Shown piece after piece: positions 1 through 64,000 of a stretch of 64,000 nt of DNA (the first letter of the stretch is position 1; each line of letters opens with the position of its first letter). The translations under genes and the position numbers were made by a program. Origin of the DNA: an uncultured Enterobacteriaceae bacterium (GTDB lineage Bacteria > Desulfobacterota > Binatia > Bin18); assembly GCA_964460065.1 (NCBI GenBank), contig CAYWPF010000025.1:25504-89503 (forward strand). The letters are read 5' to 3'. The notes beneath the pieces are model-generated. The model worked only from the letters and a program-made list of their open reading frames with translations, was not told the origin of the DNA and made no database searches.

Positions 1-91
1 ACCCGCGGTCACTAACCATCTCAGTCCCTTGGGTTTTTAGCCATTCGGAGAGAGTGCTTCGCATCGTGCCAAGCTAGCAAAGAGTGATCGT

Positions 92-1189
92 TCAGGAAAG
101 ATCAGAGGGGCCAACGATGACATTCATATTCCTACGCAGGTGGCGCACGGAAGCTATTCTTTTTTGGGCTTCGTCGACAGCTACACGATGCGGGGAGATG
201 TTTCTTTTTGCGGCATCCGCTAGAATTCTTTTTACGGTGGTGTAGATCTCTTCTGTTTTTGCTTTTGCTCGCTCGTAACGGTAGCCCCCAGGACCGAGTT
301 CATCAGCAACGTTGATGAGGCCGCCGGCGTTGATTGCGAAGTCCGGAGCATAAATGATTCCTTTTTGAAGGAGTAGATCGCTATCATCTTCTGATTGCAA
401 TTGGTTGTTAGCCCCCCCTCCGACGATCCTGCACCGTAACTTCGCAATGGAGTCTGGGTTTAAGATTGCGCCCGCCGCGCAAGGCGCCAGGATGTCGCAC
501 CGTGCTTCAAGAATTTCTTCTGGACTCAATACCTTCGCGCCGAATTCCTCGACGGCGGCCTTGGTGCGGGTTTGGTCGATGTCCGCCACTAAAAGTTTTG
601 CGCCGGCCTCATTGAGATAACGAGCAAGTGCATAGCCGACCTTTCCCAGACCAGGAACTGCGACTGTCATGCTTTCGAATTTGGTGCGCCGGCCTGCTTG
701 TTGCAGGCAGGCGCGTAGTCCGCAGAATACGCCCCAAGCTGTCATAGGCGAAGGGTCGCCACCGCCGCCAAATGCCTGCGAACGGCCAACGCCATATCGG
801 GTCTCAGTAAGAACGTGCTCAATGTCCGCAGTTGTTGTTCCCATATCTTCTGTGGGAATATAACGACCTTGTAAGGAGTGAATGCTTCTCCCTAATGCGC
901 GGAACAGAACCTCTCTGTTGAGTTCTTTAGAGGTGGATAGGACGACCGCCTTTCCACCTCCGTAGGCTAGCCCGGCTAAGGAGGCCTTGTAGGTCATGGC
1001 CTGGGAAAGACGAAGCGCATCAGTCACTGCAAGGGATTCATTTTCGTACGCCCTTAGACGGATCCCGCCAAGTGCCGGGCCCAGTGTCGTATCGTGAATG
1101 CAAATAAGAGCTCGAAGGCCTGCCTCTTGGTCTGAACAAAAGACCAAGTCTTCATGGCCCTTCTGCTGCATGGTGTCGAAGACCCCCAT
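92..1189 (-). CDS. ldh: Leucine dehydrogenase (Glu/Leu/Phe/Val dehydrogenase family)
   Basis: 365 aa. N-terminus MGVFDTM...LVFCSDQEAGLRALICIHDTTLGPALGGIRL closely matches Bacillus LeuDH. Catalytic-lysine motif GLAYGGGKAVV and Rossmann motif GLGKVG are present. Confidence 0.85.
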   Translation of the reverse strand: MGVFDTMQQKGHEDLVFCSDQEAGLRALICIHDTTLGPALGGIRLRAYENESLAVTDALRLSQAMTYKASLAGLAYGGGKAVVLSTSKELNREVLFRALGRSIHSLQGRYIPTEDMGTTTADIEHVLTETRYGVGRSQAFGGGGDPSPMTAWGVFCGLRACLQQAGRRTKFESMTVAVPGLGKVGYALARYLNEAGAKLLVADIDQTRTKAAVEEFGAKVLSPEEILEARCDILAPCAAGAILNPDSIAKLRCRIVGGGANNQLQSEDDSDLLLQKGIIYAPDFAINAGGLINVADELGPGGYRYERAKAKTEEIYTTVKRILADAAKRNISPHRVAVDEAQKRIASVRHLRRNMNVIVGPSDLS

Positions 1190-1207
1190 AGGACAATCGG
1201 AATTCTC

Positions 1208-1513
1208 CTAAACTGCTACCAGAATGTCGGCACCTTCTACCTTGACCTCGAATATCGTTTGTTTCTCGTCTGGATCTTCGCTGTTTTCACCTGTGGTTAC
1301 GTCGAAGTCCCAAGCATGCCAAGGGCATGTGACGAGATTGCCATCAAGCTCCCCTTCGCCGAGAGGACCGCCTTGGTGCGGACAGACATTGTCCATAGCG
1401 TGGAAGTCTCCATTGACATTAAAAATCGCAACTTGTTGGTCGTTAACCTCAAAACACCGGCCTTCGCCTTCAGGAATATCCTGTGCAGATGCTACTTTTA
1501 CGAAATCGGCCAT
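1208..1513 (-). CDS. Rieske [2Fe-2S] ferredoxin (NirD-like small Rieske protein)
   Basis: 101 aa with CPH...CPWH Rieske ligand motifs. Size is typical of an oxygenase ferredoxin or NirD small subunit. Confidence 0.8.
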   Translation of the reverse strand: MADFVKVASAQDIPEGEGRCFEVNDQQVAIFNVNGDFHAMDNVCPHQGGPLGEGELDGNLVTCPWHAWDFDVTTGENSEDPDEKQTIFEVKVEGADILVAV

Positions 1514-1633
1514 GCTTTTCCTCCTATAGCCACGGTGTGGACCAGCTACAAACCTGGCAAATTGTTTAAATGCCCTCTCGGTGACCTAAAAAGCGCGGCT
1601 AGTAAAATGTTGATGCCTCCTCGCGAAGCACTT

Positions 1634-2134
1634 CTACCCGCCGTAGAATACCTTTTCACCGAGATCTGCCATGATCAGTGTGGAGTCGTCCGCACGCCCT
1701 TGCGGAGTCTTTTGCACTACTGCATTCACAACTTTACCAACGAAAATCGAATGGTCCCCATTTTCGACAGTTTGCTCTAGGGTACATTCGACATAGGCAG
1801 GGACGCTTTCAAGGACGGGTGAGCCGGTAGTTCCAGCCTGGTAGGCTTCTCCGTTGATCGTGTTGCCATCTTTCTCGACCGGTTTAAAGAATGCGAAAGC
1901 AGGGCCCTGTTGCCCTTTCCCTAGAATGTTGAGCGCAAAAGATCCTGATTTCTTGACGATTTCATGGGCCCCGGAGTCAGCTTTAACACCTACCACGACG
2001 AGCGGAGGCTCAAAGGCAGTCTGCGTTACCCAATTGACGGTGGCCGCGGCTATCTCTCCATCCTTCTCTGCCGTCATTACGTAAAGGCCGTAAGGGATCA
2101 TTCGCAAGGCCGTTTTTTTAGCATCAGCGTCCAT
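1634..2134 (-). CDS. Flavin reductase-like, FMN-binding domain protein (HpaC-like)
   Basis: 166 aa. The MIPYGLYVMTA...AATVNW...FALNIL pattern is typical of the flavin reductase domain. RBS GAGGGAG lies 7 nt upstream of the ATG. Confidence 0.8.
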   Translation of the reverse strand: MDADAKKTALRMIPYGLYVMTAEKDGEIAAATVNWVTQTAFEPPLVVVGVKADSGAHEIVKKSGSFALNILGKGQQGPAFAFFKPVEKDGNTINGEAYQAGTTGSPVLESVPAYVECTLEQTVENGDHSIFVGKVVNAVVQKTPQGRADDSTLIMADLGEKVFYGG

Positions 2135-2241
2135 AAATCTGTCTCCCTCTTCTAAGTGGTGTTGACACGGTCCTTCTATCTTCCCGGCGATGACGGTTCA
2201 AGTGCCGTCCTATAAAGTGTGACCTCGCGTGGATTTCTTCC

Positions 2242-3309
2242 TTAGACCGGCACCATCCAATTATGGTCGTCAGGTTTAATTCCTCGCTGAATATCAGACA
2301 GATGATCGAATAACTGTCGGGCTAAGGGGCCGACCTCCCCATTATTGATCAGTGCGGTTTCGTTTTTGTAGCATAATTCGCTGACTGGGGAGATGACGGC
2401 AGCGGTTCCCATGCCGAAGATCTCGTTAAGTGTGCCGTCCCGAGCGGAATCGAAAACTTCCGTTACGCTGATGGGTCTTTCTTCGACCACTGTACCGCTA
2501 TCCTTTGCAAGTTGGAGAACAGAATCGCGTGTGACCCCTTCTAGGATCGTTCCTGTTGCCGGCGGTGTCACGAGTACGTTGTCTATGACGAATGCAATGT
2601 TCATGGATCCAACTTCCTCGATATATTTTTGAAGTATACCGTCAAGCCAAAGAATTTGAGAGAAGCCCTCTTGATGTGCTTCTTCGCCCGCTAATAGGCT
2701 GCCGGCGTAATTGCCGGCAGCTTTTGTGGCTCCCGTACCGCCGCGAATGGCCCGTGCGTAGCGACTTTCCACACGAATTCTGAGTGGGTTAAATCCCTCG
2801 GCGTAGTAAGCGCCGACAGGGGATAGAATGATATAGAACTGGTAGGTGTCTGACGCGCGTACCCGTAGGTCTGCATCTCGTCCGAAGGCCACCGGACGGA
2901 CGTAAAGCGAGGTTCCGGGAGCACTTGGGACCCAGTCCTGATCAAGCGCAATAAGTTGTTTCAAACTGGCCAGAAACAGGTCAGGATCGATAGCGGGGAT
3001 GCAGAGCCGCCGAGCCGAACGATTAAAACGGGCAATATTCTTGTCTGGTCTAAACAGCATGACTCTTCCAGAAACACACCTGTACGCCTTGAGTCCTTCG
3101 AATATGGCCTGTGCGTAGTGAAAGACTGCGGATGCTGGTTCGAGTAACAATGGACCATAGGGCACGATCCGGGGGTCGGTCCAATTGTCCCGGCTGGTAC
3201 CTTCCATGACAAACATATGATCCGTAAATATTTGTCCAAAAGTGAGATCAGCATCCGCGGGTTTGGTTCTGGGGCTTGTGGTGTGCTCGGTGCGGATATT
3301 GTTGGTCAT
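2242..3309 (-). CDS. ilvE: Branched-chain amino acid aminotransferase (class IV aminotransferase)
   Basis: 355 aa. N-terminus LTFGQIFTDHMFVMEG and overall length fit the long-form BCAT (IlvE/YbgE type). Confidence 0.85.
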   Translation of the reverse strand: MTNNIRTEHTTSPRTKPADADLTFGQIFTDHMFVMEGTSRDNWTDPRIVPYGPLLLEPASAVFHYAQAIFEGLKAYRCVSGRVMLFRPDKNIARFNRSARRLCIPAIDPDLFLASLKQLIALDQDWVPSAPGTSLYVRPVAFGRDADLRVRASDTYQFYIILSPVGAYYAEGFNPLRIRVESRYARAIRGGTGATKAAGNYAGSLLAGEEAHQEGFSQILWLDGILQKYIEEVGSMNIAFVIDNVLVTPPATGTILEGVTRDSVLQLAKDSGTVVEERPISVTEVFDSARDGTLNEIFGMGTAAVISPVSELCYKNETALINNGEVGPLARQLFDHLSDIQRGIKPDDHNWMVPV

Positions 3310-3522
3310 TCTTGGTAATTCCCGTTGTGTCAGTATTAGAATGTGGCTCTGAGTGGTTCCTTAGCCGATAGCCCAGCCTCAAGCGGGCGAAAATTTGCAA
3401 GCGTTTACCGTATCACACGGGCGCGCGCAGGAGTACAGTCCTCTCTCCCCGCGTTGACGAAATGTTAGTCCCCCAGTTAGGGTCATTGCTCAACCCAAGC
3501 GCGCTGCAACCAAGGAGGTAGT

Positions 3523-4068
3523 ATGGCTCGTATTCCGTATCCTAAGTTAGAGGATTTACCAGACAAAATTCGCACTGCGGCAGAGCGTCTGCCGCCGCTC
3601 AATATTATGAGAATGTTTCTCAATGCTCCGACAAACGCCATACCTCTTTTATCTTTCGGTCAGTCGATTCTTACGCGACAGGAACTCGACGCGCGACTTC
3701 GTGAACTGGCAATCCTGAGAGTGGCACATCTAACAGGTGCGACATACGAATGGACGCAGCACGTTCCAATCGCTAAAGAGACTGGGGTTACCGAGGCCGA
3801 AGTTGATGCCGTTCCCGTAGGGGCCGATAGTGAAATTTTTGGGGATCTGGAGAAAAAACTGCTACGATTCACCGACGAGGTGACCTTAAAGGTCAAGGCA
3901 ACAGACCAGACGTTTTCTGCACTCGAACAAGAACTAGGGCCCCGGCAAATGGTCGAATTGGCTTTGGCCATAGGGTTCTATGGGATGGTAGCGCGTATCA
4001 TGGAATCTTTTGAGGTTGAATTAGAGGCCACTGCGGGGACGTATACAATTGACCAACTTCGGCGTTAA
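3523..4068 (+). CDS. Carboxymuconolactone decarboxylase family protein (AhpD-like fold)
   Basis: 181 aa. CMD/AhpD-like helical core (ILRVAHLTGATYEWTQH). RBS AAGGAGG lies upstream. Confidence 0.65.
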   Translation: MARIPYPKLEDLPDKIRTAAERLPPLNIMRMFLNAPTNAIPLLSFGQSILTRQELDARLRELAILRVAHLTGATYEWTQHVPIAKETGVTEAEVDAVPVGADSEIFGDLEKKLLRFTDEVTLKVKATDQTFSALEQELGPRQMVELALAIGFYGMVARIMESFEVELEATAGTYTIDQLRR

Positions 4069-4439
4069 GGTTTCTCTTCGAAATGGATACGGGGCGCCTT
4101 CCAGCGTGTCCGTAAGCGGCCGAATACGCTTTTAGGTTCTTGGTCCCTTCGATTGTGCGCGTCAATTTCACTGTACAGACGCGCAACGTCAATACCGAGG
4201 TGGCTTGGTCGATGATCCTCCAACCGCATCAATGCTTGCGTGAGCAGATTTTTGGATCCCTGCGTCCCACCCCGGTTCAACCGCAGATGGAAGCCGGTGG
4301 ACAAGCGAATCAACGCTTCATAAAACATCTTGTCTTCGTCCGGGGCCTCACGCCATAAGTCCTCTATTATCTCATGGCAGGCGAAATATTTCTGTTTGTT
4401 GAAGAGGCGTACGGCCTCCTTGAGGTTTGTGTTCATCAC
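4065..4439 (-). CDS. DUF309 domain protein
   Basis: 124 aa. The LFNKQKYFACHEIIEDLWRE motif is typical of DUF309. It overlaps the convergent neighbour by 4 bp. Confidence 0.55.
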   Translation of the reverse strand: MMNTNLKEAVRLFNKQKYFACHEIIEDLWREAPDEDKMFYEALIRLSTGFHLRLNRGGTQGSKNLLTQALMRLEDHRPSHLGIDVARLYSEIDAHNRRDQEPKSVFGRLRTRWKAPRIHFEEKP

Positions 4440-4480
4440 GACTATGACAACAAGGGAATTGAGAAAGTGAGGTCCATCTT

Positions 4481-5932
4481 ATGCCGCTACGTACTGTTGA
4501 GCAATATAAAGAAAGTCTAAAGGATGATCGCGTGGTATTTTTTCGGGGACAGAGAATTCCAGACGTCACACAACATCCTCTCATACGCACGGCGATAGAT
4601 CATGAAGCGACCGACTACCGGCTGATGCACGACCCCGAATACCGGGACCTGGCCGTAGTTCGAAATCCGAAGAATGGGCAAGAGATGAGCAGATATTTTC
4701 TCCCGCCGACGGATGCGTCACAGCTTGGTCAACGGAGTCGCCTCATCGAAACGGCGTGTCGTGAAGGTGGTAGTTTGGTCGTCCTCGCGAAGGTTGTAGG
4801 CAGTGACGCGCTTTTCGGCTTGATGCGTACCACCAAGAAGATAGATGAGACCTGCGGGACCTCTTATTTCGACCGTGTCAAAAGCTTCTATGATTATTGT
4901 TGTGAGGCCGATGTTAGCTTTGCGTTGGCGCAAACAGACGCCAAAGGCGATCGTGCGTTGCGGCCGTCTGACCAAGAAGACCCAGACTCTTACCTTCGTA
5001 TTGTCGAAGAGCGTCCAGACGGCATCATCGTGCGGGGAGCAAAGATTCATACATCGAATACTACCCACGCGAATGAAATGGTCGTCTTGCCGACCCGCGC
5101 TATGGGCGAAGCGGACAAGGAGTATGCTGTCGCCTTCGCTATTCCACTCGACACGAAAGGCGTCAAGTTGCTGATGAGTGGCTATGGCTCGTACACACAG
5201 CGTAACAGTTTTGACCATCCGGTAAGCTCGTCCGTAAAAATGACAGAAACAATAACGGTCTTCGAGGACGTCTTTATCCCCAACGACCGGATTTTTTTGA
5301 AGGGCGAGTGGCAGTATGCGGGTCCATTGGCGTTGTCGTTCGTCGAATATCATCGGCTTACTGCTATTTCCTACAAACTCCCATTTTTGGATTTATTGGC
5401 GGGGGCGGGCCGTCTTATGGCTGAATATAACGGAATAGAAAATGCCGCACACGTTAAGGAGAAATTGTTTTGGTTGGCCAGTTATGCCGAAACGACACGC
5501 GCGCTGACACAGATGGCATGCATGCGGGCACGAAAAACCGATTTTGACATGGTCATACCGGATCCTGCTACGGTCAACATCGCGAAGCACCATTTTGCGG
5601 CGGATTTCCATCAGGCCCTCTCGTACGTTCAGGACCTTGCGGGCGGCATAGTCGTTACCGGCCCGGCCGTCGAAGATTTGCAAAGTGAGGAAACGGGCCC
5701 ACTGATAGAGAAGTACTTGAAGGGGAAAAAGGGGACTTCTGGCAAGGAAAGGCTTCAAATCATAAATCTCATTCAAGATATTACGGCTTCCGATTTTGGT
5801 GGTTATAATGCCGTACTTGCTTTGCATGCCGAGGGCTCCATGGAGGCAGAAAAGATGCAGCTGTATAGAGAGTATGACTGGGACCGAGTGCGCGACTATG
5901 CTGCGGGTATGGCTCGTATCGGTAAGGTCTAA
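4481..5932 (+). CDS. HpaB/AbfD-family flavoprotein (4-hydroxyphenylacetate 3-monooxygenase oxygenase component / 4-hydroxybutyryl-CoA dehydratase family)
   Basis: 483 aa. The stretch DAKGDRALRPSDQEDPDSYLRIVEERPDGIIVRGAKIHTSN...AMGEADKEYAVAFAIP closely parallels the remembered AbfD/HpaB core. Confidence 0.8.
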   Translation: MPLRTVEQYKESLKDDRVVFFRGQRIPDVTQHPLIRTAIDHEATDYRLMHDPEYRDLAVVRNPKNGQEMSRYFLPPTDASQLGQRSRLIETACREGGSLVVLAKVVGSDALFGLMRTTKKIDETCGTSYFDRVKSFYDYCCEADVSFALAQTDAKGDRALRPSDQEDPDSYLRIVEERPDGIIVRGAKIHTSNTTHANEMVVLPTRAMGEADKEYAVAFAIPLDTKGVKLLMSGYGSYTQRNSFDHPVSSSVKMTETITVFEDVFIPNDRIFLKGEWQYAGPLALSFVEYHRLTAISYKLPFLDLLAGAGRLMAEYNGIENAAHVKEKLFWLASYAETTRALTQMACMRARKTDFDMVIPDPATVNIAKHHFAADFHQALSYVQDLAGGIVVTGPAVEDLQSEETGPLIEKYLKGKKGTSGKERLQIINLIQDITASDFGGYNAVLALHAEGSMEAEKMQLYREYDWDRVRDYAAGMARIGKV

Positions 5933-6030
5933 AATTGGAGGTCTATTGTTTGCCACGGAGTTGGCGTTGCTAAGGCGTAGGACAAATTGAGAAAATAGAA
6001 CGATTGATCAAAAATGGAGGAGATCTGAAA

Positions 6031-7626
6031 ATGACTCGATATGGAGAAGAGATACAGCCGCAAGCCGTGGCCGGGTGGCAGTTGACGCGTGCTTCCAGCG
6101 CGAGCGCCCTTTTCGGGGCAAACGGGATGCGCATGGGGTCCGATGGCAAACTCTATGTCGTGCAGGCCTTTGGCAGCCAGGTGAGCGCAGTCCATCCTGA
6201 AGACGGGGTGTGCGAAACGATATCGCCGGTTGGCGGTCCTATCGTTGCGCCTGATGATATTGCCTTTGATTCGCATGACGTGATGTATGTTACGGAGGTG
6301 ATGAGCGCGCGCGTCTCCGCCCGCGCTAAGAATGGGGACGTTCGAGTCATCGCCGACAATGTTCCGGCGGCCAACGGTATCACCGTTCACCAGGACCGAG
6401 TCTTTATGGACGAATGCAGGCCGGGTGGCCGGCTGTTCGAATTGTACCCGGATGGTAGCGAACCGAGAGTCATTGCGGAGAACCTGCCTCTGCCTAACGC
6501 TCTTTCCGTTGGGCCCGACGGTTTGCTGTACTTCCCCCAGATCGCCGCCGGTGAAATCTGGAGGTGTCCTATAGAGGGGGGTGTGCCCGAGCGGTTTATG
6601 GATGGGTTTGCTGTGCCGACCGCCGTAAAGTTTGATCGTGACGGGTTGCTAACGGTTACACAGGCGGCAACGGGTCAGGTAGTAAGAATCAATATACAGA
6701 CGGAAGATAAGACGGTCCTCGCATACGTTAGGCCCGGTATAGATAACCTCGCATTCGGAGACGATAACCGCCTCTTTATCTCGCACTTTGTTGACGGGGG
6801 CGTCTCAGAAATTATGGCCGATGGGTCCGAACTCTCCATGGTTCAACCGGGGCTGTTGGGCCCCTTTGGATTGACCGTTACCGGGGAAGGCGCTGTATAC
6901 GCTGCCGACGGTATGAGCATGGTCGCGGTCAGCCCGGATGGAGAAGTGAGCAGGCCCACTATGTTCACTCGTGAGGGATATCCAGGTTTTATTCGGGGCA
7001 TTGCGGCTGCCGGTTCCGGGGGAAACGTGTACGTGACGACATCCGCCGGGGAAATTGTGTTGTATGATTTTCAAACCAGTCAGTCGAAAATCTTGGCGAG
7101 TGAGTTGAATGAATTATATGCCCTCCAACAGGCGCCGGACGGGAGTGTTGTGGTGGCCGAGGGCGGAGAAGGTCGCCTACTAAAAGTTACATTGGATGGT
7201 GACGTCACAGTGCTCGCTCGAGGCCTGAGTCGGCCCACTGGCGTTGCTGTGAACGATGACGGTTCAATTTACGTTTCCGAAGCTGGAGCCGGAAAGGTCT
7301 CACTCATAGATGGCGGTAAATCTACAATTGTCGAAGGGCTAGTAGCGCCGCAAGGAATCGCGTTATTTGGAACAGAACTCTTGGTCTTGGATACCATGTC
7401 TAAAGAGTTGTTAGCTGTGTCGTTACCCACACACGATCGGAAAATTATAGCTTCCGGCCTGCCTGTAGGGCCGCAGCCCGGTGTCACGCCAAAATTACTG
7501 ATGGGAATAGCCGGGCTCATACAAGGCCCCTTAACACCTTTCTCGGGACTGGCGGTCGGCCCGAATGGAACGATCTACGTCTCCGCGGATGGGGAGGGGA
7601 GTGTACTGGCGCTGAAACAACTGTAG
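6031..7626 (+). CDS. Two-domain beta-propeller protein (SMP-30/gluconolactonase/LRE-like or NHL-like repeats), function unknown
   Basis: The ORF track opens at 6004. I chose the ATG at 6031 because it follows RBS GGAGGAG. The protein shows repeated LYF/IYV...DG blade-like units in two ~260-aa halves. Confidence 0.55.
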   Translation: MTRYGEEIQPQAVAGWQLTRASSASALFGANGMRMGSDGKLYVVQAFGSQVSAVHPEDGVCETISPVGGPIVAPDDIAFDSHDVMYVTEVMSARVSARAKNGDVRVIADNVPAANGITVHQDRVFMDECRPGGRLFELYPDGSEPRVIAENLPLPNALSVGPDGLLYFPQIAAGEIWRCPIEGGVPERFMDGFAVPTAVKFDRDGLLTVTQAATGQVVRINIQTEDKTVLAYVRPGIDNLAFGDDNRLFISHFVDGGVSEIMADGSELSMVQPGLLGPFGLTVTGEGAVYAADGMSMVAVSPDGEVSRPTMFTREGYPGFIRGIAAAGSGGNVYVTTSAGEIVLYDFQTSQSKILASELNELYALQQAPDGSVVVAEGGEGRLLKVTLDGDVTVLARGLSRPTGVAVNDDGSIYVSEAGAGKVSLIDGGKSTIVEGLVAPQGIALFGTELLVLDTMSKELLAVSLPTHDRKIIASGLPVGPQPGVTPKLLMGIAGLIQGPLTPFSGLAVGPNGTIYVSADGEGSVLALKQL

Positions 7627-7741
7627 GACGAAAATTAGGCCTGCAGGAACTCGCTAGTCGGGACAAATTCCGGTGTGGAACGGGTTGCGACCGCAATTCC
7701 TGCGTTTACTCGCGTTCTGCCGGTTTCGCCGTGCGCTTGAC

Positions 7742-8725
7742 CTAGGTCGCTACTTCCAACACTATTTTCCCGAAATTTTTATTCATTTCCATGTACCGAT
7801 GCGCCTCATCAGCCTCATCGAGAGGGAACTTCTTGTCTATGATAGGCCGAATTTTCCCATTTTCTAAAAGGGGTAACCAATCTTCTTTGAATTTCTGGCT
7901 AATGACTATTTTGTCCTGTAGGGTGCGACTTCGAAGGACAGATCCCATAATCTGAAGCCGTTTTCTGAGTATTAGGCCGAGGTTTGCGTGGACCTTGACC
8001 CCACCTAAGAGCCCTACTATGACCAACCGGCCGCCCACGCGGAGAGAGTCCAAGTTTTTCTCCCAATAAGCGGCACCGATGAAGTCCTCAATCATGTCCA
8101 CTCCGGTGCCTTTTGTCATGTCCTTGATCCATTCTGAAAAATCTTGCTTTTTATAATTGCAGCCCGCGGTTGCTCCGAGTTCGATGCACTGGTGAAGTTT
8201 TTGATCTGACCCGGCCGTCACAAAGACTTTGGCCCCGGCTTCTCTAGCCATTTGGATGGCGGCTGTTCCAACGCCACTGGCTCCAGCGTGAATAAGAATT
8301 GTCTCGTCGGTCGTTAACTTCCCTAAGGTGAAAATGGTTTCTTGCGCAGTGAAATAGACCTCTGGTACTGCCGCCGCTTGTGCGAAAGTCCAGGGGGTCG
8401 GTATTGGCAAAGCCATACGGGCATCAATCACCGCCTTCTCCGCATACCCCCCGCCTCCAACCAGGCCAAATATGCGTTCCCCCACGGTTCGGCCAGTGAC
8501 GGCGGAGCCGACCCTTTCTATCTCCCCCGCTAGCTCGAGCCCCAGAATGTCGGACTCTCCTACCGGTGGCGGGTACTGGCCCTGTCGTTGCAAGGTGTCA
8601 GCACGGTTCAGTGCCGTAGCACGGACGCGCACCAGTACCTGTTCAGGGGAGGGGTCGGGGTCAGGTACTTCTCGAAGTGTTAAGACTTCTGGTCCGCCGG
8701 CGCTTTCGAAATGTATGGCCTGCAT
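7742..8725 (-). CDS. NAD(P)H:quinone oxidoreductase (MDR superfamily, Qor/PIG3-like)
   Basis: 327 aa. Nucleotide-binding motif GASGVGTAAIQ. The N-terminus LTLREVPDPDPSPEQVLVRVRATALNRADT is typical of the zeta-crystallin/Qor family. Confidence 0.8.
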   Translation of the reverse strand: MQAIHFESAGGPEVLTLREVPDPDPSPEQVLVRVRATALNRADTLQRQGQYPPPVGESDILGLELAGEIERVGSAVTGRTVGERIFGLVGGGGYAEKAVIDARMALPIPTPWTFAQAAAVPEVYFTAQETIFTLGKLTTDETILIHAGASGVGTAAIQMAREAGAKVFVTAGSDQKLHQCIELGATAGCNYKKQDFSEWIKDMTKGTGVDMIEDFIGAAYWEKNLDSLRVGGRLVIVGLLGGVKVHANLGLILRKRLQIMGSVLRSRTLQDKIVISQKFKEDWLPLLENGKIRPIIDKKFPLDEADEAHRYMEMNKNFGKIVLEVAT

Positions 8726-8746
8726 GAGTTGGTCCCCATTGTCGTT

Positions 8747-9538
8747 TTATTTGCCCTTGAAAGTTGCCTTTCGTTTCTCAACAAACGCAGTTATTCCTTC
8801 AGCAAAGTCGGGTGTTCCCATGGACAACGTGATTGATCGCGCCTCGCTGTGGAGTTGTTCGTGAAGGGAGCTTCCTAAGCTTTGGTTTAGTAAGAGCTTG
8901 GTCCGTCCGAACGCAGCAGTGGGACCCTGCGCAAGCTCTTCAGCTAATTTCTTGGCCTCCTCTGCGACTTGCTCCGTTTCCACAACTGCCGTTAACAGAC
9001 CGAGGCCTAGGGCCTCTGCGGCAGAAATCGGTTTATTCCGCAAGAACATCTCCGTGGCTTTCGCCAGGCCCACATAGCGCGGGAGAAAAAACGTGGAACT
9101 CGAGTCGGGGCTGGCGCCGATGCCAAGGAAGGCCGTAACTAATGTAACGGCGGGGGAGGCAATTCGAAAATCGCACGAGAGGGCCAATCCAAATCCTCCG
9201 CCGGCAGCCACTCCGTTTAGCGCAGCAACGACAGGTTTGGGAATCTCTCGGATCATAGAGATCGCGGAGTGGAGGATTGGCATCATTTTTTCGACGCTCG
9301 GCACGATCTGGTTCTGAGCAAGTGCTCCCGCGAAAAATTTGATATCGCCGCCGCCACTAAATGCCTTTCCGTTCCCCGTCAAGATGATCGCTCTGATGTC
9401 GTCGTCGTCCCAGCACTCTAAAAGCGCTTGGCGTAATGCGGCCGAAAGGTCACTGTTCATCACATTAAACTGGTCCGGCCTATTCAGTGTGATGGTTGCA
9501 ATGTTGCTGTCTTTGTTCCAATAAACGGCTTGTTCCAT
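8747..9538 (-). CDS. Enoyl-CoA hydratase/isomerase family protein
   Basis: Crotonase fold (ITLNRPDQFNVMN...GNGKAFSGGGDIK). I trimmed the start to the internal Met (MEQAVYW) because the upstream extension has no homology. Confidence 0.8.
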   Translation of the reverse strand: MEQAVYWNKDSNIATITLNRPDQFNVMNSDLSAALRQALLECWDDDDIRAIILTGNGKAFSGGGDIKFFAGALAQNQIVPSVEKMMPILHSAISMIREIPKPVVAALNGVAAGGGFGLALSCDFRIASPAVTLVTAFLGIGASPDSSSTFFLPRYVGLAKATEMFLRNKPISAAEALGLGLLTAVVETEQVAEEAKKLAEELAQGPTAAFGRTKLLLNQSLGSSLHEQLHSEARSITLSMGTPDFAEGITAFVEKRKATFKGK

Positions 9539-9557
9539 ATTTTGTTCCTTTCTTTTT

Positions 9558-10565
9558 CTAGGACTCCAAGCATTGTCGGATAGCGGTGTCGATGAAATCG
9601 GTATCTGCTTTGTTAATGCCGATTCCCGCAAGGTGCCCCCAAACGGAGGGTATGGGCTTGTAAGTGACATTCGGGATACACTGAATTTCGGCCTCATTAT
9701 CTGCGGGTGGGAAATAGAGATCTGTTTGACCAGGCATGATTACCGCCTTAGCTGAGACAGAGGACAGGGCCTTTTCCCAATCACCATGGTAACCCGGTGT
9801 GTCTCCCACGTTGTGGCCCTGCCATGTTTTTGCCTGTGCCAGTAGATTATTGGCATCGCATTGTAGGAAATTATTTTCCCAGAAGCACACTAGAAAGTCT
9901 TCGACGGAGGGATGGCCCAGCTGTTTGAAGAGGTTCTCTCGGTACCAGGTTTGGGACATGCCCCAGCCCGCGTATACACGCGCCATGGCGCGCAGTCCTA
10001 TATGCGGTCGCGTAGAGTACGCCCCCTGATTCCAAGATTGGTCGGCTCGGAGGGCAGCAGTAAATCCCTCGATAAAAACGTGGGTGTGAGGTGTGGTGTG
10101 ACACGCTCCACACCATGGCGCTATACGTTTTACGAGGTCAGGATAACTGATTGCCCATTGATACGATTGCTGGGCACCCATTGAATATCCTGACACGAGG
10201 GCGACAGACTGAATTCCCAGGCTACTAACGAGTTCGTGCTGCGCATGCACATTGTCGCGTATGGTCGTGTGGGGAAAGTGCATTCCGTCAGAAGGTTGTG
10301 GGGTGTTGCTCGGAGAAGTGGACAGGCCGTTCGTGAACATGTTCGTGGCAATTACGCAGTATTTGGTCGGATCGAAACACTTTCCTGGTCCTATCCAGGG
10401 CTCGTAACCCGTGTGGTCTCCGGAATACCAGGAGCACAGGACTATGGCATTGTCTTTCTCTGAATTGAGTGTGCCATGTACCTTGTAGGCTAGCTGGGCC
10501 TCTCGTAGGACACGGCCACACTCGAGGGGAAAATCGCCGAGCGCGAAGTATTGGTGATCTGCCAT
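9558..10565 (-). CDS. Homoserine O-acetyltransferase (MetX)-family alpha/beta hydrolase
   Basis: 335 aa. Nucleophile elbow GYSMGAQQ. MetX-like N-terminus. RBS AGGAGGG lies before the ATG. Confidence 0.65.
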   Translation of the reverse strand: MADHQYFALGDFPLECGRVLREAQLAYKVHGTLNSEKDNAIVLCSWYSGDHTGYEPWIGPGKCFDPTKYCVIATNMFTNGLSTSPSNTPQPSDGMHFPHTTIRDNVHAQHELVSSLGIQSVALVSGYSMGAQQSYQWAISYPDLVKRIAPWCGACHTTPHTHVFIEGFTAALRADQSWNQGAYSTRPHIGLRAMARVYAGWGMSQTWYRENLFKQLGHPSVEDFLVCFWENNFLQCDANNLLAQAKTWQGHNVGDTPGYHGDWEKALSSVSAKAVIMPGQTDLYFPPADNEAEIQCIPNVTYKPIPSVWGHLAGIGINKADTDFIDTAIRQCLES

Positions 10566-10756
10566 CTTGCCCTCCTAACAATAATACCGACCTCGGACCC
10601 GCCGGAAGCGGGCCTGCGAGCTTGTAGAACACGCTACTTGGTACCGATCTTGAACTGCGTCGTCAACGCCAAAGCAAGAAAAGTGATCGTCGTGAAGGGG
10701 CGGATTCGGGAGCTGCCTCTTCGCTCATGTAGCGTGGTCCCGGGCGGTTGTATTGA

Positions 10757-11491
10757 TTAAGTCCTCCCCAGTGCCTTCAGGTATGCGGAGACACTTTTCT
10801 CTAGGCCGAGGTGCAAAGCATCGCAAATAAGTGCGTGGCCGATCGACACTTCCAATAGGCCCGGCAGATGCCCAGCGAGGAATGGGAGGTTCGCCAGGTC
10901 GAGGTCATGGCCGGCGTTTAATCCCAGCCCGATCTTATGTGCTGCCTCCGCCGCGGAATGATATTCGGAATAGACCCGCTCTTTGCTGCTGGTATCGAAG
11001 TAACGGGCGAATCGCTCCGTATACAGTTCTATACGGTCGGCTCCTAGCGCTTTGGCTCGGATAACCTGGTCTACGGTGGGGTCAAGAAAGAGGCTCGTTC
11101 GGATTTGGGAACCTCGGAGACGATTAACCGCTTCGTGAAGATCTGGAGTACTCTCGGTCAAGTCCCAACCTGAGTTTGACGTCAGTACGTCTGGCGGGTC
11201 GGGGACTAGAGTGCATTGGGTTGGACTAACCTCGCAGATTAGGTCTATAAAAGGCTTGGAGGGAAAACCTTCTATATTGAATTCCGCGCCAGGGATTTGA
11301 CGTAATAAGGTTGCCAGCTCTCTTACATCGTCGTAGCGGATATGACGGCCGTCAGGCCTCGGGTGCACAGTAATCCCATCGCAGCCTGCCTCTATACAAA
11401 TGGCAGCCGCGCGAAGAACATTGGGTTCGTTTCCTCCGCGCGCATTTCGCAGTGTTGCAATTTTGTTGACATTTACACTCAGTTTGATCAT
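10757..11491 (-). CDS. pdxJ: Pyridoxine 5'-phosphate synthase
   Basis: 244 aa. LSVNVNKIATLRNARGG...GITVHPRPDGRHI is a hallmark PdxJ sequence. Confidence 0.9.
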   Translation of the reverse strand: MIKLSVNVNKIATLRNARGGNEPNVLRAAAICIEAGCDGITVHPRPDGRHIRYDDVRELATLLRQIPGAEFNIEGFPSKPFIDLICEVSPTQCTLVPDPPDVLTSNSGWDLTESTPDLHEAVNRLRGSQIRTSLFLDPTVDQVIRAKALGADRIELYTERFARYFDTSSKERVYSEYHSAAEAAHKIGLGLNAGHDLDLANLPFLAGHLPGLLEVSIGHALICDALHLGLEKSVSAYLKALGRT

Positions 11492-11522
11492 GGGCAGGTT
11501 TCGCAGATTGGTATTGGCCCGT

Positions 11523-12416
11523 TTATGAGAGGGCGTTCTTGGCTAGTCGCTCTAGAGTCCCTTGGACCGTTTGCGGCTCAAGAAAGTGCACGTGTCTAAA
11601 AGCCAACGCGCCCGGCTCTGCGCCCAACATCAGGACGACTCTGTCGGCGCCGGCATCCTCGTATTGTTGTATGAGATCTGCGCAGGGGTCCTCGTCTCGA
11701 ATTCCGAGAAAAACCGATATCTCGAGCGTTGAGAAATCACGCTCGGCCTCGTCTGTATAGCGCCTGAGCGCTAGTAACTGTTTACGTAGGGCCTGGGGCC
11801 CGGGAGCTAAGGGGCACCAGCCGTCGGCCCACGCGGCGACGCGCCGTAGGCCTTTTTCGCCGTGAGCGCCAAGAAGGACGGGTGGGTGCGGTTTTTGGAC
11901 GGGCTTCGGGTTGCAGCGTACCGGTGGAAAATCGATGATTTTTCCATGGAAGCAGGCCTCCTCAACGGTCCAGAGTTGGCGCATCGCTTCGATGCTTTCT
12001 CGAAGGCGCACCCACCGCTTGGAGAAGCGAGTACCCAAGATCTCTACTTCTTCTTTGAGCCAACCCGATCCTACTCCTAGGACGACCCGTCCGTTGGACA
12101 AGTGATCCAAGGTGGCTATTTCCTTCGCCAGTATTATGGGATCCCGTTCGGTCACGAGACAAACCCCCGTTCCTATTTTGAGCCTTTTTGTTGATGCGGC
12201 GGCGGTTGCTAACCCGATCAAAGGGTCTGCCAACTCGCCGTAGAAATCTGGAATGGTTCCGTCCTCGGTGAGGGGGTACGGAGTGCTCGTTGACACTGGC
12301 ATGACCGGATGTTCTCCCATCCACAAGGAGTCAAAACCAAGTGCTTCAGCCTGAACCGCCACAGCGGCAGGATGGGCCGTATATGGGGTGGAAAATAAGA
12401 ACACACCGACATCCAT
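11523..12416 (-). CDS. LLM-class (luciferase-like) flavin/F420-dependent oxidoreductase
   Basis: 297 aa. TIM-barrel LLM pattern (EALGFDSLWMGEHP...GRVVLGVGSGW). Confidence 0.8.
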   Translation of the reverse strand: MDVGVFLFSTPYTAHPAAVAVQAEALGFDSLWMGEHPVMPVSTSTPYPLTEDGTIPDFYGELADPLIGLATAAASTKRLKIGTGVCLVTERDPIILAKEIATLDHLSNGRVVLGVGSGWLKEEVEILGTRFSKRWVRLRESIEAMRQLWTVEEACFHGKIIDFPPVRCNPKPVQKPHPPVLLGAHGEKGLRRVAAWADGWCPLAPGPQALRKQLLALRRYTDEAERDFSTLEISVFLGIRDEDPCADLIQQYEDAGADRVVLMLGAEPGALAFRHVHFLEPQTVQGTLERLAKNALS

Positions 12417-12534
12417 AAACTCTCTCTGTCTCCTCCGGAAGCTACAGCTCTCGCAACCGAATAGGTCTGTACTCGCCCCGGTATTTTTTTTAGTATGCAG
12501 TTTCCCAAAGGGAAGAGAAAGGGCCGTGTCTCTT

Positions 12535-13737
12535 ATGAGTAGTTACCTGCAGGAAGTTGCCCGGAATTTGGTGGCCCACGACACTGTCAGCCATAACAGC
12601 AATGCCGAGGCGATGGATTATCTTAGTAATTGCCTAGATGGGCATGGGTTCACCGTCACCCTACAGGTTACCGAAGTAGGTGGGGTGATGAAGTCAAATC
12701 TTGTTGCGACAGCCGGTCCTCCCGAAGAAGATGGACTTATTTTGTCCGGGCATGTGGACACGGTACCGTTTGTTGATCAACCGGGCTGGACCCGTGAACC
12801 TCTCAGCCTCGAAGTAGAAGATGATCGGGTGTATGGGCGTGGCACCTCCGACATGAAGGTGTTTCTGGCACAGTGTGTAGATGCGGCCGCTCAAATCGAA
12901 ATCAAAAAAATGGCCCGGCCACTGGTGCTCGTTTTTACCGCAGACGAAGAGGTTGGATGCCTCGGCTCCCGTCGGCTCCTGCCGGCGCTTACAGACTGCT
13001 TGAAGGAAGTGCCTAAGCCCTCTCTTGCCTGGATCGGTGAGCCCACCTCCTACAAGGTCTTCCATTGCCATAAGGGCGTCGTTGTCTTTACGATCCGAAT
13101 TCTTGGTGTTGGCGGCCACAGCAGCACACCCGAAATCGGTGCAAATGCCATAGCCGTCGCTGGCAAAACGATTGCGACTATTGGCGAATACCAGGCGGAA
13201 TTGTTGGCGGCACCGTCACGCGAAATGTCCGAGCTCTTCCCCGATTCACCGTATACGACACTGAACTTCGGTCTGGTGCGCGGAGGCACGGCTGGAAATA
13301 TGATCGCGGACGAGTGTTCTATCCAGGTGAGTTACCGGCCTTTGCCTAATACGGACCCACTGGCGTGTTTTTATGAGATAAAGCGGCGTATGGCCAACAT
13401 GGAACTGACGGACTTTAGTGGCTCCGGTCACGAAGCGACAGTCGAATTCAATGCTCCGTTGGTTGTCCCGTCACTGTTATCGCCACGCGGCACACGTTTG
13501 GAAAAATCGCTTTTCAGCGTGGTGGACGAGGCCTCGAGCAGTGGGGCCCCCTTCGCGACAGACGGGTGCCAATTAGCTTCCGCGGGCATATCATCCTTGA
13601 TTTGTGGCCCCGGGGACCTTGATCAGGCCCACCAACCAAATGAAAGTATTCGCAGAGAAACATTTGAGGATGGGACATCCAGAATACTCGAGGTGGTAGA
13701 AATGTTGTGCGTTCGCCGTGACGATCTGCGTGCCTAG
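12535..13737 (+). CDS. M20-family peptidase (ArgE/DapE-like acetylornithine deacetylase family)
   Basis: Metal-ligand motifs GHVDTV...GRGTSDMK...DEEVG. I set the start at the MSSYLQEV Met; the ORF-track extension upstream lacks homology. Confidence 0.8.
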   Translation: MSSYLQEVARNLVAHDTVSHNSNAEAMDYLSNCLDGHGFTVTLQVTEVGGVMKSNLVATAGPPEEDGLILSGHVDTVPFVDQPGWTREPLSLEVEDDRVYGRGTSDMKVFLAQCVDAAAQIEIKKMARPLVLVFTADEEVGCLGSRRLLPALTDCLKEVPKPSLAWIGEPTSYKVFHCHKGVVVFTIRILGVGGHSSTPEIGANAIAVAGKTIATIGEYQAELLAAPSREMSELFPDSPYTTLNFGLVRGGTAGNMIADECSIQVSYRPLPNTDPLACFYEIKRRMANMELTDFSGSGHEATVEFNAPLVVPSLLSPRGTRLEKSLFSVVDEASSSGAPFATDGCQLASAGISSLICGPGDLDQAHQPNESIRRETFEDGTSRILEVVEMLCVRRDDLRA

Positions 13738-13869
13738 AGAACGAGCGTTAGGATTAATTACGTTTGCGCAGTGACCGTCACATTATATGCAGGCGGTCTC
13801 TTGCAAAGTGAATTCACGAAGACCGCGTCGCCGGAAAAGGTTCCGTGTGTCCTTTAGGAGAAACTGGTT

Positions 13870-14502
13870 ATGGTGGTACACGAAATTAAACACCCATTGG
13901 TCCAGCACAAGATGACGCTTATTAGGGATAGCCAAACAAAGCCGAAACTTTTTCGGGAACTTGCGGAAGAACTGGCTACCGTCTTGATGTACGAATGCCT
14001 GAGGGAGGTCCGTACGGAGAGCAAGATCGTAGCCGGGTGGGCCGGCAAGTTCAAAGGTGAGCGGCTTCCCATAGAGAATCTGACGGTAGTGCCGATCCTG
14101 CGAGCGGGCTTAGGATTGCTGCCGGGTGTATTGCACGTTGTTCCTCACGCCGAAGTGTCCATGGTGGGTATGTATCGGGACGAACGGACCCTAGAACCAA
14201 AGCCGTACTTCCAAAAACCGGTCGATCGCATTGCAACACGGACGGCTATCGTTATTGACCCGATGTTGGCGACGGGTGGAACGTGTGTTGCCACTGTTGA
14301 TATGCTCCGCGAAGCAGGATGTCGTTCGTTTTGCGCGCTGTTCATGGTAGCCGCGCCCGAAGGATTGAGGCGGCTTGAAAGCGCACACCCGGAAATTACG
14401 GTCTTTACCGCCGCAATAGACAACGGTTTGAACGACGCAGGATATATACTTCCCGGTTTAGGAGACGCGGGCGATCGTATTTTTGGTACATCTATCGGGT
14501 AA
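13870..14502 (+). CDS. upp: Uracil phosphoribosyltransferase
   Basis: 210 aa. HPLVQHKMTLIRD...VPILRAGLG...IDPMLATGGT is a classic Upp sequence. Confidence 0.9.
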   Translation: MVVHEIKHPLVQHKMTLIRDSQTKPKLFRELAEELATVLMYECLREVRTESKIVAGWAGKFKGERLPIENLTVVPILRAGLGLLPGVLHVVPHAEVSMVGMYRDERTLEPKPYFQKPVDRIATRTAIVIDPMLATGGTCVATVDMLREAGCRSFCALFMVAAPEGLRRLESAHPEITVFTAAIDNGLNDAGYILPGLGDAGDRIFGTSIG

Positions 14503-14547
14503 ACGGGATCCGGGTAGGCCGGTGACGAACTATCGAAGGAGGCGTGA

Positions 14548-15435
14548 ATGAAGTATGCGCTGGTGGGAGTGGGGAGCGGTTCAACTGTTCGACCGGAGCC
14601 ACTGGCAGAGGTTGGCACGATGGCCGAGACGCTCGGATTTGAATCGCTGTGGATACCCGAACATCTTGCAGTACCAGTCGAAATGCAAGCGCGTTACCCG
14701 GGATCAGCAGATGGAACGTTTCCTGGGGGTCCGGGGGTCAACCTCCACGATCCATTTGTGGCATTGTCGTTTGTTGCGGCACGCACAAAAACGATCAGAT
14801 TGGCGACTGGGGTGTTCGTTCTACCTCTTCGGAACACTCTAGCGACGGCGAAGGCGGTGGCTAGTTTAGACGTGTTGTCTTGCGGAAGAGTTATATTCGG
14901 TATTGGCGTTGGCTGGTGCGAAGAAGAATTTGAAGCCGTAGGCGTGTCCTTTCGAAATCGTGTTTCTCGCACACGGGAAGCGCTCGACGTGATGCGGGAA
15001 TTATGGACTGCGGAATATCCCCGTTTCGCCGGTCAACACCACAAGTTTGCTCCTCTGGGATTTAATCCGAAACCGGTGCAAGTGCCGCACCCGCCGATAG
15101 TTTTTGGAGGCGAGAGCGAGCCTGCCTTAAAGCGAGCAGCAGAGCTCGCCGACGGGTGGTGCGGGATACGGCACTCACCTCATAGCGTCAGAGCGTACAT
15201 AGGGCGGCTGAAGGCACTTGTTCAGGAGGCTGGGAGAGATTTTAGTCAGTTTGAGGTAACGGTCGGGATGGAATCGGGAATAGCGCCGACTGTTGACACG
15301 GTCAAGAAGTTTGAGGACGCCGGGGTACACAGACTTTTTGTGTTTGCTCCGGGTTGGGTCCGAAGGCGCAAATTTAAAACCGATTTATTTCCACAGATGG
15401 AAGCCTTCGCTAATGATGTAATGAGGAAGGTGTAG
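14548..15435 (+). CDS. LLM-class flavin/F420-dependent oxidoreductase (paralogue of 11523..12416)
   Basis: 295 aa. Same architecture as the first LLM and same C-terminal block (KPVQVPHPPI.FGG). Confidence 0.8.
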   Translation: MKYALVGVGSGSTVRPEPLAEVGTMAETLGFESLWIPEHLAVPVEMQARYPGSADGTFPGGPGVNLHDPFVALSFVAARTKTIRLATGVFVLPLRNTLATAKAVASLDVLSCGRVIFGIGVGWCEEEFEAVGVSFRNRVSRTREALDVMRELWTAEYPRFAGQHHKFAPLGFNPKPVQVPHPPIVFGGESEPALKRAAELADGWCGIRHSPHSVRAYIGRLKALVQEAGRDFSQFEVTVGMESGIAPTVDTVKKFEDAGVHRLFVFAPGWVRRRKFKTDLFPQMEAFANDVMRKV

Positions 15436-15482
15436 GGCTGGGCCAAACGGCATTCGCAACGACCGAATGGTCCTCGAAACTT

Positions 15483-16664
15483 ATGCAGACGAAAATACCA
15501 GCGGTTTTTATGCGCGGTGGAACGAGCCGCGCGGTTTGTTTCCGCGAAGATGTTCTAGCTGAGTACTCGCACGAAAGTATGGAACGTATCGTGCTTGCCG
15601 CGTTGGGTAGCCCGGATGGCTATGGCCGTCAGGTCGACGGTTTGGGAGGCGGGATATCCTCGCTCAGTAAGGTAGTGATTGTAGGAAAGAGTGACCGCGC
15701 TGATACTGATGTAACGTTCACCTTTGGTCAGGTAGACGTCGCGACGCCCACCATCGATTGGAGTGGAACCTGTGGTAATATGTCGGCGGCCGTCGGCCCA
15801 TTTGCTATCGATGAAGGGATGATTAACGCAGTAGATCCGGTGACAAGTGTCCGAGTGCTCGCAGCTAACACCGGCCAGCGCTATATCGCTCGGGTACCTG
15901 TGCGCAACGGAGAAACCCAGGTTGAGGGAGACTATTCTATCGATGGTGTGCCTTCGTCGGGCGCGTGTATAGAACTTGAGTACATGCGCCCGGGCGGGTC
16001 TCTGAACGGGTCGTTATTACCCACAGGACTAGCGCGTGAAGTCTATGAATTGGATAATTCCGAGACTGTGACCGTCTCGGTTGTGGACGCTGCTATTCCG
16101 ACGGTGTTCGTTAGAGCGTCTCAATTAGGCGTCGACATGAGGAGGCTTCCCCAAGAACTGGACGCCGAAACGGGAGTGCATTCACTACTAGAGAAAGTTC
16201 GGTGCCGGGCTTCGGTTCGTCTGGGGATCGCCTCAAATGATGAAGAGGCTCACACGAAGTTCCTTCACGTCCCGAAAGTGGCACTGGTTGGTTCGTCTTG
16301 CACTTATCGTGGCACCGACGGACGAGCCATCGACGCCGGACAAACTGATTTTCTCGTGCGGGCCGTATCTATGAGGCGTACCCATCGGACAATTCCCGGT
16401 ACGGTTTCTATTTGCGCAGCGGTTGCCGCCGAAATATCAGACACGGTGGTAGATGAAGTTGCAAAGACACGTGGACCAAGGACAGTCCGGATCGGTCACC
16501 CGGCGGGTGTGATGGAACTCCGCGTTACAGGAGGGGTGAAAAATCGTCAGTGGTCCCCGACTTCGGTGACAACTTACCGCACAGCGCGCCGTATTATGGA
16601 AGGGTCTGTCCTTGTACCGGTCGGTTACCTCCAGAACTCTATACCGTGGTACGGAAGGAAATAA
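15483..16664 (+). CDS. PrpF/LigU/GalD-family isomerase (2-methylaconitate isomerase / 4-oxalomesaconate tautomerase family)
   Basis: 393 aa. N-terminus IPAVFMRGGTSRAVCF is characteristic of the PrpF fold. Confidence 0.8.
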   Translation: MQTKIPAVFMRGGTSRAVCFREDVLAEYSHESMERIVLAALGSPDGYGRQVDGLGGGISSLSKVVIVGKSDRADTDVTFTFGQVDVATPTIDWSGTCGNMSAAVGPFAIDEGMINAVDPVTSVRVLAANTGQRYIARVPVRNGETQVEGDYSIDGVPSSGACIELEYMRPGGSLNGSLLPTGLAREVYELDNSETVTVSVVDAAIPTVFVRASQLGVDMRRLPQELDAETGVHSLLEKVRCRASVRLGIASNDEEAHTKFLHVPKVALVGSSCTYRGTDGRAIDAGQTDFLVRAVSMRRTHRTIPGTVSICAAVAAEISDTVVDEVAKTRGPRTVRIGHPAGVMELRVTGGVKNRQWSPTSVTTYRTARRIMEGSVLVPVGYLQNSIPWYGRK

Positions 16665-17029
16665 GGCACGGACGGCACTTATGCGGCTTCGGTGCGCCCC
16701 CCGGAACCAAGACAATTCAGGAGGAACAATTTTCTAACAATTCTAGTGTGGTGTCTTTCCGGTCTCGTAACATACGGCTTTGACTTTTCCGTAGCCCTTC
16801 CTTCCCAAGTCAGAAGGCCTGAGGAGGCGAGTAAAATTCAGCGCCTTTTTTACAAGGCTCTTGGTAAATGTCCTCGGTATTCTTCACCCGGAAGGCAGGC
16901 TACGTCGGTGATGTCCGGGTTGGTCAGTCCTTAGTATGGGGATCCGGCCTCGTCGTCGGGCCGCATAAAGCGCAAAATTTCGATCGGTGGGCTTTTAGGT
17001 TCTCCTCCGTATTGATGATAGACCGCCCG

Positions 17030-17203
17030 CTAGATGCCGTTGGGTAGTCGCGTTGTTATGGCTGCTTCTGGACCTTCGAAGGTTACGTCGCCAACCGCCC
17101 GCAGTCCCAGTATGTTGTCGCGCTAAGGGCCGAAAGCGCTTTCGATATTTTCCACAGTGATACCGACATGTGCCACTTTTCCTAATATAAAGTAATCCTC
17201 CAT
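17030..17203 (-). pseudogene. Decayed VOC/glyoxalase-family gene fragment, tandem to the intact VOC gene upstream
   Basis: An ATG lies 16 nt after the VOC stop. It reads MEDYFILGKVAHVGITVENIESAFGP, then an in-frame TAG, then RDNILGLRAVGDVTFEGPEAA...*, which is VOC N-terminal-like. I translated this by hand. Confidence 0.3.
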
Positions 17204-17219
17204 TTTGCTTAACGCTGAA

Positions 17220-17699
17220 TCATGAAGGGTATCCGGTCGTGATCTCGACCTGAATGTTGTCGGGGTCGCGCAGGTACACCGAGCCTTGGGTTCGAGATCC
17301 GTGTAGCGTGTACGGAATACGTTTCTCGTCCAAGGTTTTCAGGAGCGCTCCGAATTGATCCGCGGTAGCTTTTAGGGCGATATGGTGCATGCTTCCCACG
17401 CCACGGACCGTCGGTTCCTTGTCCTTTTCTGGAAAATCGAAGAAAGCTAATTGATTTCCTCCTCCCATATCAAAGAATATATGCGTAGAGGTTGGCTCAT
17501 CCCGGTTGGTGATGACGTTCGTGAGCATCATGCCTACTACCTCAGTATAGAATTGAATGGTTTTTTCGAGGTCAAGGCTGATCAAGGCGAGATGGTCCAC
17601 CCCGCCTGTGTAAACCGGTCTCCTCTGAGTGGTAGGATCAGAAAGATATTTTTTTGAAAGCGCTTTCCGCCGTCTCTGATAGTGGTCGAAATGTGCCAT
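17220..17699 (-). CDS. VOC-family protein (glyoxalase/bleomycin-resistance/dioxygenase fold)
   Basis: 159 aa. GVDHLALISLDLEKTIQFYTEVVGM matches a VOC beta-alpha-beta-beta-beta module. Confidence 0.7.
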   Translation of the reverse strand: MAHFDHYQRRRKALSKKYLSDPTTQRRPVYTGGVDHLALISLDLEKTIQFYTEVVGMMLTNVITNRDEPTSTHIFFDMGGGNQLAFFDFPEKDKEPTVRGVGSMHHIALKATADQFGALLKTLDEKRIPYTLHGSRTQGSVYLRDPDNIQVEITTGYPS

Positions 17700-17741
17700 T
17701 TCTGCTTCCTGGATCGTAATGCGCTCTCTGCCGCTAATGCC

Positions 17742-19283
17742 CTACTGATTTTCCCAATCAACATTCCGCTCGAACGCGCTAGCCGCACGAAAGAGGGTGG
17801 ATTCGTCCCACCGCTGTCCTACGAGTTGTAGGCCGATAGGTAGGCCCTTGCTTAATCCACAAGGCAGGCTTAGAGCAGGATGGCCAGACAGGTTGAACGG
17901 GCTCGTGTTTTGCCCGGCGGCTGCGCTGTGCCGCACGAGATCTTTCAAATTTAGACCCGATTCGAGCAGGGGGGCGGTCATAGGCGTCGTTGGCAGAGCC
18001 ACTACGTCAACGGTCTCAAGAATTTTCTCAAGTTCCTGGGTGAATTTGAGTCTGAGGTTTTGTGCTATTGCGTAGTACCGGTTGTTGTAAGAGCGCCGAA
18101 GGTAATTCCCGACCGGAAGGATGAATTTGAGGAAGGGCGGTAAATCGTTGCCTCGGGAGCGGCGCGCTCGCCCGAAGGTCTCTACCCAGCCAACGTTGCT
18201 GGCGCCCCCGTGGCCGTAACCTTCCCCGTCAGATTCGATGATCGCGGGAATCGAATGGCTGGCTAGGCCTGTCCATATCGCCCAGGCGTGCTTGAATAAG
18301 GGAAGCGAGACGGTTGTACAGGTTGCACCGAGGCTTTCAAATTGTGCCATAGCCGCGTGAAATGCATCACGCACATCGGGCTCCATGCCCCGCGCCTTTA
18401 ATCCATCAGTCAGGATGCCGAATTTGAGTCCTCTCACATCGGCGCTGAGTGCTTCTGTGTATCGTGCCGTCTGTATATTCCCTCGTACCCATTGGGGATC
18501 CCGGACATCGTGTCCCGCGATGACTTCTAGCGTCTGGGCCACTTCCCGGACCGTGTTTGCCATCGGACAAATGAAATCGAGGGTATGGTCCATGTAGGTT
18601 AGTCCGAAGGACGGCACGAGACCGTGCGTGGCCTTTATGCTTGTGATACCGCACCATGCTGCTGGAATGCGGCCACTTCCGCCCTCGTCCACCCCGAGCG
18701 CGATGTCTACATCGTTGTTGGCCACGGCGGCGCCACTTCCGCCGGAAGATCCACCTGGCGAGTGTTCTGGGTTGCGAGGGTTGCGGGCATACCCAAATTC
18801 ACTCGTCGCCGCCGATGGGGACAAGGCGAAACTGTCCATATTGAGCTTCCCGACGATTTCGGCGCCAGCATCGAGTAATCGCTCAACGACAGTGGCATCA
18901 CAATCCGGGACGTATCCTTCGGTCAAGCGCGAACCGTTTGTAAGGGGCACGCCTGCAACCGCGATATTGTCCTTCAGTCCGATCTTCTTTCCCGCTAGGG
19001 GCCCGGTGGCCGACCCAACGACGCGACACTTGCGGATAAAAATATTGTAGGGGTCTTCTTCGACCGTTGGCCGGTATCCCGGGTCTCTATTCGTATGTTT
19101 GATAGGCCACCGCGGTTGATCGAGATCGTCCAGACGGTCCAATGTTGTGAGCAGCCCTTCACTTAGTTCTTCGATATCCGAAGCTTCTTTATCGGTTAGT
19201 TGGATGTAGGCATGATTCGCGATCTCTGTAAGTTCGGCTGTCGTGGGACGCCTTATTTTCCCGGTTGAACGCATTCGTCGCAT
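17742..19283 (-). CDS. Amidase (amidase-signature family)
   Basis: 513 aa. The AS signature GGSSGGSGAAVA is present. Confidence 0.85.
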   Translation of the reverse strand: MRRMRSTGKIRRPTTAELTEIANHAYIQLTDKEASDIEELSEGLLTTLDRLDDLDQPRWPIKHTNRDPGYRPTVEEDPYNIFIRKCRVVGSATGPLAGKKIGLKDNIAVAGVPLTNGSRLTEGYVPDCDATVVERLLDAGAEIVGKLNMDSFALSPSAATSEFGYARNPRNPEHSPGGSSGGSGAAVANNDVDIALGVDEGGSGRIPAAWCGITSIKATHGLVPSFGLTYMDHTLDFICPMANTVREVAQTLEVIAGHDVRDPQWVRGNIQTARYTEALSADVRGLKFGILTDGLKARGMEPDVRDAFHAAMAQFESLGATCTTVSLPLFKHAWAIWTGLASHSIPAIIESDGEGYGHGGASNVGWVETFGRARRSRGNDLPPFLKFILPVGNYLRRSYNNRYYAIAQNLRLKFTQELEKILETVDVVALPTTPMTAPLLESGLNLKDLVRHSAAAGQNTSPFNLSGHPALSLPCGLSKGLPIGLQLVGQRWDESTLFRAASAFERNVDWENQ

Positions 19284-19399
19284 ATCACAGTGACCGTTTC
19301 GTTAGTCTGTGTACCCCGGTCAATAATCATATTTGCGCCGTACATGGGCGGACCGTAGTACCCATTTCAGCATACAAAATAGGAGCCGTCGGGGCGACA

Positions 19400-19870
19400 T
19401 TATTGTCCTACGAATGGTTGATCAACCCAGCCCTTGTCGAATGGTGTCCAGCATTCGGGCGCGAGTATCAGGTTCTGCATTTTCCATTCACCGTTGACGC
19501 GGACGTACTCCTCTTCGTATTTTGCGACACCCCAAACAGCCTGTTCTCCGCCCTCTTTCATCGTGCAGGGTTCGAGTAAATACCAGAACCCGGTGGCGCT
19601 ATCTCCAGTTACATCGATGCGTGGGTTCATGACATAGTGGATTGCAAAAGAGAGCAGTTTAGGAAGGCTACGAAAGAAATCCCGGATTGCCGCTTTTCCC
19701 TCGAATTTTCCCAGGTTCCCACCGTCCCACACCGCATCGTCGGTGAAGCATCCTACAAACTTCTCTTCGTCTCGTTCATCAGCCCCCGCGCAATACCTGG
19801 CTTTGAGTTTCTTGATCGCTTCTATATCCTCTAGTCTTTGAATACGCTTTTCCAATTCGTTGTTTGTCAT
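19400..19870 (-). CDS. NTF2-like (SnoaL-like) domain protein
   Basis: I trimmed the start to MTNNELEK, which follows RBS AGGAGGG. NTF2-like cone pattern (YCAGADERDEEKFVGCFTDDAVWDGG). Confidence 0.55.
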   Translation of the reverse strand: MTNNELEKRIQRLEDIEAIKKLKARYCAGADERDEEKFVGCFTDDAVWDGGNLGKFEGKAAIRDFFRSLPKLLSFAIHYVMNPRIDVTGDSATGFWYLLEPCTMKEGGEQAVWGVAKYEEEYVRVNGEWKMQNLILAPECWTPFDKGWVDQPFVGQ

Positions 19871-19901
19871 TGTGTTCCCCTCCTTTTTGGGATGCTGATC
19901 A

Positions 19902-21035
19902 TTAAATCGCAAAGAATTGTACCGCATTGCCACCTAATATCTTATCGATGGAAGTCCTCGGTAATTTTTTCAAGTGCATTCGCGCCTTTGCTACCGGATC
20001 CGTGAAGCCTTCGGCGTGTGGATAATCCGAGCCGATGAAGAATTTATGATCGCCGAGAATTTCGACCATATACGGCAACATACGTTCGTCCGGGTCGGCC
20101 GCTACCCAAATGTTGCGTTCGAAGTACTCACTTGCTGGTCGCTCCATTTGGCAGGACGCTCCCATATAACTGTATCGATAATCAAGTCTATCTAACCACT
20201 CGACGACCCATCCACTACCAGATTCTACCGTTGCAACACGGAGACGAGGAAACCGTTCGAATACACCATCATAGACCATGGTTGTTAAAGCCATCCGTGG
20301 GTCCTGGATACCGTTCATGCTCAAAAACATGAACCCCGGCCGGCGGTCGCTATACCAATCGTGTCCGATATAATCTCGGTGCACTACTAGGTGGAGGGCG
20401 ACAGCAATATCGTGGTGGTGGGCTGCGTCCCAAATTGGATCAAACTCAGGACTGCCAAAGCTCTTTCCCCCTACCGGTAAGGCACCGACAAAGATCGTAC
20501 GGGCCCCGTCGCCGGCGAGCCGTTCAATCTCACGTACGGCCTCATAAGGGTCGCGTAAAGAAATGTGTCCTACCGGAAAGAGCCGTTCCCTATGGGCCGA
20601 TACTATTTCGAGGGCCCAAGTGTTGTATGCGCGACAGTGGGCGGCAGCAAGGGCCGGGTCAGAAATCTGCCCTTCCCACATCAGACCGAGCGTCGGGTAA
20701 ATGAACTGGCTCTCAAACCCTTCCCGGTCAAGGTAACTGATTCTGTTTTCCATGTCTTCGAGTGTGTTGTTGAATGCGCTACTAAAATCGAAAGATCCGA
20801 GTCCGGACCCGTCTTCCTTTTGCCCATAACCGACGCCAACACCGAGTAATTCCTCCATGCTGAACTCGCCGACCCCAGCAATCCGTTTGTCTTCATTAAC
20901 CCACATCACATGTTTGTCGGTTTCTGGATCCTTCTTGAATCGAAGACACCTGTCTCGGTATTCCGGCTCAATGTATAGTTCCCAAAGGTCCAACGGCTCC
21001 ATAAAATGACTATCGGCGTCAATAACTCGTGGCAT
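19902..21035 (-). CDS. Amidohydrolase-2 family metal-dependent hydrolase (ACMSD/LigJ-type TIM barrel)
   Basis: 377 aa. N-terminal VIDADSHFMEP metal-binding start is typical of COG2159-type amidohydrolases. Confidence 0.75.
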   Translation of the reverse strand: MPRVIDADSHFMEPLDLWELYIEPEYRDRCLRFKKDPETDKHVMWVNEDKRIAGVGEFSMEELLGVGVGYGQKEDGSGLGSFDFSSAFNNTLEDMENRISYLDREGFESQFIYPTLGLMWEGQISDPALAAAHCRAYNTWALEIVSAHRERLFPVGHISLRDPYEAVREIERLAGDGARTIFVGALPVGGKSFGSPEFDPIWDAAHHHDIAVALHLVVHRDYIGHDWYSDRRPGFMFLSMNGIQDPRMALTTMVYDGVFERFPRLRVATVESGSGWVVEWLDRLDYRYSYMGASCQMERPASEYFERNIWVAADPDERMLPYMVEILGDHKFFIGSDYPHAEGFTDPVAKARMHLKKLPRTSIDKILGGNAVQFFAI

Positions 21036-21105
21036 GCCTTACCTCGTTGTATTTTCCTTGCGACTGAGCGTTTAGATGAGACGGTATGACAGAAAGCAGA
21101 CAACG

Positions 21106-21135
21106 TAAAAGGGGCACATTTCATTGTGCCCCTTT
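21106..21135. terminator. Rho-independent-type hairpin between the two amidohydrolase genes
   Basis: aaaaggggcaca-tttcat-tgtgcccctttt is a perfect 12-bp stem with A-run and T-run flanks. It is readable from either strand. Confidence 0.55.
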
Positions 21136-21158
21136 TACGTTCTTCATAGCTGCCTGGG

Positions 21159-22433
21159 CTACGCTGCTTTTCGCAGGCGGCCTTTACTAGGAGTTAGTTG
21201 ACTATGGTAGAAGGCGCCATCCTTCATTATTGCATGCAAATTTTTTCTGTTTTGCAGAATGCTAATGTCCTTGGCAGGATTTCCCTTTACGATTAGCAAG
21301 TCGGCGATTTTACCGCGTTCGATTGTGCCAAGTTGGTCTCCCATCCCTAAGAGTTCCGCTCCGTTTTTCGTCGCCCAGCGGAGAACGTCTATTGGGGCCA
21401 TTCCCGCCCCATTTACATAGGCCTCTAGCTCGCAGGCGTAGTCGCCGTGAGGCATGGAGGCAATGCCGAAATCGTCACCGATAACCAGTTTGACACCGGC
21501 CTTGTCCGCTTTGGGGATGACCTTGTAGGAACGCTCTAGGTTACGTTCCATCTCATCTACACCGCCCCAGCCGCTTGCGCCTGTGCGGCGTTTTTCTTCA
21601 ACGACCTTCCAGGGAAAGTACAGGCTTGGGGTAACGAATGTCCCCTGCTTGACCATACCGTCAATGCATTCATCGTCCATCCGGTCCCCATGATCGATGA
21701 CGTCCATTCCGGCTTTCAGGGCTGCGAGAATTCCTTTTTTTGAGATGATGTGGCCGCGAATTTTACGGCCGCGCTCGTGTGCTGCCGTTGTCGCAGAGTC
21801 GATCTCGTCTTGACTCATTGTCATAGTATTCTCGTCCCACATCAAACCGTGTCCCCCGGTGGGATAGAGCTTGATAATATCCACGCCGTTTTTTATTTCT
21901 TCGCGAATGGCCCGGCGGAAATCGTCTGGACCGTCGCAGACACGGGCGAGGCCGTCCATGCCCATTTTCCAGAATTCCGGGTGACAGTCGACGGAGTCTC
22001 CTGTCGTCACGACGTCGCGCCCGCATGCAAGAAACCGCGGGCCGGGAATCATGCCCGAGTTGATGGCTTTTTTGAGAGTGACATCGATATTATGCATCGT
22101 ACCGGCGCCGGCGGCGCCGGTATAGCCACAGCTCAGCAGTAGTTCGGCGTTCTTGGCTGCCATTAGAGCGAGATATGTCGGCGGGTACTTCATGTCTATG
22201 TCGTTCATGTCCGATACATTCGCGTAGGCGACGTGATAGTGGCACTGGACCATCCCTGGCATCAAGGACTTGCCACTGAGATCATATACAGTGTCCCTCG
22301 ACGTGGGTTTAGGAATATCTCCGTTCTTCCCTACAGCGCTAATGCGCTTGCCCTGAACGACAACAGTTGAATTTGGCTGTGGTTTGTGGTCGCCGTCGAT
22401 CAAGTTCACGCCGCGAAAAAATGTACGTGCCAT
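21159..22433 (-). CDS. Metal-dependent amidohydrolase (amidohydrolase-1 family)
   Basis: 424 aa. VQCHYHV metal-binding motif early in the protein. Dihydroorotase/imidazolonepropionase-like barrel. Confidence 0.8.
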   Translation of the reverse strand: MARTFFRGVNLIDGDHKPQPNSTVVVQGKRISAVGKNGDIPKPTSRDTVYDLSGKSLMPGMVQCHYHVAYANVSDMNDIDMKYPPTYLALMAAKNAELLLSCGYTGAAGAGTMHNIDVTLKKAINSGMIPGPRFLACGRDVVTTGDSVDCHPEFWKMGMDGLARVCDGPDDFRRAIREEIKNGVDIIKLYPTGGHGLMWDENTMTMSQDEIDSATTAAHERGRKIRGHIISKKGILAALKAGMDVIDHGDRMDDECIDGMVKQGTFVTPSLYFPWKVVEEKRRTGASGWGGVDEMERNLERSYKVIPKADKAGVKLVIGDDFGIASMPHGDYACELEAYVNGAGMAPIDVLRWATKNGAELLGMGDQLGTIERGKIADLLIVKGNPAKDISILQNRKNLHAIMKDGAFYHSQLTPSKGRLRKAA

Positions 22434-22530
22434 TTACTACCCTCCTCTTTTTCGGACCGTGGAGAAAACTCTCTCAAGAGTGATTCATCGTTCATACCGC
22501 ATTTCGGCGTGGATGGGAAACGGTTTTTTC

Positions 22531-23616
22531 TTACAGATCCCTAACGGCTGGTATCACTTCTTCGGCAAAACGGCTCATGGCCGCTTGGACATCAGCGTGC
22601 GGGACGAGTCCACCAGGGTTAAACCAACAGATCAGCTCGTTCATTTTCAGTCTGTCGTGGAGTTCGCGGATGCGTTCTATGCAATCTTCCGAGGATCCAA
22701 AGACCGCCATAGTCTCATTTACTTTTTGGAATGTGATGTTTTCGAGATTTTTCCGTATTTCCGCGGTGTATTGGTATGAGTCCCCGTCTTCCTGTTTATG
22801 GGCCCCGCTGGTCATCATTCCGAGTACGCTCTGAAAATAATTTCGGATGCTGGGTTCTATTGCCTCTTGCACCCGGCCCAGGCTTTCCCCTGGATGCACG
22901 AAGAACATGGTGGACACGTCTTGGTTAGTATAGTGTGGGTGAACTGCATTTTTGTGTGCGTGAGAGGAAGATTTCCATGCGTTACGGTACGTTTGGACTT
23001 GATCGTACATTTTAGGTAACGGGTTGGTTACCGACGCGACGAAGATAGGGTGCGATGTTTTTCCGGCAAACAGGGCGGTTTCAGGACTATTTGCTGCAAC
23101 GCGAATGGGGGGGTGGGGTTGTTGAAGGGGGCGTGGCACGACACTGGTATCTGGAATTTTGTAGTATTCCCCATCATACGAAAAAGTTTCATTGGCCCAG
23201 GCTTGCTTAATGATGTTGAGGGCTTCTTCAAAACGCGCGCGGCTGTCGTCTCGCGATCGATCAAACCCCGCGAAATGGAGGGGGATTGTTCCTCGACCCA
23301 CCCCGAATTCAAGGCGACCGTTACTCAGCAAATCGACAGTAGCCCCTTCTTCGGCGTTTCGGACAGGATGCCACAATGGTAATAAGTTCACGGCGATGCC
23401 GAGGCGGATCCGTTCTGTTTTTTGTGCGATGGCCGTTGCCACAATCAGTGGCGAAGACATGATCGAAAAGTGTTTGTAAAAATGAAGTTCCGCGAGCCAC
23501 GCGCAGTGAAATCCAAGGTGTTCGGCATGGACCACCTGTTCAATAGTTTCCTGATAGCGTGTTGCCTGCGCCTGGGTGTCGGCACACGGTAATTGATAGA
23601 ATAGCCCAAATCGCAC
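22531..23616 (-). CDS. LLM-class flavin-dependent oxidoreductase (long form, third paralogue)
   Basis: 361 aa. MRFGLFYQLP...AEHLGFHCAWLAELHF luciferase-like pattern. Confidence 0.8.
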   Translation of the reverse strand: MRFGLFYQLPCADTQAQATRYQETIEQVVHAEHLGFHCAWLAELHFYKHFSIMSSPLIVATAIAQKTERIRLGIAVNLLPLWHPVRNAEEGATVDLLSNGRLEFGVGRGTIPLHFAGFDRSRDDSRARFEEALNIIKQAWANETFSYDGEYYKIPDTSVVPRPLQQPHPPIRVAANSPETALFAGKTSHPIFVASVTNPLPKMYDQVQTYRNAWKSSSHAHKNAVHPHYTNQDVSTMFFVHPGESLGRVQEAIEPSIRNYFQSVLGMMTSGAHKQEDGDSYQYTAEIRKNLENITFQKVNETMAVFGSSEDCIERIRELHDRLKMNELICWFNPGGLVPHADVQAAMSRFAEEVIPAVRDL

Positions 23617-23800
23617 GTGTTCTGCCCCCCGATTTAATCTGGTATATCGTCAGGAACTCAGGGCTCTGTTGAACATGCCCGGCGTGGTCATGTCAAGCAC
23701 AGTCTCTGCACTTGTTAGAGGTTATTGCGGGTCTCGATTGTTGTAGACAACTCTATTAGGGTGAAGCTTCGGGAAAATAGCTCGTATAAGGAGAGAGGCT

Positions 23801-24178
23801 ATGGCCAACCAAAAGGATCTCGAAACAGGGATCGCAATTCGAAAGAAGCTGAGTGGGGATCGGTTCGGAAAGTCGGCGAGCGCGCTCGCCGAGCTAGCCC
23901 CAGATCTAGATGAAATGTTGAACGAGGTTGTTTTTGGCCGAGTTTGGTCCCGGCCTGGACTGGAGTTGAAAATGAGAAGTGTTGCAGTTATTGCCGCTCT
24001 CACAGCACTACAAAGGCTCCCGCAACTAAAAAGCCACATTGCGAATGGTCTGAACGCTGGTCTCAAAAAAGAAGAAGTTGTTGAAATCCTGATCCAAATG
24101 GCGTTTTACGCAGGTGCGCCAGCGGCGGTGAATGCCTTCCAGATTGCGAAAGAAGTCTTTGATGAAGAGGGCCTGTAA
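23801..24178 (+). CDS. Carboxymuconolactone decarboxylase family protein (gamma-CMD-like)
   Basis: 125 aa. VVFGRVWSRPGLELKMRSVAVIAALTA matches 4-carboxymuconolactone decarboxylase-type proteins. Confidence 0.75.
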   Translation: MANQKDLETGIAIRKKLSGDRFGKSASALAELAPDLDEMLNEVVFGRVWSRPGLELKMRSVAVIAALTALQRLPQLKSHIANGLNAGLKKEEVVEILIQMAFYAGAPAAVNAFQIAKEVFDEEGL

Positions 24179-24197
24179 AATGAGGAGGTAGGCAGAC

Positions 24198-25562
24198 GTG
24201 GTGCCGTTATGGGACAGGCTGGTTCGTCAGAAGAAACGGGACCCGGCGAGTGTCCACAAAAATTCATTGGACCTAGGCGAGTGGCGGCTCGACACGGATC
24301 GCTTTTTGCGGGTGCTAAAATCCATGGTCTCTGTGGCGGAGCGTCTTCAGAATTCCAGCAGCAGGGAAATTGCCGAGCCTAAGGAAGATCTTGCGGCTCG
24401 CTTTGTACTTGCGGAACTGTCCAAGTATAGGCGAAGCGGAACCCTAAAGATCCAAGAGGTCTCTTACGCGAAAGGCCGCAGCAACCTTATCATTACATAT
24501 CCCGCGACGTCGAATAGTCATGATCGTCCCACCGTAGCATTTGTTGGTGCGCACCTGGACGTGGTTCCCGCAGACGCGGGACAGTGGATTAGGCCCCCCT
24601 TTGAATTGCAGGTTGAAAATGGCCGCCTCTTTGGGAGAGGAGTCACTGACTGTTTAGGACATGTCGCTGTCCTTACGGATCTATTCGCGCAATTGGCTGA
24701 GTCGCAAATAGAACTTCAACGCGATGTCGTCGCGGTGATAATTGCGGATGAAGAACTTTCAAACACGAACGGGGTAGGGATTGGACAGCTTGTACGAGAC
24801 GGCCGACTGGACGATCTTAAGAATGGCCCACTATATTGGATTGACAGCTCTGACTTTGGACCAACAACGGCGACGGCAGGCATGGCCCTTTGGCGGATCA
24901 TTGTAAGTGGCAAGACTAGTCATTCGGGATTCCCGCAGAATGGTATCAATGCTGTGGAGCTTGCGAACGAGATTATTCGTTCTTTGCAAGAATGGTTCTA
25001 TGCACACTATCCGGCCCACCCGAATGAGAAGGGCTACGGCTTCATTTGTCCTTCCTCCTTGAAGCCGACTCGCGTCACGGTAGAGAATGACACTTTAACC
25101 AAGATTCCGGCCAAAGCCGTCATCGAAGGCGACGTCCGGCTCACTCCGTGGTATGACCCGTTAAAAGTGAAGGAGGGAATGAACGATTTCTTGCGAAATT
25201 TGTCAATAGATCAGTTACCTACGGTTGGTCCGGCGAGTTACTCCGTGGAGGGGGATGTAGGAACCGCGACGTTCGATCTCCTTGGTACTGCTTCCGGCGG
25301 CATGGCTTGTGACAGAGATTCTGATGGGTATACGGCTCTGGAACGAGCCATTGTCAGTGTAGTGCCAGATTCCCGCCCGATCGCGATGACTGGCACATTG
25401 CCCTATGTGAGTTTTCTTCAGGCGCGAGGGTTCGACGTCCAAATAACTGGGTTTGGGAGAAATGAGGCTTATCATGCCCCGAATGAGTTTGCGGAACTGT
25501 CCGACATGCAGCTGGGGTTTCAGGTTTTGTGCCGTATTCTTGGGTACTTTGATCAGCCCTAA
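24198..25562 (+). CDS. M20-family metallopeptidase/amidohydrolase (second paralogue)
   Basis: 454 aa. AHLDVVPA...GRGVTDCLGHVA...ADEE motifs. Confidence 0.75.
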   Translation: MVPLWDRLVRQKKRDPASVHKNSLDLGEWRLDTDRFLRVLKSMVSVAERLQNSSSREIAEPKEDLAARFVLAELSKYRRSGTLKIQEVSYAKGRSNLIITYPATSNSHDRPTVAFVGAHLDVVPADAGQWIRPPFELQVENGRLFGRGVTDCLGHVAVLTDLFAQLAESQIELQRDVVAVIIADEELSNTNGVGIGQLVRDGRLDDLKNGPLYWIDSSDFGPTTATAGMALWRIIVSGKTSHSGFPQNGINAVELANEIIRSLQEWFYAHYPAHPNEKGYGFICPSSLKPTRVTVENDTLTKIPAKAVIEGDVRLTPWYDPLKVKEGMNDFLRNLSIDQLPTVGPASYSVEGDVGTATFDLLGTASGGMACDRDSDGYTALERAIVSVVPDSRPIAMTGTLPYVSFLQARGFDVQITGFGRNEAYHAPNEFAELSDMQLGFQVLCRILGYFDQP

Positions 25563-25580
25563 GTCGATGCCCGTTCTTGA

Positions 25581-25865
25581 TTAGCGGTGTCGAAACGTAA
25601 TTCGTCCTCGTTCTAGGTCATACGGGGAAAGCTGTACAGTGACGCTGTCTCCTTGGATTATCTTAATGAAGAATTTGCGCATCTTGCCGGCGACATGGGC
25701 GAGGATAGAGTGGCCGTTTTCCAACTCAACTCGAAAAAAAGCGTTTGGTAGAACTTCCGTCACCGTGCCGTTCATCTCGATGACGTCTTTTTCTACCGCG
25801 GGCTCGGTATTGCGCTCCTTCTTCCTTCGCTTGCCCCCTCCGCCTCTTCTCCGTGGTCCTGCCAT
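25581..25865 (-). CDS. infA: Translation initiation factor IF-1 with a basic N-terminal extension
   Basis: Core [69 protein letters not shown] aligns with E. coli and B. subtilis IF-1. RBS AAGGAG precedes the [17 protein letters not shown] start. Confidence 0.85.
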
Positions 25866-25877
25866 AAAAACTCCTTG

Positions 25878-25921
25878 TACCAAAAAGAAACCCCGGTTGA
25901 CGCGTTTGGAGCAGCCGGGGT
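25878..25921 (-). terminator. Terminator-like hairpin plus U-tract immediately upstream of the infA Shine-Dalgarno sequence
   Basis: accccggttg...cagccggggt has 9 of 10 bp pairing around a 12-nt loop. On the minus strand it is followed by TCTTTTTGG. Confidence 0.4.
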
Positions 25922-26156
25922 CCCGCACTCGTCACTTTGACGACCCTGCGAAGGCTATCAGATCCGTTTTGACGAAACAACCAGAACGGTAAGAATATAC
26001 TAGACGGAGGATCGCGTCAGAAAGGTCGAGGTTTTCGCTTTCTTATTTTTGTGGACATCGCAGAGCGATCGGCGCTACGGGCGATTGCAGGCGGGAGCTA
26101 GTCGAGAGCCAGTAGATAGGGTGGCATGCCATAGCAATCCCGAGAGGGCTCGATAT

Positions 26157-27452
26157 CTATGGATGAATCGGATCCTGGGTTGGTGGGAGGTCCATACTGA
26201 TTGGCTTTGGGATCACGAAAAAGAAAAAAATGACAAAGGAGAGAGTGGCGAGTCCCGCCGCTACCAGGAAGGGTAGTGCCCAGTTACCCGTGAGCGCAAC
26301 AAGGAATCCGGCCGTTATCGGGCCGAATATTCCCGCAAAGTTACCTGAACCATTCATAAATCCCGATATGGCGCCGACGTATTGGGCGTTGAGTTCGAGT
26401 GGCACGGACCAGTAGCCTCCACCTGCCACGTTCATGAGAAATAGGTAGGTGGCGAAACACAATACTGAATTCCCGCCAGATTCAACTAAGACGGCGGAGA
26501 CTAGGAATGGGACACCTAAAGCGATGCATATTGACGGGGCCTGAGCCCGCGCCATTCGCACGCTAAAGCCGCGGCTCAATAGCCAGTCAGACAGTGTGCC
26601 GCCAGAGATCAACCCCGCAAAACTTGCCAATGTCGGGATGACACCCACCCACCCCATTTGTTGGAGAGTGAAACCGCGCACTTTGACCATGTACGTGGGC
26701 AACCACAATACAATCATCCACAAGCCATAGATCAGCAGGAGGTACGAGAGAGCAAGTAGGAGGACTTGCGGTTCTTTGGCAACAATCCAGGGCGAGGCCG
26801 TCCTGGTCGATCGAGGCGCGAGATTGTCCTTAATATACGCGAGTTCATGCTCGCTGATTCGTGGATGCTCCTCTGGCTTATGTGTCGCAAAGGCCATCCA
26901 GGCGATCAACCAGATACCGCCGAGCAATGCGTTACAGTAAAATACCACCGGCCAAGAGAACAGGGCGAGCAACCAGGTGGTAAGAGGATAAGCGATGGCT
27001 TGACCCAGGTACGCTCCCGACACGCTCAACGTCTGAGCCCGACTGTATTCCTGACGGGGTATCCAACGCGCGTTCAGGACTGCATACGCTGGGAAAGTCA
27101 CAGATTCAAACATTCCAACACTGAACCGTAGCAACAGCATGAGCCCGAAGCCTAACTGTCCGAGCGGGGTCAACGCAGTGAAGACGGAAAAGCCAACACA
27201 AACAAGGATCAAGAGTCTGTGCGTATTCCATCGGTCCGCTAATACGCCGCCCGGAAATTGAAGTAATGCGTAACCGAATAAGAAAGCGGAGAAAATGAGC
27301 CCAAATTGAGCTTCGTCCCAACCAAGTGACTCCATCATGACCGGAGCAGCGACCGCAATGTTGACTCGGTCAAGGTAGTTGATCATGCTCCCGCCCGTGA
27401 GCAACGCGACCATCTGATAACGGACGGGCATTCTACTTTTCGTACCACGCAT
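26157..27452 (-). CDS. MFS transporter
   Basis: 431 aa with about 12 hydrophobic segments. The MFS loop DRVNIAVAAP is present. Confidence 0.8.
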   Translation of the reverse strand: MRGTKSRMPVRYQMVALLTGGSMINYLDRVNIAVAAPVMMESLGWDEAQFGLIFSAFLFGYALLQFPGGVLADRWNTHRLLILVCVGFSVFTALTPLGQLGFGLMLLLRFSVGMFESVTFPAYAVLNARWIPRQEYSRAQTLSVSGAYLGQAIAYPLTTWLLALFSWPVVFYCNALLGGIWLIAWMAFATHKPEEHPRISEHELAYIKDNLAPRSTRTASPWIVAKEPQVLLLALSYLLLIYGLWMIVLWLPTYMVKVRGFTLQQMGWVGVIPTLASFAGLISGGTLSDWLLSRGFSVRMARAQAPSICIALGVPFLVSAVLVESGGNSVLCFATYLFLMNVAGGGYWSVPLELNAQYVGAISGFMNGSGNFAGIFGPITAGFLVALTGNWALPFLVAAGLATLSFVIFFFFVIPKPISMDLPPTQDPIHP

Positions 27453-27460
27453 CGCAGGGA

Positions 27461-28000
27461 TTACTGTTCGAGGCTCGCTCCCGCCAGGAAGGCTATGACA
27501 TGACAGGGCTCCGGCCCGGGATTGTGCCAGCGGTGCATGGTACCGCTTTGGACAACGACATCGCCCGTGTGAAGTTCTGTCGTTGAACCGTCGTCAAGTT
27601 CCAACACGCAACTCCCCGACACGATATAAAGGGCGTCTATTGTAGCTGACCGGTGCATCCCGGGGTCGTCGGCTTTCATGGTTGATAAAAGTCCGGGGAA
27701 GAGTCGTTCAGTCTCGGTTGCTACCAATTCCGGTTCTTGGCCGTTGCTCTCATTGGTCGGTTGTTCTGGAGCGAGCACGAAAGCCGCGAAGCGGAACCCG
27801 CCCACGGGTGGAAACCATGCTTGGTGTTTTGGCTCGGTCCCATCGTCTGGATACGAAAGCGTCTCGTCTGCCCCCCACAAGGTGGTAAGTGTGGCCCCCG
27901 CCAAACCCGGAACGTTGGTCCCTTCTACCTCTTGGTCGCTAGCGATGACCGACTTGCCGTCGGGATGATGGCCTGTTACCACCCGTCTTATTTTTTTCAT
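27461..28000 (-). CDS. Cupin domain protein
   Basis: I set the start at MKKIRRVV, which follows RBS AGGAGG. C-terminal cupin barrel (LHTGDVVVQSGTMHRWHNPG). Confidence 0.7.
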   Translation of the reverse strand: MKKIRRVVTGHHPDGKSVIASDQEVEGTNVPGLAGATLTTLWGADETLSYPDDGTEPKHQAWFPPVGGFRFAAFVLAPEQPTNESNGQEPELVATETERLFPGLLSTMKADDPGMHRSATIDALYIVSGSCVLELDDGSTTELHTGDVVVQSGTMHRWHNPGPEPCHVIAFLAGASLEQ

Positions 28001-28131
28001 AGGGCACCTCCTGTGCTCACATAGTGCCTGTATGCCCGGTTCGTAGCCCCTGTCAATCTCCAACACGCGGGCCTCGGTGGTCACATCCCTGAGAGGATGT
28101 AATGAATAGCTGAGCGAATGTTCGCGCGTTT

Positions 28132-28620
28132 ATGCTAGGCTCACGTTTCCATATGGCACTACAATATGACATCTTGCCGGGAGAAGTGTTTGGTCTGGCG
28201 GCCGCATTACTGTGGGGGACCGCGCCCATATTAGTGCGGCGGGGTCTGGCATATACGAGTGCGCGTGTAGGGGTCCTCTACGGGTTATTGGCCAGTGTCC
28301 CTTTGGTAATGTTCGTAATGATGACGCACCCGTTCGAGGTGACCGAGGTGCTAAACGGGGAGGCGCTAATCTGGTTCACCGCGGCCGGGATCTCCGGCCC
28401 GGGTTTAGGCAGAATGTTCAATTACCTGAGTGTTGCTCGTCTGGGAGCAGCAAAAAGTACCTCGCTTGTGAACACGGCGCCGCTCTTCACTACCTTTTTT
28501 GCGGTCGTGTTTTTGGTCGAGCGTTTAACCCTGACAATTTTTATTGGTGTTTTTAGTATTGTAGTTGGTGTTTTGACCTTGACAAGTCGGCACCGTCTTA
28601 ACGAAAAGAGGTTGCCGTGA
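28132..28620 (+). CDS. EamA/DMT-family half-size transporter, first member of a pair
   Basis: About 5 TM segments. EamA-like (GLAAALLWGTAPIL). Confidence 0.55.
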   Translation: MLGSRFHMALQYDILPGEVFGLAAALLWGTAPILVRRGLAYTSARVGVLYGLLASVPLVMFVMMTHPFEVTEVLNGEALIWFTAAGISGPGLGRMFNYLSVARLGAAKSTSLVNTAPLFTTFFAVVFLVERLTLTIFIGVFSIVVGVLTLTSRHRLNEKRLP

Positions 28621-29042
28621 AAGAGCTGAGCCTTCCCCTTCTCGCTGCCTTTTTTTATGGGCTGAATCCTATTTTTGCTAAAGCAGGGCTACGTCTCAGC
28701 AATGAACCGCTCTTAGGAGCCGCAATAGGTATCCTGACAAGTCTCGTCGTACACACCGTGTTTTTTGCCATCTCCCCGGAGGCCGCTCCCAAGCGAAGGT
28801 CGTCTCTCAGAGGTTTCGTTTTTTTCGGCGCTGCAGGGTTACTTTCTACGTTGGCTATTTTCTGTCTTTTCCTGGCGATGCGTTCCCTGCCGGCAGTGAT
28901 AGTTGCGCCCCTGACGGCGACTGTGCCCCTCGTCACGCTTGGTTTAAGTTATATTGTGTTGCGTGACGTAGAGACCCTCACGAAGTTTGATGCACTAGGA
29001 ACCGTCCTGGTCGTGCTTGGAGTGATACTATTGATTCGCTGA
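28617..29042 (+). CDS. EamA/DMT-family half-size transporter, second member of a pair
   Basis: 141 aa with about 5 TM segments. Its GTG start overlaps the upstream stop (GTGA). Confidence 0.55.
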   Translation: MKELSLPLLAAFFYGLNPIFAKAGLRLSNEPLLGAAIGILTSLVVHTVFFAISPEAAPKRRSSLRGFVFFGAAGLLSTLAIFCLFLAMRSLPAVIVAPLTATVPLVTLGLSYIVLRDVETLTKFDALGTVLVVLGVILLIR

Positions 29043-29054
29043 AGAAACGTTGGT

Positions 29055-30443
29055 CTAAGCATCCTCATTGTAAAGGAACTCCGGGGCTTCGGAAAATGCC
29101 AAGACGTCCTCGCACCATGCGCCGACCTTTAGTAATTGTGGCTCGGCGAACGTGCCGGCCATGAGCTGTAGACCAAAGGGGAGGCCAGATTCGCTAACGC
29201 CCGACGGCAATCCGAGGCTTGGCAGACCCGAAAATGTTGCCGGACCGTTAAAACTAGGGTCTCCTGTTGTTGCAAAGCCTTTTGGAGCCGGAGCCGGGGT
29301 TGCCGGTGTGACTAGTGCGTCTACTGGATCACATAGAGTATTCATCTCCTGCCTGAACCGTTGCTGGTGGAGTTGGGTTGCCAGATACTCGACTGCCGTA
29401 ATCTTCCGACCGCTTTCAATTAGATTTTGCATTTGAGGACTGTATTCCTGCTTATGTCGTTCATAGTTTTTCGTGTGGGAGAAAGCGGACTCCACGAACA
29501 TCATGTCAAAATGGGCCTGGGGAGCGCGTTCGAAGCTTGTGGGCAGAGATAGGTCTATTAGGCTTGCGCCCGCCTGTTTCAGTCTGTCTAAAGTGGTCAG
29601 GAAATTGTTTTGCGTTTCCAGGCTGGCGTTTTCTAAAAAGAATTCACGCAGTATTCCCAGCTTGGGTGGGCGCAAATTATGCAGTGCCCGGCTGTAGTCA
29701 GGCACCTCCTGTGCCGACGAAGCGGGATCTTCGGCATCTTCTCCGGCTAGTATCTGCAAGAGCAAGGCCGAATCTGCCACGGATCGAGAGAAGAGACCCA
29801 CATGGTCGAGGCTTCCGGCCAGTGGATAGACGCCGTAGGTACTTATACGGCCGAAAGTCGGCTTAAAACCAACGCAACCACAGTATGAGGCTGGCCGTAT
29901 GGTGGAACCATACGTTTGAGATCCGAGGGCGCCGAAACACATCTGGCCGGACACGGCTGCCGCGGAGCCACTGCTTGAACCGCCCGGTGTGTAACGTAGA
30001 TTCCAGGGATTCCGTGTCGGGGACGGAGCAAGTGCGGCGAATTCGGTCGTGTGGGTTTTTCCTATTATGATAGCGCCGGCCTGTTTAAGCAGACGAATAG
30101 TAGTGGCATCATACGTGGGGACATAGTCACTATAGATGCTGGAACCCATACCGGTCGCTATGCCTTCGGTAAAGAAGATGTCCTTGATGCCGACGGGTAT
30201 TCCATGGAGGGGGCCTCGGTAGTGACCCTCCTTAATCTCCTTCTCCGCATTGGCAGCTGCAAGTAACGCACCTTCGTAATCGATTGTTACCCACGCCTGA
30301 AGTTTTGGGTCTATTTCAGCAATTCGGTCCGAACATGCCCGGAACAGTGAGGTAGGAGACAGATCCAACTCGCGAATTCGTTTGGCCGCCGACGTTATCG
30401 TTAGAGTATGTAACTGGGTCATTAACCACTTCCTCGTTAGCAA
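29055..30443 (-). CDS. Amidase (amidase-signature family, second paralogue)
   Basis: 462 aa. AS signature GGSSSGSAAAV. Confidence 0.85.
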   Translation of the reverse strand: MLTRKWLMTQLHTLTITSAAKRIRELDLSPTSLFRACSDRIAEIDPKLQAWVTIDYEGALLAAANAEKEIKEGHYRGPLHGIPVGIKDIFFTEGIATGMGSSIYSDYVPTYDATTIRLLKQAGAIIIGKTHTTEFAALAPSPTRNPWNLRYTPGGSSSGSAAAVSGQMCFGALGSQTYGSTIRPASYCGCVGFKPTFGRISTYGVYPLAGSLDHVGLFSRSVADSALLLQILAGEDAEDPASSAQEVPDYSRALHNLRPPKLGILREFFLENASLETQNNFLTTLDRLKQAGASLIDLSLPTSFERAPQAHFDMMFVESAFSHTKNYERHKQEYSPQMQNLIESGRKITAVEYLATQLHQQRFRQEMNTLCDPVDALVTPATPAPAPKGFATTGDPSFNGPATFSGLPSLGLPSGVSESGLPFGLQLMAGTFAEPQLLKVGAWCEDVLAFSEAPEFLYNEDA

Positions 30444-30472
30444 CTTCGTATAGTATTTACCATTCTTAGGAG

Positions 30473-30931
30473 TTAGTCCGTGACCAATTCGTCCAGCTGT
30501 ACGAGTATCCCGTCGGGGTCACGGAGAAAGGCACTGTGGAAATTTCCCTCGGGTGTCTTGGTCACCGTTGGCGCGACGACAAATTGTACACCTTTAGCTT
30601 TTAGCTCCTGATAGACCGCAGGCAAATCTTTCACCCATAGGGCGTAATGATGGATACCAATTTGATCGAGTCTAATTGCCTCGCCCTCGACTGGTTTGTC
30701 GGAATGTTCTGACAATACTAAGAAGGCCGCGCCGGGGCGTGTGTCCCAGTACAAGGTGGCAACCCGGCGTTCAGCGTGTTCTTCTTTGTAAAGCGCTGGT
30801 AACACAGTTCCCTGCGTGCTTTGTAGTTCATCACGGACGACGCTAAAACCGAGCATGTCCCGATAGAAAGCTAGTGATATGTCAATATTACGGACACCGA
30901 GCGCTATGTGGGATACGCCGTTGGTTATCAT
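30473..30931 (-). CDS. VOC-family protein (glyoxalase-like, second copy)
   Basis: 152 aa. VSHIALGVRNIDISLAFYRDMLGF. Confidence 0.7.
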   Translation of the reverse strand: MITNGVSHIALGVRNIDISLAFYRDMLGFSVVRDELQSTQGTVLPALYKEEHAERRVATLYWDTRPGAAFLVLSEHSDKPVEGEAIRLDQIGIHHYALWVKDLPAVYQELKAKGVQFVVAPTVTKTPEGNFHSAFLRDPDGILVQLDELVTD

Positions 30932-31195
30932 GATGTGTACCTCCTTGAGTTTCTGTCTGCCATTCGCAGGGTGGAGAAGTCAAGCATTCTATTTGGCGCC
31001 GGCTTGAATGCGGGGGCTCGCGAGGGCGGGGATTGCCTATGCCACTTCTCTAATTGAAATACCGCTGTTATGTAGGGGTAAAATTTAACCGGCGGGTTCC
31101 CCGGGAATGTGCGATCCTGTGCTGGATCTCTAGGTGACCAATGCTCGTTCGGACGATTTTTCTGAACGTAGGCTCGCTGCCCGGCGACTTTGTGA

Positions 31196-32998
31196 TTGAG
31201 AGGATCGGGCATGAAAGGATCCGAAAATAAAGCTGACGGCATACGGTGGGATTTAGGTGACCTATATGGCGGCATAGAAGACCCGAAGATCCGGGAGGAC
31301 CTCGCTGCGGGCTCCCGGCGCGCTCTAAAGTTTGCTGACACATATCGTGAAAGAGTAGAAACCAAGACGATGACCGGAGAAGCTTTCGGTCAAGCATTGG
31401 TTGAATATGAGGCGATTATTGAATCATTTCAAAAACCGCTCTTCTACGCCTCACTGTGTTTTGCTGCCGACACGCAGGATCTACAAGTTCAAGATTTATT
31501 GCAGATTGCGCGTGAACGCACGACCGAAATAGAAAAGCAGCTGGTCTTCTTCTCATTGGGGCTGATCGCGTTAACCGATGATTCTTTGGCGGTCTTACTG
31601 CAGACCCCCAACGTCGCAAAATACAGGCATTATCTGCAGGTAGTCCGACAGTCTAAAGCGTACATGCTGAGCGAGAAAGAGGAACAGTTGCTGAAGGAGA
31701 AGGATTTGTCTGGGAGACAAGCATTTGTACAGTTGTACGATCAACTGGCAGGCTCGCTGACATTCCCGGTGACGGTCGCAGGCGAGTCGATGGTGCTGAA
31801 CGACAGTGAGATATTGGCATTACAGCGGCATCCGAACGGTGAGGTGCGAGAGCATGCACAAAACGTGTTTTTAGGTACCTATGCCAAACATTCACTCGTA
31901 TTTACGTCTATATTTAATAACTTGCTGTTAGATCATAAGATCGAATCGCAGCAACGCGGGTACGAAGACGCCACCGTTCCTACGCATCTGTCAAACGAAG
32001 TCGCGAGAGTTACTGTTGACGCCATGATGGATGCTGTTGAGCGCCACTATCCACTTGTACAACGGTATTTTCGATTGAAGGCGCGGCTTCTCGGCAAGGA
32101 ACGACTCAAGATTACAGACCTGTTTGCGCCTGTCCGGAAAGTCGGGAAAGTGATCCCGTTTAAAGAAGCGGTCAACACAATCGTTACGGCGTTCAATGAC
32201 TTTAGCGGAGAATTTGGGGCCATTGCCGCAACATTTTTCGACGGACAATGGGTTGATGCTGAGGTGCGGTCGGGGAAAAGAGGCGGGGCGTTTTGCGCTG
32301 CTCTCTCTCCGGCTCACCATCCTTACGTGTTGTGTAGTTATAACGGTACCGAGCGGGATGTGGCGACGCTAGCTCATGAACTAGGTCACGGCGTTCATTA
32401 TATGTTAGCCAGGAAGCAGCGATTGCTGCACTATGACGCGCCGCTTGTACTGGGGGAAACGGCATCGGTATTCGCCGAGCTTCTTCTCATACAGTACCGC
32501 CTTAAACGGATTGGGGGTGCGGATGCGCGGAAGGTGTTGTCCTGCCAGGTAATGGAAGAGATGTACGGTACTGTATTCAGGCAGACGGCGTTAACGCGCT
32601 TTGAAATTGCCGCCCATGAGAAACGAAAAACGGGGCAGCTAAGTTCGGACGACTTGTCTGAACTGTGGTTGGGTGAACAGGCGAAGATGTTTGGCGACAG
32701 CGTGGAATTGTTGCCTATCTATCGTTGGGGATGGATCTATATCCCCCATTTTATCCATAGTCGATTCTATTGTTATTCTTACCCTTTCGGCGAGCTGCTC
32801 ACGCTCGCGCTTTTTCAACGTTACCTTGATCAGGGTGAGGCTTTCCTGCCAGCGTACATCCGGCTTTTGGAGAATGGGGGGTCGGAGCGTCCGGAGGTGG
32901 CGCTCGCAGGTATAGGGATTGATATAAATGATCCGGACTTCTGGGACCAGGGCTTTAAGGTCATGCAGGGGTTCTTCGCGGATCTCGATGGGATTTAG
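31196..32998 (+). CDS. pepF: Oligoendopeptidase F (M3 family metallopeptidase)
   Basis: 600 aa. HELGHGVH zinc-binding motif. PepF-like length. The start may instead be the second ATG at 31211. Confidence 0.85.
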   Translation: MRGSGMKGSENKADGIRWDLGDLYGGIEDPKIREDLAAGSRRALKFADTYRERVETKTMTGEAFGQALVEYEAIIESFQKPLFYASLCFAADTQDLQVQDLLQIARERTTEIEKQLVFFSLGLIALTDDSLAVLLQTPNVAKYRHYLQVVRQSKAYMLSEKEEQLLKEKDLSGRQAFVQLYDQLAGSLTFPVTVAGESMVLNDSEILALQRHPNGEVREHAQNVFLGTYAKHSLVFTSIFNNLLLDHKIESQQRGYEDATVPTHLSNEVARVTVDAMMDAVERHYPLVQRYFRLKARLLGKERLKITDLFAPVRKVGKVIPFKEAVNTIVTAFNDFSGEFGAIAATFFDGQWVDAEVRSGKRGGAFCAALSPAHHPYVLCSYNGTERDVATLAHELGHGVHYMLARKQRLLHYDAPLVLGETASVFAELLLIQYRLKRIGGADARKVLSCQVMEEMYGTVFRQTALTRFEIAAHEKRKTGQLSSDDLSELWLGEQAKMFGDSVELLPIYRWGWIYIPHFIHSRFYCYSYPFGELLTLALFQRYLDQGEAFLPAYIRLLENGGSERPEVALAGIGIDINDPDFWDQGFKVMQGFFADLDGI

Positions 32999-33010
32999 TA
33001 GGGTAGAAAT

Positions 33011-33613
33011 ATGTACGCTCGCATATTGCCGATCCGGTGTCATCCAGAACATTCGCAGGACTTCTTGTCCGTCTACAAAACGGGGGTCTTGCCTAAGTTG
33101 GTTGTTTCGCAGGGCTTCGCTGGGGCATCCCTAATCGCGGATTCTGAAGCCCGTACGGGGTTCCTTCTCAGTTTGTGGACCGGATCAGATACCTTGAAGG
33201 GTTCGGAAATGGAGTCGCGAAAAATGATCGCGTCAATGCTCTTGCCCTTTCTGATGGAATCTCCGACCCCACAAAGTTGTGAGGTCCTCGTATCGGCAGG
33301 GCAACGCGTTGGAGCGCCCTTCGCACGCGCGATCACACTGCCTATTCCTAACGAGCATTTAGAATCTGCCCGATCGGTTTACGAAAAAGAGTACCTGCCG
33401 CTGTTGAAGCGGCAGAAGGGGTTCTGGGGTGTGATCTGGTTAGTAGATCGCTCTTGCGACCAAGGGTGGGGAATCAGTTTTTGGGATACCAAGCAACATA
33501 TGATAAATGCGGACAAAAATAACGGATTTTTCCCGAAGGTGTTGGGCAGGCTCGCCCAATATTTTTCGTCTTCACCCGTTCGAGGCTATCATAAGGTACT
33601 CTCGCAGGTTTAA
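33011..33613 (+). CDS. Hypothetical protein with an internal tandem duplication (ABM/Dabb-like ferredoxin-fold halves?)
   Basis: 200 aa. The two halves align (ARILPIRCHPEH..SVYKTGVLP vs ARAITLPIPNEH..SVYEKEYLP). It starts 13 bp after pepF. Confidence 0.4.
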   Translation: MYARILPIRCHPEHSQDFLSVYKTGVLPKLVVSQGFAGASLIADSEARTGFLLSLWTGSDTLKGSEMESRKMIASMLLPFLMESPTPQSCEVLVSAGQRVGAPFARAITLPIPNEHLESARSVYEKEYLPLLKRQKGFWGVIWLVDRSCDQGWGISFWDTKQHMINADKNNGFFPKVLGRLAQYFSSSPVRGYHKVLSQV

Positions 33614-33621
33614 GGAGTCAG

Positions 33622-34959
33622 TTAGACGAGTTGCGTTTTTGCGCGGAGATCGCGGGCCAACGTTTGTCCTGTCAGCCAAAAAAAGACCGCCGATAGAAGG
33701 CTTGTCGTGACCGCTACGCCGAGCAATGAGTAGCGGATCGCGTCTGGCGTTCCGATCAGGTCATTGAGGATCCCAACTGTCTGTGGGCCAGCGCCGAGCC
33801 CGATCATCGTGAGTATGAAAATAAAAACCGCAGAGGCTGTCGCTCGCATCCTTGCCGGTGCTAGGTCCTGTACGATAGCGGTCGAGGGACCGAGCCACAT
33901 CGTACCGAAGACATTGGCCGGGAAGAAACAGAGCAGGGCAAGTGTCGTGTCGGTCGCTGTCAACGTCCCAACAATGAAAGGGATAGAGCATGTTGCGCCG
34001 AAAAGGCTTATGTGTGCGCGTGCGTTGGGGTGGCGCTTGGACCAGACATCCGCGATCCACCCACCCGAGAAAGCACCTATGGCCCCGCCAAGGCCAGTGA
34101 TCCAAGATAACCACAGCCCGAGTTCTGTCGTCGTCATGCCGTGGACCCTTATAAAAAACGCTGGGATCCAAGCCCCCAATCCGTACCCTACGAAGGCCTG
34201 GAAAGCGCCAGCCAAGCTAATCATGCGCCCACTCGGTAGTCGAGTCAGAAACTGCCAAGTCTCTGAAAGCGTGAATTCGCGTGTTTTATCGGTTGCTTGA
34301 TCGCTCAGGCCCCGGGGTGGTTCGCGAATAGTGAAGCGCACTACGAGGGCCATTAAGACTCCCGGTAACCCTATTACCATAAACGCGGCTCTCCAGCCGA
34401 AGGCGGCATTGATCCAACCGCCCAACCAAAAACCCAATCCGATGCCGGTATAAATTCCGCATGCGTAAATGGAAAGAACGGTAGCCCGTTTCTCGGGTGG
34501 GAAATAATCCGAGAGTATTGAGTGAGCAGGCGGGGTGCATCCGGCTTCCCCAATCCCGACGCCAACCCGGGCCAGCGCGAGATCAGTAAAGTTGCGTGCC
34601 AGTCCTGACGCAGCCGTCATGAGGCTCCAGGTTGCGATGCTGATGGCGATCAGAGACCTTCTGACCCAGGTATCGGCAACACGGGCAAGAGGTAGTCCAG
34701 CGATCGAATAGAAAATCGCAAAAGCGAACCCCGTCAAGAACCCCATCGCCGTATCGGAAACCTCGAGTTCTTCTTTGATTGGTTGTAGTAAGATTGAAAG
34801 GATCTGCCTATCAATAAAGTTGAAGACGTAAACGAGGAAGAGGATACCTAAGACATAATAAGCATAGGGGCCGCCCGGCTGCAGCTGTGGATTAGACCCT
34901 TGCGGGTGTGCGGATGCACTGGAAGACTTGGTGCGTGGTGAGGAAGTCGGGGTTTTCAT
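33622..34959 (-). CDS. MFS transporter (second)
   Basis: 445 aa with about 12 TM segments. MFS loop motif (LPLARVADTWVRR). Confidence 0.8.
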   Translation of the reverse strand: MKTPTSSPRTKSSSASAHPQGSNPQLQPGGPYAYYVLGILFLVYVFNFIDRQILSILLQPIKEELEVSDTAMGFLTGFAFAIFYSIAGLPLARVADTWVRRSLIAISIATWSLMTAASGLARNFTDLALARVGVGIGEAGCTPPAHSILSDYFPPEKRATVLSIYACGIYTGIGLGFWLGGWINAAFGWRAAFMVIGLPGVLMALVVRFTIREPPRGLSDQATDKTREFTLSETWQFLTRLPSGRMISLAGAFQAFVGYGLGAWIPAFFIRVHGMTTTELGLWLSWITGLGGAIGAFSGGWIADVWSKRHPNARAHISLFGATCSIPFIVGTLTATDTTLALLCFFPANVFGTMWLGPSTAIVQDLAPARMRATASAVFIFILTMIGLGAGPQTVGILNDLIGTPDAIRYSLLGVAVTTSLLSAVFFWLTGQTLARDLRAKTQLV

Positions 34960-35039
34960 AGAACCTACAGTGAAAACATGATCGTTTTGGTGCTACAGGC
35001 ACTTAATTGTCAAGGACTTTTCTACAGGTGTTTGCCAGG

Positions 35040-36023
35040 CTATTCCCCGAAGGTGTTGACCATCATATGAAGGTCCTCTCCCGTAAGTTGGCTTGTGGGA
35101 GGTGCGGAGACTATTGGTTCGTCGACGCCTGCTGCGATGAAGTCGTCTAGTTGGGACCGACAGTCGTCGGGTGCTCCAAAAACAAAGAGTTCCTGGACCA
35201 TGGTGTCGGGGATCGCCGCCTCTGCCCCGGCCCGGTCTCCGGCGTTCCATCTGTCATGGACTCGCTCGAGAATGTCAGCATAGCCGAATCGGCGAAACCC
35301 TTGGATGTAAGTGTTCGCTTGGCAATATCCTAATAAGACATGCCGTAGTTGATTTAGTGCTAGGTCGGTGTCCTCTTTAACTAGCGTGTGAACGTAGCAA
35401 CCGATGCGGAGATCGCGGAGTGTGCGGCCCGCCCGGAGAGCACCCTTACTGATTTCCGCCAACGAATTTCGGATTTCTTTTGCTGGTAACCATGCGAGTA
35501 ATACCCCGTCGGCGATTTCTCCTGCCAACTGAAGCATCAGAGGATTGACTGCGGCAAGGTAAATAGGCATCGCCTGATTCAGTTTCAAACTGAGCCGAAA
35601 ACCTTGAGGGCAGTAGAACCCTTCGGTTCGTGTCACCCGCTGGTCGTCGAGTACGCCTTTCACGACTTCAACATATTCCCTTGTTCGTTCTATCGGATGG
35701 TCCCACTTGATCCCGTGGAAACGGTTAATATTTCGAGTACTGACTCCAATGCCCAGACGAGCTCGCCCTGGTCCTACGAGGTCCATCGTCGCCGCTTGCA
35801 TGGCTGCCAGGGTTGGCGGACGGAGATACATAGACATGATACCCGTCCCCACTTGTATCCGCTGGGTGCAGCTGAGAAAGGCCGATGCCATTGTTGCGGC
35901 CTCCGTCCCCCAGGCCTCGCCTAGCCAGAGCCCTTCAAAGCCTCGGTCCTCTGCCTTGAGGGCTACTTCTTTTAGTAGTGAAAAATCGTGCCCTATAGGT
36001 GGTAAACTTAGTGCAATGCGCAT
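35040..36023 (-). CDS. LLM-class flavin-dependent oxidoreductase (fourth paralogue)
   Basis: GFEGLWLGEAWG...GIGVS luciferase-like pattern. I trimmed the start to MRIAL. Confidence 0.75.
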   Translation of the reverse strand: MRIALSLPPIGHDFSLLKEVALKAEDRGFEGLWLGEAWGTEAATMASAFLSCTQRIQVGTGIMSMYLRPPTLAAMQAATMDLVGPGRARLGIGVSTRNINRFHGIKWDHPIERTREYVEVVKGVLDDQRVTRTEGFYCPQGFRLSLKLNQAMPIYLAAVNPLMLQLAGEIADGVLLAWLPAKEIRNSLAEISKGALRAGRTLRDLRIGCYVHTLVKEDTDLALNQLRHVLLGYCQANTYIQGFRRFGYADILERVHDRWNAGDRAGAEAAIPDTMVQELFVFGAPDDCRSQLDDFIAAGVDEPIVSAPPTSQLTGEDLHMMVNTFGE

Positions 36024-36047
36024 TTTGTGCTCCACAATTTTTGATGA

Positions 36048-38051
36048 TTATTCGGCCTCGTGTTCCTCCGCCAGCGCTGTCCATTCGGCATATTGTTCGC
36101 GAAGCGTCTCTTTCACGCGAGAATAGTCGGCATTTACTTGTCGAGCTTTCGCATGATCGCGGAATATTTGGTCGTCCGCGAGAGCTCCTTCGATAGTAGC
36201 CTTCTTTTCCTCTAAGTGCGCGATAGTCTGTTCAAGAATGGTCAGTCTTTTAGCTCGTTTGTGCCGTTCCGCCCGTTCCGCCTTTTGACGTTGATAGGAA
36301 TTTTGGCCATGTTTTGCCTGATGAATTGCTGCTAGAGCCCCCTGTATTCCCTCGTTGTTCGGAGGGCGTCCCCGGCTAGTCCGTTTCTGAGGGTTAGCTT
36401 CTAAACTATGTTGGGGCTCGGCTCTGTTGACGGTTTTCCAATCCAAGAACTCCTCGAACGTCCCGGGATAGATCGTGTATGATCCGTCTGCGAGTTCGAC
36501 AACTTTTGTGACGAGGCCTCTGAGGAAGTAGCGGTCGTGGGACACCACGACGAAAGTGCCGGTGTATTGAGTCAGTGCCTCTTTGAGAATATCTTTCGTT
36601 CGAATGTCAAGGTGATTGGTCGGTTCGTCGAGGACAAGCATGTTTGAACTTTGGAGCAGCATTTTTGCGAGGGCCAGCCGACTTTTTTCGCCCCCACTTA
36701 GAACACCTACCCGCTTGCCTACGTTATCCGCCGAGAAAAGAAAGGCGCCGAGTAATGTTCGAATTTGTGGGACTATTTCTGTAGCGGCGTTACTCAGCAC
36801 TTCTTCGTACACGGTGTTGCTGGGTTGAAGCCGCTCGGCCTGCTGCTGAGCATAGTAATCGAGTGTGACCTGATGGCCCAGTTGGCGTGTTCCTAGTGTT
36901 GGTGCCTCAATTCCAGCCAAGATACGGCTCAGCGTTGATTTGCCTGATCCGTTTACACCTACCAAGGCGATCCGGTCGCCCCGCTCGACAATAAGTTCTA
37001 GGTCCGTAAACACTTTATTGTTCCCGTAGCGCTTCTCTATCCCATTTAAAGTCAATACGCGTTTTCCGCTCCTTTTTGCCGTCGGAAAATGGAAATGAAC
37101 ATCTTTTGAAGATTGCGTTGGCGCATCGAGCTTTTTCATCTTTTCGAGTTGTTTTATCCGGCTTTGAACTTGTGGAGCCTTTCTTGCATTGTATCGAAAA
37201 GTATTAATAAATCGGGTCAGTCTTTGGATCTCGTCCTGTTGATTGTCATATGCCCTTTCATAGGCCAGTGCTTGGGCGGCGGCGGTTTTTTCAAAGGTTG
37301 AGTAATTCCCCACGTATTCCGTGATAGTTTGGTGTTGCAATAAAACTACTCTATTCACCAGTCGATCAAGGAAGGCTCGGTCGTGTGAAATTAACACGAT
37401 ACTCCCTCGGTACGTTCGCAGGTAAGACTCTAGCCAGACCAATGAATCTAAATCGAGGTGGTTAGTTGGCTCATCTAAAAGCAAAACGTCGGGTTGCTTT
37501 AGGAGCAGCTTGGCAAGTGCAATACGCATTTGCCACCCTCCGCTGAATGTCTCTGTCTGAGCCGTAAACTGTGCTTCGTGAAATCCGAGCCCGGAAAGAA
37601 TTTTTGCTATGGTGGCTTTGGTTTTGAATCCACCCAATTCTTCGATTCGTGTTTGGACATTGCCCAACCGCGAAATTAACTCGTCTTGAGTTTTGTCGCC
37701 GTCCTGTGGATTTATTTCCGACCCAAATATTTCTAGCTTCTCTTGGAGGAGGGCAAGTTCTTCTTGTAATGCGGTTAATTCTGGTAGGGCCGATTGGGCT
37801 TCCGAAAAGAGGTCACGGCCGGAAATTTGAATACCCTCCTGGGGCAGGTAGCCAATTTTTGTACCTTTCCCCAAATGTACGCTGCCTTCATCCGGCTCGA
37901 TCGTTTCGGTGAGAAGACGAAAGAGTGTTGTTTTCCCAGCTCCGTTAGGCCCCACAAGACCGACTCTATCACCCTGACGGATTTGCCAAGTAAGTCCTCG
38001 GAACAGGCTCTGGTCGCCGAAAGCGAGAGAAACATTTGTCAATTGGAGCAT
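36048..38051 (-). CDS. ABC-F family ATPase (Uup/YheS/EttA-like translation-associated, no TM domain)
   Basis: Two ABC cassettes, each with Walker A (GPNGAGKTT, GVNGSGKST) and a signature motif (LSGG). C-terminal coiled coil. I trimmed the start to MLQLTNVSL. Confidence 0.85.
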   Translation of the reverse strand: MLQLTNVSLAFGDQSLFRGLTWQIRQGDRVGLVGPNGAGKTTLFRLLTETIEPDEGSVHLGKGTKIGYLPQEGIQISGRDLFSEAQSALPELTALQEELALLQEKLEIFGSEINPQDGDKTQDELISRLGNVQTRIEELGGFKTKATIAKILSGLGFHEAQFTAQTETFSGGWQMRIALAKLLLKQPDVLLLDEPTNHLDLDSLVWLESYLRTYRGSIVLISHDRAFLDRLVNRVVLLQHQTITEYVGNYSTFEKTAAAQALAYERAYDNQQDEIQRLTRFINTFRYNARKAPQVQSRIKQLEKMKKLDAPTQSSKDVHFHFPTAKRSGKRVLTLNGIEKRYGNNKVFTDLELIVERGDRIALVGVNGSGKSTLSRILAGIEAPTLGTRQLGHQVTLDYYAQQQAERLQPSNTVYEEVLSNAATEIVPQIRTLLGAFLFSADNVGKRVGVLSGGEKSRLALAKMLLQSSNMLVLDEPTNHLDIRTKDILKEALTQYTGTFVVVSHDRYFLRGLVTKVVELADGSYTIYPGTFEEFLDWKTVNRAEPQHSLEANPQKRTSRGRPPNNEGIQGALAAIHQAKHGQNSYQRQKAERAERHKRAKRLTILEQTIAHLEEKKATIEGALADDQIFRDHAKARQVNADYSRVKETLREQYAEWTALAEEHEAE

Positions 38052-38170
38052 GGCTGTAGAAGTTAAAAAAACCTTATGAAGGTTGAGTTGAACACACTTT
38101 CCGGTAATCGCCCATGAGACAAGAACTTGTTTCCCACGCACCTGCTATTAGATCCCCCTTTGGGTGTCAA

Positions 38171-38992
38171 CTAATAACTCTCATCGTCCTGAATCAACAA
38201 GGATTCTCCTAGGCCTCTAATCAGCCAGCGGTGAATGTCTGCCACAACGGTTTTTGCTGCTGGACCGTTCAACAACCAATGTCCCTCATCCGCATACGTA
38301 CAATGGTCGGCACATAGGGAGCGTACCAGGTCCCGGGCTGCATGTGCAGGCACTAGCCGGTCCTCTCCTCCCGAAATAATGAGTAAAGGACATCGTAAAG
38401 GAACCCGTGGAAAATCTATTTTGGCGCGTGTTAGCTGTCGCACTAGACGCCCGGACTCCGGTTTTAGGCTGGGCCAAACACGTGTTTGTACCGCTTCCGG
38501 TTGGGAGTGGTAGAGATACCGGAGAGATAGCGAACGTGACGGCGGAGAATGAGGGCGGTTTCGCAGAAGCGAATACAGAGCGCCCAATCTTACCAATGGC
38601 GGTGTAGGTCGAAGATTGGATTGCCAACAGTAAGGAAATAGCGGCGAAATCCAAACTAACGCTCTGGGTGTTATATCAAGTGTAGCTAGCAGGCCGAATA
38701 GGCCACCCGCATCGAATCCTATGAGTACCGGAGAAGCATCGAAACCTCTGGTGACCTCCCGAACAGTTTGTAGGCGCTCCGAAAGGGGAGTGTTGCCAAT
38801 GTCGCTATCCGTTTGTTTTTTTGGAAAATCTATGGCCCAACTACTCCAACCTCGCTGACAAAAATACCAAGCCATCTCTTCCCAGATCCAACTTCCGCTC
38901 CACAGGCCGGGCACTAGAAGCAGGGGCGCGGTAAATTTCTCTCGTTCGGGAAAGGTGGTTTCTACGACGTGCTTGCCGATTTTTTGTCTCAT
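38171..38992 (-). CDS. Alpha/beta-hydrolase fold protein with Asp in the nucleophile elbow (GFDAGG)
   Basis: 273 aa. LLLVPGLWSGSWIWEE core strand. Gly-x-Asp-x-Gly elbow as in epoxide hydrolases and dehalogenases. Confidence 0.6.
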   Translation of the reverse strand: MRQKIGKHVVETTFPEREKFTAPLLLVPGLWSGSWIWEEMAWYFCQRGWSSWAIDFPKKQTDSDIGNTPLSERLQTVREVTRGFDASPVLIGFDAGGLFGLLATLDITPRALVWISPLFPYCWQSNLRPTPPLVRLGALYSLLRNRPHSPPSRSLSLRYLYHSQPEAVQTRVWPSLKPESGRLVRQLTRAKIDFPRVPLRCPLLIISGGEDRLVPAHAARDLVRSLCADHCTYADEGHWLLNGPAAKTVVADIHRWLIRGLGESLLIQDDESY

Positions 38993-39027
38993 ACAAAAGA
39001 AAGAAGGCCCTTGTTGGGCCTTCTTTC
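38988..39027 (-). terminator. Intrinsic terminator after the small basic gene, abutting the hydrolase start codon
   Basis: gaaagaaggccc-ttgtt-gggccttctttc is a 12-bp stem. On the minus strand it is followed by TCTTTTGTAT. Confidence 0.55.
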
Positions 39028-39063
39028 ACTGCGATCCTCCGCCTCTATGATTTTGTACCTACA

Positions 39064-39171
39064 CTAGCGGCGGCGAGCTGTTTTTTTCTTCGCCGGGGCC
39101 TTGCGGGCGACTTTTTTCTTAGCCACCTTTTTCACGGCCTTTCGAGCTGTCTTTTTCTTAGCTGCGGGCAT
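39064..39171 (-). CDS. 35-aa Lys/Ala-rich basic protein (histone H1-tail-like), not in the ORF track
   Basis: I translated by hand: MPAAKKKTARKAVKKVAKKKVARKAPAKKKTARRR*. RBS GGAGG lies 5 nt upstream. A terminator follows. Confidence 0.45.
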   Translation of the reverse strand: MPAAKKKTARKAVKKVAKKKVARKAPAKKKTARRR

Positions 39172-39313
39172 AGCGACCTCCTTCGTTCTGAGTTTGGGAA
39201 CCCCTTAGTTGTTTATATGATCCTTTTTCGCATTGAGAATTCATCCTCCTACTTTTCTATCAGATGAACGACTACGTCGCAACAAAAACGTTTAGCGAAA
39301 CACAACCTAATGG

Positions 39314-40600
39314 TCATTTGTTAAATACTTGTTTACCTGCATAAACAGCGCGCGACCCGAGTTCTTCCTCTATTCGTAACAATTGGTTATATTTGGCTGT
39401 TCGTTCGCCACGACATACGCTCCCGGTTTTTATTTGACCAGCATTCAACGCGACGGCGAGATCAGCAATGCTCGTGTCTTCCGTTTCGCCCGATCGGTGG
39501 GAAATTACGGAAGAATAACCGTGCGTTTTTCCCAATGCCACGGTTTCTAGTGTTTCCGTTAGAGTCCCTATCTGATTGACTTTTATTAGGATCGCGTTCG
39601 CAGTCTTCCGTTCAATGCCAATCGCAACACGTTTAGGGTTCGTCACGAACAGGTCGTCTCCAACCAACTGGATCTTGGAGCCCAGCTCTTCCGTCAGAAG
39701 CTTCCAACCGGGCCAATCATCCTCGGCTAATCCGTCTTCTATTGATACCAGTGGGTAGGTGCTGGTCCACTTGATGTACTTTGTTATGAGGTCTGAGGCG
39801 TCCTCCGGCGGAGTCCCCGCCTTGGCGAAGATGTATTTTCCGCCGGCCGCGGTGCTGTAGAGTTCGGTCGCGGCCACGTCTAAGGCTAGCCAAATGTCCC
39901 GCCCAGCCGTGTATCCAGCCATGGTGATGGCCTCGAGTAAAAGGTCGAACGCTTCCTCGTTGGTGCGAAGATTTGGAGCAACGCCACCTTCGTCTCCAAC
40001 CGCTGTAGATAGGCCACGTCGCGTGAGTAGTAATTTTAGGCTCGAGAAAACTTCAGCACTCATTCGGAGTGCCTCTCTAAATGAGCGGGCGCCAGCAGGC
40101 ACGATCATAAACTCTTGGATGTCTATGTTGTTAGACGCATGAACCCCGCCGTTCAGGACATTGACTAATGGTACCGGAAGCGTGCGCGCGCGGGTACCGC
40201 CAAGAAATCGATAGAATGGTTGTCCTCGGGCGGCGGCGGCGGCCTTTGCTACTGCGAGGGACGTTGCAATTAGGGCATTTGCCCCGAACTTCTTTTTGTT
40301 TCGTGTTCCATCTAAGTCAAGAAGTATTTGATCAATATATGCTTGATCTTCTGCATTCTGGCCCCTTAGAGTTGCATCGATTGTAGTGTTAACCTTGCTG
40401 ACAGCTTTCTCAACCCCTTTACCGCCATATTGCTTTTTCCTGCTGTCTCTCAATTCCCAGGCTTCATGAGCGCCGGTTGAGGCGCCGGAGGGTGCTGCGG
40501 CGCGCCCTTTCGAGCCGCTCGACAATAAGACGTCGACTTCTACAGTAGGGTTGCCGCGACTGTCCAATATTTCTCTGCCGACAATTTTTTTTATCTTCAT
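39314..40600 (-). CDS. eno: Enolase (phosphopyruvate hydratase)
   Basis: 428 aa. N-terminus [24 protein letters not shown]. Enolase signature throughout. Confidence 0.95.
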
Positions 40601-40699
40601 TTAAGTTTGTTACCCTGTCTCGGCCGACGCTAGTATCTTTCGTCAGCGTAGAATGTACATCTTAATGTTGCTCCAACCGTTCAGAGTCCGTAAAATAAA

Positions 40700-41017
40700 A
40701 TGATTATGGCGGTCAGTGTGATAAGAAAGATGTGGCTCCCGTTTGTCCTCGCACTATATATTTTGTTTATTTATTTAGCGGTTTGGGGTGACCGTGGTTT
40801 AATACATCTGGCGCGCCTCGACGAAGAACAACGGGACATTGAAAGACAAGTTCGCCAATTGCTAAGTGAGAATACCGCTTTAAAATCTCGCATTGAGCGC
40901 GTCCACGGGGACGATTTATTTTTGGAGAAAGTAGCACGGGAAACTTTGGGTCTGGTACGTGAATATGAAATCATTTATCGGCGTGGGATTCCCGGTGAGT
41001 CGAGGGCGGACGATTAG
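40700..41017 (+). CDS. ftsB: Septum formation initiator (FtsB/DivIC family)
   Basis: 105 aa with an N-terminal TM helix followed by a coiled coil (EEQRDIERQVRQLLSENTALKSRIERV). Confidence 0.7.
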   Translation: MIMAVSVIRKMWLPFVLALYILFIYLAVWGDRGLIHLARLDEEQRDIERQVRQLLSENTALKSRIERVHGDDLFLEKVARETLGLVREYEIIYRRGIPGESRADD

Positions 41018-41040
41018 GTCGGCCTGATTTTTTATGGCCA

Positions 41041-41793
41041 TCAGCGCCTCCCACTCGCGACGGCGGCCTCCGCCATCTCTTCTATGATCAGGTTTGCGGC
41101 GTGAACGGGGTCTTCAGCGTCCCGGATGGGTCTTCCGACCACTAAGTAGTCCGCTCCGTTACAAATTGCTTGGTACGGCGTGAGTACCCGTTTCTGATCG
41201 TTAGCTTCGGAATCTCGGGGACGCACCCCGGGTATAACTAGTTTAATTGCTTCTCCACACGCAGCCCGAATAGACTCGGACTCGTGGGGCGAAGCAACCA
41301 CTCCGTCGATACCAGCATCTCGAGCTAGCAAAGCGAGTCGGACTGCATGATTGGTCGCACCAGCTCGTATACCCATGAGTCGTAGATCGTTTGATTCTAG
41401 GCTTGTAAGCACCGTGACAGCAATGAGTAATGGGCGTTTGAGTGTTTCTGCACGGCACACGGCGTTTACGGCGTCAACCGTGCGTGCGAGCATAGTTGAG
41501 CCACCGGATGCGTGCAAGGTCAGCATGTGTACGCCGAGTCGTGTTGCCTCGACAGAAGCGGCGGAAACGGTCTGTGGGATGTCATGAAATTTAAGATCTA
41601 AAAACACGTTGCCGCCGGCGGATCTGACGCTTCGGACGACGTCCGGCCCGGCGTGCACGAATAACTGCTTTCCGATTTTGAAGAGGCCGACCTCGGAAGA
41701 GAGGTGCGCAACGTAACCTTCTGCTTCTTTCCGAGAGCCAACGTCAAGGGCAAAAATTAGCTTACTCCGTGCCCATTCCTTTGCGCTGAACAT
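41041..41793 (-). CDS. pyrF: Orotidine 5'-phosphate decarboxylase
   Basis: 250 aa. KLIFALDV...FLDLKFHDIPQTV motifs. Confidence 0.9.
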   Translation of the reverse strand: MFSAKEWARSKLIFALDVGSRKEAEGYVAHLSSEVGLFKIGKQLFVHAGPDVVRSVRSAGGNVFLDLKFHDIPQTVSAASVEATRLGVHMLTLHASGGSTMLARTVDAVNAVCRAETLKRPLLIAVTVLTSLESNDLRLMGIRAGATNHAVRLALLARDAGIDGVVASPHESESIRAACGEAIKLVIPGVRPRDSEANDQKRVLTPYQAICNGADYLVVGRPIRDAEDPVHAANLIIEEMAEAAVASGRR

Positions 41794-41829
41794 TGATAGA
41801 ATCCGCTCTCTGACATAAGGTGGAGCAAC

Positions 41830-43536
41830 CTAATTTCTTATCGTGTTCTTAATGACCTCGACTGCTCCGCCTACTTGTATTTCCGAGTTCTGTCCGTCTT
41901 TACGTTGTTTCAGCTCGATGACTCCCCGGCCTAAAGATTTGCCGCCAATGGTGACCCTCAACGGGATACCTAGGAGATCGGCGTCTTTGAATTTTACACC
42001 AGGCCGTTCCGGCCGGTTGTCCAACAGCACTTCTACGCCTGCACGTTGCAATTTGCTGTAAATTTCTTCGGCCGTATTTCGTGTACTTTCGTCATTCCAG
42101 TTGATGGGTACTATGTGGACGTCGAGTGGCGCAAGCGGTTTTGGCCATATGATCCCTGCATCGTCATGATTTTGTTCAATTGCCGCAGCCACCGTGCGGG
42201 TAATACCGATCCCATAACAGCCCATTTCCATAGCGTGCTGTTTGCCTTCTGCGTCCAGATAACCCGCATTCATTGCTTGGCTATATTTTTTTCCAAGGTA
42301 GAATGTCTGACCCACTTCGATTCCCCTATGTTCGTCAAACGTTCCTTGATCGCAACGCGGGCATCCGTCACCCGCCTTAGCCAGTCGTAGGTCCCCGAAT
42401 TCTAACGCGGGAATGTCGCGCTCGATATTTACGTGTACTAGGTGCTTATCGATTTCGTTAGCGCCGCAGATCAGACCCTTTTCTCCTTTGAGAGACTTGT
42501 CGCCGAGCATTGTTGCTTTTATGCCTATCGGTCCTACAAAACCGGGTGGTGTACCTGCCACAGTTTGGACAGCTTCATCGCCGGCTAAAACGACCTGCTC
42601 GCAGCCAAGCAAGTTCTTCAGTTTAGGCTCACTTAGTTCCTGATCGCCACGAACCACGGCAACAACAGTTGCACCTGTGTCCGTAGTGTAGACAAGGGTT
42701 TTGAGGAATCGTTCCGGTGCTTCCCCGAGGAATGTAGATACTTCCTGGATAGTGCGGTGACCTGGCGTTTCGACGGTGGCGATTTTCTTATTATTCAAAT
42801 GCGTAGATGGGATAGGATCAGAAAGTTCTGCTTTTTCAACATTAGCCGCGTAGCTGCAGGAATTACAACTAACAACAGCGTCCTCGCCAGAACTGGCCAG
42901 GACTTGAAATTCGTGGGACATAGTTCCACCGATAGCGCCGGTATCGGCTTCCACAGGCCGATAGCTCAAACCGCACCGGTCGAAGATGCGACTGTACGCG
43001 TCAAACATGTTTTGATATTCCCGCTGGCAATCCTCTAGGGTGGTGTGGAAAGAGTAGGCGTCTTTCATAATGAATTCTCGGCCCCGCATAAGACCAAATC
43101 GTGGTCGAACTTCGTCACGAAATTTGGTCTGGATCTGATATAAATTAAGCGGGAGATCGCGGTACGAGCGTACCTCTTTTCGCACAATATCAGTGACGAC
43201 TTCTTCGTGCGTTGGACCAAAACAAAAATCTCTTTCGTGCCGATCCTTTATCCGCAGTAACTCCCGCCCGTACGCACTCCATCTCCCACTTTCTTGCCAC
43301 AATTCGGCTGGGCATATTGCAGGCATGAGAATTTCCTGTGCCCCGGCTCGGTTCATTTCCTCACGCACAATTTCCTCCACTTTGCGTAGGACTCGGAGAC
43401 CAAGAGGCAAAAAATCGTACACGCCGCGGGCTACCTGCCGTATCATACCGGCCCGAAGTAGGAGTTTGTGGCTTATGACCTCTGCTTCTGCGGGGTCTTC
43501 GCGTAACGTTGGGATAAAGGTTTGATGGTAAAGCAC
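41830..43536 (-). CDS. proS: Proline--tRNA ligase (bacterial type)
   Basis: 568 aa. Class II aaRS motifs (FRDEVRPRFGLMRGREFIMKDAYSF). ProS length including the editing insertion. Confidence 0.9.
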   Translation of the reverse strand: MLYHQTFIPTLREDPAEAEVISHKLLLRAGMIRQVARGVYDFLPLGLRVLRKVEEIVREEMNRAGAQEILMPAICPAELWQESGRWSAYGRELLRIKDRHERDFCFGPTHEEVVTDIVRKEVRSYRDLPLNLYQIQTKFRDEVRPRFGLMRGREFIMKDAYSFHTTLEDCQREYQNMFDAYSRIFDRCGLSYRPVEADTGAIGGTMSHEFQVLASSGEDAVVSCNSCSYAANVEKAELSDPIPSTHLNNKKIATVETPGHRTIQEVSTFLGEAPERFLKTLVYTTDTGATVVAVVRGDQELSEPKLKNLLGCEQVVLAGDEAVQTVAGTPPGFVGPIGIKATMLGDKSLKGEKGLICGANEIDKHLVHVNIERDIPALEFGDLRLAKAGDGCPRCDQGTFDEHRGIEVGQTFYLGKKYSQAMNAGYLDAEGKQHAMEMGCYGIGITRTVAAAIEQNHDDAGIIWPKPLAPLDVHIVPINWNDESTRNTAEEIYSKLQRAGVEVLLDNRPERPGVKFKDADLLGIPLRVTIGGKSLGRGVIELKQRKDGQNSEIQVGGAVEVIKNTIRN

Positions 43537-43783
43537 CGGACCTCCAGACTCACAGTTCTTTCCGAAACAATTATTCAGCAGGGCGCTTTAGTGTCAAGCC
43601 GGGCCACCGAATGGAGGGGCGCTGACATTCCAAAGATTGGCTTTGGCGGGCCGTATTTTTTGAGGGGCGTTGCCGTCGGTAGTGCCTGTACTGTGTATGC
43701 TACGTTCCTTTCACCCCTTTTCTTTCGGACCGTCTAAACCTATAATTCGGCCCGATCTAAGAAGCTTCGGGGCAGGAGAAAAA

Positions 43784-44968
43784 ATGGACTTTGACTATTC
43801 GGAACGAGAGGAATCTTTCAGGCAGGAATTCCGGTTATGGTTAGAAGAGAACCCACCCGACAACTTTAACGCGGACACTTTCGAGACTATAGAGCAGAAT
43901 GGTCGTTTTCGGATTAAGCTCGACTGGCAGAAGAAACTCCACTCCGGAGGCTGGGTTGGCATTCACTGGCCCGAACAGTACGGTGGCCGCGGCGCGACGA
44001 TAATGGAACAAACCATATATCAACAAGAGTTGGGCCGCGCCGGCGCACCAGGCCTTGCTAACCCGTTAGGAATTTCGCTTGTGGGACCGACTCTCATGCA
44101 ATGGGGGACCGAGCGACAAAAACAACGGTTCATACCCAAAATACTTAGCGCGCACGAAATTTGGTGCCAGGGCTACTCCGAGCCTGGGTCGGGATCTGAT
44201 CTGGCGTCGCTCCAGACGCGCGCGGAAGAAGTCGGTGACGATTTTCTCGTGAACGGCCAAAAGGTCTGGACGAGTTTTGCCCAGAAGGCAGATTACTGTA
44301 TTTTAGTTGCGCGCACTGATCCGGACGCGCCAAAGCATAAAGGCCTGTCTTATCTTCTCGTGAACATGCACTCCCCAGGAGTGACGGTAAGGCCGTTGGT
44401 TCAGATATCCGGCGATGCGGAATTCAACGAGGTGTTCTTTGAGGACGTACGGGTCCCCAAGGAAGATTTGGTGGGGGAAAAAAATAACGGCTGGCAGGTC
44501 GCAATTACGACTCTAATGTTTGAGCGTGCGAACTTTGGAATGATATACAACCTTGACCCCATGCTGGAGCGTCTCAAAAAAACACTAAAGGATTTCGAGA
44601 GAGATGACCGTCTCGCGGCGAATGATACAAGCGTTAGACAACAAATCGCGGCATTTCACATTGAAATACAGGCGCTCAAATACAATGGATATAGACAATT
44701 GACTCGGCAGCTTCGGGGCGACCCGCCGGGACCAGAAGGCTCTATTAGTAAGTTGGCGGGCAGCGAATTGTATGTTCGTATGGCGCATTTTGCGATGGAA
44801 GTCTTGGGCGCTCATAGCCAGTGCGCCCTGGGTGAGGAGCGCGGCACCGACAACGGCTTTTGGTCGCGGCGGGCATTAGGATCGCGCCTGTACACTATAG
44901 CGGGCGGTACATCAGAAATTATGCGAAACATTGTAGGAGAGCGGGTCCTACAGTTGCCGAAGGGCTGA
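43784..44968 (+). CDS. Acyl-CoA dehydrogenase
   Basis: ACAD fold (GWVGIHWPEQYGG...YSEPGSGSDLASL). I set the start at MDFDYSE, which follows RBS GGAGAAAAA. Confidence 0.85.
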   Translation: MDFDYSEREESFRQEFRLWLEENPPDNFNADTFETIEQNGRFRIKLDWQKKLHSGGWVGIHWPEQYGGRGATIMEQTIYQQELGRAGAPGLANPLGISLVGPTLMQWGTERQKQRFIPKILSAHEIWCQGYSEPGSGSDLASLQTRAEEVGDDFLVNGQKVWTSFAQKADYCILVARTDPDAPKHKGLSYLLVNMHSPGVTVRPLVQISGDAEFNEVFFEDVRVPKEDLVGEKNNGWQVAITTLMFERANFGMIYNLDPMLERLKKTLKDFERDDRLAANDTSVRQQIAAFHIEIQALKYNGYRQLTRQLRGDPPGPEGSISKLAGSELYVRMAHFAMEVLGAHSQCALGEERGTDNGFWSRRALGSRLYTIAGGTSEIMRNIVGERVLQLPKG

Positions 44969-44977
44969 GGAGGAATT

Positions 44978-46117
44978 ATGGATTTCGGTTTTAGTGAAGA
45001 TCAGGATTTGCTGCGGGATTCGTCCCGAAAGTTCTTGGACGCAGAGTGTCCGACTACTTTCGTCAGAAAGATGATGGAAGATGAGTCGGCACATGCTGCC
45101 GAATTATGGAAGAAGGCCGCCGACCTCGGTTGGATGGGTATCATTGTTCCTGAGAAATACGGTGGAATAGGAGGCAGTTTCCTAGATCTCGTTGTTGTCA
45201 TGGAAGAAATGGGTCGTTCACTCATGCCCGGCCCGTTTTTTGCTACGGTCTTGCTTGGTAGCACGGCGATACTAGCCGGGGGGTCGGAAGACCAGAAGGT
45301 CACGATTCTACCAGAAGTAGCTGCAGGAAACAGGCTATTGACACTGGCGCAGGCGGAGAAGAGTGGGCGATACGATGCGGGCGGAATAACTTTGCCGGCG
45401 GTGCCAAAAGGAAGTGACTTTCTTATTTCGGGCGAGAAGCTTTTTGTGCCCGATGCCCATGTCGCGGACCAGCTAATTGTGGCCGCCAGAACGGCCTCAC
45501 TCAGTACCCCCGAGGAAGGCATTACGCTATTTCTCCTAGACGCGAAGTCTCCCGGTGTCGAAATTGAACAGTTGAAGACGGTCGATATGACGCGGCGTCA
45601 GTGCCACGTCAGTTTCAAGGACGTTGCCGTTAGCGGGGCTCAGGTAGTGGGGACGGTGGACGACGGTTGGTCAATTCTTAGTCGGGTTTTGCAACAGGCC
45701 GCAACAGGGCTGTGTACGGAAATGGTAGGGACAGGACAACAAGCGCTCGACATGGCGGTCGAGTATGCCAAAGAGCGTGTTCAGTTTGGTAAACCAATTG
45801 GCAGTTTTCAGGCGGTGAAGCACAAATGTGTGGACATGATGGTTCAAGTTGAAAATGCCCGGTCCCTAACATACTACGCCGCTTGGACGGTTGATGAGGA
45901 AGTGGAAGAGGCCTCACAGGCCGTCCCGATGGCAAAGGCTTATTGCAGCGACATGTGCAAGACAGTGACAAGCGAAGCCATCCAAGTGCATGGCGGTATA
46001 GGCTTCACTTGGGAACACGACATGCATTTGTATTACAGACGAGGTCTTGCCTCGGAGGCAACTTTCGGAAGTGCCCCCATACATAGGGAGGCCGTTGCAA
46101 AAACCTTGGATCTGTAG
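44978..46117 (+). CDS. Acyl-CoA dehydrogenase (second, adjacent)
   Basis: 379 aa. ACAD C-terminal FGKPIGSFQAVKHKCVDM motif. A 9-bp gap separates it from the previous ACAD. Confidence 0.85.
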   Translation: MDFGFSEDQDLLRDSSRKFLDAECPTTFVRKMMEDESAHAAELWKKAADLGWMGIIVPEKYGGIGGSFLDLVVVMEEMGRSLMPGPFFATVLLGSTAILAGGSEDQKVTILPEVAAGNRLLTLAQAEKSGRYDAGGITLPAVPKGSDFLISGEKLFVPDAHVADQLIVAARTASLSTPEEGITLFLLDAKSPGVEIEQLKTVDMTRRQCHVSFKDVAVSGAQVVGTVDDGWSILSRVLQQAATGLCTEMVGTGQQALDMAVEYAKERVQFGKPIGSFQAVKHKCVDMMVQVENARSLTYYAAWTVDEEVEEASQAVPMAKAYCSDMCKTVTSEAIQVHGGIGFTWEHDMHLYYRRGLASEATFGSAPIHREAVAKTLDL

Positions 46118-46370
46118 TGGACGGGCTGGTGCGCTGTTCGTACAGGGTCGCCAGAGTTGTAGAGGAGTCGGTTTCTTTATGGGGCTTTTGATGACGCGGG
46201 ACCACTTTCGCCAGGCCGGTATGGCCCGCGACGGAGGGCCGAATAAATATTCTTGCACCATAATAGGCTCTCTAACTTCTATCTCACCATTGTGCCCCTG
46301 GTATTTTGGGGTGCAGTAGAGGTAAACTACCGGACGCCGCTGAGGAAAGACCGGTACGAAAGGGGAAAAT

Positions 46371-48005
46371 ATGGCTGAAGTTGATGGTAATTCTCTAGTT
46401 GTGAAATCGCTGAAAGATGAGGGCGTGGATACGGTTTTCTATATTACTGGCGGTCCGATGGTGGATGTAGCCTCGAAATGTATAGAAATTGGATTCAATT
46501 CGGTCGATGTGAGGCATGAGCAAGGCGCATCCATGGCTGCGCATGCATATAGTCGAGTATTAGGCAAACCAGGCGTTTGCTTTGCGGCGTCGGGCCCTGG
46601 TGTGACGAATCTCATAACTGGGGTAGGGAATGCATATCTGGATGCGGTTCCGGTGGTCGCTCTGGGCGGGGCGAGCGCAATCTCCCAAGATGGTATGGGG
46701 GCATTCCAGGAAATGGACCAAGTAGGAATGTTTAAACCCATCACGAAGATGTCCGAGAGGGTCAAGGATGCCCGCCGTATTCCAGAGATTGTAAACAAGG
46801 CTTTCAGAGTGGCAACAAGTGGCCAACCTGGCCCGGTTTACATCGACCTCCCCGGCGATGTGCTCTACCGAGTGGTTGAAGAAGGTGACGTAAACTTTCC
46901 GAAGAATCCGCACAGTGTCCCGCGTGTTTCCGGTGACGAGAAGTTGGTCAAGGATGCAATTGCCCTGCTTCAAGGGGCGGAGAGACCTTTAGTAATTACC
47001 GGTACCGGCATCCTTTGGTCGGACGCTATGGTGGAACTGCGAGAGTTTGTCGAAATGGCCGGAATTCCTTTCTATACAACGCCACAGGGCCGTGGAGTTA
47101 TTCCTGAAGACCATGAATTGAGTTTTCCGGGAGCCCGCAACCGGGCATGGAAGGAGGCCGACGTAGTACTTGTTGTTGGAACCCGCTTGAATTTCATCCT
47201 AGGGTTTGGACAGGCTCCACGTTTTTCGGAAAACGCAAAGATGATACAGGTCGATATTGCTGACGAGGAAATCGGGCGTAATCGCGCCGTCGATGTTGGG
47301 ATAGTGGGTGACGCCAAGATGGTCCTGCGCCAATTGATAGACGAGGGCAGCGATTCTTTCCGAGGACGGTCAGAGCTTGAATGGTTGAACACATTGCGGG
47401 GCTATGACAAACGCTCTCAGGAGAAGATGGAAGCGGCGATGAATGCGGAGTCGTCTCCGATGCATCCTTTACGTTTATGCAAAGAAGTTCGGGATTTTAT
47501 GGACCGTGACGCTATCGTAGTGGTTGACGGCCATGAGATATTGAACTTTGCTCGTCAATCGGTGCCGACGAATGCCCCAGGTCATCGAGTTAACGCCGGC
47601 CCGAACGGGTGCATGGGTGTAGCCGTGCCGTTTGGATTAGGCGCAAAAGTGGCGAAACCAGATACCCAAGTAATCGTATTGAGCGGGGACGGATCCTTCG
47701 GAATGAACGGGATGGAAATAGATACCATGGTGCGAAAGAATATTCCCGCCCTTATTGTTATTAGCAACAATGGCGGGTGGGCCGGCGCCGGCGTGATGAC
47801 GGCCGGTAGAGACCTCGGGTTCAGCAGATATGATGAAATGGCCAAGGTGTTCGGTGCTCATGGCGAGTTTGTAGAGAAGCCGGAAGACATACGTCCTGCG
47901 CTCGAGCGTGCTGTTGCGTCGGGCAAGCCGGCAGTCGTCAATGTGGTAACTGACCCGAGTGCCAGGTCTTCGACACAATCTTTCGCGGCGTATCGCGCGA
48001 TCTGA
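46371..48005 (+). CDS. Thiamine-diphosphate-dependent enzyme (acetolactate synthase / oxalyl-CoA decarboxylase / 2-hydroxyacyl-CoA lyase family)
   Basis: 544 aa. Three-domain TPP enzyme. GDGSFGMN...NNGGW ThDP-binding motif. Confidence 0.85.
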   Translation: MAEVDGNSLVVKSLKDEGVDTVFYITGGPMVDVASKCIEIGFNSVDVRHEQGASMAAHAYSRVLGKPGVCFAASGPGVTNLITGVGNAYLDAVPVVALGGASAISQDGMGAFQEMDQVGMFKPITKMSERVKDARRIPEIVNKAFRVATSGQPGPVYIDLPGDVLYRVVEEGDVNFPKNPHSVPRVSGDEKLVKDAIALLQGAERPLVITGTGILWSDAMVELREFVEMAGIPFYTTPQGRGVIPEDHELSFPGARNRAWKEADVVLVVGTRLNFILGFGQAPRFSENAKMIQVDIADEEIGRNRAVDVGIVGDAKMVLRQLIDEGSDSFRGRSELEWLNTLRGYDKRSQEKMEAAMNAESSPMHPLRLCKEVRDFMDRDAIVVVDGHEILNFARQSVPTNAPGHRVNAGPNGCMGVAVPFGLGAKVAKPDTQVIVLSGDGSFGMNGMEIDTMVRKNIPALIVISNNGGWAGAGVMTAGRDLGFSRYDEMAKVFGAHGEFVEKPEDIRPALERAVASGKPAVVNVVTDPSARSSTQSFAAYRAI

Positions 48006-48231
48006 AAATACGCGCCCAACAAATGGCGCTTTGATGGACATGCGTCCCTGGTGACGGTTAATCATAGGGGACCCATGTCTGGTTCCCTATGGGGGCGTGC
48101 CCACCAGGCCGAATAGGCGCGAAGAGATTCCGGTGAACGTTGCATCATACGCGAGTACCCGCTAAGGAGGACGGCGGCTGTTTGACTGGTGTGGACGATC
48201 GGCTGTGCGTTTAATAAAGGAGAAAAGATAC

Positions 48232-49227
48232 ATGGCAGAAGCGTTTGATGCCGTTGTAATTGAAAGAGCTGACAGGAAAATAACAGCAGCACATAAGAAA
48301 ATTCATCTGGAAGATCTACCGCCCGAAGATGTTACGATCAGCGTGGCATACTCCACACTGAACTATAAAGATGGATTAGCCCTCACTGGGTCTGCACCGA
48401 TTGCGCGTACGTATCCAATGATAGGTGGTATCGATTTGGCAGGGACCGTGGAATCTTCGGAATCACCACACTACCGATCGGGAGATAGGGTGCTTGTGAA
48501 CGGTTGGGGACTCAGCATGACGCACGGAGGAGGTTACGCGCAAAAACAAAGGGTCAAACCGGAGTGGCTTACACGCGTTCCGGATGCGTTTAGTCTGAGT
48601 CAGGCCATGGCCATCGGGACGGCAGGCTACACGGCGATGCTATGCATCCTGGATTTAGAACGAATGGGGGTACAGCCGGGCGATCGCGAAGTCATAGTTA
48701 CGGGGGCCGGTGGGGGAGTGGGTAGCGTCGCGGTTGCGGTGTTGGCTAAACTTGGCTACCGAGTTGTGGCCTCGACGGGGCGACCGCAACTCGCTGAGTA
48801 CCTCGCGGGTCTCGGAGCGTCGTCGATTATCGACCGTGCTGAATTAAGTGAGGCTTCTGGCCGACCTTTGGACGCCGAGCGCTGGGCGGGGGGGGTCGAT
48901 AGCGTCGGCGGACAGACGCTGGCTTCCGTATTAAGCGGCACCTGCTATGGAGGAACCGTTACAGCCTGTGGCCTTGCTGGCGGCGCCGACTTACCGACAT
49001 CAGTGTTACCCTTCATACTGCGAAATGTGAATCTAATAGGCGTAGACTCAGTTGTCTGTCCCGGACAGAAGCGACAGTTAGCGTGGGACCGCCTCTCGGA
49101 GGACTTGGCGCACAAACCGTTGGAGAAGATGACTGTTGTCGAACCAATGTCGAAGATTTTGGAACTTGCCCCCCAAATTTTGGCCGGCCAAATTCGTGGC
49201 CGAGTTGTTATAGATGTCAATGCCTAA
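48232..49227 (+). CDS. acuI: Acrylyl-CoA reductase / YhdH-type MDR oxidoreductase
   Basis: Near-collinear with E. coli YhdH (SLNYKDGLALTG...GTAGYTAMLCI...TGAGGGVGS...LPFILRNVNLIGVDSV). I set the start at MAEAF, which follows RBS AAGGAG. Confidence 0.75.
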   Translation: MAEAFDAVVIERADRKITAAHKKIHLEDLPPEDVTISVAYSTLNYKDGLALTGSAPIARTYPMIGGIDLAGTVESSESPHYRSGDRVLVNGWGLSMTHGGGYAQKQRVKPEWLTRVPDAFSLSQAMAIGTAGYTAMLCILDLERMGVQPGDREVIVTGAGGGVGSVAVAVLAKLGYRVVASTGRPQLAEYLAGLGASSIIDRAELSEASGRPLDAERWAGGVDSVGGQTLASVLSGTCYGGTVTACGLAGGADLPTSVLPFILRNVNLIGVDSVVCPGQKRQLAWDRLSEDLAHKPLEKMTVVEPMSKILELAPQILAGQIRGRVVIDVNA

Positions 49228-49259
49228 CGGCGGGAAAACAGATACTAGCGGCAGAGTAC

Positions 49260-49751
49260 ATGAATAGTGGTAATAGTGATGAGCAGCTAATTCTTCCGTC
49301 TAGAGATCTGCGGTTCCCGGTAGATCGTTCCCTGGGGGAACTGTTTGTCCGCGATGGTTTACACCGAGCGGATGACTACGCGTTTTGGGCCTCAATTGGT
49401 AGAGCGCAGGGTGAACAGGGAGTTGCCCCGGGCAAAGAGCTACGGTTGAACGTTAATCCGCAAGCTTCAACTGACTTGTCTCCATTACGGGCGTTACCGC
49501 CCGGCGGAATTCAGTACTTGCAGCTTTCCGCCTCGCGCGTGAACAATGATAGTTTGGCACATTTAGCCCACCTGACAGGACTCCGGGTATTATGGTTATA
49601 CGATACACGTATTAGTGATGCGGGTCTTGTACATCTGCGGGGGCTGAAGGGTCTCCGAGTATTAAACCTCCGAAGTACACTCGCGAGTCGTGCCGGGATC
49701 GACGCACTGCAGGATGACCTTCCCAAGTGCGAATTCCGAAGGCCATGGTGA
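49260..49751 (+). CDS. Small leucine-rich-repeat (LRR) domain protein
   Basis: 163 aa. C-terminal LxxLxxLxxLxL repeats (LAHLAHLTGLRVLWLYDTRISDAGLVHLRGLKGLRVLNLRST). The upstream ORF extension overlaps acuI in another frame, so I trimmed it. Confidence 0.5.
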   Translation: MNSGNSDEQLILPSRDLRFPVDRSLGELFVRDGLHRADDYAFWASIGRAQGEQGVAPGKELRLNVNPQASTDLSPLRALPPGGIQYLQLSASRVNNDSLAHLAHLTGLRVLWLYDTRISDAGLVHLRGLKGLRVLNLRSTLASRAGIDALQDDLPKCEFRRPW

Positions 49752-49899
49752 GGCCAGAATGCTACGGCTGTGCGCTGCAGCAGTGCCTACGCTAAACGCC
49801 TGTCAACCCTTTCGGGCGAACGCTACGAACGGTGCGTCTCAGTATGAGGCGATGCCGGTGAGCCGGGGGACCTACCGGCAATGCCTCACGTGTGCCGGC

Positions 49900-50802
49900 C
49901 TATTTCCCTGTGTAACCTGGGTTCGTAGGGTTATCCAGCCAATCCCTTCGTTTTTCGTAAGGCAGATCGACATACGTCTGCATGGCGAGAACTCCATCGT
50001 CGGATAACATCGTCTCCAGAAAAGCAGAACTTTCAATGTCCAGCCCCGCGTCGAGATGCGTGTCGTTACCAGCGTGCACTGCGTGTTTGGCCCGTGCTAC
50101 GGCAATGGGCGGGAAATTGGCGATTTCATGTGCAATCTGGGTAGCCCTTTCAATTGCGCTGTCAGCGACTTCGTGGATGAGGCCAAAACGAAGAGCCTCT
50201 GCGGGTGGAACTACCCGTGAACGTATAACAAATTCGAGTGCTCGACCGACTCCAATAAGCCTCGAAAGCCGCTGAGTACCGCTGCCTCCCGGCAGTATTC
50301 CTAGTTTGACTTCGGGAAAACCATAACGGTAGTCTCCGTTCTGTCCGATACGGAGGTCACATGAAAGACTTAATTCGAATCCACCGCCCATTGTATCGCC
50401 GTTCATAGCGACAATTATTGGTTTAGGGAGATCGCTAAGATTTTTGAGCAGAGAATGATAGCTAGTGGTCAGCGATGTTCCGGCGAGGCGCATCGCTTCG
50501 CGGTCTTTAGCGAGATCCAGCAATTCTTCGACGCTGTAATGCGTGATAAACTTTCCATCTACACCACCCGTCAGAATCACCGCTCTAACAGAGGGGTCTT
50601 GCCACTCGTCGATAAGTTTCCATAACTCTTGTGTGCCCTCTGCGCAAAAATAATTCATTGGCGCGTTCGTATACGCGGCAGTGACGACTCCTTCGTTGAG
50701 GTCGGTATTCCAGTAACTCATAAGATACTCCTTGTATTTGGCAATGTCTTTGGTTGCATATGCCAGGCACGCTTTGACAGCAAGGGCTAGATTTGGGCCC
50801 AT
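49900..50802 (-). CDS. Enoyl-CoA hydratase/isomerase family protein
   Basis: Crotonase fold (AVILTGGVDGKFITHY...MGGGFELSLSCD). The true start may be the internal Met at 50721. Confidence 0.75.
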   Translation of the reverse strand: MGPNLALAVKACLAYATKDIAKYKEYLMSYWNTDLNEGVVTAAYTNAPMNYFCAEGTQELWKLIDEWQDPSVRAVILTGGVDGKFITHYSVEELLDLAKDREAMRLAGTSLTTSYHSLLKNLSDLPKPIIVAMNGDTMGGGFELSLSCDLRIGQNGDYRYGFPEVKLGILPGGSGTQRLSRLIGVGRALEFVIRSRVVPPAEALRFGLIHEVADSAIERATQIAHEIANFPPIAVARAKHAVHAGNDTHLDAGLDIESSAFLETMLSDDGVLAMQTYVDLPYEKRRDWLDNPTNPGYTGK

Positions 50803-51047
50803 CGTGGCTGGTTAAACGCTGTTGTCCCGAGAAATCGAGAAAGGTAGACAACCTGTTCTGAGGAGAGAGGGGTCTGGCCTAAATGGTCAAACCCTATCCA
50901 CGAGTCGTAGCAGGGAGGCGGGCGCATCAGTGGGCCCGAATTCTATTTCGTCCTTACCTAGGATAGTGTCGTCGCTTCGCCCCCGCAGGAGTGGCAGGAC
51001 CGGTTAAGCTGCTCGTCCGGGGGGATGTAGCCTTTCGATAGGTAGTG

Positions 51048-51251
51048 TCATTTGTCACCTTTGCGCGATTTGATCGAGACGATCTTTTTCTCTTTGTCTT
51101 GGTCTGTTTCCCAAGCGTCGTGCTGCGTTGCGCAATGTACCAGTACCCTCGCCAAAGTATCCTTGTATTCTTCGGATTTACCGGAACATTCCCCGCACGA
51201 CCACTCATCTTCCTTTACGTTGCCTATCTCTCCGCCGATTACCTGTGGCAT
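51048..51251 (-). CDS. Small C2H2-like zinc-finger protein with a Lys-rich tail
   Basis: 67 aa. The motif is C-x2-C-x15-H-x4-H (WSCGECSGKSEEYKDTLARVLVHCATQHD). RBS AAGGAGG is directly upstream. Confidence 0.45.
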   Translation of the reverse strand: MPQVIGGEIGNVKEDEWSCGECSGKSEEYKDTLARVLVHCATQHDAWETDQDKEKKIVSIKSRKGDK

Positions 51252-51521
51252 AAAGCCTCCTTAGTAACTCTTATGAATCTCTCTGTAGTTATTGTTTATT
51301 TACCTCAAGAAGACTTTGCAGGTCCAGGGGTCTATCGTAGCCTGATCTGTATACCCGAGCGCCGTCTTCGGTGCCGGATGTCCAACGTCGGACCAAGAAA
51401 CCCAAATGGACCCTAGCGCGACAGGGTGATTGACTGATTTGGTACGCTGGCAGGGGAAGGATAGCAATTCTAACCAGTGCGAATTATAATCTGGACTTCT
51501 AAACTTGATTGAGGAGGTACT

Positions 51522-52430
51522 ATGGTTAATAAACCTGCCGTTGCGCTGGTTGCGGTGCCGGGGCGCCGAAAACAAACGTTGGAAGTGGCGAGTCAATTAG
51601 AACGCGAGGGGTTCAGCGGCATTTATTGCCAGAGTGTTGGCGATTGCATGGGGTTGTGTGAGGCGTTAGCCCTTACCACTCATGAAATCCCGTTCGGGAC
51701 CAGTATCGCGAATATGTACACTAGGCACCCTGCCGATTTTGCGCAAACTGCTGCCCTGATCCACGAGTTATCGTCGGGACGTTTTCGTTTTGGGGTAGGC
51801 GTTAGCCACGGGCCAGTCCTCAATCGTCTAAAAGTTGAGTCGGGCCGCCCGCTAAATGATATCCGTCGGTTTGTTGACGATCTACGCGCCGGCGTTGGGA
51901 AGAAGGACGCGTTACCGCCGATAATTTTGGCCACTCTGCGACGTCCCATGGCCAAGCTTTCGGCGGAGATTGGCCAGGGTGCGGTATGGGCGAATGCGGC
52001 ACTTTCCCATATGCGGACTTCCCTGAGCGCTCTACCAGACGAAAAAATGGAGGACGACGATTTTTTCGTCGGAAACATGATACCGACCGTAATTACCGAT
52101 GACAAAGCAGCAGCAGCGAGGGTTCATCGGCGAACCCTCAGTACATATGTGAGGCTGCCTAACTATCAGAAGTACTGGATCGAGGCAGGGTACCAAGAAG
52201 AGATGAGCCAAATTCAACAGGCAGTTCGAGATAAGGATGGTGATCGGATCCCGTCTTTATTGACGGATCGTTGGTTACAAGACGTGACTTTGTATGGGAC
52301 CGCTTCCGAGGTACGAGAAGGAGTTGAGGCCTGGGCTGCGACCGGTCTTAAAACGCCCATTTTGGTTCCGTCCTCCGCTAACGGTAATCAAATGGTGGCG
52401 TTGCAGGAAATAATTGAGGCTTTTCGTTAA
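51522..52430 (+). CDS. LLM-class flavin-dependent oxidoreductase (fifth paralogue)
   Basis: 302 aa. RBS GAGGAGG. LLM pattern (EREGFSGIYCQSVGD...RFRFGVGVSHG). Confidence 0.75.
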   Translation: MVNKPAVALVAVPGRRKQTLEVASQLEREGFSGIYCQSVGDCMGLCEALALTTHEIPFGTSIANMYTRHPADFAQTAALIHELSSGRFRFGVGVSHGPVLNRLKVESGRPLNDIRRFVDDLRAGVGKKDALPPIILATLRRPMAKLSAEIGQGAVWANAALSHMRTSLSALPDEKMEDDDFFVGNMIPTVITDDKAAAARVHRRTLSTYVRLPNYQKYWIEAGYQEEMSQIQQAVRDKDGDRIPSLLTDRWLQDVTLYGTASEVREGVEAWAATGLKTPILVPSSANGNQMVALQEIIEAFR

Positions 52431-52512
52431 GCATTGTCTGGCTGTCGTGTCCCATTTTTTGCTCTTGCCCGCGACGGCTATCAGATGTTGCGACCACTCG
52501 CAGGAGGATTTT

Positions 52513-53283
52513 ATGAAGGTGCTCGTAGAAAGGGAAGCGACGGTTACAACGATAATTATCAATCGGCCGGAATGCCGAAACGCGGTCGATGAAGAGACCG
52601 CGGGTTTGCTCCGCAAAGCCTTCATTGATTTTGACTCAGACGAGCAACAAGAGGTAGCGGTATTATGCGGCACCGGCGAGAATTTTTGTGCGGGTTACGA
52701 TCTTAAATCCTTATCGAAGGGCGGCCTAGATGCGCACTACGAACCGGAAGGTGATGGGGCTATGGGACCGAGCCGTATGTTCCTGAGCAAACCGACGATT
52801 TGTGCAATCGAAGGGTACGCTGTAGCGGGTGGGCTCGAGCTGGCGCTGCTATGCGACATGCGAGTGGTCTCAGAAAGTGCGCAGTTTGGCGTGTTCTGCC
52901 GTCGATGGGGAGTGCCACTTGTCGACGGGGGTACCGTGCGGCTCCCCAGGCTCATTGGAATGAGTAGGGCGCTTGATATGATCCTTACCGGGCGGGCTGT
53001 TGGTCCCGCGGAGGCAATGGAATTTGGTTTGGCGAACCGACTTGTCCCTACCGGGAGCGCTAGAGCCGTCGCTTTCGCGGTTGCTCAAGAGATTGCGAAG
53101 TTCCCGCAGCTTTGTTTGAGGGCGGATCGGGAGTCGGCTTACTACCAATGGGATATGGACCTTCGCTCAGCCCTCAGGCAGGAAGGTCGGGGAGGTCTGG
53201 CCCCGATCCAACAGGAAGCCCGTGAGGGCGCGCAACGTTTTTCAGACGGTAAAGGAAGAGGAGGCGACTTTGGTAAGATCTAG
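52513..53283 (+). CDS. Enoyl-CoA hydratase/isomerase family protein (third)
   Basis: Crotonase motifs (INRPECRNAVD...GTGENFCAGYDLK). I set the start at MKVLVER, which follows RBS GCAGGAGG. Confidence 0.8.
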   Translation: MKVLVEREATVTTIIINRPECRNAVDEETAGLLRKAFIDFDSDEQQEVAVLCGTGENFCAGYDLKSLSKGGLDAHYEPEGDGAMGPSRMFLSKPTICAIEGYAVAGGLELALLCDMRVVSESAQFGVFCRRWGVPLVDGGTVRLPRLIGMSRALDMILTGRAVGPAEAMEFGLANRLVPTGSARAVAFAVAQEIAKFPQLCLRADRESAYYQWDMDLRSALRQEGRGGLAPIQQEAREGAQRFSDGKGRGGDFGKI

Positions 53284-53462
53284 ACTATTACTGGAGTGTG
53301 TCTCATGTCGTAATGTCGGTGAGTGAAAGTTGTGACGCATTAGGAGGAAAATTGGATTGGTATAGCAAGACCAGATCGATGGTGGATCTCAAAGCCTTTG
53401 CTAGGGCCGACATCCACCCGCGGGTGAGTCGTATGAAACTTCAAATGCTTTAGAGAGCGTTC

Positions 53463-55373
53463 ATGTCACATGTCATCGGCACTGCAGGCCACATAGATCA
53501 CGGTAAGACGAGTCTTCTGAAGGCGCTGACCGGCCAGGACACCGATCGGCTCAAGGAAGAAAAGGAACGTGGTATTTCGATTGATCTGGGGTTCGCTTAC
53601 ATGGATCTTCCGAACGGCGAGCGGGCCGGCATCGTAGATGTGCCGGGTCATGAGCGGTTTATCCGCAACATGTTAGCAGGGGCGCAGGGGATAGACTTGG
53701 CTTTGTTTACAGTTGCGGCGGACGACGGGGTCATGCCTCAGACCGAGGAACATTTTGACTTCCTTTACCTGCTTGGCGTGGAGAAGGGTATTTTTGTCAT
53801 AAGTAAAGTGGACATGGTCGAATCCGGCCGTATCGAAGAGGTTCGAGAAGAAATCCAAATTTTGACCCTCGATACTTGCTTTGAAGAGGCACCTATTCTC
53901 CCGGTGTCTTGTGTCACGGGTGAAGGAATAGAATCTCTTCGAGAAGAGATTGTGGTCCAACTGAGTGCCTACGTAAGGCCGGAGCTGCCCGGCTACTTCA
54001 GACTTCCCGTGGACCGTGTTTTCACGTTAAAGGGCCACGGGGTGGTGGTAACGGGGACCGCGATCGCTGGTGGCGTTGATGAGGGTAGCACGGTGCGTGT
54101 ACTCCCGTCGCGGAAAGAGGCTCGAGTGCGTTCGCTCCAAGTTCATGGTGAGTCGGTGCGACGGGCGGGCTCGGGCCAACGCTTAGCATTAAATCTGGTA
54201 GGATTAGATAAGAAAGACATTGCACGAGGATCTGTGGTCTGTGATCCAAAAGTTTCTATGACCACAAACCGTTTCGACGCCAGGGTCGAGATTCGGCCTA
54301 ACGCAGGACGGGTGGTTCGCAACCATGAGAGGGTAAGACTTCATTTAGGCACTGCCGAAATCATAGGAAAAATCATTTTACTAGGTGGAATGGATGTCCT
54401 AGAGCCGAAGGCAAAGGCGATGTGTCAAATCGTTTCCGAAGAGCCATTGATCGCACTCAGAGGGGACCGATTTGTGCTCAGAAACGAAACTGCACAACTC
54501 ACCTTAGGGGGAGGTGTCGTCTTGCATCCTTTCGCACGGCGACACCGCAAGGCCGAGTCCGACATGATTTCTCGTTTGGAGGCACTTCGGTCGTCTCAGT
54601 TGGGTGAGGCTTGTCATGCGTACCTGGAGGTTTGCCCACAGTTTGCCGTACCCGTTGAAGAATTATACCATGGGGTCAATGCGGAAGAATCTGAGATCTT
54701 GCGAATCCTAAAGGAAGATAACGAGGTTCTGCCATTCCCGGACAGTAGCCATCCTGAGGCGTATTCGACCCGGGTCAAGTGGAACCGGTTAGTTGCCTCG
54801 GTCGAAAAATGCCTCTCCACATTCCACATAGAGTCGCCGCTCGCACTCGGAATGGAAATGGAATCTTTGAGGAGCCAATTGTCAGCAGGACTGACTCCCA
54901 AAATATTCCGCGTGGTTACTGAACGCCTGATGGATGCGAAAGTGATGGTGCGGGAGGGAAGCGTTTTACGGCTCAAGTCGCATTCCGTAACGCTGAGTCA
55001 GGAAGACACGGTAGTGGCGGCGAAATTGGAGCGTTGCATAGAGGAAGGGGCATGGACTCCACCGGATATGGCCGGCCTACAGAGCAAATTAGACCTAACG
55101 CGTAGGCAGCTGAACGATTTTCTTGGGGTGTTGGAGTCACGGCAAGCCATCACCAAGGTTACGCCGGACTTCTATCTAAGCGAGCAGTATTTGGACAGGG
55201 CAAGGAATGAATTGACCGACTATCTGTCGAAGAACGACGAGATCACGGCCGCGGTGTTTCGTGACCGCTTGAGTATCAGTAGAAAGACCGCTATCCCGCT
55301 TCTGGAATATTTCGACCGAACTGGGCTGACGCTGCGTGTCGGCGACGCTAGGCGGTTGCGAAGAACTAAGTAG
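53463..55373 (+). CDS. selB: Selenocysteine-specific translation elongation factor
   Basis: 636 aa. N-terminal GTPase (GTAGHIDHGKTSLL...DVPGHERF). C-terminal winged-helix end RDRLSISRKTAIPLLEYFDRTGLT parallels E. coli SelB. Confidence 0.9.
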   Translation: MSHVIGTAGHIDHGKTSLLKALTGQDTDRLKEEKERGISIDLGFAYMDLPNGERAGIVDVPGHERFIRNMLAGAQGIDLALFTVAADDGVMPQTEEHFDFLYLLGVEKGIFVISKVDMVESGRIEEVREEIQILTLDTCFEEAPILPVSCVTGEGIESLREEIVVQLSAYVRPELPGYFRLPVDRVFTLKGHGVVVTGTAIAGGVDEGSTVRVLPSRKEARVRSLQVHGESVRRAGSGQRLALNLVGLDKKDIARGSVVCDPKVSMTTNRFDARVEIRPNAGRVVRNHERVRLHLGTAEIIGKIILLGGMDVLEPKAKAMCQIVSEEPLIALRGDRFVLRNETAQLTLGGGVVLHPFARRHRKAESDMISRLEALRSSQLGEACHAYLEVCPQFAVPVEELYHGVNAEESEILRILKEDNEVLPFPDSSHPEAYSTRVKWNRLVASVEKCLSTFHIESPLALGMEMESLRSQLSAGLTPKIFRVVTERLMDAKVMVREGSVLRLKSHSVTLSQEDTVVAAKLERCIEEGAWTPPDMAGLQSKLDLTRRQLNDFLGVLESRQAITKVTPDFYLSEQYLDRARNELTDYLSKNDEITAAVFRDRLSISRKTAIPLLEYFDRTGLTLRVGDARRLRRTK

Positions 55374-55584
55374 TGAAGAAAGGGGTCTCCCGTTGGCTAA
55401 TGCAAAAGCCGACGAACGGCCCGACCTGTGGGTGGCACAAACGTGAAGAGCCCTCGTGCGGAAAGTATCTAACGATGCGGAACAATGGTTTTCAGTTGCT
55501 TGTCCGAGATGTGAGCCTTGCTCGCGGGAAATTTCGATCCTCAACCAGGACCTGCGTCTACCGCGCAGAATAAGCAGGTGAGCA

Positions 55585-56850
55585 GTGCGTTACGAACTTT
55601 TCTTGAGTCTACGGTATCTACGGGCGAGGCGGCGCGAAGGGTTCATTTCGCTTATTACGCTGATCTCCGCAGTCGGAGTCATGATTGGCGTAATGACGCT
55701 GAATATTGTTTTGGCAGTTATGACTGGCTTTGAAGAGGACCTTCGAGATCGCGTTCTCGGTTTTAATCCGCATATTGTTATATCTAGCCTGCAGGGATTC
55801 GTGGAAGCGCAAAGCCATGTACAGAAGGACGTAGAGGGATTAAAGGACGTTGTTGCTGTCGCCCCGTTCATCTATGGGCAGATTATGCTCAGCTCGGGAC
55901 AGAATGTATCGGGAGCGCTAGTTCGTGGGCTGGAGCCTAGGTTGGCAAGTGCGGTAGTTAACCTGCGTGCTCGTATTGTGTCGGGAGAAGTAGAACTGTT
56001 GGGAAAGGAACGGGCGATAGAGTTTGAGAACGAAGGAAGTGCCCGTTCTGCCAACCTCTCTGGCGTCATAATAGGGCACGAGCTTTCTCGACACTTAGGT
56101 GTGGATGTGGGTGACCCCATAAACGTAATCTCCCCACTAAATACTACGCCCGGGCCGCTGGGTGCTATTCCGAAGATGAAGAGGTTTTTTGTGGCCGGTG
56201 TCTTCGATTCTGGGATGTTTGAGTATGACAGCGGACTAATTTATATGGCGCTCCAGGATGCACAGAGCTTCTTTGATATGGACGGGCGGATCACAGGCTT
56301 CGAAGTTAAGGTTCGTGACTTTGACAAAGTTGAGCGGACGGCAGTACAGCTAGAGGAAATGCTAGGCTTTCCTTATGACGTCAGAGATTGGACCGATATC
56401 AATCGGAATATCTTTGCAGCCCTGAAACTCGAAAAAATCGTATACTTCATCGTTCTTCTACTCATAATTTTAGTGGCTGCATTCAACATCATAGCAACGT
56501 TGATCATGGTCGTGATGGAAAAGCGGAAGGATATAGCGGTACTGAAATCGCTGGGTGCTACGGCGCACTCGATCAGTCGTGTTTTCGTATATAAAGGGCT
56601 AACAATAGGGATCCTTGGAACGACGATGGGGTCATTTTTAGGTTTGACCGGTTGCTGGGCTTTACGGAAATACGAGTTTATTGAGCTCCCCAAGGATGTC
56701 TTCTATGTTTCTACTCTTCCGGTCAAGATGTACCCGGAAAATTTTATCATCGTCGCAATCGCCTCGATACTTATCTGCTTATTAGCCACGATTTATCCCT
56801 CGCGTCAGGCCGCGCGTCTAGCACCGGCGGATGTTCTCCGTTACGAGTGA
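55585..56850 (+). CDS. lolC: Lipoprotein-releasing system permease (LolC/LolE family, FtsX-like)
   Basis: 421 aa with a GTG start. N-terminus LSLRYLRARRREGFISLITLISAVGV matches the LolC/E hallmark. It has 4 TM segments and a periplasmic domain. Confidence 0.85.
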   Translation: MRYELFLSLRYLRARRREGFISLITLISAVGVMIGVMTLNIVLAVMTGFEEDLRDRVLGFNPHIVISSLQGFVEAQSHVQKDVEGLKDVVAVAPFIYGQIMLSSGQNVSGALVRGLEPRLASAVVNLRARIVSGEVELLGKERAIEFENEGSARSANLSGVIIGHELSRHLGVDVGDPINVISPLNTTPGPLGAIPKMKRFFVAGVFDSGMFEYDSGLIYMALQDAQSFFDMDGRITGFEVKVRDFDKVERTAVQLEEMLGFPYDVRDWTDINRNIFAALKLEKIVYFIVLLLIILVAAFNIIATLIMVVMEKRKDIAVLKSLGATAHSISRVFVYKGLTIGILGTTMGSFLGLTGCWALRKYEFIELPKDVFYVSTLPVKMYPENFIIVAIASILICLLATIYPSRQAARLAPADVLRYE

Positions 56851-56909
56851 CGGTGTAATCGGTGTTGCAAATGTCCGCGCAGGAAAGTCATTTCCGGGTT
56901 TAATGTTCT

Positions 56910-57593
56910 ATGGCACCAGTCATATTGGAGGCCTCAAAGGTCACGAAGTCGTATGCGAGTGAAGGAAATGAATTACGTGTGCTCAGCGATTTGCAACTGA
57001 GTATCGCACAAAGCGAGCGTGTCGGCGTTATAGGCGAATCTGGAGTCGGGAAAAGCACGTTGCTTCATATCTTAGGAGGGCTTGACCGGCCGACGAGCGG
57101 GTCAGTGGTACTCAATGGACAGGATCTTTTTACTTTGACGGATGGGGAACTAGCAGGTGTACGCAACCGCTGCATCGGATTTGTTTTTCAATTCCATCAT
57201 TTATTACCTGACTTTACGGCAGTCGAAAATGTCATGATGCCCGGGTTAATAGCTAACTTGGGTCCGGACGAAGCGAGGTCGCGGGCAATGAAAATATTGG
57301 ATCGGGTGGGCTTGGCCACTCGCTTTAGTCACCGACCAGGAGAATTGTCGGGCGGAGAGCAGCAGCGAGTGGCCGTTGCCCGGGCGTTGGTTCTTGAGCC
57401 AATGTTAATACTAGCTGACGAACCGACCGGAAATCTGGATGCTGAGAGCGGGCAGCGTGTGCTTGACATACTAGGAGCGTTACATAGTGATTTTGGCGTG
57501 GCAATGATCGTGGTGACTCACAGCGAGAAGCTTGCGGGTGAGATGGACCGTACGTTGAGATTGACTCGAGGATCGCTTGATAAGATCGTCTGA
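56910..57593 (+). CDS. lolD: Lipoprotein-releasing system ATP-binding protein
   Basis: 227 aa. Walker A GESGVGKST. LSGGEQQRVAVARAL signature. Confidence 0.9.
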   Translation: MAPVILEASKVTKSYASEGNELRVLSDLQLSIAQSERVGVIGESGVGKSTLLHILGGLDRPTSGSVVLNGQDLFTLTDGELAGVRNRCIGFVFQFHHLLPDFTAVENVMMPGLIANLGPDEARSRAMKILDRVGLATRFSHRPGELSGGEQQRVAVARALVLEPMLILADEPTGNLDAESGQRVLDILGALHSDFGVAMIVVTHSEKLAGEMDRTLRLTRGSLDKIV

Positions 57594-57774
57594 ATAGGAC
57601 GAAAAACCAAAAAATCGGGCAATAATAACCTGTGTCACCAAGTTGGGAGAAATACGTAAATTCTGCAAAGTACTTACGGCACCAGTGTTTGCTCTGACAT
57701 GACCTAGCTGCGACTTTACAAACTTTGCTGTTTTTGTTAGACAAAGAGCGATTTTTCACGTTATTGGAAGATGC

Positions 57775-60492
57775 ATGGTATTGAATTTTGTCGCGGGGGG
57801 ATGCCTCTTATTGATCGCCCTATTCTGCGAAGTGGCGCCAGGCGTATCTACTGTGCTGGCGCAAGATTCTGAGTTGACCGAGGAAGCCATACCCGAAGAC
57901 CTTTCAGATGACGTGTTCGAGTTCGACGAATCGCAAGAGCCTCTAGGCGAGGCAAATCAAACGGCAGACGAAAACGAGGAGCTTGGCGACGCAGGCCAGG
58001 ATACTGGAGATGATGCGTTTCGGTTCGCGGGTGAGGGTGACGCGGGACCGGCCGACGATCCAGGAGGGTATGGAGAGAACTATACAAATGCTGGCGATTC
58101 GGAAGAGAATACGGGGTCGCCCGTAACGGTCATAGACGACCTGGTTATCGGAGGGAATGATCGGGTCGAGGAAGAGGCGATACGCATTCGGACTACTGTT
58201 TTGTCGGGAGCCGAGCTAGATGCGGACGCCGTCGATGCTGACGTACGAGCGATTTATGATATGGGGTTCTTCAATAACGTAGAAGCCCGGTTAGAACTGG
58301 AAAATGGCCGAAACATATTGACGTATTGGGTGAGTGAACGGCCTCTCATAAGAGAGGTGCGTTTCGAGGGGAACAAAAAACTGGACCAAGAGTCGTTAGA
58401 GGTGGCGCTGAAGATTCACCCGCGCACCATACTGAACCCGGTACGTATCAGGAGAGGGATAGAGGACGCGAAAAAAGCCTATGAAGAGAAAGGCTATCTT
58501 GATACTGATATTTCCTACCGGGCAGAACATGTCGGTGCGGGAGAAACGGCCGTTACGTTTACAATACAGGAACATAAACCGACAGGCATTGCAAAAATCC
58601 AGTTCGAGGGAAACGAGTCATTTCCTGATGCCCGGTTACAAGGCATCATGGCTACCAGAGAAAAAAACTTCCTTTCTAGATTCATGAGCCATGGGACACT
58701 CAACAGAGAGGCGCTGAAGACGGACACGGAGAGGATCACGGCGTGGTATTATGACAATGGTTTTATCAACGTAAAGGTGGATGAGCCCAAGGTGGAACGC
58801 GAAGATGAAGGCATGCGTGTCACCATTCGTATAGATGAAGGCGAGCAGTATACGCTGGGCGAAGTCCATATCGTCGGTGATTTTCCTGGTAGTGAAGATC
58901 AGGCCCTGCGCACCGTGGCGCTGCAGGAGGGAGAAGTCTTCAAAGCAAGCCACCTTCGTGAAGATGTTTTCCGGTTGACCGGGTATTTTAGTAATTTTGG
59001 ATTTGCCTTTGTCAATGTTGAACCGGAAACGCAGGTTGAGCAAGACGACAGTGTAGTGAATATCTCTTACCGCGTAGATAAAGGACCCGAAGTTTACGTG
59101 GACCGTATAGACATCGCTGGTAATACCAAGACACGCGACAAGGTTATTCGACGCGAATTGCGTGTTAGGGAACAGAGTAAGTTTAACGCGACAGGAATAG
59201 AGCACAGTCGCGGCAGGGTGTCCCGTCTTGGGTTTTTCCAAGATGTCAACATTGCTACCCGCCGCGGTGCGCGAAGTGATCTTCTCAATGTGCTCGTCGA
59301 TGTCAAAGAAGCGCAGACCGGGGCATTCAGCGTCGGCGCCGGTTTTAACACCGCTACCAGCTTGATTGGGTCGGCCCGTATTCAGGAAACCAATCTCATG
59401 GGATACGGGCACCAGTTCATTATTAGTGGAAGTCTCGGGAGCCGCTACCGCAATTCCACCCTGAGTTGGACGAATCCCTACGTGATGGATACGCACATGA
59501 CTCTCGGTGTCGAGCTGTTTGACTGGCGTTTTGCGTTTGAAGACTTTGACCGTGCGGGCACCGGCGGCGGCGTACGAGTGTATTATCCAATTGACCAGCT
59601 TGGACTGAAAACTCTTTGGGGATTTCCGTTGGAAGACATCTCGATTGGTATGAACTATCAATGGGAAAAGTCCCATATAAGCAACTTTGAGCCGATAGCC
59701 CCCGACGCCGTGCGGGCGGAAAAGGGTTCTGAGACTACCAGTAAAATCACGCCCACTATCCGCAGAGACAATTTGAATCATCCCATGGACCCAACGGATG
59801 GAGGGTTTCAACAGATTATGTTCACTCAGGCGGGACTCGGGGGTGACACTACCTACAGTAAAGCTGAGTTCCAAGCGCAATATTATTTCCCCGTTTACCG
59901 ACATCCAAGGTTCGGGCAATTGACCTGGATGTCCAACAATTTTTTTGGTTATGGGTTGGGCGATATTGATTTTAGATACGAGCCTATTGTGGGGGGAGAA
60001 AGCGAAAAGATTCTAGAGGACGATCTACCCTTGTTTGATAGATATTTTCCGGGCGGATTGAATTCGATTAGAGGTTTTGGAGAGAGGAGTCTCGGACCGC
60101 GGGAGCCGGTAACGGTTTTGATAAATGACGACGATTCACCAAATGGTGTTCGTGCTGAGACGTTCCATCGCCCCATTGGCGGAAGCCAGCAGGTGACATT
60201 CCAAAATGAATTACGATTTCCTATCGTCAAACAGTTGAACTTGAGGGGGGCCGTCTTCAACGATATCGGAAATGCCTTTACCGCTGAGCAAGGCGTTGAT
60301 TTCGGGGATTTGAGATATTCCGTCGGCGCCGGCGTGCGTTGGAAGTCGCCGTTTGGCCCTATACGGATAGATCTTGCTAAGGCCCTGAACGCAAAGAAAA
60401 ATGAAAGGACAAGTAAGATACATTTCTCCTTTGGCGGGTCTGGCGCGAGTGGTGGTATAGGGGGCGGCCGCGGTCGGTTCGGAGGATTCTAG
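57775..60492 (+). CDS. bamA: Outer-membrane protein assembly factor BamA (Omp85)
   Basis: 905 aa. Signal peptide, POTRA repeats and a C-terminal 16-strand barrel. Confidence 0.9.
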   Translation: MVLNFVAGGCLLLIALFCEVAPGVSTVLAQDSELTEEAIPEDLSDDVFEFDESQEPLGEANQTADENEELGDAGQDTGDDAFRFAGEGDAGPADDPGGYGENYTNAGDSEENTGSPVTVIDDLVIGGNDRVEEEAIRIRTTVLSGAELDADAVDADVRAIYDMGFFNNVEARLELENGRNILTYWVSERPLIREVRFEGNKKLDQESLEVALKIHPRTILNPVRIRRGIEDAKKAYEEKGYLDTDISYRAEHVGAGETAVTFTIQEHKPTGIAKIQFEGNESFPDARLQGIMATREKNFLSRFMSHGTLNREALKTDTERITAWYYDNGFINVKVDEPKVEREDEGMRVTIRIDEGEQYTLGEVHIVGDFPGSEDQALRTVALQEGEVFKASHLREDVFRLTGYFSNFGFAFVNVEPETQVEQDDSVVNISYRVDKGPEVYVDRIDIAGNTKTRDKVIRRELRVREQSKFNATGIEHSRGRVSRLGFFQDVNIATRRGARSDLLNVLVDVKEAQTGAFSVGAGFNTATSLIGSARIQETNLMGYGHQFIISGSLGSRYRNSTLSWTNPYVMDTHMTLGVELFDWRFAFEDFDRAGTGGGVRVYYPIDQLGLKTLWGFPLEDISIGMNYQWEKSHISNFEPIAPDAVRAEKGSETTSKITPTIRRDNLNHPMDPTDGGFQQIMFTQAGLGGDTTYSKAEFQAQYYFPVYRHPRFGQLTWMSNNFFGYGLGDIDFRYEPIVGGESEKILEDDLPLFDRYFPGGLNSIRGFGERSLGPREPVTVLINDDDSPNGVRAETFHRPIGGSQQVTFQNELRFPIVKQLNLRGAVFNDIGNAFTAEQGVDFGDLRYSVGAGVRWKSPFGPIRIDLAKALNAKKNERTSKIHFSFGGSGASGGIGGGRGRFGGF

Positions 60493-60561
60493 TTTTTGTT
60501 CTCTGGTGAGTGAATATCGGTAGAGGCAGTATAGCATAAAGGCAGTAACACGGAGAAAATT

Positions 60562-61104
60562 ATGTATTGGAAAACGATTGTATGTTGCATCCTCGGAGCG
60601 CTGCTCGTCGTGACGGCGAGATCGGGCCAGGCCGAAGATATAAAGGTAGGGTACGTAGATCTTCAGGCAGCCCTAAACACATCCACCGCTGGGAAAAAGG
60701 CTAAAGACAGTTTTAAGTCCGAAGTTGGGCGTATGGAGCAGAAGCTCGAGAAGCGAAGAACTAACGTGGAGAAACTAAAGGAGGAGCTCGAAAAGAAGGC
60801 TTTACTGCTTCGAGATGATGAGCGGCTCGCTTTGCAGAGAGATTATAGGCAGGAGCTTCGCGATTTCGAACGGCTCTACAAAGATTCGCAAGAAGAACTG
60901 AAACTTAGGGACCGCGAGTTAACCGCCCGTATTTTGGTAGAATTGCGTCAGGTCGTGAATGACCTTGGGGAAAAGGGCAGTTATTCCGTAATCCTCGAGG
61001 GTAACAATACTGTCGTTCTCTACGGTTCCAAGAGCATCGACCTCACAGAAAACGTTATCAAGGAGTACAACAAGAAAGGGACAAAAATCTCTTTCAAGCG
61101 ATAG
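60562..61104 (+). CDS. skp: Periplasmic chaperone Skp/OmpH
   Basis: 180 aa. Signal peptide then charged coiled-coil arms (KLKEELEKKALLLRDDERLALQRDYRQEL). Confidence 0.85.
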   Translation: MYWKTIVCCILGALLVVTARSGQAEDIKVGYVDLQAALNTSTAGKKAKDSFKSEVGRMEQKLEKRRTNVEKLKEELEKKALLLRDDERLALQRDYRQELRDFERLYKDSQEELKLRDRELTARILVELRQVVNDLGEKGSYSVILEGNNTVVLYGSKSIDLTENVIKEYNKKGTKISFKR

Positions 61105-61158
61105 TTGTACCACGGTCACCACAGTCGCCGGCTGGATACAATTCTACAGTTACTGACC

Positions 61159-61632
61159 ATGGACAACGTATCGATCGAATCTCTTTTGCCTCATCGGTAC
61201 CCCTTCCTTTTGGTTGACCGTATTGTGACGGTAGTTTCAGGCAAGCGTATCACGGCACTGAAAAATGTCACCGTGAACGAACCGTTTTTTACGGGCCATT
61301 TTCCTGGGCACCCGATAATGCCGGGCGTACTGATATGCGAGGCGGTTGTTCAAGCAGGCGGAATTCTGGCCCGTTCTACTGCGGGGCAGGAGGACGAAAC
61401 GCTTCTGTCTGAAATTCCAGACGGCCGACTGGCTATGTTGACCGGATTAGACAAAGTTCGTTTTAGGCGCCAGGTAGTGCCTGGTGATCAACTTGTCATG
61501 GAGGCTGAAATTTTGCGTCGTCGCGGTACTTTCTGGAAAATGCACGGATCCGCGCGAGTGAATGATGAACTCGCGGCAGAGTTGGAGTTCACTGTTGTGG
61601 ATGTGGATTCTACAGGGGAGAATGGTTTGTGA
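61159..61632 (+). CDS. fabZ: 3-hydroxyacyl-ACP dehydratase
   Basis: Hotdog fold (LLPHRYPFLLVDRIV...FFTGHFPGHPIMPGVL). I trimmed the start to MDNVSIE. Confidence 0.9.
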   Translation: MDNVSIESLLPHRYPFLLVDRIVTVVSGKRITALKNVTVNEPFFTGHFPGHPIMPGVLICEAVVQAGGILARSTAGQEDETLLSEIPDGRLAMLTGLDKVRFRRQVVPGDQLVMEAEILRRRGTFWKMHGSARVNDELAAELEFTVVDVDSTGENGL

Positions 61633-62465
61633 GCGACGAGATAGACGAGATAATAGTGCATCCCACGGCGGTGGTTGAGCCTGGTGCGGAACTCGGGATT
61701 GGCGTAAGCGTAGGAGCCTACACAGTTATCCGGTCGGGCGTCCGTATCGGAAAGCATACCTCTATCGGACCGCATTGTGTGATTGAAGGACGAACGACAA
61801 TAGGCGAAAAGAATAGTATTTTTCAGTTTGCAAGTGTGGGTGCTATCCCCCAAGATAAGAAATATAGTGGTGAGGATAGCCGGCTTGAGATCGGGAACCG
61901 CAACACCATTCGTGAATTTGCGACACTCAACATTGGGACCTCGGGTGGAGGAATGGTAACGTCCATCGGAGATGATAACTTGTTTATGGTCTATTCGCAT
62001 GTAGGCCACGACTGTTCGATCGGCAACCACGTGATAATGGCAAACTGCGCAACTCTTGCCGGTCACGTCACTATCGAGGACTATGTTGGCGTGGGCGGCC
62101 TTGCCGCGATTCATCAGTTCACAAGAATAGGGGAATCTGCTTATCTTGGCGGTGGGGCCATGGTGTCTCTGGATGTGCCACCGTTCTGTGTTGCCCAAGG
62201 GGACCGAGCCCGGCTCTTTGGTCTAAATTTGGTTGGTCTAAAGAGACGGGGTCTTCAGGAAGACGAGATGACCGCTTTAAAAAAAGCTTATCGTACTCTT
62301 TTTGCGGAGGGACTTAACCTGAAGGAGGCGGTAGAGCGTGTTTCCGAAGAACAGGTTGGATCTCCCGAGGCCCGACGCCTAGCCGCATTTATAGGTGCGT
62401 CTGAGCGGGGTATTTGTCGTCCCAGGGGCACTACAAATCACGATAGCGAAGAGTCCGGTGGCTAA
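61629..62465 (+). CDS. lpxA: Acyl-ACP--UDP-N-acetylglucosamine O-acyltransferase
   Basis: 278 aa. Left-handed beta-helix hexapeptide repeats. IHPTAVVEPGAELG start typical of LpxA. ATGA overlap with fabZ. Confidence 0.9.
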   Translation: MSDEIDEIIVHPTAVVEPGAELGIGVSVGAYTVIRSGVRIGKHTSIGPHCVIEGRTTIGEKNSIFQFASVGAIPQDKKYSGEDSRLEIGNRNTIREFATLNIGTSGGGMVTSIGDDNLFMVYSHVGHDCSIGNHVIMANCATLAGHVTIEDYVGVGGLAAIHQFTRIGESAYLGGGAMVSLDVPPFCVAQGDRARLFGLNLVGLKRRGLQEDEMTALKKAYRTLFAEGLNLKEAVERVSEEQVGSPEARRLAAFIGASERGICRPRGTTNHDSEESGG

Positions 62466-62498
62466 CCGGTTAGCGATGACAATAAGGATATCGATTGG

Positions 62499-63332
62499 AT
62501 GGTGGCTCTAGGTGTCATAGCGGGCAATAGTGCATTTCCGTTGATTTTTTCAAAAGCGGCTACAGAACAGGGGTTTGAGGTAGTTGCAGTGGCGCATGAG
62601 GGGGAAACGCCTTCGGAGATCATTGAACATGCTGCCCATGTAACGTGGGTGCGCGTGGGGGAGCTCGGAAAGATAATTGAGACCTTCCAGGAAGCAGGTG
62701 TTGAGCAGGCTGTAATGGCAGGCGGCATATATAAGGCTGGGGCTATGACAGGAATACGCCCTGATGCCAGAGGGGTTGCTTTGATTAGTCGTTTGCCCAG
62801 CCTAAGAGACGATGTGATTCTGCGGGCCGTTGCAAGCGAACTCGAAGAGGAAGGGATTGCGATCGTCGAGTGTACGCGCTTCCTTTCTGCTTTGGTGCCC
62901 CAAGTCGGCGTTCTGACACAAAAGAGACCTAGCGCCGAACAAGAGGAAAACATACAACTAGGCATGAGCGTGGCACAGGAAATCGGACGGTGGGATGTAG
63001 GACAGAGCGTTATTGTGAAGCGGGGAACGGTTTTGGCCGTCGAAGGGGTAGAAGGTACAAATGCCGCGATCAAACGTGGAGGAGAATTTGGTGGAAAAGG
63101 ATGTGTCGTTGTAAAAATGAGTAAACAAAAACAAGACATGCGATTTGATGTTCCCACGGTAGGGCCAGATACAATCGTCGTGATGGAGCAAGTGAAGGCC
63201 GACGTATTGGCAGTTGAGGCAGAAAAGACATTAATGATCGACCGGTCTAGCGTGGTAAAGAATGCGGAAGCTGCGGGAATCGTAGTCGTCGCAATAGATG
63301 GAAACCGCCCTGTTGGAGCCTGCTCCTCATGA
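62499..63332 (+). CDS. lpxI: UDP-2,3-diacylglucosamine hydrolase LpxI (DUF1009 family)
   Basis: 277 aa. LGVIAGNSAFPL...AVMAGGI...GTNAAIKRG are LpxI/DUF1009 hallmarks. Confidence 0.8.
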   Translation: MVALGVIAGNSAFPLIFSKAATEQGFEVVAVAHEGETPSEIIEHAAHVTWVRVGELGKIIETFQEAGVEQAVMAGGIYKAGAMTGIRPDARGVALISRLPSLRDDVILRAVASELEEEGIAIVECTRFLSALVPQVGVLTQKRPSAEQEENIQLGMSVAQEIGRWDVGQSVIVKRGTVLAVEGVEGTNAAIKRGGEFGGKGCVVVKMSKQKQDMRFDVPTVGPDTIVVMEQVKADVLAVEAEKTLMIDRSSVVKNAEAAGIVVVAIDGNRPVGACSS

Positions 63333-64000
63333 ATGCGAAAAAAAGTCTTAGTCTGTGTGGCGTGGTTGTTGCTTTTCTCATTGCTGTGGGCGAATCGCGA
63401 CCCGCGTTTGCGATCATTCAGGCTGAATTAGAGAGTATCAGAGAGGGTCAGGTTGTAAGTGGGATTGTGCCTCTATCGGGGTGGGCCTTTTCGAGTTCTG
63501 GTCTGCCGGTGTCGGTGGAGCTGTTCATTGACGATGTTTCCCACGGAATTGTTCCGTGTTGCGTGGATCGTCCCGACGTAGAAGAAGTCTTTGGGGCCTC
63601 CGCTGGTGAAAGCGGGTTTGGCCAAGTGTTTAATTTTGGCCGTCTTGAAGGAATAGGAGAGGGCGCGGGCGGTGACGTCACGACAGGGCTTCATCGAATA
63701 CGCGTAGAAATAAGGGCGGGCGCCGGCGAAAGTATGAGCATTGAGCGCGCGGTGACGGTAGTGCGGCCCGGTGGATACGAATTCCTTGAGCGCCCTAGCT
63801 TATTGGGAACGAAAAGAGTCGAGATCAACGACGCAGAGGAAGTGGTTATAGAGAACGTTGTTGTCCGAGATAGCGCCAGCGAGACGTATTCTACAGTGAC
63901 TTTGCGTTTGGCTTGGGAGCCCAATATACAGCAGTTGGTGATTGTTGGGTCCGACACGACAGCGTCTGGCCTGACAGACTATAGTGTCTTTGAGCCGCTC
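63329..64000 (+). CDS. Secreted hypothetical protein, 3'-partial (runs off the window end)
   Basis: The ATG at 63329 overlaps the lpxI stop (ATGA). My hand translation found no stop to position 64000. Signal peptide MNAKKSLSLCGVVVAFLIAVGESRPAFA. Confidence 0.5.
   Translation, partial: MNAKKSLSLCGVVVAFLIAVGESRPAFAIIQAELESIREGQVVSGIVPLSGWAFSSSGLPVSVELFIDDVSHGIVPCCVDRPDVEEVFGASAGESGFGQVFNFGRLEGIGEGAGGDVTTGLHRIRVEIRAGAGESMSIERAVTVVRPGGYEFLERPSLLGTKRVEINDAEEVVIENVVVRDSASETYSTVTLRLAWEPNIQQLVIVGSDTTASGLTDYSVFEPL

Follow-up and report, generated by a model that had tools for sequence, protein, structure and literature searches.

A 35-codon Lys/Ala-rich gene downstream of enolase in Binatia-type bacteria and its predicted H1-tail-like, polycationic product

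The enolase gene (eno) of the window, i.e. the whole 64-kb stretch of DNA analysed here, lies on the minus strand at 39314..40600 and codes for a protein of 428 aa; both Enolase_N and Enolase_C domains are found in the 99% identical enolase of a sister strain (L086, Ga0310344_10056126). This gene is the upstream neighbour and the syntenic anchor of a very small ORF, which starts 142 nt 3' of the enolase stop codon on the same strand and occupies positions 39171..39064, with the ATG at 39171-39169 and the TAG at 39066-39064. The sequence read and the ORF list agree on 35 codons before the stop, and all of them translate as claimed in a preliminary description of this DNA, giving MPAAKKKTARKAVKKVAKKKVARKAPAKKKTARRR; positional orthologs, described below, support the same frame. 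The downstream neighbour, also on the minus strand (38171..38992), codes for an alpha/beta-hydrolase-like protein; its ATG is found 7 nt past the stem of an intrinsic terminator, and in the window it has no Shine-Dalgarno (SD) sequence.

Besides the initiator Met, the 35-aa peptide is composed only of Lys, Arg, Ala, Val, Thr and Pro. Lys and Arg account for 18 of the 35 residues (13 K and 5 R, 51%), a content lower than the 63% initially reported, and 9 residues are Ala (26%); acidic, aromatic and Cys residues are absent. The product weighs 3.9 kDa, carries a net charge of about +18 and has a GRAVY of -1.35; it bears a (K/R)KAPAKK motif. AlphaFold, given this sequence alone, predicts residues 3-24 to be helical (mean pLDDT 79.5), the helix stopping before the proline of KAPAKK. 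At the nucleotide level, a 23-codon repeat unit (codons 4-26, 39094..39162, minus strand, AKKKTARKAVKKVAKKKVARKAP) precedes an incomplete second one (codons 27-33, AKKKTAR, 39093..39073); the two AKKKTAR-encoding segments of the window are 69 nt apart and match at 18/24 nt. Six-frame translation revealed that the small ORF is the sole Lys-dominated stretch of the 64-kb window and has no paralogs within it. Such a frame is rare by chance: among 200 windows of 64 kb simulated with a Markov model, there was no ORF that began with ATG, reached 30 aa or more and contained K+R at 45% or more and K at 30% or more.

The exact 35-aa peptide is absent from a collection of 15 billion proteins in which the enolase of the window is present, indicating that gene callers skipped the small ORF; 10 orthologs, also looked up by exact sequence, gave 0 entries in the same collection. 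The locus had been described as unannotated, and this holds for the exact peptide; it does not hold for the sister strain, where the corresponding ORF, whose 58-aa product has a mass of 6.42 kDa, was called as a gene by JGI. Neither the 41-aa padded query nor the 58-aa allele matched anything in a word-indexed search across 5.8 billion proteins, and phmmer, run exhaustively over 1.84 billion representatives, likewise gave no match. A search with the 66-aa homolog of locus L002 returned only 69-aa proteins from phage-like contigs, made of a structured N-terminus and a PAKKA tail, and these were discarded as compositional matches. Since similarity searches were uninformative, conservation was tested by position next to eno, comparing enolase-anchored loci from 80 genomes and 80 metagenome contigs.

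The closest enolases are 71-75% identical to that of the window, plus the one at 99%, and come from Binatia-type MAGs; their common gene order is proS-pyrF-(ftsB)-eno-[small ORF]-alpha/beta-hydrolase-ABC-F-LLM. A K/A-rich ORF downstream of eno, on the same strand, was found at 19 Binatia-type loci. Nine of the ten close loci (enolase at least 71% identical) have it 132-148 nt past the eno stop codon, and ten further, more distant loci also carry it, thus bearing out the earlier suggestion of a real small gene downstream of eno. This comparison had been proposed beforehand as one that could overturn that suggestion; the ORF proved conserved, and its absence despite conserved flanks was seen at locus L003, where the hydrolase gene begins 4 nt after eno. 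There the whole small-ORF cassette is missing, and therefore this segment of about 320 nt behaves as a discrete indel. No K/A-rich ORF was found at the eno loci of Actinobacteria, Bdellovibrio and other outgroups, nor near eno at many Binatia-clustering loci with about 60% enolase identity. Members of the family range from 16 to 141 aa, contain 36-63% K+R and share an N-terminal pattern M-A/P-x-x-K-K; a single acidic residue is found in all of them together, aromatic residues and histidine are never found, and 14 of the 19 carry a [KR]K[AT]PA[KR]K motif. Nucleotide repeat units vary by lineage (encoding AKKAVKKV, KKAPAKKAA or KKATKKKAT), and the amino-acid character is kept.

The expression signals around the small ORF, all on the minus strand, were compared across the same loci. 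The SD sequence is AAGGAGG (39177..39183), whose GGAGG is separated from the ATG by the 5-nt spacer TCGCT, as first noted; an ATG preceded by GGAGG at a spacing of 5-7 nt is found at 19/19 family loci. On the 3' side, a 36-nt 3' UTR (39028..39063) holds a conserved block, GAGGCGGAG (39045..39037), which occurs in this form or as a close variant in the window, L086, L001, L002, L004, L088 and L090. The intrinsic terminator that follows (38990..39027) was likewise found as described: its stem, GAAAGAAGGCCC / GGGCCTTCTTTC, spans 39027..38999, has 12 bp, 7 of them G-C, encloses a 5-nt loop and is followed by the T-run TTTTGT. The folding energy of the region is -35.5 kcal/mol (z = -5.3 vs dinucleotide shuffles), and hairpin plus T-run terminators, with energies from -14 to -30 kcal/mol, are present at 18/18 complete family loci.

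A putative sigma-70 promoter of the small gene (39254..39282), which comes as an addition to the preliminary description, is composed of a -35 element TTGCGA (39282..39277), a 17-nt spacer, an extended -10 TG (39262-39261) and a -10 element TAGAAA (39259..39254). It agrees with the consensus at only 4/6 and 4/6 positions, and a simple scanner did not call it because its -10 ends in A. However, the blocks TTTTnTTGC and TCTGnTAnAA are invariant at 9/9 close-clade loci, where the intergenic DNA around them has diverged, and near-consensus promoters of the TTGACx-N17-TATAAT-like type lie at the equivalent position at all nine distant-clade loci examined. The distance from promoter to ATG is about 80-110 nt across the family loci and is similar among those of the close clade. 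From this conservation we infer that the -35/-10 blocks act as a promoter, and the putative promoter and the SD sequence are both presumably functional, so that the micro-gene is probably independently transcribed and strongly translated. The terminator at 38990..39027 is the first one both after eno and after the small ORF, since the scanner found no minus-strand terminator between them; therefore the small ORF is probably also carried on eno read-through transcripts.

The 5' leader, counted from a presumed transcription start site, is about 75-80 nt long (39172..39250, minus strand). It contains an 11-nt box, AGGGGTTCCCA (39195..39205), which is identical at 9/9 close-clade loci and occurs once within the window. 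This box was considered as an anti-SD element and rejected: in nine leaders the probability that the SD sequence is paired to it is 0.04 or less, and shuffled boxes perform no worse. Most leaders carry, at their 5' end, a CCUCC-like segment able to pair with the SD sequence; 83% of the cells pair vs 42-66% in slid controls, with one compensatory pair and the weakest pairing in the window, which is suggestive only of an anti-SD role. Rfam 15 covariance models gave 0 matches at E <= 1 across 38000..41000, a segment including leader, ORF and 3' UTR, and no convincing conserved fold of the leader was obtained, as RNAalifold reached about -4 kcal/mol without meaningful covariation.

Comparison with the sister strain proved decisive. 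The 35-aa allele of the window and the 58-aa allele of L086 differ by one in-frame indel of 69 nt, corresponding to the 23-codon unit, which is duplicated in L086; outside this indel the bases of ORF, 3' UTR and terminator are identical, and the leader shows five substitutions. The two 23-codon copies of the 58-aa allele have 8 nucleotide differences over 7 codons: six codon changes are synonymous at the third position and one is a conservative Arg-to-Lys replacement. So few non-synonymous changes would be expected under random substitution with P ~0.0004, and all the other frames perform worse; in the mirror antisense frame the ratio is 4 synonymous to 2 non-synonymous. The gene evolves as repeat units are gained or lost in-frame, and the AKKKTAR-encoding direct repeat kept in the window allele would mediate these events.

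These data also bear on whether the ORF is translated at all. The region could correspond to untranslated 3' sequence of eno or to a small RNA, its open frame being a by-product of an A/G-rich repeat; indeed no terminator separates it from eno, Lys/Ala repeats tend to be open in all frames, and gene callers skipped the window ORF, with the 10 homologs looked up being also absent from the protein collection. However, the ATG and GGAGG are invariant at all 19 loci, the 69-nt indel is in-frame and the 6:1 ratio of synonymous to non-synonymous changes is found in this frame only (P ~4e-4). Moreover, composition and KAPAKK motif are kept where the nucleotide repeats of the lineages differ, and neither an Rfam match nor a conserved fold points to an RNA element. 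Because of the conserved signals, the in-frame indel, the synonymous bias and the kept amino-acid character, such a non-coding reading is very unlikely, and the small ORF is, as judged from comparative sequence analysis, a genuine gene.

It is exceedingly improbable, in turn, that the small ORF encodes a cationic peptide which is exported or acts on membranes, as an antimicrobial or toxin would, or that the true product is encoded by the Phe/Leu-rich antisense ORF at 39101..39208 on the plus strand. A cationic, Ala/Val-containing sequence predicted to be helical would suit a membrane-active peptide, but a signal peptide and a hydrophobic face are both lacking, and with 51% K+R the sequence is much too polar. 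As for the antisense ORF, its frame is open and has the 4:2 ratio mentioned above between repeat copies; nevertheless, it starts at an internal TTG with no SD sequence, an antisense start codon with SD is found at just 2/19 family loci, and promoter and terminator face the sense strand, and it was discarded.

The protein encoded by this gene was then considered in relation to known families. H1-like or PAKKA-type polycations are a class defined by composition, with no homology family behind it: at least about 35% Lys+Arg, the rest being Ala, Pro, Val and Thr, acidic and aromatic residues being almost lacking, and short basic repeats in tandem. With its 51% K+R, 26% Ala, lack of Asp, Glu and aromatic residues and 23-aa repeat, the predicted peptide has this composition, and it also displays in-frame repeat-number polymorphism between close strains (35 aa in the window vs 58 aa in L086). 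Conversely, no curated family claims it. Pfam and NCBIfam gave no match to the 35-aa peptide, and Pfam HC2 none even at E <= 10; the best family member against HC2 (PF07382), the 59-aa protein of L004, reached 15.2 bits (E = 0.024) with a gathering threshold of 40. Among NCBIfam models, the best homolog scored 20 bits vs a cutoff of 80 for NF038053 (hist_H1_lk_Burk), 11.4 bits vs 135 for NF038052 (histone_lik_HC2), and 19.5 bits vs 100 for NF050153 (Rv3852 family), to which the window peptide had no match. No Pfam domain was found above threshold in six homologs, and the Linker_histone winged-helix domain was not found; a length of 35 aa leaves no room for a globular domain. Thus, the resemblance to histone H1 tails that had been proposed at the outset stands for composition and motif, but does not extend to membership in a curated family, for which all scores are below threshold. 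The peptide, as predicted, is a very short, tail-only addition to the H1-like Lys/Ala-rich polycation class, in a new phylum and with a synteny of its own.

Several known proteins share part of these characters. The chlamydial protein Hc2 (HctB) and the histone H1-like proteins of BpH1 type from Bordetella and Burkholderia are also Lys/Ala(/Pro/Val/Thr)-rich, low-complexity, stand-alone polycations, whose size differs between strains via in-frame duplication or deletion of repeat elements (PMC2848022). They are however much longer, with 165-237 and 182-206 aa vs the 35 aa of the window, and belong to a different phylum and genomic context; furthermore, in Hc2 the N- and C-terminal parts lie outside the repeats and are conserved, whereas the window peptide is all repeat or tail. 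In-frame gain and loss of repeat units is typical of AlgP, too. The (K/R)KAPAKK motif finds its counterpart in the PAKKA or KPAA repeats of Hlp/HupB, HupS, Deinococcus HU, M. smegmatis Ku, AlgP and PhaF. PAKKA repeats are carried by mycobacterial Hlp, Streptomyces HupS, Deinococcus HU and M. smegmatis Ku, and those of Hlp, Ku and HU interact with DNA, modulate DNA binding or end-joining, or draw DNA segments together (PMC3553676); KPAA-repeat peptides bind DNA in vitro (PMC9239181). Tails of this type are predicted to be disordered, evolve fast in repeat number and have DNA as known or inferred target, with RNA for PhaF and polyphosphate granules for AlgP; differently from the product described here, in which the tail is the whole protein, they are joined to a folded anchor (HU fold, Ku core, phasin or helical N-terminal domain).

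The C-terminal domain of eukaryotic linker histone H1 is similarly made of Lys, Ala, Pro, Thr and Val with no acidic or aromatic residues, and for this domain, as for the window peptide, a disorder-to-helix transition on DNA is expected. The window peptide, however, has no winged-helix globular domain and no nucleosome context, and its likeness to H1 is most simply explained by convergent composition. Very small, basic proteins encoded by stand-alone genes are also found in Coxiella burnetii, namely ScvA and Hq1; ScvA is comparable in size, with about 30 aa, but it is Arg/Gln-rich, not Lys/Ala-rich, and is tied to a developmental cycle that is not known for Binatia, and no sequence relationship is expected. 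Both are DNA-binding and enriched in the small cell variant, which has a condensed nucleoid (PMC4766238).

On these grounds we propose, with moderate confidence, that this stand-alone micro-gene, evolving by repeat units, produces a probably abundant polycation which would bind a polyanion non-specifically, most likely chromosomal DNA. Binding to this cellular target would be electrostatic, leading to charge neutralisation and to bridging or compaction of the DNA, and the number of repeats would set the charge per molecule. For a peptide with a charge of +18, the helix over residues 3-24 would be plausible only on the polyanion, and may form only in the bound peptide. The length spread from 16 to 141 aa, together with the absence of the gene in L003, suggests a dispensable or dosage-type role of the peptide, rather than a precise structural one. 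Judging from the comparators, the target could equally be RNA or polyphosphate.

RNA or the ribosome as target would make the peptide an RNA chaperone, a translation modulator resembling PhaF or a lineage-specific ribosome-associated micro-protein, and it is an unlikely but not far-fetched reading. In P. aeruginosa, the C-terminal KPAA repeats of PhaF bind mRNA upstream of the SD sequence and activate translation (PMC12818456). Moreover, the small gene adjoins eno, is co-oriented with it and has no terminator in between, its strong SD sequence and promoter are like those of abundant translation-related genes, and a THX-like ribosomal peptide is found at a similar position after eno in an unrelated genome (L023). 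However, the linkage to eno is one of position only, and neither Pfam nor NCBIfam gave a match to RNA-binding families or to ribosomal-protein families (bTHX, bS22, bL34, bL36 and similar). The fixed length expected of small ribosomal proteins, which fit defined rRNA pockets, is also not observed, the family varying from 16 to 141 aa through its repeats, and the gene can be absent, as in L003.

A role like that of AlgP, in which the peptide would attach to polyphosphate granules or other polyanionic inclusions and organise them, is considerably less likely. AlgP is found at polyphosphate granules, where its KPAA-repeat domain is needed for even spacing (PMC9239181), and the small-gene product, being a pure polycation, could bind such a polymer. 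Against this, the 35-aa peptide is missing the structured N-terminal domain of AlgP and PhaF, no polyphosphate genes are found in the proS-pyrF-ftsB-eno-[ORF]-hydrolase-ABC-F neighbourhood, and nothing favours polyphosphate over nucleic acids.

The small gene is unsurprising in kind, and extends only modestly a type of bacterial protein already known. It is, nevertheless, a conserved gene with strong expression signals, found in an uncultured and globally distributed phylum and usually missed by gene callers. Homology searches are blind to it, and tryptic proteomics would probably also miss the peptide, as its tryptic fragments would be very short. In practice, the locus makes a case for using synteny and signals to rescue low-complexity micro-ORFs when MAGs are annotated. 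More speculatively, and with low confidence, Binatia-type bacteria may possess an unrecognised family of tail-only chromatin- or polyanion-binding micro-proteins of 16-141 aa, eno-syntenic and usually overlooked by callers, in which AGGGGTTCCCA would perhaps be a dedicated site of translational or transcriptional control and repeat switching would tune charge dosage, providing a minimal, protamine-like organisation of nucleoid or RNA not described for free-living bacteria. If the peptide did coat the nucleoid or RNA abundantly, it would rank among the smallest stand-alone H1-tail-like proteins known, and, given that natural alleles have 16, 25, 35, 58 and up to 141 aa, the family would offer a clean natural system for the action of a basic disordered tail without a folded anchor.

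The leader of the small Lys/Ala-rich ORF, the segment between its promoter and the ATG, contains an 11-nt box, AGGGGTTCCCA (39195..39205, minus strand), which is identical in sequence across the close clade. It is unchanged in all nine loci, in the window as well as at L001:5385, L002:5383, L004:5384, L005:5382 and the aligned positions in L086, L088, L089 and L090, and the adjoining leader sequence has diverged; the window holds a single copy. A role for the box as an element sequestering the Shine-Dalgarno sequence (SD) was tested and rejected. Complementarity to the SD is found at the leader's 5' end, where most close-clade loci carry a CCUCC/CUUCC-like pyrimidine-rich segment (window about 39246..39230, pairing with 39183..39175; columns 17-23 with 94-100 of alignment A5). 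The probability that the SD is paired amounts to 0.7-1.0 in seven of the nine leaders, and one compensatory pair is present, L001 versus L088; the pairing in the window itself is weak.

Conservation extends to the 3' UTR, where the block GAGGCGGAG (39037..39045, minus strand), located about 10 nt ahead of the terminator stem, is found exactly or as a near variant in the window, the sister strain L086, L001, L002, L004, L088 and L090. A further motif, TTTCCAAAATG, is common to L009, L010, L014, L024 and L031 of the distant clade, where it lies some 10-15 nt ahead of the -35 element of their K-rich ORFs; the promoters downstream of it are near-consensus (TTGACx), and the motif, which is missing from the clade of the window, may serve as an UP-like element or as a binding site for a regulator. 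The plus strand holds the mirror image of the small ORF, an antisense frame of 35 Phe/Leu-rich residues with a TTG start (39101..39208), which was discarded as a gene: it lacks an SD, the relatives do not preserve it as an ORF beginning with a start codon, and it is open only because reverse-complemented Lys/Ala codons contain no stop codons.

Two of the close relatives, both MAG contigs, bear the record titles 'uncultured Enterobacteriaceae' for L001 (CAZXFE010000010.1) and 'Klebsiella pneumoniae' for L005 (CAMBFS010000003.1); since both agree with the Binatia-type window in enolase identity and in proS-pyrF-ftsB-eno-ABC-F synteny, they are probably mislabelled.

In a Thermodesulfovibrionia genome, a different small basic gene lies just after eno-ftsB (L023:5621..5710), a post-eno position similar to that of the small ORF; its 29-residue product is a putative relative of ribosomal protein THX. 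In phage-like contigs with sizes up to 109 kb (L081..L084, 4001..4210), a 69-aa protein has a PAKKAAKKA tail behind a short N-terminal part that is not repetitive, and its gene overlaps by 1 nt an SNase-domain gene directly downstream; the JGI annotation of some copies reads 'topoisomerase IA-like'.

Downstream of the small ORF, the window carries an alpha/beta-hydrolase gene (38171..38992, minus strand) very close to the terminator hairpin: its ATG, which has no SD in the window, lies 7 nt past the base of this hairpin of about -21 kcal/mol (38990..38998, minus strand). In L003 (5284..5291), the homologous hydrolase gene is found 4 nt after eno and the small-ORF cassette is missing; promoter, ORF and terminator therefore behave together like one self-contained indel, about 320 nt in length.
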